Assembly (NCBI GenBank): GCA_027923505.1
Contig: BROI01000013.1
Location: 682,001-746,000 of the forward strand
Source: Mayamaea pseudoterrestris
Taxonomy: Eukaryota
Length of the DNA: 64,000 bases
Direction of reading: 5' to 3'
The notes beneath the pieces are model-generated. The model saw nothing but the letters and a program-made list of their open reading frames with translations, made no database searches and had not been told where the DNA came from. Of this stretch, positions 1-64,000 are shown piece after piece (the first letter of the stretch is position 1; each line of letters opens with the position of its first letter). The position numbers and the translations under genes were made by a program.

Positions 1-720
1 AGATCATAAATTTCAATGCCAAAGCCTTGCTTGCGCGTCTTGATTTCTCGGTCCAGCAAGACAATGTCCGTCTGAAACAAGAGTTTAACGACATGAGTGG
101 GATAGGCAGCGTCGCATAACCAAATGCAGGGGCAGCTCCAGTGATCAAAGTCGACGAAACAGAGCATGGATGGAATGCAAGTGAATCAAGACGAGTTGCG
201 CGTAACGCAATCTGCCTCCTGGTGTTTTGCTCTAGCGGTTCAAGAGACTCTTGACGATGCAGGGCAAGATGCGTCCGCCAAGCTAGCTAGAGTAGCAGTA
301 TTTGATTACGAAATTGCCTTGACTCGAGCTCATGGTGGAGTCCAGTCATTCATACGTCGCTTGCAATAAATGATCCAAAGTAACTAAACCAGTCATGGTC
401 CATCGTTGTAACGCTCGACAATACGAATACATGGAAGCGAAACGTCGCTGGCGTTCGCGAAACGACAAACATGGCGCAGCTCTCTCTCGAGTGAAGCATG
501 CTCTCAAGTAGACGAGGACCAAAGAACGGCTCGCAAAGCCTTCTCGTCTCTTTCCGTTTCATGTTCAATAACGCTCTCCGCTCTCAGCAATAACGAGACT
601 TGCTGCTGCAGCAACTAGCGCGCGCATCCAACGCATGCGGCAACTCACCTTGAGCATGGTCTTGGCGCCAGCATCCACAACGCCCTTGGAAGCCTTTTTC
701 AGCTTGTCAAAGAGACTCAT
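1..720 (-). CDS. Hypothetical coiled-coil-type protein, 5' part (runs off the window start)
   Basis: Exon 1 720-649 (MSLFDKLKKASKGVVDAGAKTMLK), donor GTGAGT, intron 648-72, acceptor TTTCAG, exon 2 71-1 (TDIVLLDREIKTRKQGFGIEIYD...) in frame. Not in the ORF track. Confidence 0.75.
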
Positions 721-1274
721 GGTGGAATGAATCAAAAATCTATTCTTCTTGTTGCTAATGCGAGTAATGGCTGTATCGTTGGTTCGTTGATACTTGCAGC
801 GGAAGCCTTTCTGCGGTCGCCGTCGCCATGGTGACGAGAGCCGTTAATGACTGGAATTAGCGCTAGCCCTATGTAGGTTGTGCAGTTTAGCTATGTCATC
901 TTGGACAGCGACCATACTCGAGCCGATTGGTGCTGCCACCCGTAGCTCTTATCCTCTCTTCTGAAGTAATACGATACATTTGCAGCACCCATTTGAATAA
1001 AAAATAGCATGTAGGCTTTGCGTTAATGGTGAAATTTCATCTTTCAAGGCTCGGATCATCTGCATGATGAGGAGCGACCCGAGCGACCTTTTGGTCTGGC
1101 CTTTTTGACCTTCGCGCGATACCTCCTTTCGAAATAGACAGAGACAACGATTTGCTACTTGACTCTACAGCCGCCCTTGTATCGCGTGCGTATCTACGGA
1201 CAAAAAGTAGCTAGCAATATTGCAATGCCGCAAGAAAACTGCAGCTACTACAAGTATGCTCATACACATTTTAG

Positions 1275-2081
1275 TTACTCCTCCATATGCTCCTCCTCGT
1301 CATCATCATCATCTGCTTCCAGCTGCTCCTTGGCCCACGTCTTGGCATTCTCCAAAACATCCTTTGGAACATATTGATGCTCCCAATTGGTCGCTTGACT
1401 CAACCAACTCACTTCCAGTTCCAGCGGCTTGCCTTCGTTTTCCGACTGCTCCTGAAACAGCATGGTCAAAATCTTGACCGCTTGCTTGACCGCATCGCTG
1501 CAACTAACCCGCGATTCTGGCTTGTGCAGATTCAACTTTTCCAGTTCCGTCTTGGCCGCCTGCTTGCCCTTGCCGGCGGCAACTCCATAGTAAGAGTACG
1601 CTGCACCGTTCGGCTCGACCATGTACAATCCCGCTTGATCCGCATCTTGATCATGCGCCGCCAGCAGACAGGCCGCTCCAAACGGCCGCAGCGCGCCGTG
1701 CAGCGTAAAGTAGTGCACGTAGGCCGCCAATCGATCCGCCAGCACCATGGGCGCAATGGGCGATCCGTAAAACTCGTTATAGTCGAAGCATTCCTCCATG
1801 GCGCGACTCACCAACTGACGCGCGTCCGGCAAATTGCCGGTGCTCGCCATGCCAACGTGTTTGGAAACGTGGTGAATGCGCTTGTAGCTGCCCGTGCTGC
1901 TGACAACGAGCTTGTGCAAAACGGGTTTACTCACGGCCAAGACGACACCGTCGGTGGCCAAGATGCCAATCATGGTGGAGGCATTGTCGACGGCCTTGCC
2001 AGCGTATTCGACCTGAAAGATGCGGCCGTCGGGTGAAAAGGTGGAAGCGGACAAGTCGTAGCCGGATCCGCTCGATGCCAT
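1275..2081 (-). CDS. PSMA3: 20S proteasome subunit alpha type-3 (alpha7)
   Basis: N-terminal GSGYDLSASTFSPDGRIFQVEYA signature, RPFG motif, GKGKQAAKTELEKL and an acidic C-tail typical of alpha7. Intronless. Confidence 0.95.
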   Translation of the reverse strand: MASSGSGYDLSASTFSPDGRIFQVEYAGKAVDNASTMIGILATDGVVLAVSKPVLHKLVVSSTGSYKRIHHVSKHVGMASTGNLPDARQLVSRAMEECFDYNEFYGSPIAPMVLADRLAAYVHYFTLHGALRPFGAACLLAAHDQDADQAGLYMVEPNGAAYSYYGVAAGKGKQAAKTELEKLNLHKPESRVSCSDAVKQAVKILTMLFQEQSENEGKPLELEVSWLSQATNWEHQYVPKDVLENAKTWAKEQLEADDDDDEEEHMEE

Positions 2082-2628
2082 GGTGTAATAGTATTAATAG
2101 GAGATGAAGTGAAAGTGACGGAGGAGAGCTGCAAGAAACTTTAGCTAAATTCAATATTCAAGTGATCAGTAGATGACTAACAGTCAAGGCTTTGAGGACA
2201 AGAGAGTCGATGGAGAGAGTCTCTGCGAGTATGAATAATATTTGATCGAACGGATCCTTGTGGTTCATGGCGGACGCGGCAGGGAGAATCCAAGCGATGC
2301 GCGACGATGATCGACAATGCAGCGTTTCGATTGGATGATGCCACGTCATTGTAAGGACGCGGGAATGCAATTGTGTCGTATACGACAACTCGCCAATTGC
2401 GCATCATTGCTTTGTCAGGATCTTTGCTTGACACCCATCGTTCGCTCGACGCACTCATGCACATGGCCGCAAAGGCTCACGGATACACTCGATGGAAGCC
2501 GAGAAACATCGATGGAAAGGAAGCATGCTTTTGGAACGACTGCAATGATGAATAACGACACTCTGACATTTTGCTGACAAAAAACATCGAGCGCCCGCAT
2601 TTCTTGACTTGACCGCATTGACCTCAAC

Positions 2629-3759
2629 ATGAACAACGATCAGTTTGCTGCTGCGTTCATTGACAAGGTTGCCGAGGCAATGATTAGGCGTCTAGGTGAG
2701 CTCGCCATCGCCGAGAGGAATCGACCTGGAGCGCGCCCGAATGCTGCTGGACTGCCTGACGGTAGTGGAGCTGAGCAAGCGCCAAGAAATGCTGCAGTAC
2801 CCAACGAGGCAGCCGCGCATAACGCCGAACCACATGAGGAAGTAAATGAAAATGATGATTGGGTGCTGGCGGAGGCAAATCGCGCAGCTCGTCCTGTAGG
2901 TCCCCGTGCAGGAGCGCAGGCCTTGGATGCAAACGCGAACGCCGCGACAAATCGGCTGATGGATTGGATTGCTCAAGTTAACGAACAGAATCGGCCCAAC
3001 CTTTGGCATGGATTCACTGGTCGGAGAGTTTTGGAGCACATTGTGGACAGATTTCAGGACCACTTTGGCAATCCTGTTGCGCCAAACGCGCGATTTGTGC
3101 TGACGAACCTCCCCGGTGTCCGCCTTTCCGATCAATATAAGACTCGAAATGATCCTCCTGGGCCCAAATATAAGATTGATCTTAATTGCCGATACTTTGG
3201 CAATGAAGAGAGTCCATACTTTGCCCTTGACAATATTATGTTCGAAATTTACACAATTAAAACCCAGCGAGATGGACACGGAGAAACGTGGATGCACATA
3301 TACATGCGTGCGGGCCTGGCCGAAATGTTTTTTCGTGAATTTCAGATTGGCACAGACTGGAGAGTTTTATATGATGTGCAGGTGACTAAAACCGATGAAG
3401 AGCAGGGCTTGATATGCATCAGTGTAAACATGGATCCGATGATGCCCGTGACACGGCGCAGGGCTAGCCGAGATGCGGCAGGGAACATTATCGTTGGCGC
3501 CTTTGAGGACGTTCCTGACGATACTACTATCGCCGAATTTTTCGCAAACCGAAGGAACCACGCCTTGTATTTTGGAACCGCATTCTTTACGGCCAACTTC
3601 AATGTGTGTGTCCAAGGAGGAACGCCTCTTAGTGTTGACAGTTCCACGCATGTAGGTGGGCGTATAAACATGACCATGCATGGGCTGCGCATCATGGCCG
3701 TCGCTGATGGTTTTGCACCAATCAACGATCTGCTGTGGGATCCCAGGGGCGGCATCTAA
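2629..3759 (+). CDS. Orphan 376-aa protein, candidate endogenised RNA-virus (virga/tobamo-like mycovirus) coat-protein-like gene
   Basis: Long intact intronless ORF with an Ala/Asn/Pro-rich N-terminus and a beta-rich ~220-aa C-terminal domain (LPGVR..KYKIDL..FALDNIMFEI..HGETWMHIY..LYFGTAFF..FAPI). Viral similarity is recalled, not searched. Confidence 0.55.
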   Translation: MNNDQFAAAFIDKVAEAMIRRLGELAIAERNRPGARPNAAGLPDGSGAEQAPRNAAVPNEAAAHNAEPHEEVNENDDWVLAEANRAARPVGPRAGAQALDANANAATNRLMDWIAQVNEQNRPNLWHGFTGRRVLEHIVDRFQDHFGNPVAPNARFVLTNLPGVRLSDQYKTRNDPPGPKYKIDLNCRYFGNEESPYFALDNIMFEIYTIKTQRDGHGETWMHIYMRAGLAEMFFREFQIGTDWRVLYDVQVTKTDEEQGLICISVNMDPMMPVTRRRASRDAAGNIIVGAFEDVPDDTTIAEFFANRRNHALYFGTAFFTANFNVCVQGGTPLSVDSSTHVGGRINMTMHGLRIMAVADGFAPINDLLWDPRGGI

Positions 3760-4129
3760 GGTATCAGATAAATTCGTTGATCTTGACAAATTGACATTCA
3801 AAACTGGTTTTTCTGCATGGCGGCATGGCTACTTGGGGCTGCAATCATTCAATAAGTAGCTTAAGCGAATAACAATTGCATACACTTACCACCTGTATCA
3901 TTATAAGTAAGTAGGAAGCTATATGAGTCTTTGAACACATTCGCGATGGCATATTGAGACTGACTACCGGTATAATCATGGGCTTATAGTGAAGATTTTA
4001 TCGTCAGATAGGCGATCCGCAACGGCGCAAGTCTTCTTGCCCTAGAAAGGCTAGGGCTTAAAATAATGTGCAATTGCATGCTGGTAAACAAACCAGACTA
4101 CAAAAATGGCCGCAGCAAAAATCCCTTGT

Positions 4130-6681
4130 TCACTCGCCTTGCGCCTCATCATGTTGTTGCTTAAAGTCATCCATCAGCGCCGAGTGCCACAGCTCAAACC
4201 CCCAAACGTAGTGAACCTTGGAAGTACAGGCCATGATTTGAAGCGGCTGTCCATGAAGAATTGGCGCAAGTGGAATGGACCCAAGCACGCTTCCAAGCTC
4301 AATCGCAAAGGAATCAAAGTCAAACAAGTGTTGGAGAAATTCAAACGTGTAAATCTTGTCTGGATCCGTCGTCATGACTGACGAGTCTCGGCGCGTGTCG
4401 CTCTTGGCCGCGGCATAGAGGCGGTCAAAATTCTTTTTGCGATGCCTCGCTCGATGCAAGGATGACGCATTGGAGCTTGCTTCATTTAACAGCGTGTGCT
4501 CATCCACTGTCGGCTCGGCCAAAACATCATCCATGAGACCAATGCTCGCCTTGTCGGCGGCGGCATGCACCATGATGCACTGCGGCGTACTACCAAGAGG
4601 CGTCAGGCAGTGCGGGTTCTGCCCACTAATCTGAGCCTGCATTTGCGGAGCAAAAAACGAAATGACCTTCAATGCACTCTTGACGATAAACTTGGGAGGT
4701 AATCGTCCGCATGGCTTGTCAAGGTGAAAGCCAGTGAGCAAGTCTGTCCATGGTAACGCTTGCTTGAATTGGCCACGAATAACGGCTTGGTATCGACGAT
4801 TGACGCCATCAAAATAGCCTCGACTGTCGTCATAGGCATGTGGTGTTGTTCCTTCCGTGTGCCGGATTCGTAGCAGCAACGTGCCTGTGAGTTGTAAACA
4901 AAGTTTGAGAGGGCAAATCAATATGCCAATGACAACGCAACAATGCAACTCCATCAACAAAGATCCACTCATTGACACTCACCTCGAAACAGATCCGTCT
5001 CAAAGTCCGTCACTAGAGCGCGTCCGAGTGGTTCGTTGCCATTGTTCACCGGCAAGACAATGTCACTCGCTGATGGTGGTGCGGTCGCGTCAAAGCCAGC
5101 ATGCTTACTGGTCGCTTCCCTTTGCGACTGCTTCCACTCTTGATGCAGCGCGTGCTGCCACGAGTGTGGTGAATCTGGTGTCCACAAGTAGTGCTTGCTG
5201 CTACTGCTCGCGTCGTTTTGTTCCACGCCGCTGCTGCTGTTGCTGGCGCTGAAGCGAACGCCAAGGACTCGCGTCTGCGCATTGGCACGCAGCAGCAGTG
5301 GATACTGCGGCCAGGAAGGAGCGTCGTGGAGTTGCTTTGGTAGAATAGAGGACGATGTTTGCTGCGGTGACGACGCTGGTCGTAGGCTCGTTTGCGGCGA
5401 CACGTTAACATGACTTATATTTGCTCCGTCGTGCTCCTGCTGACTCCGACTCGACCTCGGCCGCTCAGTTGTATGATCCACTATCAAATCGCCAACCAAA
5501 ACCTTCTTGCCGCTGCTTTTGCTTGATACATTCAATTGCTGCACCAATACATTTTCGTGCTTGTGTTGCGTCGTTGGCGAGTTTTGACGATTGCCAATGG
5601 CACTGTTTTCACACTCGGCCAGGACATGCATTTGCTGCGACGATTCCTTTTGCCAGGCCAGGAGCAGCTGCGACGTTTCCTGTCGACCGGCGCGTAGACT
5701 GCTCGACGGAGCCACGAGGGGATACAGTAGTTGTTGCGTGTTTTGTGGCGATGTACTTGCTGCTGCGTCTTGTTGCGGCGAGTCTTGTTCGCCTTGCTCA
5801 TTGCTGCTGCTATCGGTTTCGGTATTGCTTTTCGGTGAAGCAGCCACCGCCAGGTCCATGTGACTCTGAATGACATCGGATTGGCAGTGACTCTTGTAGC
5901 GATAGAGTTTACTGGTGCGTGGTTTTGGATATTGCTCCGGCACTTGCTGCTGCAGATTGTTGCTGCGTTTATTTTCATCGTCTTGTTCATCGCTCGCCAT
6001 GGTCGTCGACATGCTTCTCGCGTGCCGACTCTTGAAAACGCACTCAATCGACTCCTGCACCGTCGGATCGTCCTTGTGCAGTCGATTGGCTTCCGATGAG
6101 GAGGATTGGTCGTCTTGGTCTTCATGCTTGATTTCCAGTTGATGCGGCTGACAGGCGCCGCATAAAAAGCGAAACGGCAAGACCAAGGCGTCTTGGTCTT
6201 CCAAATGTTCCGAAGAAGCACGAACCATGCGATTTGGGCGTGGAGGCTTGTACGCCTCGGGTAGAATGGTCACCGAGTCGTCGGGAAGAATGGTAGCAGC
6301 ATTATCAGCTGGTTCAATCGTTGCTTCTCGTCGTCGTCGTCTCCGCCTTGACGCCTTTTGAAACAGCGACAGACTCTTGTCGGCGCATTTATGCAAGCCC
6401 TTCTTCAGTTTCATGCGTATACTTGCTCGCTTCGGTTCCTGCTGCTGCATGATACTTTTGTTTTTGCTTTGTGACGTTTGTCTATTTGAAGCAATTGCGT
6501 CATTATTGATAATGGGAATACTCCGTGTACTCTGATTGCTATTGCTACTGATACTCGTAGTCGTAGGACTAGGAGCAGACTCGGGGCTAGTATCTGTAGC
6601 AATTGTCATTGTCTCGCTATCTTTATGTGCTGTATTGTACCGGTACGTCCTTGCGTTCATGATCTGAATCGCCATGGTCAA
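4130..6681 (-). CDS. Protein with long disordered N-terminus and C-terminal DUF1769 domain
   Basis: Exons 6681-4983 and 4884-4130 joined by GT-AG intron 4982-4885, giving DFETDLFRG|TLLLRIR...YFDGVNRRYQAVIRGQFK...YTFEF, the DUF1769-type pattern. Confidence 0.8.
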
Positions 6682-6913
6682 CGCTCACGAATCGCGTCTG
6701 TCCGCGGCTGCGTTCGAGACGTTGGACATGCCGGATTGCTATCTGCAAAACGTGTTAAGACAGGACTGGCGTGCACTATGTTGCGGTGCGACAGAATCTA
6801 TTTGCAGTGCGACATCTAAATTCACCGCATTGGCTCGTCGTTCGCTGCGAATCCTTTCGTAGCTGCTCCACGCTGCATATAAATCCATCGACTCCTCGTT
6901 GTTCTCTACTACG

Positions 6914-8071
6914 ATGTCTTTCATTGCAACAGATGATGGCGCGAAGCGAAAGTCAGATTCGGATAATTCCGATGAACAGCCAGCGACGACAACGACGAAA
7001 CTCGTTCGTTTGAAGCAGCCAGTTATTCCGTCGTCACTTGAAGGCGGCAATACAGCACTCGATATTGCAGAGCAAATCAAGACGACCATGCTCTGCATGA
7101 ATCGAAAGCTTGATGAAGTTGGTATTTCAAAACATATCCTGGGGTACTATGAGGGCCTTCTGCTCAATAGTATTCATAAGCGTGCCTTGCGAATTTCTGC
7201 AGGGATCGAATCGCCTTCCTCCCGTTACTCAAGCACGACGGGACGCATGATGCATCAATACAAGCAGGAGCTTCTTCAACACCTCCTATATCTGCAATTG
7301 AAACAACCGTTCACTGTTATATTCTGCTTGGGCGGGTTACAACGCCTTGCATCCTTGTCGCAGGACTTTGCAAGCGAGCTGTCAGGTTTTGCTCTTTCGA
7401 CAGTTCTTGCTCTTTCGACAGTTCTTGATGTAATTGCGACCTATCCTAGCGGATGCATTCTGCTGTGGAAAGAAATGACTTTGGACTTTCTTCGCGGTAT
7501 TCTGATTGGTCAGCGTAGAACTTTGCAGTACTTTCGTGAGGATGATGCTCCCATTGATGCCTCTGCCGGGAATGATGATCCGGAATGGAAGACACATGCC
7601 ATTGATCGTATTCTTGATACTCCTGATATGCTTCAGCTCCTTGTTGAAGTGTCTACAGGTAGTAGCTGGTACCATTTTTCAGTGGCAGATGCCATTTGCG
7701 CAAATCTGCAGCATCGGCCATCTAGTCGACATTACGGTGTCATTGCTCAGCTTACTGCTGCTGTCGCTCCGCGCTTACGGCATGCTCGCAATGAAGCGGA
7801 TGGTCAAGGTGATGCAATGGATGACGAACGTGCCAGTGATACGGAGAATGATGAGACCGGAGACTCTGGCGACGACGATCACGACGGAGATTTTGATGAC
7901 GAGACCGGCAACCCTGGCGACGACGATCAAGGTGACAATGAGGAGGAGGACGTCATTGCCGCTGTTCCTCTTTTGGGAGCATCTATTGATGGAGCGGGTG
8001 ACAACGATGCCAATGATGCAGAGAATGACGAGACCGGAGTCTGGCGAGGACGATTACGACGAAGGTTCTGA
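6914..8071 (+). CDS. Hypothetical protein with acidic repeat tail, probably frameshifted near the 3' end
   Basis: Intronless ORF from ATG 6914 with an 18-nt tandem duplication (ALSTVL x2, ~7391-7426) and DETGD(S/P)GDDD-like repeats. The last repeat lacks 2 nt at 8039/8040. Confidence 0.6.
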   Translation: MSFIATDDGAKRKSDSDNSDEQPATTTTKLVRLKQPVIPSSLEGGNTALDIAEQIKTTMLCMNRKLDEVGISKHILGYYEGLLLNSIHKRALRISAGIESPSSRYSSTTGRMMHQYKQELLQHLLYLQLKQPFTVIFCLGGLQRLASLSQDFASELSGFALSTVLALSTVLDVIATYPSGCILLWKEMTLDFLRGILIGQRRTLQYFREDDAPIDASAGNDDPEWKTHAIDRILDTPDMLQLLVEVSTGSSWYHFSVADAICANLQHRPSSRHYGVIAQLTAAVAPRLRHARNEADGQGDAMDDERASDTENDETGDSGDDDHDGDFDDETGNPGDDDQGDNEEEDVIAAVPLLGASIDGAGDNDANDAENDETGVWRGRLRRRF

Positions 8072-8445
8072 TGACGGTGAGGATGAAAATGGATTAACAA
8101 CGAGTATAAAGTGAAAGTGTAGTAGCATGGTATTGTGCTTGACCAATTCTGTAGCATACTTGAAGCTGCGCCGACGAGTGCTTGCAAAGCGCTACAAATA
8201 CACTTGCACTTCATTTCGTCCTACTTATAGGCGCGATAGCGCGCATAGCTGAACGTCGCATAGCGACTCTAATTCGCAAAAAATGCGCGCTCTCGCGCCC
8301 CGCGCCATATTAGGCCGTTTGATCACTTTGCTTTCGCTTGAGACGAGAGCAACTCATTCATTCACAGTCAAAGCGACTTGATTGACCTCATACGTGTAGC
8401 CATTCGTTGAAACAAGGACCGATTCGGACTCATTTGAAAAAAAAA

Positions 8446-8950
8446 ATGGATGGCATGATGCCTGCTGCAGAGCTGCAGATCCGTGTCGCTCCTACTCATC
8501 CACGTCACGTCAGCCATCTTCTGCCATTATTCAATATTCAAATCCCATTGATTTCGCAAACTGTCTTGAGACCACCAAGCTATGTACGCTTCGATTGCTT
8601 GGTTTTGAAGCTATAGCCGTAAACGTCAATGTATTCTACAAGGACCGAATGATTGGCGATTTGGAGCGTCGCTTCGAACGTCTACTCTCAGACGTTATCG
8701 TCACTCACGCGAATCAGCCAACGCCACGAGTCTTGCGCGCGCCTACTGCGAATGGCTACTTGGAGTACGTTGATGCCATTGGACATTGAGAGTTGCTGGC
8801 GCTATGCTGCTGTTTCATGACCAGCATTACCGCGTTTGCCGTTCGCTGCCCGAGCGTTGCAGCGTCACTGTTCTCTGCCAATACTGCTGGCAACCTTGTC
8901 GCGGGGATGGCAGGTTTACGCGAGAGCTCTTGCTGTTTCTTCACGTTTAA
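8446..8950 (+). pseudogene. Possible decayed gene with a HIRAN-like segment
   Basis: Protein-like fragments in shifting frames (VNVFYKDRMIGDLERRFERLLSDVIV; RAYCEWLLGVR*; LLFHDQHYRVCRSLPERC), broken by a GC-dinucleotide slip at ~8735 and by stops. Confidence 0.25.
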
Positions 8951-9563
8951 TTAAACGAGTATGGCAAGCGAGTCAATGCGTCAAATGGCGGCGACGGCGA
9001 TGTTGTGCGCTACGACGTTCCAACACTTTTTGGACTGCACCAGTTTCCACAATAAAAGGTGCAGGCCATTGATCGCATCATTGAAACTCCTGGACTAGTC
9101 AGTGTCATTATGGAACACGCAACAACGGGCGCGCATGGGGCCGTTTCGTTTCATTGGCGGATGAAATTTGCATGGTGTTTACGAATCCGTTTGGTCGCCA
9201 CATGACAGTCATGAATCGCTTGCATGATGCATTGTATGGGAACGAACATGGTGGCATTGCGGATGATTTACATTGGGACGATTATTCAAATGATGATGAT
9301 GTTGATGATGAGTGTGATGACTGAGATTTAATCGAAATGTCGTCATCGAGACGATTCAAACATTGTGCCATTACTACATCATGTCTCTGATAGATTAGTA
9401 TATATGCATTACTAGGGTTTCCGTAGTATTGCGTAGTATAGCGCAGTCGATGGGATACTATAACCAGATTATATGTATAAATGATTCCTTTACAACAACA
9501 CCTTCCATAAATTTAGCCGCTGCGCCAAACCTTGCCGATTTCGCAGCCCACTCCTTTCTACTA

Positions 9564-11591
9564 CTACACGCACGCGCAGGTTGCGCAGGTACAATTCACC
9601 ACAGCGCAGCTAACGGACGTCGCAGTCGATCCGCACGTATCCACGATACCAGAAAAGGCATTGCCTTCCAGCGCAAGGTTGACAATCGCCGGAAAGCCAG
9701 CAAAGCTTGGAAGTGCTCCCGTCAGTAGATTCGTCGCCACGCTAAACGTTTTGACCGTTGCAATCGACAGGGCAGGCAATGTACCAGTCAGTGCGTTGTT
9801 GGAAACGCCAAAGGCCACGAGCGAACTCATACTTCCAATCGCTGTCGGAAACGTTCCAGTCAATGCGTTTGCGTCGAGCAAAAAGTTGCTGCACAACGTC
9901 AAGCCTCCCACAGCATCCGGAATGGTGCCAGTCAATCCACTCCCGACAATGTTGATCACCGTCGCTCCCGCCCATCCCGTCAATACACTTCCCGGCAGTG
10001 ACCCTTCAAACTGATGATCGTTCAACACAACCACACTCATTGACGTCAAATTGCCCAAGGTTTCCGGAATGTTGCCAGTCAAACCCGGCGAACCGGCCAC
10101 ACCCTTGACGTACAGTCGCGACAAGCTACTGAGCATGCTCAACTCGGCCGGCAAGCTGCCCGTCACATTGTTGCCGCTCAGTTCCAGTGTTTGGATGACA
10201 TCGGATTCGCAGATACTGGTGGGATCCTCCGCCGTCGTATACCACAAACACTCGTCCAAGTTTCCATCCCAGCCATCCTTCACAATCCAACTTGGTCCAT
10301 TGGTGGCATGGTAAAAGACGCGCATGGCGTAGCGCTGCAGCAAGCGAGTGTCGTCAAAGGATGTTTCGTTCGAGGTTGCGACGAACGCTAGATTCTGTGG
10401 TGTATCGGCCGTCAACAAGTTCTCGTCGCCGAGTGGACTGTTGGCGGAGATCAAGTCGAGCAAGTCTTGGTTGAAAAGTGGAGACGTTGGTGCGTTTGAT
10501 GGTGCAGCGGTTGGAGCAATGGTGATGTCGTCTCGTGCAAACGTGGGCGCCAACGTTGGTAGCTTGTCGTTATTGTTATTATTGTCAATTGCGTCGTTGC
10601 CACGAGTCGTTGGCGCAAACGTTGGTGATCTTCCATTCTTAATGTCACTTGCATTGTCGTTATTACTACTATTCCTTCGATTCAGTTGCCAGCCGATAAT
10701 GCCTCCCAGCAGCGCAAACAGCAAGACGCACGCTACCGCCAAGCCAACGACGAGCCACTTGATTGTCCGGTGCGTCGATTCCGTCACTGTGGTGGCTGGA
10801 TGCTGCTTGCTGGTGGTGGCTGGAGCGTAGAGCTGGTGGTTGCTTTCGGATGCGGCGTAAATGTTTGGAATCATGGGAATCATATTGTCGTTGCTATTGT
10901 TGCTTTGCAAATATCCATCTTGTTCGTCGTTTCCATGAGGAAGTGTAGTACTGGGAAACTGCTCGCTGCTGCCGCCATAAACGTCTTGCGCGGAAGCGTT
11001 TAATCCCAGCGGTGCCAGCGTTTCGGGAATGTAATCCTCGGAATCGTCGCGCGACGCGCGCCGCTGCTTTGGCTGCGGAGGCTCGTCCCGGTGATGCGTC
11101 ATGCTGGTGTTACTGTTACTGATGCTATTGCTGCTACTCGCGATTGGTTGCTGCTGCTGAAAGTAGGATGGATCCTGCGTCGGATCGTATTCACTAGAAA
11201 CTCGTGGATTCGTCTTCGTCTTTTCCGATATTCCGCGATAACCAACGTATTGGTTCGGCTCCACGACAGTGGCTGAATTTCCAAGGGGAGGCGTCGGAGG
11301 CTGCAGCAAATCCGCGTTACTTCGAGCCGTCGCGGCCAGTGGAGGAGAGATTGGTCGGCTTGGCTGCTGCGGCGGTGACGACACAACGCCTCGCTTGTTG
11401 CTGCTGCTCGTTGATGCCACCGGACTGCTGCTAGTCGTAGTATACGGCTTGCTATTGTTGCTGTTATATCCTCTTCCTCCTCCAAGAGCACCGCCAATGT
11501 CCTCCTGGTCGTCCTCGTCACTAAAGTCGTCCTCGTCGCTGTCGTCGTCCGCGTTGAAGAAGGACTTGCCGACTGCTCGTCCGCCGTACAT
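9564..11591 (-). CDS. Diatom-type single-pass LRR membrane protein (disordered N-term, TM, PT-rich stalk, LRR, Cys-rich end)
   Basis: TM WLVVGLAVACVLLFALLGGIIGW, APT repeats, PQNLAF..RYAMRVFYHATNGPSW..ECLWY cap, plant-like LRRs (NxLTGTxP) and C-terminal Cys cluster. Confidence 0.9.
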   Translation of the reverse strand: MYGGRAVGKSFFNADDDSDEDDFSDEDDQEDIGGALGGGRGYNSNNSKPYTTTSSSPVASTSSSNKRGVVSSPPQQPSRPISPPLAATARSNADLLQPPTPPLGNSATVVEPNQYVGYRGISEKTKTNPRVSSEYDPTQDPSYFQQQQPIASSSNSISNSNTSMTHHRDEPPQPKQRRASRDDSEDYIPETLAPLGLNASAQDVYGGSSEQFPSTTLPHGNDEQDGYLQSNNSNDNMIPMIPNIYAASESNHQLYAPATTSKQHPATTVTESTHRTIKWLVVGLAVACVLLFALLGGIIGWQLNRRNSSNNDNASDIKNGRSPTFAPTTRGNDAIDNNNNNDKLPTLAPTFARDDITIAPTAAPSNAPTSPLFNQDLLDLISANSPLGDENLLTADTPQNLAFVATSNETSFDDTRLLQRYAMRVFYHATNGPSWIVKDGWDGNLDECLWYTTAEDPTSICESDVIQTLELSGNNVTGSLPAELSMLSSLSRLYVKGVAGSPGLTGNIPETLGNLTSMSVVVLNDHQFEGSLPGSVLTGWAGATVINIVGSGLTGTIPDAVGGLTLCSNFLLDANALTGTFPTAIGSMSSLVAFGVSNNALTGTLPALSIATVKTFSVATNLLTGALPSFAGFPAIVNLALEGNAFSGIVDTCGSTATSVSCAVVNCTCATCACV

Positions 11592-11608
11592 GTGCAGTGA
11601 TTCTGTGA

Positions 11609-11646
11609 TGCTAGTTGCTAGTTGCTTTGCTAGTTGCTAGTTGCTA
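11609..11646. repeat. Short tandem repeat of TGCTAGT just upstream of the LRR gene start
   Basis: tgctagt tgctagt tgctt tgctagt tgctagt tgcta. Confidence 0.8.
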
Positions 11647-12054
11647 ATACACACTCGTCTCGTTCCTTGTCGTCTTTGGCTCGAGTATATATTCAAGAGA
11701 GTCACTTGCTAGTTCAAGTAGTTGCGCTTTGGACGCGATGTGCTCATCACGCCATCACAAGAGACTTCACCTCACACCAATGTCGAGAATGACCCATCGA
11801 AAATGTCTGGCGCGCCTGTCACGCACGTCCACAAGTTTGGTCATGATTTCATGAATACTGCAATGACTCACCAACGTTTGTACAGTATATACCATACTAA
11901 AACTGCGAATGAGTCGTTTCAATCTTGCATGACCAAAAATATGCGCGCGCGGCCAGTCGCAACGTCAACTCTCACTATTGCCTGCCGAAACGTTTGACAC
12001 TCGTCGATGCACACAACTTCGCGTGCGCCATTGAACGCTATCATAGTCTCCATC

Positions 12055-12583
12055 ATGTCATCCACTACTACCGACAGTCCATCCAAGAGGACCGCAGAGA
12101 ACGATGCAGAAGGTAAACAGGAAGCAAAGAAACGCAAGCATGAGGAGGGTAATGACGACGACGAAAAGGCGACTGCTGAGTTGCCGGTAAATGGCGACAA
12201 GAATAATGACGACAGTGAGCCTGCGAAAGACAAGAATGATGCACCTTTGAATGAGAAACCATCGACTGACAATGCGGACAACGATTCCGATAAAGACTCA
12301 AACAAAGAAGTAAGTGATAAAGTAGCCAACGATGACGGAGCGGATGATGATGCCGGAGCAAATGGCGACGATGAAGATGATGATGAAGAAGGTGATGATG
12401 ATGTCCAGTATGATGAAGATGATGATGAAGAAGATGACGACGATGATGATTTCCAGTACGACGACGAAGGTGGCTACGCGTTTATTGGTTTTCAACATCG
12501 ATTTTGACGTGGCACAAAATTATGAAGACCAGAACAGCTTCCATACTATCGAGTTCACCGTCACTACTAATCGACCTCCATAA
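12055..12583 (+). CDS. Small highly acidic hypothetical protein, probably frameshifted or truncated
   Basis: MSSTTTDSPSKR...AKKRK (NLS-like) followed by a D/E tract. The frame ends at 12507, but removing one T from the run 12489-12492 continues FIGFNIDFDVAQNYEDQ... to 12583. Confidence 0.5.
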
Positions 12584-13386
12584 CCTTTATAATGCTAACT
12601 CACTTCTTATATGAAAAGTGCTACAGAAAGTGCACAACATAACTTCTCGGCAATCTTGTAGGCTTGTACTCCTTGTAAAACTGCGTGCACATTAGCTATG
12701 CTATCACTATTATGGCGCCATCCTCGGTTCGATGGAATGAAGTCACACTGTGCTTTAAAAAGCAGCATGTTCCGGAACCAAACCGAGGATTAACAGCTGT
12801 ATCACTCTTATCACGCTGCTTTTTTCTTGTCTGCATGTGTACTATATCCTGCATACAAGGCATCACACACCATGACAAGTAAAGGTATCGCGACAGGCAC
12901 TCTTTTTTTTGCAACCTGCTACATACTTGGAATGTCGCTTTGGTAAATTACAATCCGTTAATCTCTTACCTATGTGTATATGGTGTCAGGGTTTGATGTT
13001 GAGCCTCGTTGTACACACAAGGGGATTTCATGAAGAGAAAGAAAACAGTTCTTTTCTTGCAGTGCCCTGGCATTATCACACAGAGAGAAGGCATGCATGC
13101 TTGGAATGCTAATATGTTTCGCTCACTTTTTATTGTCCGATGGGTCTTTCCTCCCCTGCACGGGAATGACTATAATCGTCAGCTGTGAGAGCAAGTAGTC
13201 CATAGCAAAAGCGTACGCCGCAGCACGACTCGTAAACGTCACGCACGACTTGAATGTGACTAGTCGTGTCGCGCCGTCTTCACCATGGCATCATTCGATC
13301 ATTCGATGCACTCTCTGCACCGACATGATTCTCCCAAACGACGCAGCAGCATGACTGTTATGCTGCGCGATCAATAACAATAAACA

Positions 13387-14805
13387 ATGACTCGCCAGAC
13401 TGCTGCTGGATTCAAGTCGTCGCAGCAGCAGCAGCAGCAGCAACTCTTCGTTCGCCGTTACGGCAAGCGACTCGTTCCATGCCTCCTTCTAGCCGCTATA
13501 GCAATTCTGTTGCTTCACATGAACATGAAATACTACAAGCAAGCCACTGAGTATGCTGCTTCTGATGCGGAAACGAATGAGCGACGCTTCCAGGCCTTTG
13601 TTAAAAGCAGCAGCCATCCGCAAGAAAACGATCAAGTCGCGTCGGATGTTATTCATTCGAACCAGACTGCAGCATCATATACTACTACTACTCGACCTCC
13701 ACTATCGTCTCTCCATATACTTGCCGGAACAAACATTATTGGAAACGTTCAATTCCTGCTGGACTTTGTCATTATTGGCTTCGCCAAGTGCGGCACCACC
13801 TCGATATTGAAATGGCTCGACCAAGACGCTCGCATTGCCACGTTTCCGGATGAAGTGTGGAGTTTGAAGCGCAACCTGCCGCATCAGCTGGTGCGGCGCC
13901 TGTACTATCTAGTGCCGGTGAATCGCGACGCAAACGACCATCATGTGGCAAATCAAATGTCGTCATTCTACAAGAGAGGCTACAAGAATCCAGCCGAAGT
14001 GACCGACACCATTGTCCTATCGAAATACTATCGCAAGTACTGGCCGCAGACGAGACTCATTGTCAGTGTTCGTCATCCCTACGAATGGTTTGTTTCCTTG
14101 TACAATTTTCGCGTCCAAAACTTGGAAACGATTCCGTCGGCCGACCGCTTGGTGGGGCCATGCTTCAAGGGCATGAAGTCAACGTGTACGCACAAGGGCA
14201 ACTTTGCCTACCACTTGATGCGCATGGGAAAGCAAAACTATAAATTATATGAAAACAAGAATGATGAAGAGGAGCAAACGTTGCCATTCACCATGAACGA
14301 GTCGGCCCGACACGAGTTGGAGCATGAGATTGTTCATTTTTACAAGCTCCTATCGTTCAATCACACGGCCATTGCACCACTACCGAATTCAGTCTTTATC
14401 ATGGACGTTTCGCAACTCTCCGACGCCAACGACACGAGGCGCTACCAGTTTCGTCAGGATGTCACGGACTTTTTGCAGCTCAACGACGTGAGCAGCAACC
14501 AACAACACAAGTTACTGCCCGATCCACTGCACGCGCCCCGCGTCAAGCCGGGTCGCACCAACGTTTCCGAGTCCATTCAGGCAACCAAGGCGGCGAAGCG
14601 ATTGACCATGCAGCAAGTTTGCCACGACGCCATTTACGAGTCGCTGCGCGCCGAGCTGCTGCGTTTGGCGCGCACGAGCAGCCTGTGGATCCGGCACGTC
14701 TTTCTCAAGTCACCGGGTGTCTACTGCAGTGACGAGTCGCATCTGCAAGACGTGCTGGCGAAATGGATGGTGGATCCGTGTGTGTCTGATGCTGCTTTGA
14801 GATGA
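13387..14805 (+). CDS. Type II membrane sulfotransferase-like protein (heparan-sulfate sulfotransferase-like fold)
   Basis: N-terminal TM anchor, 5'-PSB-like DFVIIGFAKCGTTSI and 3'-PB-like LIVSVRHPYEWFVSLYNF. Confidence 0.85.
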   Translation: MTRQTAAGFKSSQQQQQQQLFVRRYGKRLVPCLLLAAIAILLLHMNMKYYKQATEYAASDAETNERRFQAFVKSSSHPQENDQVASDVIHSNQTAASYTTTTRPPLSSLHILAGTNIIGNVQFLLDFVIIGFAKCGTTSILKWLDQDARIATFPDEVWSLKRNLPHQLVRRLYYLVPVNRDANDHHVANQMSSFYKRGYKNPAEVTDTIVLSKYYRKYWPQTRLIVSVRHPYEWFVSLYNFRVQNLETIPSADRLVGPCFKGMKSTCTHKGNFAYHLMRMGKQNYKLYENKNDEEEQTLPFTMNESARHELEHEIVHFYKLLSFNHTAIAPLPNSVFIMDVSQLSDANDTRRYQFRQDVTDFLQLNDVSSNQQHKLLPDPLHAPRVKPGRTNVSESIQATKAAKRLTMQQVCHDAIYESLRAELLRLARTSSLWIRHVFLKSPGVYCSDESHLQDVLAKWMVDPCVSDAALR

Positions 14806-15148
14806 TAATGTTGTGATGGACATTGTAAACAGCACGAGGCAACGGCGCCAAGCGCACGTATAAATGCTCGTGTGTGACAGCAGTCGCGCATTCCACTGCA
14901 CCCTTTACTGCTTGTCTTGCTTGGCAACGAATACTCAAAGCGTACCAACATGATTGAATGCCTGCAGCAACGTGAGATGATTTGCTTTGCTACGCATGCT
15001 TGACGTCATTGCACAAGAAAAGCAGCATGCCGGTCGCCGTCGTGCCGACGAATTGACTTTGCGTAAAGTAACAATTGAGTAATTAAAATATAATAAACAT
15101 TTGGGTTATTAATAAACATATAAGAGACATAAAAATACGCCAACACTC

Positions 15149-18100
15149 TTAGCTGGAAGCAACCAAGCATAGAGAGGGATCATCCAAGGTACATGTGCAA
15201 ACGCCCGATGAGTCGCAGCAGTGCGAGAAGCACAGGGCAATCACTTCCTCGCAGTCAATGTAGGAAACAGGAAATATCGTATCGTAAAGAGTGCAGACAG
15301 CGTCAGGCACAATACCAGTCAAACTGTTCGCATCGAGTCGAATTAAAACAATCTTTGATACATTGGCCAAAGCAGCAGGCACCGACCCCGTCAGGAGGTT
15401 TTCGTTTAAAAAGAGTTTCTCCAAGTTTACCAACCCGCCAATCGTCGACGGTATTGTGCCAACGAGCGCATTGTTGCTCAAGTCAAGATTGTCGCGAAGA
15501 GTCGATAGCGCTCCAATGGCAGATGGAATCGAGCCAGTGAGATTGTTGCCACTCAGATCCAGCGAACGAATTTTAGAAAGACCTCCAATGCTGGCCGGCA
15601 ACGCGCCTCCATAACCATTGTTGCGTAAACTCAGCGACCGCAACAGGGAGAGCTGGAACAAACCAGCCGGAGGAGGACCGAACTTGTTGTCGCCAAGATC
15701 CAACTCGCGTAGATTCCCAAGGGCAGCAATCTCGGTTGGAATGGCACCCGAAAGCTCGTTTGCTGCGAGACTGAAACTTGACAACGATGTAGCTGAAGAA
15801 AGGAACGTTCCAGGCAGGGTTCCGGTGAGCCCGTTACCATTCAAGTTGATAGTCTTAAGTTTTCCAAGTGCGGACCAATCTGGGAAAGAACCTGTAATTG
15901 CTTGCGCTGTATTCAGTGGGTTGGCAATGCTGATGGTTGTCAACGAGCTTAACAAGTTAAAAACGTATGGAAACTCTCCCTGGACGTTGTTATTATCCAA
16001 GCCAAGACCAGCGAATCCTCCGTCGGCATCGCACGGCGAAGTGAGCGTCGAGTACCAGTCACATTCGGACGAGTCTGAAAGCCATCCGGTCTGAACGGTC
16101 CAATTATCGCCATTCATTGCGTAGTACACGGTCGCTAGACCATACCGAGATATTACTTGCGACTCAGGATACATCAAAAGGCTGGGGTTGTCTTCGAGCA
16201 ACCAGTTGAATGCCATCCCTTGCGGCGCCGAGGGATCTAGCAGCACGGAGCAATCGGGTAATCCAGCATCGCACAACAAGTTGTATATAAAGTCTTTCAC
16301 CGGAGCAAACGTTGGCGCGCTTGTAGGCGTTGGAGTTATCGGAATTGGCGAGGTCGGTGAAGGTGCCGTCGTTGACGGGCTTTGCCTTTCCTCGGGATCA
16401 TTTCGGGCGAGGCCAAGCACGACGCCGGTAACCAAGGCGACAATGAGAAGCAAGACTGCACAGATAATAAGCATGAAGCAGCAGTCAGCATTTTGTCGCT
16501 CGTCATCAACAGGAAGTTTATCAATCTCTTCTTCGTCGTCCGCATCACCCATCATTACTCGTCGGTCATCTTCGGTTGCGCCGGTCCCATCGTCTAAACC
16601 AGGCAAAGATGCGTTTCCCTTCTCGACATCTGTCATTCCTTGGTATCCGCCGTCAGAACCTTCCTGAGAAATATCTTCTTCGAATGGCAGGAAGAGACCT
16701 TGCGACGGTTTTACCTGCTGGTGCGGACCAGTGGCTTCTTGTGCTAGATACTCGGGGGCTATCTTCCTTCCATACCCAATCGCATCTTCAAGTTCTCGAG
16801 ACAATTTGTCCGAATATATCTGGTCATCATACATCTGCCCGGACTCCAAATCTGCAGGATCGTGCTCGTCATCACCTACTATTTCTTCAATGACAGGTTC
16901 TTCGTCGAAAATCTCTTCCTCCGTTGCGTCGTCTTGCTCCTCTTCAACGACCTCCTCGAAAGGGTCATCTCCAGTATATTCTTCATGATATTGATCACCG
17001 TCGTCAGCATCATTATCATCGTCATCATCGTCCATAAGAACCTCCTCGTACATCACGTCGCCTTCCATAAACTCGATCACTTCAGATTGTTGCGTTGCGT
17101 CGGCATCAGCTTCAGTCCCGGAAACTTCCCCTTCTACGACATTCCGGTTTTCTGGCTCCTGCTGTGGAGGTACAGGTGCAGGAGCATCGCCTGCCTTTTC
17201 TTTTCGGCTCAATGGCCACCACCAGCGACGTTTGGAATCGCCGGATTTAACGTACTGCTTCTGCGCTTGGTACTCTTCTTGTTGTTTCCGAAGTGCTTCA
17301 ATTTGGCGCTTGAGTTCCTCGTTTTCGTGGGCCAACCCGGCGACCTTCTCGTCTTCGTATTCGTTAAGTACATCTCCGACACCTTCCGAAACTTCATCTC
17401 CGCCCTCTGTAGCACCAGAAGCATGACCGTCAACAAACATTAGGTCCTTTACAAATCTCTCATTTGCGACACTCTCGGCATCATCTTCAATGTCAACTTC
17501 GTTAGCAAGGCGCCCGGACGTGTCGTCGTCATTAAATCCTTGTAAACCGCCCTCTTCGTACACATCGAGCATTTTCGCTGAGACGTCACGCAAAGCTTGA
17601 TCTTCTTGCTCACCCTCCGAGTCTGAGCTAGATGAATGCACAATGTCGGGAACATTACTAAGGGCTTCCAAAAGTGCCTGGCTATTGTTCTCATCCTCGT
17701 CGTCAACCGCCTCGCTTTCATCCGCATCCGATATGGTCGCAGATTCGTCATCCATAATCTCCTCCTCAACTTCATCATCGCCCTCGACAGTCGCAAGAAT
17801 CGGAAGTATACTTCGGTCGTTTTCATCATTCTGACTGAATTCGCCAGCGGGTAGTTCATCATCAACGACTTCTCCTATTTCGCCAATTTCTGTCAAGCTG
17901 CCTTCAAGCGCATTAGACTCGTCAACCTCCACAATGTTTTCCGAAGCGTCCGGCTCATCCTCATTTTGCTTTTCTTCAGACACATTAACAGCAGCAGTCA
18001 TTTTTCTTCGACGTGCCATGATTGCAGCCATCTCCGAATTTAAATTTGACAAACTGTCATCGTCACTTTTAGTTTCAGTTTCTTTGTCTCCAAGTATCAT

Positions 18101-21100
18101 TTCTTCCGGCGCGTCGGCCACAGATCGGCGGGCTGCCATGACTGCCGCTACTTCCGGAATCAGATTGGAAAGACTATCTTCTTCGTTTTCAATCTCGGCT
18201 TCTTTGTCTGCATATGGCATCTCTTTGGGAGACTCGACTACGGATCTGCGACGGGCCATTATTGCGGCCATTTCAGGACTCACATTCGATACATTTGACA
18301 CATTCTCGTCGGTCTTCTTCGCTGGTTCTGTTTCTGCAATGACATTATCGCGCTGCTTGCGGCGCGCCATTATCGCAGCCATTTCCGGACTCACGGACAA
18401 ACTCTTAACGTCTTCCTTCTTCCTTTCGAGGTGCATGGTATCTTTTTTGGCGTCAGCTGCAGCCCGACGCTTGGCTAAAACTGCCGCCATCTCGTCTTGC
18501 TTATCTTCGCGTGGTGGAGGAGGTACAGCGCGCTTCCCGCGACTAAGAAAGCCCGGCTTCTTTGCTGGCTCAAGCTCTGCTTCTTTGGATGTTAATTCGG
18601 GCACTTCCTCATCATCCGATGCAATGGTCGCAGTCGCAGCTGCCGGCGTCGCAGCCGTAGCAGCGATGAGAGCAAGTTTAGCTGATTTATCTTCTTCAAC
18701 AGCATTGTCCAGCAGTTCCATCTGTCGGTCCTCAGATTCATCTTGGGAAACCGTCGCAGCCGATTCTCCTTCAACAGCATTGTCCGGCGTTTCCATCTGT
18801 CGGCCCTCACAATCATCTTGCGAAATTCGGGTGCACACAAAGCAGATTCCCGTCTAAACTCATCGTCAATCGTCTCGTCGTCATCTTCAATAAGTGACTG
18901 GTCTTCATCATCAATCGACTCGTCGTCATCTTCTTTAAGCGACTGGTCCTCAACGTCATCAACTTCTTCCTCTACAGATTCAGCATCGACAGATTCAGCA
19001 TCGACCGGTTCTTCAATAAAAGACTCTACTAGATCGGACTGATCGTCATCGGAGTCGTCCTCACTATCAACATCCACATCAAAGTCGTTATTCACTGAAG
19101 TTGCAACTTCATTTATGCTTTCGTTGTCACCGCCTGCCTCTCCGACTGCGATGGCCCTTTTATCATAATCATCGTGACTGGAGAATTCGACGTCCAAACC
19201 AGAAGGGGTTGCTGCTCGCTCACCACCATCGTCGGGAGCAGATGTTAAAGTTGGGGGTTGCTGCTGTAGTCTTCTGAGCTCTTCTATTTGCTTCAAAAGT
19301 TCGGCATTGGCGCGGGCAAGCTCAGCAACTCTCTCGTCTTCTTGTTGCTGAATCGGCGACAAACCAGTGTCAGTCTGATTTGCATTCTGATCCTGCGACG
19401 CAATCTCGCGAGCGTCAGGTTCAGCAGCCGGTTCGCTGGATCGACCTCGACGCCCCACTAGACCACCAAAGAACCTGTTCTTCTTCTTCTTGTCCTTCCC
19501 ATCATCAACAGCTGCCAAAGCTCCCACGTTGCCTAACTCATCTGATTGTTTCAGATCAGGTTGAGGTTCTTGTGACCGTCCACGACGTCTCAGCAGTCCT
19601 AAGTATCCTTTCTTTTTTGCTTGTTGGCCGGTTGTGTGGTCTGGTGGTGTCTCAAATTCGTCGCCCGTCACTGCGGAGGTGCCTACAACGTTTGCGCTAG
19701 TTGCTTCTATATTCTTTAATTCAGAAGTTGACCCAGCGTCGATTTGAATATTTTCATTAGCGACGCTGCGATCATGTAAATCTGTGCTTGTTGCAACATT
19801 TTCGTCTTCCACTTCGTCAGTTATACGACGACCGACTGAACCACCAAAACCAATTGCGTTAGTCAATAGCTCTACTCGTTCAAATTTCAGCTCCGTTTCA
19901 TCGGTAACTGTCCTATTGGCAGCCTCATCACTATCGTCGGATATTTTTATAGCTGATAAATTGTCATCCGATGCACCAATCGACTGTAAATCGTCGTCGT
20001 CGTCGTCATCATCATCATCTTCTTCCTCTTCTTCATCATCATCGTCATCATCCGCCGAGGAAGTGCCAACTGATACGGAAGCCGCAGCAGTCTCCGCTTC
20101 AGCTGTAGACTCTTCCATCTTTGTTTGAGTCGACGCAGTCGCAGCTTGTAATTCGTCATCTTGGTCATCCGATGCAGAACTCGAGTCGTCGGATGCAGCA
20201 GCTGAAATGGTGCTCTCTTCCGATGACGTTTGCTGGGATGGAATTAAATCTTCGGCCAACTGAGCATCACGACTGCCACCTGACTCGTTCACTTCTATAT
20301 CAGAATTGTCGTCACTGGATGTCTCAAATACAGCGGAATCGATCGCCTCATGACCATCATGTCCAACTGTCTGCGCTGTATCCTCTCGACTAAAGTCGTC
20401 GACTGCTTCATCGGCGACAGCATCGACGACAGGTGAGTCGTTGTATAGTCCCTCAGCAACAGCGTCGTCACTCTTGTCGGTAGACTTTGCTCCAGCATCA
20501 ACAGCGACCGCATTGATATCAAGGACTTCTACAGCAGCAACAGCGGCGGATTCATCGGTCTCCTCAAATACGTGTGTAACAGCGCTCTTTTCTTCCTCAA
20601 CCGCTTGAGTGCTATCAACATTAAAAGAATCGGACGTCGTTGCTGTAGCTTTTTCGCGTTTGCCCCTCCGCTGCCCAAAGAGTCCACTTTTCTTGTCATC
20701 TTCCTCTGCAGGCTCGACCGTATCTCGTTCCTTCGATTTGCCGCGTCGCTTGATAATCCCACCAAAGAACCGATTCTTCTTTTTCGAAACATGGTCATGC
20801 TCGTCTTGGTCCGCGATAGACAACTTTTGAGACTCATTTGCCTTGACTTCCTCCTCATTCGACTCAATGGCCTTTGTAGGCATTTGCTGGTGGTCCGTGT
20901 CGGCTGCTGCAACCACTAGTTCAGCTTCGGCTGTGTTCCTTTCTCCTTCCCCATCATCATGCGTTAAAGCATTCGCTTCCGCTACTGATACGCCCTCTAC
21001 CTCGACTGGATCCGTAGCACCGACATGCTCCTCCTCTCCTTGTCCCTCGTCCTCGCCAATCCCTGCAACAACTTCATGTAAATTGTCAGCCTCCACAACA

Positions 21101-23046
21101 TCATGCTCTACCACCGGCTCGACTATTTGTGTTTCAGGGCTGATTGCTGCATCAGTATCATTCTCGATATCCTTGTCCTTCTTCTTCCTCGAAAAGAGTC
21201 CCAAAAAGCCAGATTTCTTCTTCTTTTCCGGCTTGCTCGTGTCAGTAGCTGGCTGAACAAATGACACAATTCGTTCAACTTCCGTGTCAACACTCTGCGA
21301 CTCGTTGGATTCTTCGTCAATCGAAGCAAACGCCGCCGAGTTTTCATACGTTTGTGAGCTCCGCAGCTCGTTGGGCAATGTGATTTGCGAAATGTCGTCG
21401 TCCGCCAGCGCCGATACTTTGGCCACCCGCTGGTCTCGAATCTCCACCGGCAAGGTGATTTGCGAAATGTCGTCATCGTCCTCCACCTGATGGATGGGAG
21501 GTGCAGCACCAGCTTGGTCCAAGTGCTCGTCAATGTGATCGTCGTCATTGTCGTTTTCACTTTGCTCCGACGACTCGTTACTCCCCGTGTAGCCGCTCCG
21601 AATGCCAGCGTTCGACGACGTTGGCTTGAGCTGGTCGACAGTTTCATTGTAAACAGCACGAGGAGCAAAATCATCGTCCATGTCAACGTATTCCCTTTGT
21701 TCTTTAACTTCGTCGTCGCCATCAATACCTTCGTCGTCGTTGCCAATTGACGCTGACGATTTGTCGTCATCGTCCACTGGCTTGTCGGAATGGTCCTGCT
21801 GCAGCACTTTATCATAAGCATTAAGCTCGTCGTCTTGACTATCGACGGCAACTGCCGCCACTGCCACAACCGCAGCGCTCGCCATTTGGTTCTCGTCGGC
21901 AGCGGCAACATGATCACTGTTGCTGCTGCTGTCACTACGTTTCGATGACTTGGACGAAGAGCTGCTGCTGCTGGACGAGTTGCTGCTGCTCGATGAATTG
22001 CTCGAAGAGCTGGACGACGAGCTGCTGCTGCTACTACTACTCGACGATGAACTACTGCTGCCACTCTTGCCCGACTTGCTCGAGGCAAAACTCTTTTGCG
22101 AAGCATCATCGTCGTCGTCCTTGTCGTCATCCTTGTCAAGTGCTACAGCTGCAGCCGCAACAACCGCCTTGGTTTCGACTGGCGAAAACTGCATCGGAGA
22201 CTCTGGCTTGGTGGGAGACGCTTGCTTGATTGGTGATTTGACGGGCGATTGCACCTTGGCTGACGACGCATTGATAATTCCCTTGCTCTTTTTGGTGGGC
22301 GTCTTGGGTGATTCCTGCAGCTCGTCTTGATCATTGTCACTCGACGCGGAATTGTCCTCCTTCTTTTCAATCATTGCAGCTACTTTGCTCACTGTCTTGG
22401 TCTCCTTGGTGGGCGAAAACGACTCGGATGCTTCCGACTCCTTGGCTGACGGGTCGTTGGCACTCTCGCTCGACTTGCTGCTGCCACTCGAAGATGAGGA
22501 AGAATCCGAGCTGCTGCTGCTGCTGCTGCTGCTGCTCGATGAGCTGGAGCTCGAGTCACTGTCACTCTCACTGTCACTACTACTGCTTGATGATGAAGAT
22601 GACGATGATGACTTGTCGTCGTCGTCGCTTTCCGAATCGCTCTTGCTGCTGCTTTCGGAATCATCCTTTTTTGTCGCTCCCTTTTTCTTTGCCGCAGCAA
22701 CTGCTACTTTTGCCTTTATCTCTGGCTTGGGCGAGTCTACCTTCGTTGCTATTGCCTTTTGAGACAATTGTCGCTTGGCGACGGCCGCCGACGTTTCGTT
22801 AATGGTGACAGAAGCCTGTCGTCGATTGGCGGCTGTTGCGCTCGTCGCCACCACCACTGCGGGGCTGTCGTCATTCGAATGCGCACTACTCTCACTGGAT
22901 TGACTAGATTTGCTGGACGCCGCCGATGAATTGCTGCTGCTCTTGGACGACGACGAGCTGCTCGACGATGATGACGACGATGAGGATGATGATGAACTCG
23001 ACGAAGAAGAATCGTTGCTTTCGCTGTCGCTGTCACTGTCGCTCAT
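15149..23046 (-). CDS. Giant (~2,630 aa) LRR membrane protein, split in the sequence by a single -1 frameshift near 18815-18850
   Basis: ORFs 23046-18592 and 18838-15149 overlap and share motifs (E(R/K)VAxLAxxNxELxxQIExLR coiled coil; K-x-GF(L/F) basic motifs). The C-terminal part has a TM (CCFMLIICAVLLLIVALVTGVVLGL), PT stalk, LRR cap, many LRRs and a Cys-rich end. Confidence 0.75.
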
Positions 23047-23458
23047 GATGCAAAAATGTCCTTGATCGTTCACTCCTTTTTAGCTTGTGTTCGCTCGCTT
23101 CCTTGTTGATGCACCGCTACTGCTATACTACTTGGTCTTGATGGAGCGACGAGTCCGTTCACCTCGAGAGAAAGAGACCGGCCGATGGATCTTGCTTAAG
23201 ACACTCGGAATGAAGCGAGTTAGGGTTACTTACAGAAAATGTGTCGAGCGCGACTGGCCAAAAGTGTCAAGGACAATGTGAATGAATCGATTACTTAAGA
23301 CACGAGGGTATCTTGATTTTGGGCGCGCTCGACGGTTTCGTCACGCTTGTGACTACTGGTGTGACATGACTGGAAACCGCTCATCACCATGGCACGAGTA
23401 TTCGATGCTCCATGATCAAGAGAACAAGAGGGCAAGAGCATGCACTGCCGCTACACGC

Positions 23459-24400
23459 ATGACTCTACATTCGTCCATTCAACTATTAATTTGCAAACTG
23501 CGAGAGCAATGGCTGGTTCCAATCTACGTGACATTGACAGTAGCAGCCTTGGTGTCGCTCGTCAATCCCTTTCTTTCCTCCTTGGCGTCGCACGGCAAGA
23601 CGAGACGGTTTGACGGCTGTATTGCTTTTAACGATGTCAGTGACAAGAAGCAAACGAGTCATTTGCCGAGTCTGATGCATACAATCAACGAATCCTTGGT
23701 GGTTTCAAAGAGCTTTTTTCTACACTTTTACGTGGTTGGATTGACGGCGTTGCTACTTGTCGCGGCGACCTTTTTATCAAGCCAATCAACAATCAACAGC
23801 ATTCCAGTTTATCTATTTTTCATTCATCTCACGCGACGCATCTACGAATGCTTGTATGTTCACGTTTGGAGCCAAGACAGTCGCATGCATCTCGCAGGAT
23901 ACGTTTTGGGTTTGCTGCACTACCTGTTGCTGCCGCTCGTCTTTGTCAATGTATGTCACAACGATAACAAGCAAATTGTCAATCAACATTTGAGTAGCTA
24001 CTCTATAGTTTGGATTGCTGCTGGCATTGCTCTTAACCTTTGGTGTCAGTATCAGCAGTACATTCATCATGCCCTACTGGCCAAGGCGCGGCAACGGCGA
24101 GCATCTCACGCAAGGACTGCATCTACGTCCAACGCTGCCGACAAGCAAGGACCACCGACGCAAGCATGGTTCAACTACGTGGCTTGTCCGCACTATCTTG
24201 CGGAGATTGGCGTTTACGTTTCGTTCGTGTTGCTGCTGCAGCGAGGGCAGAGACATGACGCAGCGGCAAGCATGGCACTGTTGCTTTGGGTCATGGTCAA
24301 TTTGACCGTTTCGGCGCACAAGACGCATGCGTGGTACATGGCGCATGTGCCTGGCTACAAGAATCGCAAGCTCAAGAGAATAATGCCGGGGTTGCTATGA
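23459..24400 (+). CDS. SRD5A3: Polyprenol/polyprenal reductase (steroid 5-alpha-reductase family, SRD5A3/DFG10-like)
   Basis: HGKTR, VSKSFFLHFY, HLTRRIYECLYV, MHLAGYVLGLLHY, WFNYVACPHYLAEI, NLTVSAHKTHAWY. The ORF extends up to 23282; the likely start is 23459. Confidence 0.88.
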   Translation: MTLHSSIQLLICKLREQWLVPIYVTLTVAALVSLVNPFLSSLASHGKTRRFDGCIAFNDVSDKKQTSHLPSLMHTINESLVVSKSFFLHFYVVGLTALLLVAATFLSSQSTINSIPVYLFFIHLTRRIYECLYVHVWSQDSRMHLAGYVLGLLHYLLLPLVFVNVCHNDNKQIVNQHLSSYSIVWIAAGIALNLWCQYQQYIHHALLAKARQRRASHARTASTSNAADKQGPPTQAWFNYVACPHYLAEIGVYVSFVLLLQRGQRHDAAASMALLLWVMVNLTVSAHKTHAWYMAHVPGYKNRKLKRIMPGLL

Positions 24401-24534
24401 TTGCAACAAGTATAGGTGATTTGTCGCGCTCCCATCACCACAAAGACTCTTGAACAACTACAGTAGAATGATACACAAACGGAATCCTTTTTATGCACTT
24501 GCTAGAATTTTTCGTAGACTCTTTGTCGTCACGT

Positions 24535-26159
24535 TCACTCTTCCTTTTCGGATATTGTAAACGACTCCATTCCACCATTGCCATTATTCGCACCATGTTG
24601 CTGCTGCTGCTGCTGCTGCTGCTGCGAGCTGCTCATGGCCGCGCGCGGGTCACGCTGTGGTTGCGACGAATACTTGGCCTGCCGCAACCTAGTGGCCTGC
24701 GAGTGCAGCGTTCCAATCTTGCCCTCGGCGCCAAAGACTTCCTCGGGCGAATGTAGTTTGCTCCACGGATACGTGTCAAAGACTTGTCGCTGGTACACAT
24801 TGTTGGTAAACTCCACCAAGAATACGTAAAAGGCAAACATGCTGGTCAAGTAGCCAGTGACGAGTTGCGCGTACTGCATGCTGGGTGCGAAAAAGCCAGT
24901 GAGACTGGCAAACAAGAGTTTGACACCGAGCAGCAAGATTAATATGCTCGACAGACGATTCATGCTCAACGTTTGTATCCAGAGTGCCACGACAAAGCTC
25001 AATATAAACATGGTGCGTATAAACTTGCCGACTGGATCGTTTTCGCTATGGCTATTTTCATCTTGGCTGTTTAGTATGTCATGTGCTCGTGTCCCCGGCA
25101 CGGCAAAATAAAGTTCCAATATTTGCGTCACGCCGGATGCCAGCCAAACACACCCAAAGCCGTAAAAGGCGGTTGCTCCGTATATATTGTTGCGAAACAC
25201 TTGGAGTGTGGCAACTGTGAATTGAAGAATGCCGCCAAAGAAGAGCATGAACGGTCCGTAGGAAAGGAAAAAGGTTGGTGAAATGGCAGAATCACCAAAC
25301 ATGGTGCTCAGCAACGCCGTCGACTCGAGTCCGGCCATGATGCAGAAGGAGAAGAGTCCAATGGGAGTCGTATTGGCGTGCTGCAATGTCGTTGGAGTCG
25401 TTGTTGCTGCTGCTGCTGCTGTCGTCAATGCTTGCATCGCTGCCTGCCGCGCCACTGGCGAAACGTCCGTGAGTCGCACATTCAACACGCCAGGATGCTC
25501 GTAACTGGCCGACGCAAAGTCCCAAACGATCAGTGCACTCTGACACGCTTCCAGCAGCATGAAGGATTGAAACTTGTCCAAATGCACTTCAATCAAAAGG
25601 TTGGTTTGGGCAATCTCTTGATGCAACAAGAAGTCCAACAAATCGGATGGAGTGACTTGAGCTGGCGGATGGAACCATAGTCGAGCGGCGGAATTATGCA
25701 AGCCGTAGCTGTATTGAATAGAAGATGGGAATTTGGACAATAGTTATGGAGTGAGAAACGCGAGACTAGAATGAATGTCAAATGTCGTTTGGCAATCATT
25801 TTGGCATACCCTGGCCGATCCAAAAAGTAGCGGACAACGACGAGTCGCTTCTTGCTTCCAGCCTCATCAGTTTCGTCGTCGTCATCTGGTAAAACGCGGG
25901 TCCGAATCTGAGGGTCAATGTTAATGGAAGCCTTTATGCAGTGAGAATGATAGCAACGGAATGAGTCGCCAAAGAAGAGAGGATGAACGACACGCATGAT
26001 TCCCACGATTCACTCCATTCGACTCACCGGATGATCCTGAAAGGCAACGGACGGATCAACATGGCCAATATGCTCTGTAGGCGATGCAAAACGAATCATG
26101 GCTGGAAGCGACTGCTTGGCAAAGGAATAGGGGGTGCGGCCAATCGTTCCTTTCGCCAT
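24535..26159 (-). CDS. GPR1/FUN34/YaaH (SatP/Ato) carboxylate or ammonium transporter with extra N-terminal soluble domain
   Basis: Signature variant NTTPIGLFSF (family NPAPLGL), FFGGILQF, NNIYGATAFYGFG and ~6 TMs. Exons 26159-26028, 25931-25810 and 25708-24535 with GT-AG introns that keep frame. Confidence 0.85.
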
Positions 26160-26427
26160 GGTCGATGGCGCGCCATGTCACGCTTGAGTAACGTTCTGAC
26201 ACGATGACGTTTTAAAGAGTGCTACCCGGCGCGACGATTTTTTGTTACCGATCGCCAACAAATGCAACTCACATATCTATGTCCGGCAATGCACTGGACA
26301 AGACGGAAGCAAAGCACGGCAAACGCACTACGTTATCAGCAACTTTAAACCTGTCTGTGAACAATTTGAAAATTTGGATTACAGTAGCCGCAGTAAGGCA
26401 CTAGTCTATCGCACCCACTCCACTGGT

Positions 26428-29400
26428 CTAAGGCTCTTTCATGGCAGCCTCCAAGTTGGCAAGCAGCAATTTCGCCGACGCCGGAAGCTCCACGACGCCA
26501 CTTTTGGTGACATTGTTAAAGTTGACGGAATACATCCACTTGAAGGTCAATAACTTCATTACATCCTGAATGAACCATACCAAAATGCAAAAGATCCAAA
26601 TAAACCAAAAGATTCCCATGTCACTGCGCAAACCTTCCGTGGCAATGCCATCGGGGTCCGACGCGGGCCAAAAGATTGCCAACAGAGACGACAGCGTCAG
26701 CGAAAAGATGGCGCCAAAAAACAAGATTGCCGCTGGACGAATCTGAAAGAAAAACTTGTCGCTGGTGCGGGCACTAAAGAGCGTCAAGAATGTAGACACG
26801 GAAACGTTCAAGTACACCCCAGTGGTCTGTAGTTTGGCGCAAGTTAGAAAAGGGTTAGACGGATATTGCTCATTTTGTATTGCGCACACACAGCAGCGCA
26901 ACTTACAATTTGTCCATACTGAACACCACTCATACCAAGGTTTTGGATAAAACCATTTGGGTTCCAGCTGTCCAACAGGAAATGCAAAAGGAGCAGCGAG
27001 AATCCGCACGTGACGGCGCCAAGCACAGAGCTTACCAAAAACAAGGCTGGCAAGTTCCAGGAGCAAGGTGTTTTGCGTGGGACGGCGAAATCATAGGCAA
27101 TGGTAATGAGCGTGCCGTCGTTGAGCAAGGTGATGAGCATCAGCATGAGGACAGGAATGTGAAAGTATTCTGGCCACGGGTCAGCATCGTCCGGCTGAAG
27201 GTAGTCGCTGGGATGAAACGCAAAGATGGCAATGAAGAAAAATAGCAGAATCTGAAGTGTCGCAGCGATACGGTAGGTGATGAAACTACTCATGCGACCA
27301 AATATTTCGCGTGCAATGAAAATGCCTTGAATAATAGAGCTGAGTCCTTCCTCGGTGAGAACAATGTCGGCAGCAGCGCGCGCCGCATCTGTACTGCCAG
27401 CCACGGCAATGCCAACGTCGGCCTAATGCATCAAAGAAATGAACATGGCATGAGGGCAATGTGTAGACAAGTCATTCACTCTGGCATCCAACGGAGATAC
27501 TTACGCGCTTCAAGGCCGGAGCATCGTTCACTCCATCTCCCGTCATGCCCACAACGTAGCCAAGTTCGCGCAAGCACTCCACGATCAAGTACTTGTGCTC
27601 CGGATAAACTTGGGCAAAGCCATCCGCAGCAAGACATAGATCACCGTAATTCTTGCTCAAGTCAACTGGCTTTCTCTTTGTTTCCTCATCTAAAAGTGGA
27701 AGATTCTCCGACCCAAAGATGTGATTGCCCATTTCAAGCTGCTCTGCTGTGTTACGAGCAATCAGCAAGTGGTCGCCAGTAATCATCTGCCGGATAATAA
27801 GAAAAGAACGTCGCGATGAGCTTTTGCGTTTCGCAGAAAAATCTATCTGTGAGCGACCTTTACCTACCTTGACCCCAACGCCATACTCTCGTGCATCCGC
27901 AATCGTCTGCTTCGTATCACTGCGTGGCGGATCGAGGAATGTCAAGAGCCCCATCATTTTAAACACTCCCGCTTCGTTCGTCTTGGCAACGGCTAATGAA
28001 CGAATACCCTTTTCTCCCAAGCGAGCGACATCCTTCTCGACGGCTTCACAAACATCGTCATCCGAATCTTCCAATAGACTTAGAATGATATGCGGAGCAC
28101 CCTTGCTCGTTTTAAAGACTTGCCCGGTTCGCTTATCCATCAAGGTGCCCTCAGTGCGCTTGACGGTCGGGTCAAACGGCATGAAATCTGTCTGCTCATA
28201 GTTCTTGAGTTCCTCATAATTGACCGATCCCAAGGTCAACCGATCCAAGGCGTCCCGGGCAGGCTCCTCCCACTTGGCCGCTAGTGCCGCATACACTAGA
28301 ATGCTTTCCTGGGTTTCCCCGGATGTGTACATGGGTGTGTCATCCTGGAGCACCATTTGATTGAGAGTAAGCGTACCAGTCTTGTCGGAGCAGAGAATGG
28401 ACATGCCAGCCATGTCCTCTATCGCCGACAGCTTGGCGACGATTGCTCCATGCTTGGCAAGTTCCTTGGATCCAATGGCCAGCGTCTGTTGTATGGGTCC
28501 CAGGAGGTAAAGGGTGAGTCCATATCCATACGACGATCCATGATGATTCAGCGCACACAAAAGTACACGTACCGTCGTCGTGACAATTTCAATGGCGAGC
28601 GGAATGGACGCAACGAGCAAGACAATCGTAAACGAGAGCGCCACTTGCACCTCCGAGTCATTGGCGACCAAGTAGGCAAAGTTGATAATGCACAAGGTGA
28701 CGCTCAACAAGACCAGGATGAACATGATGCGAATCAGCGTTTGTTGTAAATGCGACAACTCGTGCGTATTGGTGAGCAGGCTCGCCGTCTTGCCAAAAAA
28801 GGTATTCATGCCAGTAAACTCGACCGTTGCCTCCACCTCGCCGCGAACCACCGTAGAACCCATCTTGGCGGAATCGTACTTGTAAAACGTCACAGGCAAG
28901 GATTCGCCCGTCAATGCAGCTTGATCGACATCAATCTCGGAACCATTGACGCGGCAGTCGGCTGGAACGGCCGATCCACTGCCAAGCAACACAACATCAC
29001 CTGGAACCAGCAAGGCTGCATCCATGACTTTGAACTTGCCGTCACGCTTGCACGTGGCCGTCGGCTTCAAGCTACCCTTGAGCGCTGCAATGGCATTGCC
29101 CGCCTTGTTGGACTCGTAAAAGGAAATGCCAGCATTGGTAAACTGAATGGCCAGCAGAATAGCCATGTCTAAATATTTTTGAATTCCAATTTCAATGATA
29201 ATGGCAATCCAAATCATGATTGGCATGGGCGCCCAAAACTGTCGCAAAAAGACTAACCACTTTGGGTCAACATGCTCGGGCAACTCGTTGCGTCCATACT
29301 TTTGCAGCAACAAGCTGGCTTGATCCGTCGTCAAACCGTCGTGGTTGAGCGCAAAGTCCTCCTTGCCCTCGCTTTTCGTGGCCTCGCGTACCTTGGCTTG

Positions 29401-29775
29401 AAAGTCCACTTCACTCAAGCCGCTCTCCTGACGCTGACGACGACTCCCATAGTCTTGTATCGTTTCGGCAAACTGCAAGTCGTCGTAGGCCAAGTTTGGG
29501 GCGTAGCCAAACTTTTTCAAAACGTCCGAACTCGATTGGCGGCGGCGGCGCGTTTGGTTCACTTCCAAGGAATGCTCCCTGGGGAGCGCCATCATGAGGA
29601 CCATGTCCGACTGGATCTTGCGGCGACTGCGTGCGCCCGGCGTGTTCGAAAGGCCACTGACATCCGACGTGGCTTTGGAGCGCAATGCATTGCTACTCGC
29701 GGTGCGGCCGGTGGGTAGGGAGCTCGAAAGCTCGTCGATAGCTTCCTCCTCATCGTAAGCGTCGTCGTCGTCCAT
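26428..29775 (-). CDS. Plasma-membrane P3A-type H+-ATPase
   Basis: TGES, SIPLA, CSDKTGTLT, KGAP, DPPR, MITGD, GDGVNDAPALK, YRIAAT (M5 Arg) and LNDGT (M6 Asp). Introns 28572-28486, 27867-27787, 27504-27423, 26906-26827. Confidence 0.97.
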
Positions 29776-31147
29776 GGTTTTGGTTGTCGTAATAATTCTT
29801 GATCAGATGTGATTATGCTAGAATCTTGTCTTGTTAGTCAGTCTTGCAGAAGCAATGAAGCAAGAGCATTCGCTGTTTGCTCGTTTCCAATTTTTATGAA
29901 CCGAGAGTGGTGAAAACCCATACTTCCGCCTCTCCCACGGAAGCGAACTACCGGTACATGGTGCGAAGTGGCTGCGTGGACGACCTCGAAGGGCGCGTGG
30001 TTTTTGTAGCGACGCCGTCTCCGACTGCCATGGTCGTCAGAAACCTCGAAAAAATAGCGGTTGACAGTTACATGAGTCATGACAACGTTGCAGTTTCAAG
30101 GGGGCGATAATTGTTTGCACAATGAATAGGATACGCACGATCGATTTTTGTTCATAGTTCGGAAGGTTGCGTCATCATGTACTTTTAGACGGATAGTTCG
30201 TGATTGCAGAGGAAATTGCATGACGTCTCATTGCCTGATGAAATTGCATCTACTACATCGGAGTCTCGCGCCTCATTAGCTTGTACCTTTTCAACCAATA
30301 TTAGCTCGTCATGGAATTGGCCGACACGACATTGATGTTGTAATTGCACTGCTCACCTCCCACGTGGCAGTGGCAGCCGCAATGAGTGCAGACCATGTGA
30401 CACGCAACCATTTACAGTTAATTCAAGCTTGGAATTGCATAGCTGGCCCTGCAAGAATGAATGATTTTAAACCGTAGGAGTACACCGTTGCACAACTTTC
30501 GTTGCCCTTTGCTGCCCTTTTTATAAACTGTTTTGCTGGCACATGTCAGCTACATCATGCTGACCAAAAGTATGTTCGTCGCTGCACTATTTACCCCTAG
30601 ACCCACCAAACTCTTCAAAAGCACTCACAGTCAAATCCGCTTGTAGGTAACATATGTGGCAGATGACAATGTTGATAAGCTTGCAACAATACTGCGCTGG
30701 GAAAGCTTGTTGCCTTTGTTTATTGAGTACCGATGCGTCATGATTTCAAAGGATTCTGGTTTGAATGGCGCGCGCAGCTGTTTCTCAACTCAATAATTAA
30801 ACGCGAGCCCTTCGCAAGACTCTCATGGAGAGTGTACTATCTGAACGGACAAGACGTTTTCGGCGACTCCCCATGCGTGCGATAGAACTCTTTGCATATT
30901 GCAACACTAGCAAACACACTCCCATGGCGCTCGATTCGTTTTCGTGTATCCGTTCACCAAATTTTGCGAGCGCGCCAACCTGCAACACAATTTCGGAGCA
31001 ACGGGTCGAACGTAGAGTGTCACACGCAAACGGCTCCCATTCATATTTTCTTTGGTTGCACCGGCTAGTAGATGGAAACGAATCGAGGCGCGCAAGTAGT
31101 ATCAAGGTATCAAGCAAGCAAGCAAGAAGCAGTCTGTAAATATTTCC

Positions 31148-32895
31148 ATGCCGTCGTTGATGGAGGCTCAAGCCGCTCCCGATGCTGCACCTTCATCCAG
31201 CAGCAACCCGCTCGACACGCTCGCAGCGCTGGCCGTTGCGAATGAAAAAGCCGAAACGCCTCCTCGCTTGCGGTCCGAGTCAATGGAGCAAATGCATGGT
31301 ACCAGTAGGGATGAAGCAGTAGTGAAAGCAAGCAATGTTGATGGCGCTGCAGTGGCAGTCGAGCAAGAGGATGAGCGTGTCAAGGAAGACGAAGAATCGC
31401 ATCAGTATCAGCCGCCGACTACTACGACTGCACCAGTGTCGACAGCAAAGGAAGCAGCAGCTACACCTACAGCAGCAACTCCAGTAGTTCCGCCTCCTCC
31501 ATCTTACTACTACCCGCAAATGCCTCCCTTTGCCTACTGGGGCTATCCAAACTACTATCCGCCGCCACCGCCGCCCAGCTACTTTCAGCATCATCATCAT
31601 CACTTGAGCACTCCGCCATCATCCGCCAGAGCAGCGAATAGCAGCGGCAGCAGCCGACCTCCAGTAGTGTCTCCCGCCAATTCATCCGCCATGTCGCCCC
31701 AAGAATATCAAGAGATCGACGACGATGCAACAACTCATCCATCACTCTCACTCTCCCATCATTCCCACAAGCGCCGCGCGAGCATGGGCAAGTGGACCGC
31801 GCGCGAGGACGACACCCTCAAACGCGCCGTGAACGAGTACGGCGGCCGCAACTGGAAGCGCATCGCGACGCGATTGGTGGGACGCACCGACGTGCAGTGT
31901 CTACATCGCTGGCAAAAGGTGCTACGGCCCGGACTCATCAAGGGGCCGTGGACGTGCGAGGAGGATGAAACCGTGACCAAGCTGGTGCTAAAGTATGGCA
32001 CCAAGCGGTGGTCGCAGATTGCGAGAAACTTGAATGGGAGACTCGGCAAGCAGTGTCGGGAGCGATGGTATAATCATTTGGTGAGTTTGATAGGATCTGA
32101 AATTTTGTTGTTGGCAGGGATGTGTATGTATGGCGTGGTGGGACGAGTCGTGCTTGCTGAGCACGTTTTGTTTTGATTGTCATCACTCACTTCCAATCCG
32201 ATGCATCTCTCACACTATCGCAGGATCCAAACATTAAAAAAGGAGAATGGACGAGCGAGGAGGACCAGATTCTGCTTGCGGCTCATGGAGAACTTGGCAA
32301 CAAGTGGGCAGAGATTGCCAAGAGGCTTCCAGGACGGTGAGTGAGCCGTGCTGCGTGTAGTGTACATGGTGCGCTGCGACTGTGACATTAAATTGACTCA
32401 CTTGATACATTCTTTACACACATTCACAGAACGGACAATGCCATCAAGAACCGCTACAACAGTTCACTCAAGCGTTTACAGACAAACGCTGACGACGGCA
32501 ATAAGGACAAGGCCTGGTCAGTAGCTACAAGTCCGTCGCGCAGCAAGGCAATTTTGCGAGCGACTCCGGTGCAGCACCGCAACGATTCCATGTCATCCTG
32601 CTCGGACGACGGCGATGATGATGACGACGACGGCAGCGACGACGAGTTGCTTGGCAATAAGGAGCGCGACCAGCTTGCGGCGGAAGCGCTTTCCGACTTG
32701 GCGAGTCCGGCTCGCAGTCCAAACATGCACGGCAGTGAACAAGACAATGCTGCCACCAAGGAAATTGGATGTCGAGAAAATACTGATCACCAAGACGAGC
32801 CTTCGAGCAAGCGACTGCGCCACGCAACGTCGCTCGACGAGGCGGACCTTTTGCTCACGTTGAATCGAAGCTCACCGGCTGGAGTCTGCCATTAG
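31148..32895 (+). CDS. Three-repeat MYB (MYB3R-type) transcription factor
   Basis: R1 GKWTAREDD..QCLHRWQKVL, R2 KGPWT..GKQCRERWYNHL, R3 [35 protein letters not shown]. Introns 32081-32223 and 32337-32429. Confidence 0.93.
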
Positions 32896-33383
32896 CAGTA
32901 GGAGCACGTTGCACCTACAAAAATCATAATTAGTGTAATCATAATAACCATGTAAAATAATCACATATTAATTGCGATTGTGACGGAGGATACCACATCA
33001 ACATTACCTAACCCTTATCGGTGTTTGTTGGTAGTCGCGCCACGCTCATCAACAAATCGTTGCAAATCCCATGCCTTGCGTTGATCATAAACCAAGTATC
33101 CTTGTTTTATAACACGTTCAAACGCCCTGCGGCGGCTCATGATGTGAACAAAACGCAAGATGGAATAACTTGTCCTCGAGTTGACGCAGTTGTTGACTCC
33201 GCTCCAGCTCCTCATGCGTATCGGTAGCAACCACAACCGCTATTAGATTGCAGCGTGACGAAATATATGACTGTCTTCGTCAATATGCTCGCCGTAGATT
33301 GCATTGTAGGCCCAAAGCCTTGCGAGAAAAGCAGCTGCGAATCCTTTCGCACTCAACTAGCACCAATGCCAATGGCCTTTTCC

Positions 33384-34664
33384 TCATGCTTTAAGACACG
33401 GATCGCGCTTCCAACCATTCATGATCTGTTCGAATCGCGCTCGCCCGCTCACTGTGACACTCGGATAGTGCATAAACTCGCTCACAATCCACTCGCTCGT
33501 GAGCTTGGCCAGTCGCATGAGCTCGGCGCGGACAAGCAAGTATTCGTCGCGACAAATGTTAATCTTGAGTGCATTCTTGGCCGCCTGGATGGAAGCGTTG
33601 GTCCAGCTCATGCCGGGCTTGTAGGATGGAATGGGACCCAATATGGGTGATGACAAGTTGAGAAAGGCTTGCAAATCGTGACGAAACTCTGGCTCGAAGT
33701 CTGCGTCACTGAGTTGTGTCGTTTCGTACAAGAATACTGGATTGGGATGGTACAACACTTGACTCACGTTGAACCAGGTTTTGTTGAATTGTCCGACAAT
33801 GGATTCCACCAGTTGCGTTGACGTTGTTGATTGCTGCCTTGATAGTGTTGTCGACAGCGGCCCATTTTGCTTGCCCAGTCGCAGCAGCGCCGCCGCAAAG
33901 TTGGCCTTTTCCGTGCAAACCAACTGCATGCCCTTGTAGCACCTTCCAATCAATAAATTGGGATGCTTCAACGCAATGGCGCCATTGGGTAAATTTTGTA
34001 CGCGAAAATTGTACAGCGACTGAAACCACTGGACGGGATGTCGAATTCCGACAATCAACTTTGTCTGCGGCCAGTGTTTGCGATAGTATTCCAAAATGTG
34101 CGGCTCGGTAATTTCCGCTGGGCACTTGTAGCCCCTTTGGAGTTGCGGCAACGCCGGTTGGCCGTGGTAGAGCAGCTCGACGAGTTGCACTGGTCGCGAG
34201 TGAATGAGCTCCCAAATCTCCTGGCGAAAGCAGGCAACTTGGTCGTGTTGCGCCAGTGTATGCATTAATGTGGAGGTGCCGCACTTTCCGAATCCGACAA
34301 TGGCGAAATCGAGTAGAAACTGAACGTTTCCGGTAATGCTGTTGGTGCGAGTGTCAATGAGTGACGAAAGTGGAGGGCGATGCACATGTGAAGATGCTTT
34401 CGTCAAGCTGCTGCTGTGATTGCCGGCGCGACGAAAGACGGTTCTCGTAACGACTCCACCTCCAGAGTTGCTGGTAATTATTGTAGTCGCATTTCGAAAG
34501 TCTTGTGATTGTTTGAATGAAAGGAGCGCAGAATCATTCACTATTGACGTTTGCAGCTGCTGCGCGTAATGCAGTCGCACAAGGATGGAGAAAAAGGCCA
34601 CGAATACGATCAATAGTAGACAAGTAATATATGATTTGATTCGTCTCCAGGGCATCCGATGCAT
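33384..34664 (-). CDS. Type II membrane sulfotransferase-like protein, paralog of 13387-14805
   Basis: TM anchor, RPPLSSL..GNVQFLLDFAIVGFGKCGTST, GYKCPAEI, LIVGIRHPVQWFQSLYNFRVQN and C-terminal W..DPC shared with the paralog. Confidence 0.85.
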   Translation of the reverse strand: MHRMPWRRIKSYITCLLLIVFVAFFSILVRLHYAQQLQTSIVNDSALLSFKQSQDFRNATTIITSNSGGGVVTRTVFRRAGNHSSSLTKASSHVHRPPLSSLIDTRTNSITGNVQFLLDFAIVGFGKCGTSTLMHTLAQHDQVACFRQEIWELIHSRPVQLVELLYHGQPALPQLQRGYKCPAEITEPHILEYYRKHWPQTKLIVGIRHPVQWFQSLYNFRVQNLPNGAIALKHPNLLIGRCYKGMQLVCTEKANFAAALLRLGKQNGPLSTTLSRQQSTTSTQLVESIVGQFNKTWFNVSQVLYHPNPVFLYETTQLSDADFEPEFRHDLQAFLNLSSPILGPIPSYKPGMSWTNASIQAAKNALKINICRDEYLLVRAELMRLAKLTSEWIVSEFMHYPSVTVSGRARFEQIMNGWKRDPCLKA

Positions 34665-35009
34665 CAGAGTCGCTTGTCTTGCTATTGTGGAGCATGGAAC
34701 GAGGTGATTTGGTGCAGTCAAATTGACGGCGATGATGATGTGCTTTTCTCGGATCATGGTGATGGATAAAAAGCGTGACAAAACGTCGTAGCGGTTATGC
34801 AGCTTTCGGGACGCGCGGTACTTTCAGCTATCGTTTCGTCGTTGCTAGTTTATGCAAGTGGACAAAGTCCTTGCTGCAAGCGAGATATCTACGTGCGTCC
34901 TTGGACCTCCTTCCATACGCCGTAAGGCCTTGAAAATAGCTACTGCGACAGGCTATAAACAAAAACTCAAATTAGTTTAAAAATTTAGTGAAACCTCGAT
35001 CAAAACAGT

Positions 35010-35067
35010 TGCCGCTAAGGCTTCCAAAACTCGTTTCAAAACGATAGCAAAAAGCCTTGCAGCAGCA
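35010..35067 (-). promoter_or_regulatory. Long stem-loop in the 3' UTR of the SSS transporter gene
   Basis: Minus strand: UGCUGCU/AGCGGCA, AAGGCUUUU/GGAAGCCUU and UCGUU/AACGA nested stems around a UUGA loop, starting ~37 nt after the stop. Confidence 0.5.
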
Positions 35068-35104
35068 TCAAAATAGCACTCCGCTCTTAACTCACTTTGC
35101 CAGT

Positions 35105-37844
35105 CTACGCAGACTCCTCTTTTTCCATGGCCGAATCCGGTGTGGCGTCGTCACCTTTCGTCACATGTTCCTTGACCATGCCATTTGCATGACTATTACC
35201 CATTTGCGTTTGAATGGGCTTGCCTGAATCGTCGGCAAAGGAAATCTTGGTATTTTGCGTATTGTCATGGTTTTGCTCCCACACTTCCACTGGAATACCC
35301 ATGTTGCCAATGTGCAGAGAGCTCTTGAGAGGATGCTCCGTCGTGTCCTTCAAGTAGGCTTCCGATCCGGCGTATTCAAAAATGGCGCGACCAGTCTTCC
35401 ACTCAATGGTCTGCAAAAAACACAGGTGCGAAACAAGATTGGTGAGTGAGTGAGCTTGATCACCGCCATGTAAATCGCGCGACATCATACCGCAAGGTGA
35501 CATACCTGCACGGTAACAAACAAAATCAAACAAACCAATGGAGAGACGAGCGAGTCGACGCCGGTAAAATCCTTGTACTGCTCCTGCTGACAGGCTCCGT
35601 CGGACGGGTTCCAAACTTGATCGGCCGGAACGTCTACAAAGAAAGGAAACAAAGCGTTCGGAGCTGGACCAACGTCGTAAAATTCAATGTAGTCAAATGG
35701 AAGAATCAAAAAGCCGTCCTTGGGCAAGACAAATTCGAGCAAAATGCGGGTAAAGCCACCTCCGACAATGCCCAAGAGTGCAGCGCGCGGGCTTGGCTGT
35801 CTACAGTAGAAGCATCCAAGTAGCGGCACCACAACGGTCGCCAAAACAATGTCGAACGCAACAATCAGCAAGTACCCGGTTCCGCCACCCGAGCTGGAGC
35901 GATAAAAGGCTGCAATACTCGCACTAATGATTGTCATGGGCAATGTCGCAATGCGGGCAGCCGTCAACAAATTGTCTGGCGTGACCAAACTAGGAAACCA
36001 GGCATCTAGTTGGCGAAACACATTGTGCGACATGACCGTGCCCATGGCCAGTATGGCGCCGTTTGCCGTACTCATACTCGCGGCAATGATCCCAACAATG
36101 CACCAGGCACCAAGGAACGGTTGTACATCATGCGTCAGCAGCTTGATGAAGGCTTGTGGATCGGGCAACCACAGCGCGCATTGCGCAATGCCCAACGCCG
36201 CCGAGCACGAATCCGCCTCGTAGTTGGCATGCACTGAGTCTGGTCCGTAGTAGACGCGCGTTATCGCACCTAAATACGCAAACGGAACGCCAATCAGAAA
36301 CGTAAAGCAACCAGCCAAGATGCATCCGGACCTTGCCACGCTGGGTGACTTGGCCGACATGCAGCGCGCCTGAAAGTCCAGTGCGCCCAGGTTGCCGACG
36401 GCTAGAATGAATATCGTGCACCAGTTCCAAAATATGGAGCTTGGAAATGGCGAGAGCGCCAATGGATCAACCATGGTGTTGGGGTAGATGGGAAGGTCAC
36501 CGATGGGGTAGGCACCGCGATCGTAACGTTCGCACGTCACTGTTGGATCGTCGTTGTAGCCCGGACACCACTTTGCAATATTATAGCAGCAAGCAGTAAC
36601 GTCATTGTCGCATGCTACGCCATCGTAGGCAGCGCAAGCGCCATTCGGATCATCCATGGTATCTGGGTAAATGTAGCCTGCGGATGAATTGAGACGATTG
36701 ATATGAGCAACAAAATGACACTCGGTCACTTCGCACTCATTCATTTCACTCACCGGGAAAGCCAATGCTTGCCACTGGTGCACTGGGATCTTCATTCACA
36801 ATCATGAAATAGGCAAAAACAACACACCCACTCCACCCAATCACCGCCAAGCAAACGTCCGTATACGTGACGCTGTACAAGCCGCCACCCACCGTGTACA
36901 ACCAAATAATGGCCGCCGCCATCCAAATGGAGGCCGTTTCGGAAAACTCCCACAAGTAGGAAGTCACGACACCAAACCTCAGCAAGTTACCAGCCAGCAG
37001 CATGATGAAGCTACACGTCGTTGCCAAACTCACCAAGACTTCCACAATGCGACCGTAGCGCTTGGCGAACACGTCGGGCAACGTCAACGCCTCGTCATTA
37101 TTAATGTGATGCGCCAGAAACAAGCCATTCAAAATCAACGACAGTCCCAAGCCCACCGGCAGAACCACGCCGTCCCAAAAGGAAAAGCGATACGACAAGT
37201 CAACGTTGCCCAGCAAGGCGTTGCTGTCGACGGACTGCGCGGCGAGCGTCACGGCGACAACCCAGAGTGGCAGCGAGCGGCCTGTGAGATTGTGTGAGAG
37301 TGTGTGAGTGGTTGAAATGAGACGAAGTGAGTATTAATTACGAGTGAGTCAGTTGCATTACTCTCCTTGACACTCTCCTTGTCGTACCTGCCACGAAAAA
37401 GTTGATGGATTGTCCGCGCACCAAAAAGTATGTGGCGGCCCCAATGCAGAAGCAAATGGCGACAATGATTGCAACGGCAATTCCGTAGCCTGAGTGTAAG
37501 AAAAGAAGATTGAATACGACGAGTGAGACAAGCATAAAGAAATGTCGAGGCATATTCATCAATCACTCATGCCGCCAGTCTCTCATATTCTCAATTTTGT
37601 AGTACGCACCAGGACCTGGCTTTGACGTTGTCACTGGACACGTCAATCCGCAAACGTCCTGCATGCAGCACGAGTCTGGTTTCGGCAGCGAGTCTCCGCC
37701 GCCAAAGATTTCCTCCAGCGTCGCGTTCGACAAGCATGATGACGAAACATTGTCAATGAGAGTCGAAACAATGGTGACAAGCAGAAGAGTTCCTGCTGCT
37801 GCTCCAGTACTTGCGTCATGGCGCAGCAACTTGAACGACACCAT
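35105..37844 (-). CDS. Sodium:solute symporter (SLC5), SSSP/ThiV-like putative thiamine or thiamine-precursor transporter
   Basis: NFFVAGRSLPLWVVAVTLAAQSVDSNALLGNVDLSY, LTLPDVFAKRYG, YTVGGGLYSVTYTD, DFQARCMSAKS, AASMST. Signal-peptide-like N-terminus and Cys-rich ectodomain. Introns 37609-37490, 37387-37282, 36753-36678, 35505-35411. Confidence 0.85.
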
Positions 37845-38403
37845 GGTGAACGTAGGCAGCAGTGCAGTGATCCTGCTGCCTGCCACTGACAGGAGGGGCA
37901 AGTCGCGGAATGAGCTCATGTCACAAGATCCGTCGCTGGGAGCGGAGTTTCGCGCATGTCAAACTTCACGAGCTTGGCACTCGCTGTTTCGTCAGCTGTC
38001 ACATTGTTTCCGTGAATACGGCTTAAGTAAAAGATGCAGGTGTTTTGAACGCATAGTAAAAGGCTATAGTAAATTTTGGAGACTTCCTGTCACAATGTCA
38101 CAACTTCAATGATGGATGTCACTGATTGGTTCGTTCATGGCTTTCAACTTCCACTGGGCGTCACGGAAGTTTCACACGAATGACTCAGTCATGTCTGTCG
38201 TCGATCACTTGCTTCAAGAGGCCTTGCTCCGGTCCAAGCCCCAAGCCAAGCTTGACTGCAATAATGTTTCGAACGAACGAGAACTTGTGGATGCGACCGT
38301 TCAGCGAGTCAGGCCGGACACACGAAGTATCATGAGCTCCATCCACAAGACTTGATAATTGGGCGTGTGCACCATTATCATCCACAGAAGACGCAACTAC
38401 ACC

Positions 38404-39819
38404 ATGGTTTCGCGAAACGAGACAAGCAGCAATGACAAGAGTAGTAGCCGGGATGATCTTGTCGTTACTAGTCATGATCGCCACGGCGAGCTCGAACAGC
38501 CGCAGCAGCAACATTGCCACTACTCGTCGCAAAACCTGATTGTCCGACTTTTCTGGATCGTCAGCGTACTCTTTTCGTACGTGGTCCTTTCCTCCATTTT
38601 GGAATGTAACTCGCGGTCAATCTCGAACCAAACGTTTCGATCTTCCGGCAATGTGCGCGAACGAAACTTTAGTCGTCAATTTCAAATGCCATACGACAAC
38701 GTCAATGTTGCGAAAGAAAACGAAAAAGTACCTTGTCAAGGCAAGGAACAGCTCGTTTCCATTCTGCGCGCGGCGGGCATCAACGTTGCTGCCAATGATT
38801 CCAGCGTTTGCGCCAGTTTGCCAACCTGGAAGGAGGTGGAGGAGCTCTACGGCAGCGAGCCTCGCATTCTTGGTCTGGAAACTTGTCAAAGATACCGAGA
38901 CATGATTCAGCAAGCGCAGCAAGCCAAACGCCAAGACAATGTCACAGTCTATCCCATGCCGCGGGTGGCTGGTTTGCAAAACTGCGGCACCACCGCCTTT
39001 GCCGATACACTGCAGCACAATCTCGTTGTGGATCCGACGATTCATTCGGACAGTCCGCGGGCGTATAACGTTCCTTGGCGGAAACATACTCCCATTCAGT
39101 TCAAGGATTTCGTCACGTCCGACTCGTACGACTGGCAGGAGGACAAGGAGTTGGTGCTGCCGATTGTGATTGCACGGGATCCATACCGGTGGATGGCCAG
39201 CATGGTAAGTGAGAGCTATTTATTCATTTTGTTTTAATATACTGTCATCGCTGACATTTTCATTTTTGCATTACAGTGCGAAATGAACTACAATGTGAAC
39301 TGGGTCTTTTCGAATCGTCACTGCCCGAATTTGGTTGCCTACCCCGAGCAAAACATGGAATCTGCACCTCTCGAAAACGTTCCCGTCGTATTTGCGCTCA
39401 ACGAGCCGACGCTTAAAGTGGATGTGCAATATCCTTCGTTAGCGCACATGTGGTCGACCTTTAACCGCGACTATTTGGAGTACGACGCGCCGCGATTGAT
39501 GATACGGTACGAGGACACGTTGTTTCACGGCGAAAAGGTCTTTGAGGCGATTCAAGACTGCGTTGGCGGCATGCCTTCTCGCTACATTAGTTTCCAGCCC
39601 TACGTTTGGAACGCCAAGGAAGGATCCGCCGACTTGGTGGGTGCCTTGACCAAGAATGGGCGCCAACAAGGCCGGTACTCGGAAATGATTGCTGAAGATA
39701 TTGATTACGCCATACAGCATTTGGATCCGGAGCTCATGGAGCTGCTACACTATGTCAATCCAACGCAGATTCCAGCAGACTCGTATGCGGCGGAAGATTT
39801 GAGGAATCGTGAAAATTAG
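38404..39819 (+). CDS. Type II membrane sulfotransferase-like protein (second diatom family)
   Basis: TM anchor, RVAGLQNCGTTA (PSB-like), VPWRKH, PIVIARDPYRWMASM|C and LMIRYEDTLF. Intron 39205-39276. Confidence 0.8.
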
Positions 39820-39925
39820 CATCATGCCGTGGGCGAAAATGTGGTTTGACGAGTTTGGACGACTGATTGCCATGACAGCTGCTTTGTTGTACAATATAAT
39901 ATATGCAAATAAGGTTATGAATATT

Positions 39926-41848
39926 TTACAAATGTATAAGAGCTTCGTTTGCGCCATTACTGTTGCTGCTTCCACTCGAATTACTGCCATCCAAATCATC
40001 GTCGCGGCTTTCGCGTCGAGTTTTCAGTGCTGTCGCTGTTGTTGCAACATCTTTGTGTTCTAATGATGCTTCCTTACTACCGATCATTGGCATTGGCAAT
40101 GGTTTTGTCGCTGGTACAGTGATTCTGTGCTTGCGGTAGTGGAGCGCCTTTGGATGGCACGTGGCGGCGCTGGAAAACATGGCCGCCAATTGCTCCAGCG
40201 GCAGCGTCACCAATCGTTTGCGAGGCGAGTCGTCTCCGTTGCAGCCGCCAACGACGCAGGATGCCGTTGCGGCAGGCGACTCGTTAATATTGTCGTTTGC
40301 AGCGTCCAGCGCCACATTAGCGTTTGCTGTTTCAAACGCGCCATCCAACCGTTCTCGCTGCTCGCCTTCAGTGGACTGCAACCACGACGCTCCAATCTCC
40401 TCCAGCGCCACCATGTCGTCATGAGACACGTTGATATCCGGAAGATTATCGGACACAAGCAAGTGCGGCAGCATGCGACGGTTATGCCGCGCATTGGCGC
40501 ACAATCGCACCGCCTTTTGGAGCCGTCGACTCGCCAGTAGACCATTGATGGCGGGCGTTAGTTGCTTGGGCAGCCAACCTTGGGGCGTCGCCCAGAGAAC
40601 GTCGCGCCACTGAAAGGAATAGTCTTGGAGGCAGGAGGCGTTCAATAGTTCCATCATGTTATTGTTGTTGTTATTGTCACCTTTTGGTTCATCGCTGCTA
40701 CTACCACTAGTGTCGTTGACAGTCGTCGCACTCGTCTGGCGCGACCCTTGCCACTGACACAGGAACGCATACTCTTGCTGCGCCAACGCCGGACTAGTCG
40801 CTAGTTGCGGCAGCTTCGTCAAAACGTCCTTGATCGACAATTTATCATGGCAGAGGTAGCTGCAGGAAATGAATTCAAACTTTTTGACGTGCGGCGCCAC
40901 GAGCAAGATGCAGACGCGGCGAAAGTATTTGGACAGAATAGCGTCGTCGTGCAAGTTGTGGTAGGAGCAGTCGACAATGTGAACGCAAACCAAGTTTTGC
41001 TCGTGGTCGTCGGCCCAGGAAATGCGGCGGTGGCGGCGAGTAGTTGGAGACGTTGGAGGCGACGTTAAAGAATGTTTGACTTGCTGCTGCTGCATTTGGT
41101 CCGCGGCATTTGTACTTGCTGCTGCAACCTTGATAGATTCGCCGTCATTGCTTCGTTCATTCTCGTCATTGCCTTGTTCATCATTGTCTTCTTGACAGTA
41201 GTAGTAGTTCGACGGCCAGGATGCATCAAAATGAGGCGATTGAAGTGACCCACAAAATTGAAGGGGCGTTTCGTCGTACCAGCGACTAAAGCGCAGCAAG
41301 ACCGACATTACGTCTTCCTCTGGCTCGTCGTCGTTCTCGTCATTGTCGTCATTGTTTTCGTGACTCTGCTGCTGCTTCAAGATTGTACGCGTTTCTTCTT
41401 TCAAAGCTGATACTGGCTGCTGCGGCTTCTTGTGTATCGTCTCAATTGATTCATGCTCCAAGATTCCGTCGTCGTCGTCATCAGCATTGTCCTCCTGTAG
41501 TTCCGTTTCGGACCACCATCCAGCGTAGGAGGCTACTTGATGTGATTGCTTCAGCAGTGGCTCCTCCGTGTCCGACTCTTCCTGCTCCTCCTGCTGCATA
41601 ACGGCATGATTCAAAGTCGTGGCGTCACTTGCCGCCGCCATTGTCGCATGATGCAGTTTGCGACTCCTTCGTCGCTGCATAATGCGAGGCGCAATGGACG
41701 CGCCAAAGAATGAGAGACTATTGTTAGTGCTGCTTTCAATGTCATTTTCTTCCTTGTTGAGTGAGCAAAAGACGTCGTGGCGGCGGCGGCTGGGTCGCTT
41801 GGAGTGCAGAATCAAGACGGATCGGCCGAAGCGACGACGAGGACGCAT
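39926..41848 (-). CDS. Hypothetical protein with PP1-docking-like RISWAD motif and putative ubiquitin-like domain
   Basis: 640-aa ORF with RRISWADDHEQNLVCVH, followed by a compact beta/alpha domain (VCILLVAPHVKKFEFI...IKDVL...ELLN...DVLWATP). Start codon uncertain. Confidence 0.65.
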   Translation of the reverse strand: MRPRRRFGRSVLILHSKRPSRRRHDVFCSLNKEENDIESSTNNSLSFFGASIAPRIMQRRRSRKLHHATMAAASDATTLNHAVMQQEEQEESDTEEPLLKQSHQVASYAGWWSETELQEDNADDDDDGILEHESIETIHKKPQQPVSALKEETRTILKQQQSHENNDDNDENDDEPEEDVMSVLLRFSRWYDETPLQFCGSLQSPHFDASWPSNYYYCQEDNDEQGNDENERSNDGESIKVAAASTNAADQMQQQQVKHSLTSPPTSPTTRRHRRISWADDHEQNLVCVHIVDCSYHNLHDDAILSKYFRRVCILLVAPHVKKFEFISCSYLCHDKLSIKDVLTKLPQLATSPALAQQEYAFLCQWQGSRQTSATTVNDTSGSSSDEPKGDNNNNNNMMELLNASCLQDYSFQWRDVLWATPQGWLPKQLTPAINGLLASRRLQKAVRLCANARHNRRMLPHLLVSDNLPDINVSHDDMVALEEIGASWLQSTEGEQRERLDGAFETANANVALDAANDNINESPAATASCVVGGCNGDDSPRKRLVTLPLEQLAAMFSSAATCHPKALHYRKHRITVPATKPLPMPMIGSKEASLEHKDVATTATALKTRRESRDDDLDGSNSSGSSNSNGANEALIHL

Positions 41849-42614
41849 GACGGTGAATGACTGTTTCAGTGCTGCCTCTACTAATCAATCAACTAGACTT
41901 GCAGGTGCAGCATCTCCTTGCTTGTTGTCTCCTTGTCAATGGTACCTCTACCTTGTTCATTGGCGAGCATGTGTTATCGACTTGTTCCCATGGAGGAGCG
42001 AGCGGTGCACCAAAACCTTGCGCGAAGAACTTTCAGTGGTGATACGACGTGAGGACGTTTTAAAGATCGCGCTCGATTCGACGGTTAACGTAGCTACTGT
42101 ACCTGTGCCAATACGCAAGGCGAGATTCGGCCATTGGAGGCATGGGAGTGATGAAGTTCCAATCATGGGATGCACTTGTAGAGTTCAAGCGTTAGTAATC
42201 GCGAACCTGGCATTCCAGCAAATGCATTGCAACATACTTGGGCTTGCTCCATCGCCTCAAGTCGCGACGAATGAAAGATGGTTGATGGATTATGGCAATG
42301 CTGGCAATGTTATCAAAGGGTTTGAACAATGTCAATGAAGATACATATTTAGTATCTATTCGTGCTCATAAGGAAGTCGAAACGTGCCGCTTTTGGTGGC
42401 TCGGAAAAGGAGCAAGCTAAGCTTCTTCAAGTCAGCTAGTAGTCCTATTCCAGCTTTAAACATGTTATAAACATAACGGTTACACTTCGCATTAATACAA
42501 ACGGCTAACTTGCATCTAATTTAATTGAAACAGATGCTCCAGTGCAGTTGCAAGGGCGACGCTAGATTGCAGAAATTATAACGCAACACGCACGTCAAAA
42601 CAACACATTACAAT

Positions 42615-45600
42615 CTACGCCTTCTTCCAAAACGAGTCCATGTTAGCCGTCGCGGCGCCAATGGTCGCGTCCAGTGCCTTGCTGAGTTTCTTTTGCTCCT
42701 TGCGCTGCTTTCGGGCTTCCTCCTCCGCCTTGAAGCGTTTAATATCGTCGCGATCGTAGAATAAGTCAATCTTGGACTCGATTTCGTATCGATCCGTCGA
42801 GATTGTTTTGACGTCATTGTCGAACGATACGGTTCGTCGCACGTTACGTTCGTCGGGTGAGCCGGTGACATTTGATTCGCCGACCATGGGCGTATCCGTC
42901 GAGGCAGCGATGGGCTGTTTGTTTAGTGTCAGGTCGTCTTGCGCATCTGCACTCTCTCCTACGACCAGCATTGTTATTGCATTATGATGTGCTGTGTCAT
43001 CACTGACGCTCAATGCTTTCTTGACCGCTGGTATTGGATCGTCTGCACTACCTGACTCCTCGTCAGAATCTGACTCTTCATTTTCAGAACTGGATGACTC
43101 CGACTCCATATCTTCAGTTTCCGACTCTTCCTCGTCGGCGGATTCATCAGTGTCGGCGCCATCCTCATCGGTCTCCGAGCTCAAGTTCGATCGTTCCATG
43201 CAAGGAGGCTTTGAGCCATCGACAGTGCTTTCGTTCGCCGTAAGATCGATCGTATTGCTCTCTCGTTCGTCGTCCGAATCATAGTATACTTTCCTGCCGA
43301 CCGCGTTCAAATAGTAGACGGGTTCGCCGTCTTCATCAACATAAACTTTTGTGCCTTCCTCGTCTAGAAAAAATGGATTATTTTCAATGTCGTAAAAATA
43401 GCCGTCATCGTCTGGACTTGAGCCAGTTTTTGCTGCTGCGTTTGCTTGCTCTGGACTGATCACGTTGCTAATTGAAATTTTCGCTTTGACGGCCTCTGTG
43501 TCGTTGCTTACCACGCTTAATTCCAACCGTTCATCTTCGACTGCGGTTGTGGTGCATTCAGTCGATACCTCAGATTGTTTGACAGTGAACAACTCAACGA
43601 TTGATTGCTCGTCAACCGTTGCTACAGTCTCGACACATATGTCGCTCTCGTTTGCATTTGCGCCATCCTCTGTTGCTGATATAGCTTCTTGACACATTAT
43701 AGATTGATCGATACCGACTGCTACTTCCGAGACAACTTCATCAGTCAGCGTCTTCTCTACTTCAGGTTCGAGGTCGGAACTGCTGCTAGTACTCTCGTCG
43801 CCAACTGTCGTAAGCAGTGGCTCCCATGAAAGGGTCCCCATAATATTATGTGGTTTATCAGCGAGGCTACCGTGTAGCTCGGTCCATTCCTTTTGAAACC
43901 GAGCTGCGGTCTTGTCGAGCTGCATGTGCTTGAGATAGGACAGCACTGCGAGGGCCATACTGCTTTGTCGGTCGCTCTCATCGACGAGTCCTGCGGCATC
44001 CGACCTACCAGATGATAGAAGTGGCTCTCGGCGAGGGATGGTGTCAAATTTGATGTTGTCCAACGACGCTTGTACCATTGCCTTTTGGTGGTTTCTTCGC
44101 TGTCGGAGCGCTTCAAGCCGACTTTCCGGTTCGGCACATGATTCGGGCGGCACGAGCGCTTGATTTTCAGTAATGGTTTTATCGCCGATATGGTTCAAAA
44201 GTGCATCCTTGCTGATTGTCTTGCGATCAGTGGTGTCGCTTACGCATTCATCCAGCTCACGATTTCCTACAGATTCGGCAATTATATCGTGTGTTTCAGC
44301 AGGCGACTCGACTATAGCCAGTAACGCGCTTGCTTGCTCAGATTCGTCTTCGATTTGGTGGTTCAATGACGCGTGAGGCACGTGATTATCCACTATATTT
44401 TCTATGTTCACAATGTCATCTGGAGGATCAACTAACGGGCCTGCATTATCTGGCTCTGGCTCAAGGCTCTTGCCGAGTTCGTTGCCACGAGGAACGTCCC
44501 TTGATCCTCCAATCACAGGCTTGAGCAATTTCGAAAACCAACTACCCCTAGCTTGGTTTTTATCACCGTCCGTGACAGTGATGGGTGCTTGTACATCTGA
44601 TTCGCAATCTGGCAGTGTGTCTGCCTCTAATATACTTGATGCTTCAGTAGTGTGGGGTTTCGCCGGCGTTTCTGACGATAGTCCAACTTTGTGGCATTCA
44701 AATTCAATATTACCCGACAAGCTCGATGTAACGGCATCAGCTGTTACATCGCCTTTCGTTCCTGTAGCTATCGAGCGAATTGTGCCATTTTCGCTGGCAG
44801 ACGACTTGCTTACAACCGGTTTTGTGGCCTCAAGAGACTTGTTACCGATCGCCAAGTCCGTTTTAACGCCTACTCTTGACAACAAAGCCATTGCGTACTC
44901 CTGTTCTTTCGTCAAACAGTTATCCTCCTGGTCATCAGGATCTGTGCACGATTCGCTGTAACTCTCGCCGCAGCATTCACTGACGCTCTCCTCGTCAAGA
45001 TGACTATTATTGGTCTTCTGATCATTACTAACCTTGTGCGTCGCTAACAGATTTTCGTTCAGTCCAAGGCCACTTGAATCTCTTGCGGTTTCAACGCTCT
45101 CCATTGCGACATTGCAATTACTCATCTCGTTTGCAATACTGCCTACTTTTTGAACATTTGTAGACTCTTCCTCCGGTTGTTCGCCATGATGGGAGAAAGA
45201 TCCGCTCATCTCCTCATCCAAATGAAGCCCCTCGGGGCGCAGCGGCGTAACTCCATTGTCACAATTTTGACTCGATTCATCTGAATCTTCATGCGCTATC
45301 AATACTGCAATGGTAGGTGACGCAAGCTCCTCTGTGCCTGTGACCACATTATTCGTCAATGCCGGAGAACTGGCGCCGGATGTATTATTTGCTCCGGTAA
45401 GTTCACCTGGAGAGTCAGTGTTACTAGAGGTCGAATCCGATTGCAGAAAGAGTCCATTTTCCTTCTGCTCTTTCACTAGCAGTGCATTGTGCGAGCTCGC
45501 GGTTACAGAACATTGGCTACTGCTGTTATCGAAATCCACCTTACTCTCCGAGACGTCATTCACCGTCAGTTCGACCGCAGTATCCGCATCTGCATCTTTC

Positions 45601-48600
45601 GCAGGATCATGTTCAACAAGGGGTGAAGGCCCAGTAGCTTCTACTTTCTGAGCCTGGTTTGTAAAAGGTTCTTCGACTAAAGGCACCGTATTAGCACGTA
45701 ACGTGACATTTTCAGCAGGCAGTACCGAGTATGGATTCAAATCGTCGTCACTTTCAATCGAGGCTGAGTGGTCGTCATCCTCATCCACCGCGCTACCGTC
45801 GCAGCTGCTGTCACTCGTATGTTGGTCGCTGTCCTTTGTAAAAGCAAATTTTGTGGCCGCCACAGCGTCATTATCCTGATCGCCAAGCAATGGCTTCACT
45901 TCCAGGACGCTCGCATTCTCTTCTGAACAACTGCTACTGTCACTGCCACTTTCGTCATCGCTGCTACTTTCCTGTTCATCACTCAATCCATCACTACTGA
46001 CTTCCGCTGAACGGCCTTTCTCCACGACAAGTCCACTGTGCCAATCATGAGCTGCCTCTTTTGCGCCTGCTATTGCGTTTGAGTCAGTCTTTGGCTTTTC
46101 CTTCGCGGCAAAGCGGGCGAGTAGAGCCATGGCATACTCTTGCTCTGCCGTATGACCCACGTCGTGCGAAGAGCTTTCGGTTTCCGAGTCGTTTCCACTG
46201 TCGTACGACTCACTGTTTTCCATAATCCCTTGGAAAACGTCATGTGATGCGGATGAGTCAGGAAGAGGTTGACAATCGTCTTCGTGTTAGGAATACAACG
46301 CCGCAGCATGTGCTCGTCGCTTCTTCGTTTTGATCTGCTCATCGTCAGACGATGAACTGTCATCAGTCCCTGAACTACTGCTGCTGCTGCTATCATCCAA
46401 CCACCTTGTAGAGGCTGTCATCGCTTTCGACGGCGGGGCAGCAACTGCGGGGAGAGTTTTGGATTCAGTCGGTGATAATGCGGATGTATCTTCCTCCTCC
46501 TCCGTTGAAACTTCACATTCACTAGCAGCATTTTGCGGTGAATATTTGTGATGTGGTAAATCAATTTCAGTACTTCCGACTGCATTTAACGGACTAGCTG
46601 GCGATGGATCGACGGCAGCGTGGTATATATGACCAGGATCCGTCGTCACCGTCGGCCATCGCTTTGCTGGCTGGTCATTTTCGTCTTTTCCACTATTTGC
46701 AAAATCGGCAAAGTCGCTTCGATTGCTATTGATTGTTGGCTCGGTGGCCTTTGCTGGCGGTTTCCATCGTTTCGGTTCATCCATGGCAAAATCAGACATG
46801 GAGTTTGGTCGAACAGACGAGGCTGCGCTTGACGGTTCCACCTTTGGTGGCGGTTTCCATCGCTTTGCTGTTTCCTGCCCAAACGCAGCAAACTCGGAAT
46901 GACGATTCGTGTTTGTAGTCGTTGTTGGTTCTGGTTGTTGCTGCTGTTTCGCTGGAGGCTTCCAGCGCTTGGGCTCCTCCATGGCAAAATCCGACATGGA
47001 GTTTGGTCGCGCATGGACAGGAGGCGCTGCTGCTGGAGGCGGCGGTTTCCATCGCTTCGGCTCGTCTTGGTCAAAGTCGGACACGAGTGGTTTGTGCAGT
47101 GATGGTGCTTGTGATTGGCTAGACTCTGGTTGTTCCGACTGCGAATAATACTCTGACGCGCCACGAGAAACTTCCGAAGCTGAATGACCCGATGCCGATA
47201 GCGACGCATTAGACTCATCCAGTGGAGTTCGACTAGGCAGCGTCGATTGACTTTGCCTGGCGCCACTACGCAAACTGACGGCAGATTGTTGTTGATTGAT
47301 TTTCGTTTTCGATGAAACTGCATTCGTTGCGGCTGCCAATTGTGGATTTATCGCCTGCATTTGCATCGCCAGCAATGCGGCGCGCTCTTGCATGGAGGGC
47401 GTTCGGTCGGGCGGCGGAGGCCGCAGTTGCAGCTTGAGACTTGCAAAGGTGCCTGCTGCTGCGATACGCTCACTGCGTGCTGCTGCTGGTTTTGTTCCAG
47501 ACGACGATTGTCCTTGTCCTTGTCGTCGACGAGGACTATTCGTCTTTGGACTATGATTATTATGAACGACGCTTCGCGCTGATCCAGGCGACCGTTTGCC
47601 CCTTGGCGACCGCTTATTGGAGCTGCCAACGACGCGGCGTTTGGAAGAACTTGGCGACGGACTGCTTGCGACAGGCGCTGCTCGATTGCCGCCACTCACA
47701 GTAGCCTTTTGCGTCTTTGGACTCCTTTTCGTACTTCCTTCATCGACTCCTCCATGAGCTGCAGCTGCACTTGTTCCATTAACTCGTCCATGAGTTGCTG
47801 CTATGGTAGATGGTTGATGCGATGTGGATTGTTGCGTCGACACTGCGCCTACATTTACATTTGCAACATCACCACTTCCGTCAGCCTTTTCGTAGTGCAA
47901 TCGCTTGGCCAGCAACTGGCTCCGCTCCACAATGGACATGGTTTTTGGAAATGTCAAGGTGGCATTGGAATTGACTGATTTAGTGGATGATTTTGATTGA
48001 TGATGTTCCTGCTGGAACGCTGCCGCTGGTGCGTTGATTGCATGCGCATTACTGCTTGTCTTCTTGCCGACGAAATCATCAATCGTCTTGCGGTTCGATC
48101 GGTTCGACGCCAGTGGCGTTTCCGCCAATGGATGGGACTGCTTTTTACCTGGTGTCACTGATGATGCTCCTTGTGTATCTGCTGCTGTTGTTGCTTGCTT
48201 GGTTGCTGCATTCGCCTTTGTTCTTGATCCCACTGTCTTTTTCGATTTCGCTGTCGTTTGCTGCTGCTTTGCCGCGTTCAACTTCGCCTGGATTTCCAAA
48301 ATTTCCTTTTGCAGTTTCAGCGCTTCCAGTTTCCTCTTCAAGTCTTCCATGGCGTTGGATTTCGGAGGCGCTGACTGCAATGGCGGAGGTGCGGCAGTAG
48401 TCGGTCGATGACTGTTGATTGCTGTCGCACTTGCGGATCGATCCGTTACTGCCGTCTGCTGCTGCGTCGACAAGTTGCCACTGCTCACGGTCATTTCCTC
48501 CTCGTAGTCATATGCATCCACTGCATCGTCATTCGCAGATTCGTAGGTGGCCTCCGTGTACGAGTAATCCTCGTCGTCGTACATGGCGTCGTCGTCCTCG

Positions 48601-48674
48601 AGTACTATTTCCTCCTCGTAGACTTCGTCACTCACTTCGTCGAAAGATGATGCTGCTGGAATGGAGGACTGCAT
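42615..48674 (-). CDS. Large disordered protein (~2,020 codons) interrupted by one in-frame TAA at 46289-46287; LisH-like and RVxF-like motifs
   Basis: ORFs 48674-46287 and 46223-42615 are in the same frame, separated by TAA plus 21 open codons. KRWKPP repeats, LisH-like LAVLSYLKHMQLDKTAARFQKE and C-terminal RTVSFD...LFYDRDDIKRFK. Confidence 0.65.
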
Positions 48675-49294
48675 CTTGAATAATATTGTATGCTAATGCA
48701 TGGACATGATAGAGACGACTTGATCTGCGAAAATGGCTGTCGGCACAGTGTTTGGCGTTGGAATGTTGGAATCGATTGATCCAGATGCCTCCGCGAATGT
48801 TTCGTTCACGAGTGAAACGTCAAGGTTATTATTGCCTCCAGCTGTTGGTCGTTCTCAAGGCAATAGTAAATTTGTCGACTTTCAAACTCTAAAATGACTA
48901 ATGATTGACACGACTGATTCGAAAAAGTCGGTCACAATAATGGACAACACGACAAGTATGATACGTGATAGAATCATCGTAATTAACAACCCGCAATGCC
49001 TATAACGCAATGTAGTGATGGTTCGAGCACAATAACTGCCACATTCAGTTACAAGCTGCATGGTTGATGAGATTTCTCATGGATGACAATTGAGTACCGG
49101 TAGGTCAATGTGTGGACACGATGCTTGAGCGACGATAGACGCGATTCGAAATTGGTGCGAAGCGGTGGAACGCACAAAGTCGGAGTTGTTGCTGGCTAAA
49201 CTCTTGCTTGTATGCTTCACCATTTTTAAATCAAACAAGCTCTACATCAGGATACTTATAGAGCAATTGATACGTTCTGATCGACGAAAAGAAG

Positions 49295-50862
49295 ATGAGT
49301 GTTTCAAATGACGCGGCGGGATTCCAGCAATTTGTTGATAACAAGATGGCGTATGCTCACATGGTCAAACTACATATTGACAAGGAATTCATTAACCGAA
49401 TGCTGTTACTAGCGAGCAATGATGCTGCGAAAGTATTGGAGTCTATTCCCAAAGACGAAATCGCTCATGTTAGCTACGACGAGGGGGGTTTGCCCGTGCT
49501 ATATGCAAATACTCACGAAGCTCGACAGCATTTTCATCAGCTTTGCTGCTTCCTTCAGTCGTTGCCAAACGTGAGCGACGCCTGCTTGCTACTGCAAGAT
49601 CATGTTGGCACGCGATTGGGCGACATAGCCCGCAGTATGCCTCACCTTACCAGCATGACAATTTTGCCGCGCTTATGTCAAGGCGAAAATGTGTCCGACC
49701 TGGCTGTGGGGCTCCGTCACCATTCGTCGATTCATTCGATAGATATTCAGATCCAACCGGGCTTTTATCATGCTCTACTCCCGGCTTTAGAAACACTTCC
49801 GCAACTCGAATCGCTGACGCTAAATAATCCATATTGCACTATGATATCCATGCTCAACGCTGAAGCCGCAGCACGCCGCGCTGATAATGTCGCTGATTTT
49901 GCACCGCAATTAAACCCGCAAGCGTTCCACGAGTTTGAGCAATTGGCTGCTCAAGTGCCAAATGACAACGACGAGCAAGGATTGGAGGAATTCGATCCCG
50001 AAAACATGACAGCTATCAACTCGCTAGCGGTGGCGCAAGTTTTACAAACCTCCTCCCTTCGCGTAACTGTTTGCGTGGTCTAGATTTTTCGTCTCATGAG
50101 TCGCAACAGCACCTTTGTACCGGCATTCGCAACGCTCGCTACACGGAGTTTAGTATGCATGAGTGTCGCTTATGCGACGCAAACTCGTTGGCAAGTGCAT
50201 TGGCCAGTCTGCAGGAAGTTAAGACGCTCAGACTTTGGATACTTCGATTTACAGACGACGCCCTGGCATCAATATTTTACAATGCTCTTGCAGTCGATCT
50301 TACGCGGCTCAATCAATTGAAATTTTTGGATTGTGGCCCATTCGACCCTGGGCACGTATCATCCATTGAGGAAGAACTATCGATGGCGGCTCTTGCTCAC
50401 GCAATAGCTTCGTGCCCTCGTATGACGGGCATGGCGTTTAGCTTAACCTCATATCCTGGTAGTATGGATGAAGCTTTGGCAACGTGCGTAAGGCGAAAAC
50501 CGGAGCTAAATCATATTTACGTTGGATGCCCGGAACTCCCTGAAAATCAGCAGCCTTATGAATCTCCACTTTTACTGCAGGCCCTGAAAGCCCACTATAC
50601 AATTGAAAGTGTTAAGTTGACGCATCCCCATGGGCTTCCACCGCCAAGGGATTCATGGGACGCGTCGTTGAAAGAGAATATTGCAATACTGCTCCGTCTC
50701 AATGCGTTTGGTCGGAAATATCTAGCAAATGACCCGACTGATCGCAACATCGGACTTTCTGTTCTCGAAAAAGCGAAGGATGATATGGATTGTCTCTTTG
50801 TTCACATGCGCGAAAACCCGCTGATCTGCAAGCGGGAGCATCCTGTTAACACGACACCATGA
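49295..50862 (+). pseudogene. Diatom RNI-like/LRR-like family gene with a 1-nt frameshift at ~50065-50070
   Basis: LxxLxL repeats in both ORFs and family-like C-terminus LLRLNAFGRKYL...DCLFVHMRENP. The ORFs join as SLRV(T)x-LRGLDF if one base is restored. No intron signals at the junction. Confidence 0.65.
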
Positions 50863-50967
50863 AGAGTGGTGTTGACGATGATCGAGTTGCTGTCTGGTTG
50901 TACACAATACTCATGAATGACAAACAAATACGTAGATATGTGCTTTAGCTGTCGTCTTTTTATTGCT

Positions 50968-52678
50968 CTACTCCTCATACTTGTCAAAGACCAAGGCGCA
51001 GTTTGTGCCACCGAATCCAAAGCTGTTGGACATGGCTCGAGTGAATGCGCCATCCTTTCGCTTCGTTAGTATATTCATGCCTTCAGCTTCGTCGACTAGC
51101 TCGTTGATGTTTGCTGACTCGGCCATGAAGCCGTTCTCCATCATTAATGCTGTGTAAATGGCTTCATGCACACCAGCAGCCCCCAGGGCGTGTCCCGATA
51201 GCGATTTTGTTGATCCAACGTTTGGTTGATAGCCCTTTCGCTCGAACAGTCGCTTAATGGCACCAAGCTCCATGACATCGCCGACTGGTGTACTTGTTCC
51301 ATGTGTGTTAATGTACTCGACTGGCTTGTCGCCATTGTTGTCGATGGCATTCTGCATGGCAAGTTCCATGCACCGCTCTCCGCCAACACCAGACGGCGCC
51401 ACCATGTCGTAACCGTCAGAGTTGGCAGCGTATCCAACTAGTTCGGCGTAAATTTTGGCGCCTCGTGCCTTGGCATGTTCCAGTTCCTCAAGCACCATGA
51501 TACCACCTCCTCCAGCAATGACGAATCCGTCGCGCGTCTTGTCAAAGGCTCGGGATGCCGTGGTTGGCGATTCATTGTACGAAGTGCTCAACGCACCCAT
51601 GCAGTCAAACATACTTGTGAATTCCCAGTTGACATTTTCCCCTGTTGTAGTACACAGCAAAAGTGAGCAACAAAATGGAAGGAAAAGAATGCGCCAAACT
51701 CGTCGTTAACATGTGCACGTACCAGCTCCACAAAAGGCAATATCCGACTTGTTCAATTGAATCTGCTCAAATCCCGTTCCAATGCAGTGCGCTCCCGTCG
51801 AGCACGCGCTACTAATACTAAAGCTCGGTCCCTGCACCTTGAACGCCGTCGCCAGGACGGCGCTGCAGGTGGATCCCATGCTTCTCGTCACTCGAAACGG
51901 TCCCACCTTGTTCTTCCACCGCTTGTTTCCCGATTGCACCGCCTCCACCGTTTCCACAATGTCCGGAATACTAGTGCCACCCTGTCCAATAATGGCGGCG
52001 ACGCGTGGATTCTCCTGGTACTGCTCCGGCGTGAGTTGCGAGTGTTCGACTGCCCGCTGCATGGCCACGTAGGCGTACTTGGCGTTGGTGCCCATGAAGC
52101 GCAAGTCCGACTTTGGAATGAGTTGTTTAAAGTCGTCGTCGTTCAAACTGGGAATGCCGCACACTTGCGACTTGATGCCGAGTTCGGCAAACTTGTCGTT
52201 GAAAGTAATACCAGCCTTGGCTTCGTATAGCGAGTCCTTGACATCGTCAAGTGTGTTTCCGAGGCACGAGACAATGCCCATGCCAGTCACGACGACTCGT
52301 CGTAGACCGGAAACGGCGTGGAGCGAGGTTGAGGTGAAGCGTAATGCAGCTTGTTCCAATGGGGCTGAAAATGAGGAAAGGAAAGAATACAATGTGAGTA
52401 AAACTACATGGATTTGACACTTGCATAGATGCATTGCATTCCGACCATGGCAGCAAATGAGCGACTGCAGCAGAGACTTTTTAAACGTTGCTTCTCGATT
52501 CGACGCTGCTGCTGTCGTCGTCGCTTTTGCATATTCTCGCGCAGCTTGTTGCACTCCAACTTTTATTTATATAAAAGCGATGCCTCAACGCACCTTTTTT
52601 AAATCCAAGCGTGGCTGGAGCAAAGGCCAATGTTTCGACGGATAGCAGTAAAGCGTAGAGGGTAATGGATTTCATCAT
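50968..52678 (-). CDS. fabB: Plastid 3-oxoacyl-ACP synthase I (KAS I, proteobacterial FabB-like)
   Basis: Signal peptide ending [22 protein letters not shown] (Cys), NTHGTST and GHALG (His/His), [10 protein letters not shown]. Introns 52593-52365 and 51722-51642. Confidence 0.93.
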
Positions 52679-52894
52679 GATAATTGTTCGAATGGTTGCA
52701 GAGTGACGAGTAAAGAGAATTGTCGTCAATGATCAAGACTTTAGTAGCAGCAGCAAGCTTTATCAATAATCCAAGTAGCAAGTGGACGACTATGTATTGT
52801 ATTTGTAATGCACGTCGACGAGAGGGAGATGATGTCGATCAATCCGTCGCGAAAGATCATCACGAGGCGGCGCGGTGGAAGGTGTATCTTATAG

Positions 52895-52906
52895 TGACGT
52901 ACGTCA
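52895..52906. promoter_or_regulatory. Palindromic double TGACGT (bZIP/aureochrome-type) site in the fabB-fabH shared promoter
   Basis: Perfect 12-bp palindrome TGACGTACGTCA, 217 nt upstream of the fabB ATG. Confidence 0.4.
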
Positions 52907-53309
52907 GTCACGAATGTTTGTGGATCATGTTTGATGTCATAGGTCACGAGTAATTAATCATGAGTGCGCGGAAGAGTAGATTTACGCTCAATCTCAATGA
53001 CTTTTCACTCCCAATGCGTTTCTGGCGCGCCCGACCGCGCCGATGCCTTCGATCCTTTTTGCGAGTGGCAACATCATCGGCTCCATGCGTCTTGCTTGAT
53101 CAAACAAGCGACGACGACGTCCTCTATCATACGCGTCTGTAAACGAAGCAAGCGTTTTACTGCAGAGAAGCTGCTTGGAACAAAGGCGCTTCAACAGACC
53201 CATTTGGATTCATTTTCACTGCAGAAAGTCACTGCTGCTGCTTGCTCCTTCGACTGTCAAACAGACAGAAATCACTCGCTATCCGCATCACTATCTTATC
53301 CTAAATATC

Positions 53310-54522
53310 ATGCTGCGACTATCAGTCGCCATTCTTGCATTAATTGCCATGCTACCAAACGCTAGTGCCTTTGCTCCAAGCAACAGTCGAAAAGCCTTTG
53401 TCGCTGGGTCATTCACTGCGAAAGCATCATCACCAACTCGTTTACATTCCGCCATGAGCTGTCGCCCGATTGGCATTGGCAGCGCGACACCAGCCACCGT
53501 GCTCACCAACCGCGACTTGGAAGCCGTCGTGGAAACGTCGGACGACTGGATCCAGTCGCGGACCGGCATATCGCAGCGACATGTACTGGTGGAGGGTGAG
53601 TCGCTGCGAGCGCTGTCCGTGACAGCGGCGCGGCAGGCACTGACTATGGCTGGCGTCGACGCTTCCGACATTGATTTTGTCATTTGCGCCTCGAGCAGTC
53701 CGGAGGACTTGTTCGGCGACGCCACGAGCGTGGCACATACGATTGGATGCACCACCAAGACGGTGGCCTTTGACTTGGTGGCGGCCTGCAGTGGATTCTT
53801 GTTTGCGTTGGTGACGGCGGGCAAGTTTCTGCAGGGAACGAACAAAAAGGCGTTGGTGATTGGAGCGGATGCACTGAGTCGGTGGGTGGATTGGGATGAT
53901 CGCAACGTTTGCATTCTCTTTGGGGATGGTGCCGCGGCCATGGTGGTGGAAGGGTCGGATCAGTCGGGTATATTGGGATATGCAATGCATAGTAACGGAG
54001 GTGGATGGGGTGAATTGAATACGTCGTAAGTGCTATAATGACTTTTGTATGGATTTTTGTATCGACGCAGTACAATTTTGACTGACCATCAACACTTTTC
54101 GCAGTTACAAGGGCGAAGCCCGCGTCGTGGACACACCAACACCCACGACACTCACGACTGGCTCCTACAACAAAATGGCCATGAACGGCAAGGAAGTGTA
54201 CAAGTTTGCCACGCGCGAAGTCCCCAAGGTGCTGCAGGAGGCACTCGACGACGCGGAAATGACGGTCGATCAGGTCGACTGGCTACTGCTCCATCAAGCA
54301 AACATTCGCATCATGGAAGTAGTGGCGCAACGACTGGGCATTCCCATGGAAAAAGTCATTACCAACCTGAGCAAGTATGGAAATACGAGTGCAGCTAGTA
54401 TTCCACTGGCGCTCGATGAAGCGGTGCGGTCTGGAAAGGTCAAGCCTGGTGATGTCATTGCATGCTCTGGGTTTGGAGCAGGTTTGAGTTGGGGCGCAGC
54501 AATCATTAAATGGGGCGCTTAA
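53310..54522 (+). CDS. fabH: Plastid 3-oxoacyl-ACP synthase III (KAS III)
   Basis: Signal peptide with [25 protein letters not shown] (Cys), LFGDGA, HQANIRI (His), YGNTSAAS (Asn), GFGAGLSWG. Intron 54026-54104. Confidence 0.96.
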
Positions 54523-54751
54523 ACTTGTAATGGCCATGCTACTACTTTTTGATTCGTAAATTAACTCTTACTCTTTGTAGTTACCTAGCGTTAACCAATA
54601 CCGGTACTATTCCTAGCGTTCTGCATCGAGGTTAAAGCGCTCATGAAAAGACATCTCTCGTATACCGCGGACAAAATGGCTTGATACGCGTTCGTCACTT
54701 CAGCGAGTCGCGCGCAGCGCAGTTTTGCGCAAAAATCTGTCGACAACCATC

Positions 54752-55880
54752 ATGGACATGATGACTACTCCTAGCACAAGCCCTCTGCCAACTCAGCCCT
54801 CCCTACACCAAGATGCCTTGTCTTTTGCTATTTATGATGATTATGATAATGATATTGACGATGATTCGCGCACCAAGGCGCATTCGTGCAGTACCGGCGC
54901 CGCCACGGTGCAAACCTTCAAGGTATGCTCAAAACCACTGACTCTCGCACTATCTTGATCGCATCGTATCGATGACGCGCACAGATTGTTTTCTTACGTT
55001 TTCACTTGGGTCCGCGGGATCTTTTTCCGCTGACAAACTGCGCTAATGATAATGCTCTTCCGTTTCGCATTCTGAATCATTTTAAGCCCATGGATCCTCA
55101 TTTGAGAGAAGCGAGAGGTACGTAGAGTGTAGAGTTTCACAGTCAGTGCGGTCGCGGTGTCATCTGGCAGCAGGCAAGACGCGCCAAAAGGCTTTTCATC
55201 TCTTCTCTCACTGACTCTTGAATTCCAAAACAGATCGCTTGAACCAGGAGCTCGACAAACTGCGCATAGTTACTGCGGCATATGTGGAAAGTATATGGGA
55301 CGAGTATGTTCAAGGCAAGAAAGAGAGTAAAAAGGATGTGGACGTCCTACTCGGCAAAATTAATGAGATTCAACGCGACCCGACACTTTCAACACGAGAG
55401 TGCGAATTTGCCATTGCCAATTTGAAGAATAAACGCCAAAAAATCGATGTCAAAGCTGCGGAAGAACGTTCACTTACCATCAGCACGACGGAGTCAACAT
55501 ACAAACACTGCAAAATCATTTCTTTACCAGGTTTCCATAGCCGTTTGCTTGATGAAGTGGACACATTGGTGGAAGCGAAACAGTGGGAGGCCTTTAAGAA
55601 ACATCGAACAATACCTGCTGCTGTTGCTGTCGCGACTCCCTCGTCGCTTACGGACGATTCGCGCTTGGTACAGTCAAGTGAAGATGGCAGTAGCGCCGTG
55701 CCTGCAGCTGAGGAACTGGCTGGCGGCACGCAAGTTGATGATGATGATGATGATGATAATTCAGCGGGAAAATTTGTATGTTTCAAAATAGGATGCCACA
55801 TCATGTGAGCGTTCATCATATGGAGGCTCACAGATGTTTACATTACTAAATGAGAGAAGCAAGAGCAGGACGAATCTTAG
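54752..55880 (+). CDS. Hypothetical multi-exon helical protein
   Basis: Consistent spliced model: exons 54752-54922, 55087-55117, 55234-55775 and probably 55860-55880, with GT-AG introns. No recognised domain. Confidence 0.55.
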
Positions 55881-56149
55881 AGAATGCATGTTTTAGTTGC
55901 ATGTCCTTCCAATAGTTTGCATTACACCTTTAGAGTTGTGTAGGCGCAGAGTTTTTTGTTCGCCTTGATCAAACATTCCACTCCATTCTTTCTGCCTCAC
56001 GAGATGCTCAACACTGAAAACTACTAGGGTATGTCACGTTAGCTAACAATAAGTAAAGAAGCGATCATGAAATAATAGTCGGACCGCGACACACATCAGC
56101 GAAACGATCATCCATCCTTTCGCTTGCAAAAACCATTCCTACTGTCACC

Positions 56150-59100
56150 ATGGCGTCTATGGAAAGCAATCATGATAGCGACGAACATGATGATGACTAC
56201 AAGATGGAACGAGAAATCAAGACACCTGGTGCCGATCAACTGCTCAATCTCTTTGTTCCGCCGGCAGCAGGCAGTGCAGCAACGACTCCAACATCTGCTG
56301 CCTGTCATGAATCTGCTGCAAACGTTCCACCACCTCCCACGAACGACGACGACGAGCACGAACTCAAGACGCCGCATGCCAAAAGCAGTCGGCCTCTCGT
56401 GTATAACGAAGTAACAACCATGAGCGATGCGTTTCATGGCAGCAGTAGACTCGACGAACCGCAGCTCTTGCCGCAGCAACGATATCGATCGGCGTCACTC
56501 GCTGTTTCCGACTTGTTTTTGCCGAACAATCATAACAATCAGCAGCAAGACGAGAACACGGCGCTGCTGCGAACGGATCAAGATGCATGCGATGTAAATC
56601 AGTCGGCTGCCGCTGGTCCCTACTCGTCCTATTTAGCAGCGGCCAGCAACGGTTTGGACGATTCCACCTTTTCCGTCGACTTTCCGTGGCAGCAGCAGGA
56701 GTCGTATACTAATAACAACAATGGAAAGCAGCAGCAGCAATACGCAAGTGTCAATCGTGACTCCAACGAAAAGTCGGAAGCCGCATCTTGGTGGCAAGCC
56801 ATTAAAACGATTTTGCAACCGAGCACGTTGGCTGGTTCCGTGAGTAAGTGGACATGCATGTACGAGAAACGGCATTGGATGCGTTCAAGTATTGAAGATG
56901 TATTCTTGTTTTATAACTGCCTACTCTGACATTCTTTCTCCTCATCGCTCTCTCTCTCCATGACAATAGTGTTTGTCCTCTACCACGTGGTCTTTTGTTT
57001 GGCGAACGCCTCCGCCATTATTCGTCCCTCGCACCATGGCGCTGCTGCTCCCATACTGGGAGTCATGGCCAAGTTGTCCACGGTGGGAATACTCGTGGCG
57101 GGTCCGCTGCTGATACATAGATTGGGCAATGGCATTCCGGCGCTCTATCCCAGCATGGACTTGTTTCTGGCACCGTTTTTGGCGCAGGCGGCCATTCACA
57201 TTGACGAGTCACTCACGCAGCAGTATGCTGACGACAATAACAATAGTGAGGAAGCGTACCCGCTGAACGTATTCTTGGGCAGCTTTGTCGTGTTGGTCGC
57301 CATTGGCATGCTTCTCGCCGCCACGCTGCTGCAACTGGCCGCCACGTTCAAACTAGCGAGTCTGGGCACCTATTTGCCGTACAGCGTCCTGTGCGGATTC
57401 TTCTCGGCCGTGGGGGTGTTGCTGTGGGCGCTGGCCTTTAGCGTTGACAATAACGGCTTGACGTGGAAACATGTTTTGTTTTCGGGCAATGTCAAACTGA
57501 TTGGGAATTCCTTGCTGCATCACGTTCCGACGATTGGCATTGGCATTGCCATGCACAAGCTCGGTCCAAAGAATCCATTCTTTGTCATTCTGTTGATTCT
57601 GGTGACACTGATTGGATTCTACGCGGTGCTGTGGGCCACTGGGACGAGTCTGCACGAGGCGCAGGAGCAAGGCTGGTTTTGGTCCAAAAATGAGCTCGTC
57701 TACACACCAACATTTGCGACCAATAGTGCGGGCGTGACGAAGGGTTACTTTACGTTCGATTACGTGCTTTCATTGATTCTTCCTCCAGCGCCGCTTGACA
57801 ATTTTGGATCACTCATTTCTGGCTACGTCAATTTTAAAGCGGTGTACAGTGGACTTGAGAATATGGTGGCCCTGGCTTTTCTGTATCTGCTTCGGTCGTC
57901 AATCCATGCGTCTGCAATGAAGAAGAATGTTGGCAATCTTGTCCGCCGTATTCCAGTTCGAAGAATGAATAATACAGCACCTGGCACATACAATCTGCAC
58001 GACGGCAATAACGAGAGCAACGGAACGTACGCGGCAGCGTCAGAAATGATTGATGAACTGAAAGAGAGTGTCACGATTCTCAACCTGAGCTTGGCTGATC
58101 GGCAAAATATACGGATACAGCCCGGCGGCGCCAATCCAGATGCAAGGAACGGTCTACACCGACCAACTGACGAAGACGAACCAGTTTGTACAGAAGTTCG
58201 ACCGAAAACGCCGCAATTAACGCTAGAAGACATTTTCAAAGAGTACAGCTACGGGCTTTACGTTGTCGCCTTTTGCGGAGCCTTTGGTATCTGTCCTACG
58301 GTCGCGACGAGTACTACCATGTACGCTATTGGTGCCGATGGTCCAGCGCCACAGTACGGATCGATCATACTTCTCTTTGCCGTTTACTGTATCAACTTTA
58401 GTCTGGTACGATTCGTACCCAAGACTGCCTTTTCCGCACTGCTGGTGCTTGGCGCAGTCGACACGCTTGTAGTTTGGTTCATTGGCGCCTTTCGAAAGAC
58501 ACAAGACCTTGCTGAATTTATTGTCGTGCCCATCATTGTCATGTTTTCGCTGTGGATTGGTTTCCTCAAGGCAATTCTTTTGGGCTTTGCCCTTTCCACC
58601 TTTGTGTTTGTGGCAGCCTTTTTTCGTGTCGGAGTTGTCAAGTTTAGTTCTACTGGAATCGAAATCCGATCGAGAATTGAGCGGCCGCTAAATCAGTCCA
58701 TGTGGCTGGACACTCATGGAGACCTTATTCAAGTGCTGGTGCTTCAGAACTATTTGTAAGTGGTTAAACGTGCAAAGATTGTGCTGCACTGCGTCGCATC
58801 TCACAATCATGTATCGCTGTGCTCCAGATTCTTCGGCAATGCAAGTTCTATACTGAATTATATCGCTACAATGTTTGAGGAAGTTGACGAATCAACGCCA
58901 GATCGTTTCGATGTCTGTCTACCGCCGATACCCAAGATCCTACTTATTGACTTGTCGCTCATTACTGGCATGGATACGTCCACTCTCGACATCTTTAAAG
59001 AGATTCGGGCCATGTGTACAGCGCATGACTGTCAACTCTTTCTTTCCGGACTTTCGTCACGAATGCGAGCAGGGCTTGCTTTGGGTGGCGTCGTTCCGGA

Positions 59101-59908
59101 CAAGCGCGCTCGCGGAAAGAAGCGCATGACACTCTTTTTTACTGACCTTGACACGGCGCTCGGCAAGGCCGAGGATTTGCTTATCCAATATGAAATGGTA
59201 GTTACAACAACGTCGGATCGATTCAGATCTAGTGCCAGCGGATTTGGGCATGCTCTACGCCAGATTGATGAACTTCTCGATGACGACTTTACCGACGATC
59301 TTCGCGCACTGCAGCAATACGTCGTACCACTTGAACTGCAGCCTGGCGAACGCCTGTTTGAAAGTGATGGAGGTGTCGTACACGATCGATCTCGCGGCCT
59401 GTTCTTCATTGAATCTGGTCTGTTGAAGATTGAACGAGACTCAGGACGTTCACTGACGCATACACGAACATTTAGTCGCCACAACAGCCAGCAGAATTTC
59501 ACACTCAAGCGGGAGCATGCCAGAACTGGCTCGGTCGCTGTCAAAGCTTCTCTAGCCATTGCGAAGGGAATGATTGGTGGCGGCTCGGGCCAGCAAACCT
59601 TGCGCCTCGCACGCATTGGTCCAGGCTGGGTCTGTGGAACGTATGAGCATGCTTCTGGTCTCATGCCAAGCGGCATTACTGTTGCCATTACCAAGTGCCG
59701 TCTCCACCACTTGCCTTTTGACACGCTGGAACAAATTGAAACGGAAAATCCAGCGCTTGTGTTGAAGCTTTACAAGATGCTATCGTTGCTCATGGCCCGC
59801 CGTCAAGAGATAACGATTGAACACCTTTCGACCCTGCACAACATTATGAGCTCGCCCGCTCATTCCAAACCACTGAGTCGGGTGACATTGCAGGCACTAA
59901 AACGATGA
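56150..59908 (+). CDS. SulP/SLC26 anion transporter with STAS and cyclic-nucleotide-binding domains (Vsb1/YGR125W-like architecture)
   Basis: YLPYSVLCGFFSAVG (SulP), many TMs, STAS LQNYLFFGNA..IDLSLITGMDTS and cNMP-like GLFFIESGLLK..IGPGWVCG. Introns 56844-56969 and 58756-58827. Confidence 0.9.
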
Positions 59909-59983
59909 AGGATAGTTGTGCAAACATGTAGGTACTATAATTGTTGCAATGGGATGTTAAAACAAAACTCGCTAAACTTGTTT

Positions 59984-61297
59984 CTAGTTATTATATTCAA
60001 ACCGCACTTTATCACTTTTCATTTGTTCGTTGCGCTCCATCAACTGCTTCGCCGTTGCTTCGCAAATGTTCACGCCAATTAATACGCCGCCGTCGTAGCT
60101 CGCCCGCAAATTTTCCTGCAGCAGCACCTGCAGCTGCTCAAACGACTCGACCAGTTCGCCTTCCACGTGCGTCACCAAATCGCCCTTGCGGAGACCAACG
60201 TGTCCGGCCAAGCCGCGAACAACCTTTAGTTCCAGTGTATGCTGATTGTTCGACTTGTGTTTGACAAAATGCTTGGGGTTTTGCAAGCAGTCGGCCGACG
60301 ATTGCAGCATGAGGCGCACGCAGCGAGGCATGTGTTTCGGTAGTGGATAGCGCTTGCGCATTTGGTCCAAATTCTTGTACTGGCGCTGCTTTTGCGAAAT
60401 GGTGGTGACGGGGCGATGGTTGGTGGTGTTGGAAGCTGTCGATTGAGGAAGCCTCGTCACTTGCAGCATGCCCTGCAGTATCAAGCAGGCTTGATGAATC
60501 TTGCTCAGGTCGTTGCTCACCAGCAGTTGCGAGCAAAAGTCTTGCTCATCCAGTGTCAATAGTTCGTCCAAGCCGCAAAAGAGGGTTGGATCCGTCAGTG
60601 GGCGCCGCATGTGACTCGAGGATGGACTAATCGCAAAGTCGTGCACCGTTTCGTCGGAACTGCCTTGCAGAAACGGTTTCAGTGGTTCCAGCGTTTGCAG
60701 TAGAGTTGCAGTCGATGCGTGTACTTGCTGTTGCTTGACTGCTCCCAGAGACTGCTCGTACAATACGTAATTGTCGTAACATTCCGTCAAATGCGCCCAC
60801 GAGTATTGCTTGCAAAACAAGTCCTTTTTCGTCAAGTCGCTCGAGTTCCACGCGCTAACGTCCATAATGACGCTTGAGTTTCCGTTGGCTGTCATTTTTT
60901 GAGCAATCACGTGCGCCTGCCGCAAGATGAGCACCGACAAGACGACTTCGTGTCCAGTCAAGCGAGTCAGCGTCGTATTCTTCTTGCTGTCACCACCATT
61001 ACCATTATCACTCATCAACACATGATACTTGTTGCGACACATGGGACACTGCAGTTTCGTCTTGAGTTGCCGCGACCCATCCGACGCCGTTTGGTAGTCG
61101 TCCTTGGCGCTCGCGTGCAGGCCTTGCAAACAGCAGCCACACATACATGCGTGACAGTCGGCCGTGACACATGGTAGTAAAATGGCAAGGTCGCTCGCGG
61201 ATAGAGTTTCGCCGCAGACAATGCAGTCGTGACTCGTCATGATTGACTTCTTGTTGCTACTGTTGCAGCCAAATAGCTTGGCCAGTGCAACTTTCAT
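59984..61297 (-). CDS. RING-like zinc finger plus C-terminal PDZ-like domain protein
   Basis: CIVCGE..PC..CHACMCGCCL..CPMCR and GLAGHVGLRKGDLVTHVEG (PDZ-like). Confidence 0.7.
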   Translation of the reverse strand: MKVALAKLFGCNSSNKKSIMTSHDCIVCGETLSASDLAILLPCVTADCHACMCGCCLQGLHASAKDDYQTASDGSRQLKTKLQCPMCRNKYHVLMSDNGNGGDSKKNTTLTRLTGHEVVLSVLILRQAHVIAQKMTANGNSSVIMDVSAWNSSDLTKKDLFCKQYSWAHLTECYDNYVLYEQSLGAVKQQQVHASTATLLQTLEPLKPFLQGSSDETVHDFAISPSSSHMRRPLTDPTLFCGLDELLTLDEQDFCSQLLVSNDLSKIHQACLILQGMLQVTRLPQSTASNTTNHRPVTTISQKQRQYKNLDQMRKRYPLPKHMPRCVRLMLQSSADCLQNPKHFVKHKSNNQHTLELKVVRGLAGHVGLRKGDLVTHVEGELVESFEQLQVLLQENLRASYDGGVLIGVNICEATAKQLMERNEQMKSDKVRFEYNN

Positions 61298-61865
61298 ATA
61301 AAATGGAGCAACTTGATTGCGGTAAATGTATACTGCAGTTAGCGTTGCAGCTGTAGAGGCAAGAGGCAGTCAATGGAAGCAAACACACCTGCAGTGAATC
61401 AAAAAAGCAGGAGAAAAGCTCCTTGCAACTATAATAATGCTGCGCCGATTTTAAACTTGACTGCTGAGAGCTTTACTGATTGCTGTATGGCTCGTCGGCA
61501 CGTGCGGCTGTCGCTGGCTCGCCTATTGGTTCCTTCGTGCAGAAGTATTCAAGTTATGTAGTGAGGCGCTTACAATCCTTTCGATAAGTAGTCTATATGA
61601 ATTGTATCGGCAGACGAGCAGTATATGAATGGCAGAGTGGACTCGATCGCTTTCGGTGCTCTCGTCGGCATGTGTTGCTTCGATTGCATCGGAAAAGCGA
61701 TTTTCAACGGCTCTACAGCGGGAGTGAAAGCGAATCATGATGAGTCATTTAGTAACGGTACGACCTCTGCTCAAAGATTTTCGCCCCCCTCGACATCCAC
61801 AAAACCAAAACACGAAAGTTGGATCTACTCATACTTTCCAGATCATATTTATAATACGAATCATC

Positions 61866-63196
61866 ATGTCTACGACATCAACTACCATTGACGACACTAA
61901 CAATAAATACGACCGCCAGCTCCGCCTGTGGGGCGCGGCGGGCCAGCGACGCCTCGGCGAAACGTGCGTGCTATTGGTGGGAGCGTCCGCGTGCGGCACG
62001 GAAGCCGTCAAGAATTTGGTTCTTCCAGGCGTCGGCAGCGTGTACATTTTGGATGACGTAATAGCGACGACAGCCGATCAGGCGAGCAACTTTTTTGTCG
62101 TGGTGAATGATGATAATGAGGAGCAGGAGCAGCAGAGAATGCAGGACGACACTGCTAGTGATGCAGCAGCAGCAGCGAATCAAGATGTCTCCATGACAGA
62201 CAGTAGTACTCACTTCAATTCACGCGCCCGCATTGCCATGCAACTACTCCAGGAACTGAATCCAGACGTTTGCGGATACTACCAGCACGTGGAAAGTCTC
62301 GATGCTTTCGACTATGCGAGTTTGTTGCGCAGTCTCCTGCAAACGCAGCAGCAGTCAATGCAGTCACTCACCGGAGCCACTAGAACGAACTATGCCATTG
62401 TCAATTCAATCAACAATCTGCTTGTCATTGCGAGCGACTTGCCTCCCTCTGTCGCTTTGTCGATTGCTCGCGCTTGTCACACCGTCCAAATACCACTATT
62501 GTCGCTGCAATCCTACGGCTTGGTTGGAGTCGTGCGCCTGCAGAGTCCGCCACTGGCGCTGCTGCATGGCGCGGCGGCGAATCAACAACAAGCGAGTGAC
62601 TTGCGACTGACGAATCCGTTTCATAAAATGATGCAACTGTATAAGAACATTGACTGGGACAGCTTGGACGACTATTCGCACCAGCATGTGCCGTATCCGC
62701 TGATACTGCTGCATGCACTGGAAACGTGGAGGAATAATAGCAAGACTACGCATGAAAGTGGAATTAGCAGCCATGCGAGTAGCTCGTCACTACCAAGTAC
62801 GCCGGACGAAAAGAAGGACTTTGTCGAAATCATCAAGCGCGCCAGTCGCAACTACGACAAGGAGCTCAACTACCAGCAGGCGGTGCAGTTTTGCCACTTT
62901 TGCTACGCTTCGGCCGCGACGCAAACAGAGCTGCCACATGAACACCTGCAGCAACTATTGGCAAAACTGCCAGCGACAAATGATGATGCAGGAGCAGCCG
63001 AATCGGTGAACAGCAGCAGCTGCAAGTTGCGTGTCATTGTGTTGGCGCTGCTCGAGTTTGGGAAGTTGCATTACAACCAGGCGCCGCTGCATGGCGGTAT
63101 TCCCGACATGGCTTCGTCCACCAGCATGTACGTGCAGCTTCAAAACGCTTACAGGGAGCAAGCGCAAGCTGATTTGCGAGAAGTGCGCCAAATTTT

Positions 63197-63233
<37 letters not shown>

Positions 63234-63845
63234 CAGCAGGAAGGTGGTGCAGCAATCATTGTTTCCGACGGAGAACTCGTTGCCGCCTGCCGCAACGTGC
63301 ACACGCTCGATTTGCTATCGCCCGGATCCATCTTCGACGAGTATGTGAGCACCAGCATTCCCAATTCAATTTTGCAAGGGTTGCTGGAGGCTGCCACGGA
63401 CGCGGCCGAGGATGACGAGCGACCCGACCAGTGTCCCTTGCTGTGGTACCTTGGAGTGCAGGCTTGTCGATTGTTTCACGATCAAGTGGGACGATACCCT
63501 GGAACGATTGGACTTGAAAATACTAACGACAATGACGACGGTAGCGGCAATGATCAAGCCTACTTGCAGGATGTGCCGCTGCTGCAGGAATGCTTGGCCA
63601 GCATGGTGGGGCGCTATCAATTAAGTGACAACAAGCTTGTGCAGGAAACACTTGTCGCTCGCAGTGTCGACTACGCCACGGAACTGACTCGCTGGGCCAA
63701 CGCCGAGCTTCACACCATTGCCAGTGTCGTTGGCGGCGTTGCCAGTCAGGAGGCGGTCAAGCTGATTACCGGCCAGTATGTTCCGATTGATGACTGCTAC
63801 GTTTACAATGGGATTGCCAGTGTCGCTGGCGTTTACAAGTTTTGA
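61866..63845 (+). CDS. NAE1: NEDD8-activating enzyme E1 regulatory subunit (APP-BP1/ULA1/AXR1)
   Basis: KYDRQLRLWGAAGQ, GTEAVKNLVLPGVG, ELNPDV, DLRLTNPF, HVPY, IPDMASST, ELHTIASVVGGVASQEAVKLITGQYVP. Confidence 0.95.
63198..63230 (+). repeat. (CAG)11 microsatellite encoding polyQ in NAE1
   Basis: Pure CAG run. Similar CAG/GCT runs occur at 13423-13443, 22510-22536 and 24600-24625. Confidence 0.9.
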
Positions 63846-64000
63846 ATGTTATTGAAACGTGGAGTACTATGGTTGCATGGCGTAAGAAGTAACTACTTTA
63901 CAGTTATGATAACATGGACCTGCTTGTAGCGAACCTGTGGCAAGCCATGGCGGTCGCCGCCTACGTTTGCGTTAGCTAACCGAGACTCGCCTTTTGCGGC

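Follow-up and report, generated by a model that had tools for sequence, protein, structure and literature searches.

The window, by which we mean the whole stretch of 64,000 nucleotides of Mayamaea pseudoterrestris analyzed here, carries near its start an intact and intronless open reading frame (ORF) of 376 codons plus stop, with an ATG start (2629..3759, forward strand; ORF list and translation), whose product we call P0001. The ORF is embedded in the host chromosome with host genes on either side: a proteasome alpha-subunit gene (1275..2081, reverse strand; Proteasome PF00227, 2.5e-37, with Proteasome_A_N) and a Duc1/DUF1769 gene (4130..4972, reverse strand; Duc1 PF08588, 1.6e-36). In sequencing runs that behave like RNA, the neighboring genes have spliced joints of the GT..AG type. 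The exact extent of the ORF and the nature of its neighbors, a PSMA3-type proteasome gene and a DUF1769 gene, are as a preliminary description of this DNA had given them. The remainder of the window carries ordinary cellular genes, spliced and eukaryotic. Among the 27 window ORFs scanned, Pfam revealed no other viral hallmark and, in line with the same description, neither a transposase nor a reverse transcriptase. We found no paralogue of P0001 in the window with tblastn (next best E 0.92) and 0 matches to Rfam. Around the ORF there were only short repeats at chance level, with no target-site duplication and no terminal repeats.

The gene can be divided into three parts, all on the forward strand. 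The N-terminal extension (aa 1-129; 2629..3015) is rich in Ala, Asn and Pro, of low complexity and net acidic (alignment A1 and charge count, with 18 D+E vs 12 K+R over aa 1-130); its sequence is not conserved across the family in A1, and the single-sequence model gives it a pLDDT below 50. The conserved domain (aa 130-365; 3016..3723), as judged from phmmer and a structural model, is predicted to adopt an OB fold like those of gp2.5 and CP312R. The short C-terminal tail (3724..3759) ends in DPRGGI and the stop codon. The last residues of the protein, LWDPRGGI, do not form an acidic C-terminal tail (A4 and list of the last 8 residues), and the G-I ending is common to P0001 and its clade-A relatives P0003, P0004 and P0010. 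A low-complexity N-terminus followed by a beta-rich C-terminal domain had been noticed before, and both are seen in A1 and in the model; the motifs quoted at the time (LPGVR, YKIDL, FALDNIMFEI, GETWMHIY, GTDWRV, YFGTAFF and LRIMAVADGFAPI) are all present in the translation. P0001 aligns collinearly with its homologues, and neither A1 nor A4 has a gap that would suggest an intron. Reading the translation, we saw no evident targeting signal at the N-terminus.

The GC content of the ORF is host-like (0.515 vs 0.502 for the window) and, because P0001 does not differ from the host, composition provides no independent sign of a foreign origin. The codon-adaptation value of the ORF (0.732) is the lowest of 23 window ORFs, the others ranging between 0.745 and 0.865.

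Relatives of P0001

A HMMER scan run exhaustively over 1.84 billion proteins identified 26 remote relatives at E<=1e-3, including 16 with E<=1e-10; the best has an E-value of 1.8e-21 and 33% identity with P0001. All are unnamed and most are metagenomic. Some are encoded on longer contigs, namely P0010 and P0029 of clade A (411 kb and 31.6 kb), P0018 (41.9 kb), P0033 (23.8 kb) and P0023 (10 kb). Nearly all the phmmer matches span residues ~130-365 of P0001, i.e., a C-terminal domain of ~235 aa. P0001 and its relatives make up a small, previously unnamed protein family. As the preliminary description had stated, P0001 holds no recognizable domain (no Pfam match at E<=1), and no Pfam family is shared among the 26 members at E<=10. 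P0001 matched nothing in PHROGs, nor any phage by tblastn, and the ESM Atlas gave no usable match for P0001 or for the relative encoded by the metagenome locus L001 (see below). A word-index homology search returned no match with P0001 and only P0024 with profile A2, while Pfam matched none of the ORFs adjoining family members in the loci L003 and L005. The lack of a named family could suggest that this intergenic frame is open by chance, but we regard this as next to impossible because 26 proteins match at E<=1e-3, and it is refuted by the 16 homologues at E<=1e-10 together with the confident fold predicted from multiple sequences.

In A1, D201 and Y225 are invariant and H145, Y189, W221 and D256 near-invariant; the family-conserved residues kept in P0001 include these as well as T242, W244 and Q259. 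P0001 retains 15/20 of the alignment columns whose conservation across the family is >=80% (0.73-1.00 in other members), and two substitutions are unique to it: N223H, where 18/18 others have N, and G299T, where 17/18 others have G. A net acidic N-terminal extension is found in 23/26 aligned members. The family tree has two well-supported clades, with P0001 in clade A (8 rows) and the L001 member in clade B (17 rows), and the latter is the only row of the tree with a known genomic context. In many clade-B members the terminal residue is aromatic, but those before it are basic. The terminal branch of P0001 is long (2.46 vs a median of 1.19) and its composition is deviant within the family tree. 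In P0011, annotated at its source as a GIY-YIG endonuclease, the family domain is fused to two elements whose matches fall short of the Pfam cut-offs, a nuclease module of GIY-YIG-like type (E 4.5e-4) and a CCHC knuckle (E 0.02), and P0020 has Gly/Ala-rich low-complexity inserts.

Some sequences were dropped before alignment and tree building, namely the 78-aa fragment P0021 and the cluster duplicates P0028, P0030 and P0032-P0038. P0026 (CHAP domain) and P0027 (bacterial Ig-like repeats) were dropped as well, having been judged spurious, as their matches cover only query residues ~319-372. A weak phmmer match in the PDB, 6xyw_Bp (E 0.015, residues 66-116), lies in low-complexity sequence and was taken as chance.

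Predicted fold

The single-sequence fold of P0001 was unusable (pLDDT 34.6). An AlphaFold model built from the 22-row alignment A2 reached a pLDDT of 76.3 and a pTM of 0.75, and is a beta-rich OB fold. The first 11 rows of the Foldseek comparison with the PDB come from 7 entries (probability 0.38-0.99; rank 12 onward <=0.08), given as the Enc34 SSB (5odk, 5odl, 5odj), CP312R of ASFV (8hw5, 7yeq), T7 gp2.5 (1je5), and 4jg2 and 4klk, these last two listed as phage-related and DUF2815. None of these matches had E<=1e-3 and their TM-scores were 0.25-0.49. VIA-align, which is independent of Foldseek and covered 48,161 chains, placed the same four families at the top: CP312R with a Z of 6.9 over 179 aligned residues, a value that, according to the tool, unrelated models often reach, then gp2.5 (5.7), Enc34 (5.7) and DUF2815 (5.5). 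The further VIA-align rows listed are OB-fold proteins, mostly ssDNA binders (SSB, RPA, Cdc13, MCM N-domains). In BFVD, there were 12 matches at E<=1e-3, and the top 50 rows consist of 34 named nucleocytoviruses, 5 phages and 11 unnamed entries; the nucleocytoviruses include mimivirids, pithoviruses, pandoraviruses, the iridovirid P31K, ASFV CP312R, HaV01, AaV and TetV. At the level of sequence, profile A2 had 0 matches at E<=10 among all PDB sequences, and hhalign gave a probability of 0.8% between A2 and a profile of six T7-type gp2.5 sequences. Given these middling scores, we consider that the modeled domain resembles the gp2.5-type fold, a resemblance and not a proven homology. AlphaFold and Foldseek had been proposed as a check in the preliminary description, and their outcome was an OB fold for which the gp2.5-type ssDNA-binding proteins are the best match.

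This outcome bears on the origin that had been proposed for the gene, namely endogenisation from an RNA virus of Martellivirales type (tobamo/virga-like or vivivirus), as a coat-protein-like gene with relatives in fungi. Only a resemblance of motifs spoke for this proposal, and we now find it highly improbable. Such a coat protein is at odds with the Pfam results given above and with a predicted fold that is beta-rich and OB-like. Moreover, 0/39 of the named rows among the BFVD top 50 are RNA viruses, the PDB list contains RNA viruses only in unrelated rows (probability <=0.08), and one relative has genes for DNA and RNA polymerases as neighbors on a contig of DNA. The link to fungi is not supported either, since not one of the 26 relatives, all of them unnamed, carries a fungal name. 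The first reading is thus corrected, neither an RNA-virus element nor a fungal connection being evidenced. Its suggestion of a viral gene lying between host genes does keep its plausibility, with a source that resembles a dsDNA virus (from the SSB structures and L001) and not an RNA virus.

Genomic context of a relative

L001 spans 15.8 kb of a 16.45-kb metagenome contig and has nine long ORFs with almost no spacers. The family member stands third in a series that begins with a divergent family-B DNA polymerase (PolB; PF00136, 6.5e-21) and a 530-aa helicase-like P-loop ORF (Walker A GPANIGKT, Walker B VLVGDLE), and continues after it with an ORF encoding a TFIIS zinc ribbon (E 0.0035) and then with ORFs similar to Rpb2 and to Rpb1. 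Searching the PDB with phmmer for three L001 ORFs of unassigned family gave nothing for two and, for the third, weak hints of a P-loop (E 0.23-0.76). We did not identify a capsid or packaging gene on L001, and we therefore describe it as virus-like rather than proven viral. Scans of IMG/VR with A3, P0018, P0014 and A4 found no relative; a scan with P0010 pointed to 2 stretches that encode a relative but yielded 0 loci, and two degenerate motif patterns derived from P0010 peptides occurred in 0 stretches of IMG/VR.

It is conceivable that the family is cellular, a lineage-specific OB-fold family of protists in which P0001 is vertically inherited and fast-evolving, the virus-like L001 having acquired its copy from a host. 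The 26 relatives are unnamed, and many lie on contigs of 0.8-4 kb that may be transcripts of uncultured eukaryotes; the inserts of P0020 are typical of GC-rich nuclear genes, the copy in the window is compositionally host-like, four IMG/VR scans with family members gave no locus, and OB-fold SSBs are also cellular (VIA-align ranks 5 and beyond). Yet, the best structures belong to the virus-specific gp2.5/CP312R class and align over 133-179 residues, whereas most single-domain cellular SSB rows of VIA-align cover just 86-100, and giant viruses account for 34 of the BFVD top 50. The only relative with a readable context occurs in an intronless cluster of replication and transcription genes, and 26 representatives in 1.84 billion proteins are too few for a conserved cellular gene. 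Considering both sides, we hold a cellular family to be unlikely.

Transcription and evolution in the host

Two sequencing runs, X4 and X5, have spliced joints elsewhere and so are RNA-like in behavior. Contigs of X4 cover 2517-2957 and 3341-3575 and those of X5 cover 3255-3479, in each case with 0 differences and at low depth; X4 is without cover at 3007-3340 and 3675-4008, and X5 at 2339-3006. The depth in the RNA-like runs is 2-3.6 over the ORF vs 50-97 for the proteasome gene, contig depth being a quantity that cannot rank expression. No RNA run was listed as carrying the ORF. A sequence identical to the ORF is present under a second coded organism label, X2. The remaining coded organisms of that study contained next to no words of the ORF, although this does not prove that they lack it. 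Overall, P0001 is probably transcribed weakly.

These data bear on whether a viral SSB was domesticated, i.e., kept by selection for a role in DNA repair or replication, or because it interferes with an infecting virus as this replicates. The reading frame of 376 codons is intact, the share of conserved columns retained is within the range of the family, the RNA-like contigs of X4 and X5 cover parts of the ORF with 0 differences, and the identical sequence recurs under the label X2. Against this stand the lowest codon adaptation of the 23 window ORFs, the long branch with its deviant composition and the unique substitutions at conserved sites, as well as the gap in RNA-like depth relative to the proteasome gene and the lack of an evident targeting signal. 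On balance, domestication seems to us rather unlikely.

A putative viral SSB gene in the host genome

We think it fairly likely that P0001 is an SSB gene of the gp2.5/giant-virus type, endogenised from a large DNA virus, intact, host-like in composition, fast-evolving and probably weakly transcribed. The protein would consist of an OB-fold domain of the gp2.5/giant-virus SSB type behind a disordered, mildly acidic N-terminal extension, and its family would be that of large DNA viruses infecting microbial eukaryotes and forming an uncharacterised lineage. There, the viral protein would coat the ssDNA that replication exposes at the fork, in cooperation with the family-B DNA polymerase and the helicase of the virus; for P0001 itself, we infer ssDNA binding from the modeled fold. 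The acidic N-terminal extension may be self-regulating and recruit partners, as does the acidic C-terminal tail of gp2.5. A single viral gene would then have been inserted between two genes of the host's nuclear genome, the presumed direction being from virus to host, leaving an endogenous viral element. After its entry, the gene would have acquired a host-like composition and evolved fast, with its frame still intact.

A more specific version of these events is, in our opinion, doubtful. According to it, P0001 would be a domesticated SSB from undescribed large DNA viruses of diatom-like algae, with unusually divergent and shortened PolB and RNA-polymerase subunits like those of L001 and its PolB relatives (P0040-P0042). 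With the same doubt, its host role might be that of a replication or repair factor, or of an antiviral decoy by which the replisome of related viruses is poisoned, and the family might represent a new branch of gp2.5-type SSBs whose regulatory acidic tail was relocated to the N-terminus.

Past infections leave few records, one of which consists of viral genes that remain in host genomes, and the known large DNA viruses of diatom-like algae are few. If endogenisation from a large DNA virus is correct, P0001 is a record of a past infection by such a virus, and a function can be named for a protein family of 26 representatives without database annotation. The family is also linked to a virus-like element whose polymerases are very divergent. 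It would provide a marker for finding this virus lineage in metagenomes and a direct handle for experiments.

Comparison with known systems

The best structural match of P0001 is ASFV CP312R (8hw5, 7yeq), aligned by VIA-align over 179 residues with an rmsd of 5.0 (Z 6.9, to be read as above) and by Foldseek with a probability of 0.95, the alignment spanning model residues 12-237. CP312R and two P31K proteins are also in the BFVD list; they are similar in size (~260-310 aa) and come from large DNA viruses that infect eukaryotes. The giant-virus group of gp2.5-like SSBs is one that we take to comprise the iridovirus P31K and its mimivirid, phycodnavirid and marseillevirid homologues. P0001 differs from CP312R and the giant-virus SSBs in sequence, with about 8-10% identity and no HMMER match to any PDB sequence, and in the variable acidic N-terminal extension of its family. 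The PDB title of 7yeq describes CP312R as an ssDNA-binding protein, and gp2.5-like SSBs are documented in giant viruses (PMC4889955; bioRxiv 10.1101/2024.02.29.582850).

With T7 gp2.5, the Enc34 SSB and DUF2815, P0001 is predicted to share an OB-fold core with gp2.5-type additions. The top Foldseek rows of this type have E-values of 9.7e-3 to 4.8e-2 and probabilities up to 0.99, and VIA-align gives them Z values of 5.5-5.7 over 133-148 aligned residues. The function that P0001 would share with them is to coat ssDNA at a replication fork beside the cognate polymerase and helicase. The acidic C-terminal tail of gp2.5, with its terminal aromatic residue, contacts the polymerase and defines the function of the protein. 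In T7 gp2.5 this tail ends in Phe (D231 and F232 are invariant in A5), whereas P0001 ends in DPRGGI and the acidic stretch of its family is N-terminal.

Among algae and protists, insertions of giant-virus type are reported from green algae, oomycetes, Symbiodiniaceae and a Chaetoceros diatom. P0001 differs from such endogenous viral elements in being a single isolated gene instead of a multi-gene viral block, and in a source virus lineage that is not a recognized one. What it has in common with them is a gene with viral-type relatives standing between ordinary host genes.

Genomic context of the ORF

As given in the preliminary description, the intronless ORF lies at 2629..3759; it is on the plus strand, has 376 codons and begins at the first ATG past a stop. 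All the motifs quoted in that description are found in its translation (the 376-aa protein P0001). It is indeed flanked by two host genes, both on the minus strand: a proteasome alpha-subunit gene upstream (Pfam PF00227, 2.5e-37) and a Duc1/DUF1769 gene downstream (PF08588, 1.6e-36). Among 22 further ORFs of at least 150 aa in the window, 13 have a Pfam family at E<=1e-4, all ordinary cellular ones (including LRR, P-type ATPase, Myb, steroid dehydrogenase, ketoacyl synthase, and ThiF), and nine have none at this threshold. The claimed absence of a transposase or reverse transcriptase holds for the Pfam matches of these 22 ORFs, which include no viral family either. We found no paralogue of P0001 elsewhere in the window, and no flanking repeats or target-site duplication around the ORF. 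Four long minus-strand ORFs without a Pfam family at E<=1e-4 are possibly lineage-specific genes: 1484 aa (18592-23046), 1202 aa (42615-46223), 795 aa (46287-48674), and 640 aa (39926-41848).

Five sequencing runs from two studies contain all or part of the ORF stretch, none recorded as RNA. Two of them, X4 and X5, behave like RNA, with very uneven depth (50-97 over the proteasome gene) and canonical minus-strand spliced joints (71 to 649 and 4883 to 4982). An X5 contig (depth 85) skips 577 nt, window 72-648, with CT..AC ends and a shorter side of only 23 letters, which is consistent with a minus-strand intron of a well-expressed gene at the window start. An X4 contig skips 4884-4981 (98 nt; CT..AC on the plus strand, that is GT..AG on the minus strand), and the minus-strand Duc1 ORF (4130-4972) and 568-aa ORF (4969-6675) probably form exons of a single gene. 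Over the ORF, X4 and X5 contigs cover 2517-2957, 3341-3575, and 3255-3479 at depth 2-3.6 with 0 differences, a weak hint of low transcription. Run X2 has the behaviour of DNA, and in it a single contig covers exactly 2319-4164 with 0 differences. Over this stretch X2 yielded no second allele of at least 90% likeness, and no contig joins across. Because its depth is 19.3, when nearby contigs reach 38.8, the stretch may be present in one haplotype only (hemizygous), or its second allele may differ by more than 10%.

A divergent protein family

P0001 had no match in Pfam at E<=1, none in PHROG, no meaningful one among PDB sequences, and nothing was found by a word-index search of 5.8 billion proteins. 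When 1.84 billion cluster representatives were scanned exhaustively with HMMER, 26 proteins matched at E<=1e-3. Of these, 16 also passed E<=1e-10 and none reached E<=1e-30; the top relative is P0002 (E 1.8e-21, 33% identity). Nearly all matches fall on residues ~130-365. We dropped from the alignment a 78-aa fragment (P0021) and two bacterial-type multidomain proteins (P0026 and P0027) matching ~319-372 only. The retained proteins have in common a domain of ~240 residues, preceded by variable N-termini; D201 and Y225 are invariant, and H145, Y189, W221, N223, and D256 nearly so.

The relatives come from Logan, JGI/IMG, ENA, and NCBI assemblies, mostly on contigs of 0.8-5 kb, with a few on longer ones (10, 23.8, 31.6, 41.9, and 411 kb). 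The longest (411,642 bases) carries P0010, a relative of 335 aa from the same clade as P0001 (clade A). None of the 20 relatives looked up has an informative name, except for the source label "GIY-YIG endonuclease" of P0011 (505 aa, metagenome). This protein has a GIY-YIG-like module (Pfam E 4.5e-4) and a CCHC knuckle fused ahead of the shared domain, both below Pfam's cut-offs, and a second tandem N-terminal module was seen by eye in alignment A1 of P0001 with relatives. The fusion is a further hint at work on nucleic acids. The family member at L004:2-962, on a metagenome contig of 1.8 kb, is spread over two frames that overlap (2-571 and 525-962), which reflects either a frameshift in this copy or an error of sequencing.

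Predicted fold

The fold assignment of P0001 rests on predicted structure. A single-sequence model was useless (pLDDT 34.6); the domain model built from a 22-row alignment reached pLDDT 76.3 and pTM 0.75. Foldseek against the PDB gave nothing at E<=1e-3. Rows 1-11 correspond to seven entries with probability 0.38-0.99, and all those from rank 12 onward are at 0.08 or less. The top entries are the single-stranded-DNA-binding protein (SSB) of Enc34 (5odk, 5odl, 5odj), ASFV CP312R (8hw5, 7yeq), T7 gp2.5 (1je5), and the phage-related proteins 4jg2 and 4klk, the latter a DUF2815 protein. VIA-align, which is independent of Foldseek, placed the identical four families on top of 48,161 representative chains: CP312R (Z 6.9, 179 residues aligned), gp2.5 (Z 5.7, 136), Enc34 SSB (Z 5.7, 148), and DUF2815 (Z 5.5, 133). 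Since unrelated models commonly give Z values below 8, the weight lies with the consistent order of the families and the length of the aligned spans rather than with the score. The remaining rows listed are OB-fold proteins too, mostly ssDNA binders, and most single-domain cellular SSBs among them align over 86-100 residues only. We regard a cellular origin of the family as unlikely.

Against BFVD, Foldseek gave 12 matches at E<=1e-3. The best 50 rows comprise 34 named nucleocytoviruses (including CP312R and two iridovirid P31K proteins), 5 phages, and 11 unnamed entries. The preliminary description had read the ORF as an endogenised RNA-virus (Martellivirales) coat-protein-like gene. None of the 39 named rows is an RNA virus, and we consider this origin highly improbable. 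In agreement with the literature, SSBs of gp2.5 type are found both in giant viruses and in phages (PMC4889955; bioRxiv 10.1101/2024.02.29.582850).

Several results speak against membership in the gp2.5 family itself. Among PDB sequences, the family profile had no match at E<=10. Compared by hhalign with a profile built from six T7-type gp2.5 proteins of phage records, it scored a probability of 0.8%, and no Pfam family at E<=10 is common to the 26 members. The hallmark of T7 gp2.5 is an acidic C-terminal tail ending in Phe, whereas P0001 lacks such a tail and ends in DPRGGI. In its family the acidic stretch is instead in the N-terminal extension, whose net charge is negative in 23 of the 26 aligned rows, zero in two, and positive in one. 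Four IMG/VR scans with family members gave no locus; a scan with P0010 indicated two stretches said to encode a relative, without returning any locus, and two subsequent motif scans gave nothing. Because the profile, Pfam, tail, and IMG/VR tests went against membership, we do not class P0001 as a proven member; it most likely works like a gp2.5-type SSB.

A virus-like contig encoding a relative

A metagenome scan for relatives gave five loci. One of them, L001 (41.7% GC), covers 15,824 of the 16,452 bases of its contig. Its nine ORFs, 375-952 aa long, alternate between the strands and leave almost no spacers. The first encodes a divergent RNA-primed-type family-B DNA polymerase (PolB; 952 aa, PF00136, 6.5e-21), which among PDB sequences comes closest to archaeal PolB (1e-13), followed by Pol II and Pol alpha. 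The ORFs after it are, in order, one of 530 aa that carries Walker A (GPANIGKT) and Walker B (VLVGDLE) motifs and has weak P-loop matches, the SSB-like gene (4709..5860), a 637-aa ORF opening with a zinc ribbon of TFIIS type (E 0.0035, short of Pfam's cut-off), a 375-aa ORF without match, an unusually short Rpb2-like ORF (833 aa; domains 6 and 7, Pfam E ~2e-7), two ORFs without known identity, and a truncated Rpb1-like ORF (2.6e-9). By its predicted genes, L001 is a very divergent replication and transcription module of large-DNA-virus type. The contig, on which no capsid gene was seen, is probably incomplete. Three unnamed proteins on contigs of 8-13 kb are related to its PolB (33-49% identity), and L001 may stand for a lineage of large DNA viruses not described before.

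State and proposed origin of the host copy

The maximum-likelihood tree of 25 rows has two clades, each supported at 100/99. P0001 falls in one of 8 rows (with P0010, P0020, P0012, P0003, P0007, P0004, and P0008), and the L001 member in the other, of 17. The terminal branch of P0001 (2.46, against a median of 1.19) is among the two longest, and its amino-acid make-up is deviant among the rows. It retains 28 of the 45 columns conserved at 70% or more among 18 other full-length members, the lowest share (others 0.64-0.95), and 15 of the 20 conserved at 80% or more (others 0.73-1.00); N223H and G299T are unique to it. The ORF has a GC of 0.515 (window 0.502), a GC3 of 0.50, and the lowest codon-adaptation value among 23 window ORFs, but narrowly (0.732; others 0.745-0.865).

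We lean towards the view that the P0001 gene came from a DNA virus and encodes a viral-type SSB. The OB-fold domain would, in that virus, bind ssDNA at the fork next to PolB and the helicase-like protein. The N-terminal acidic extension would probably occupy the DNA-binding groove or recruit partners, by analogy with the behaviour of the gp2.5 tail described in PMC10359462. The host copy would be one viral gene captured on its own. A use of this gene by the host, a reading that overlaps with that of a viral-type SSB, seems to us rather doubtful.

Algae are well known to have taken up genes from giant viruses. The gp2.5-type fold is likewise already described for giant-virus SSBs (PMC4889955; bioRxiv 10.1101/2024.02.29.582850). 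The new points are an unannotated family, very divergent and with its acidic region at the N-terminus, its tie to an unclassified virus-like element with shortened polymerases (through a single context locus, from the other clade than P0001), and the presence of one intact copy in this eukaryote.
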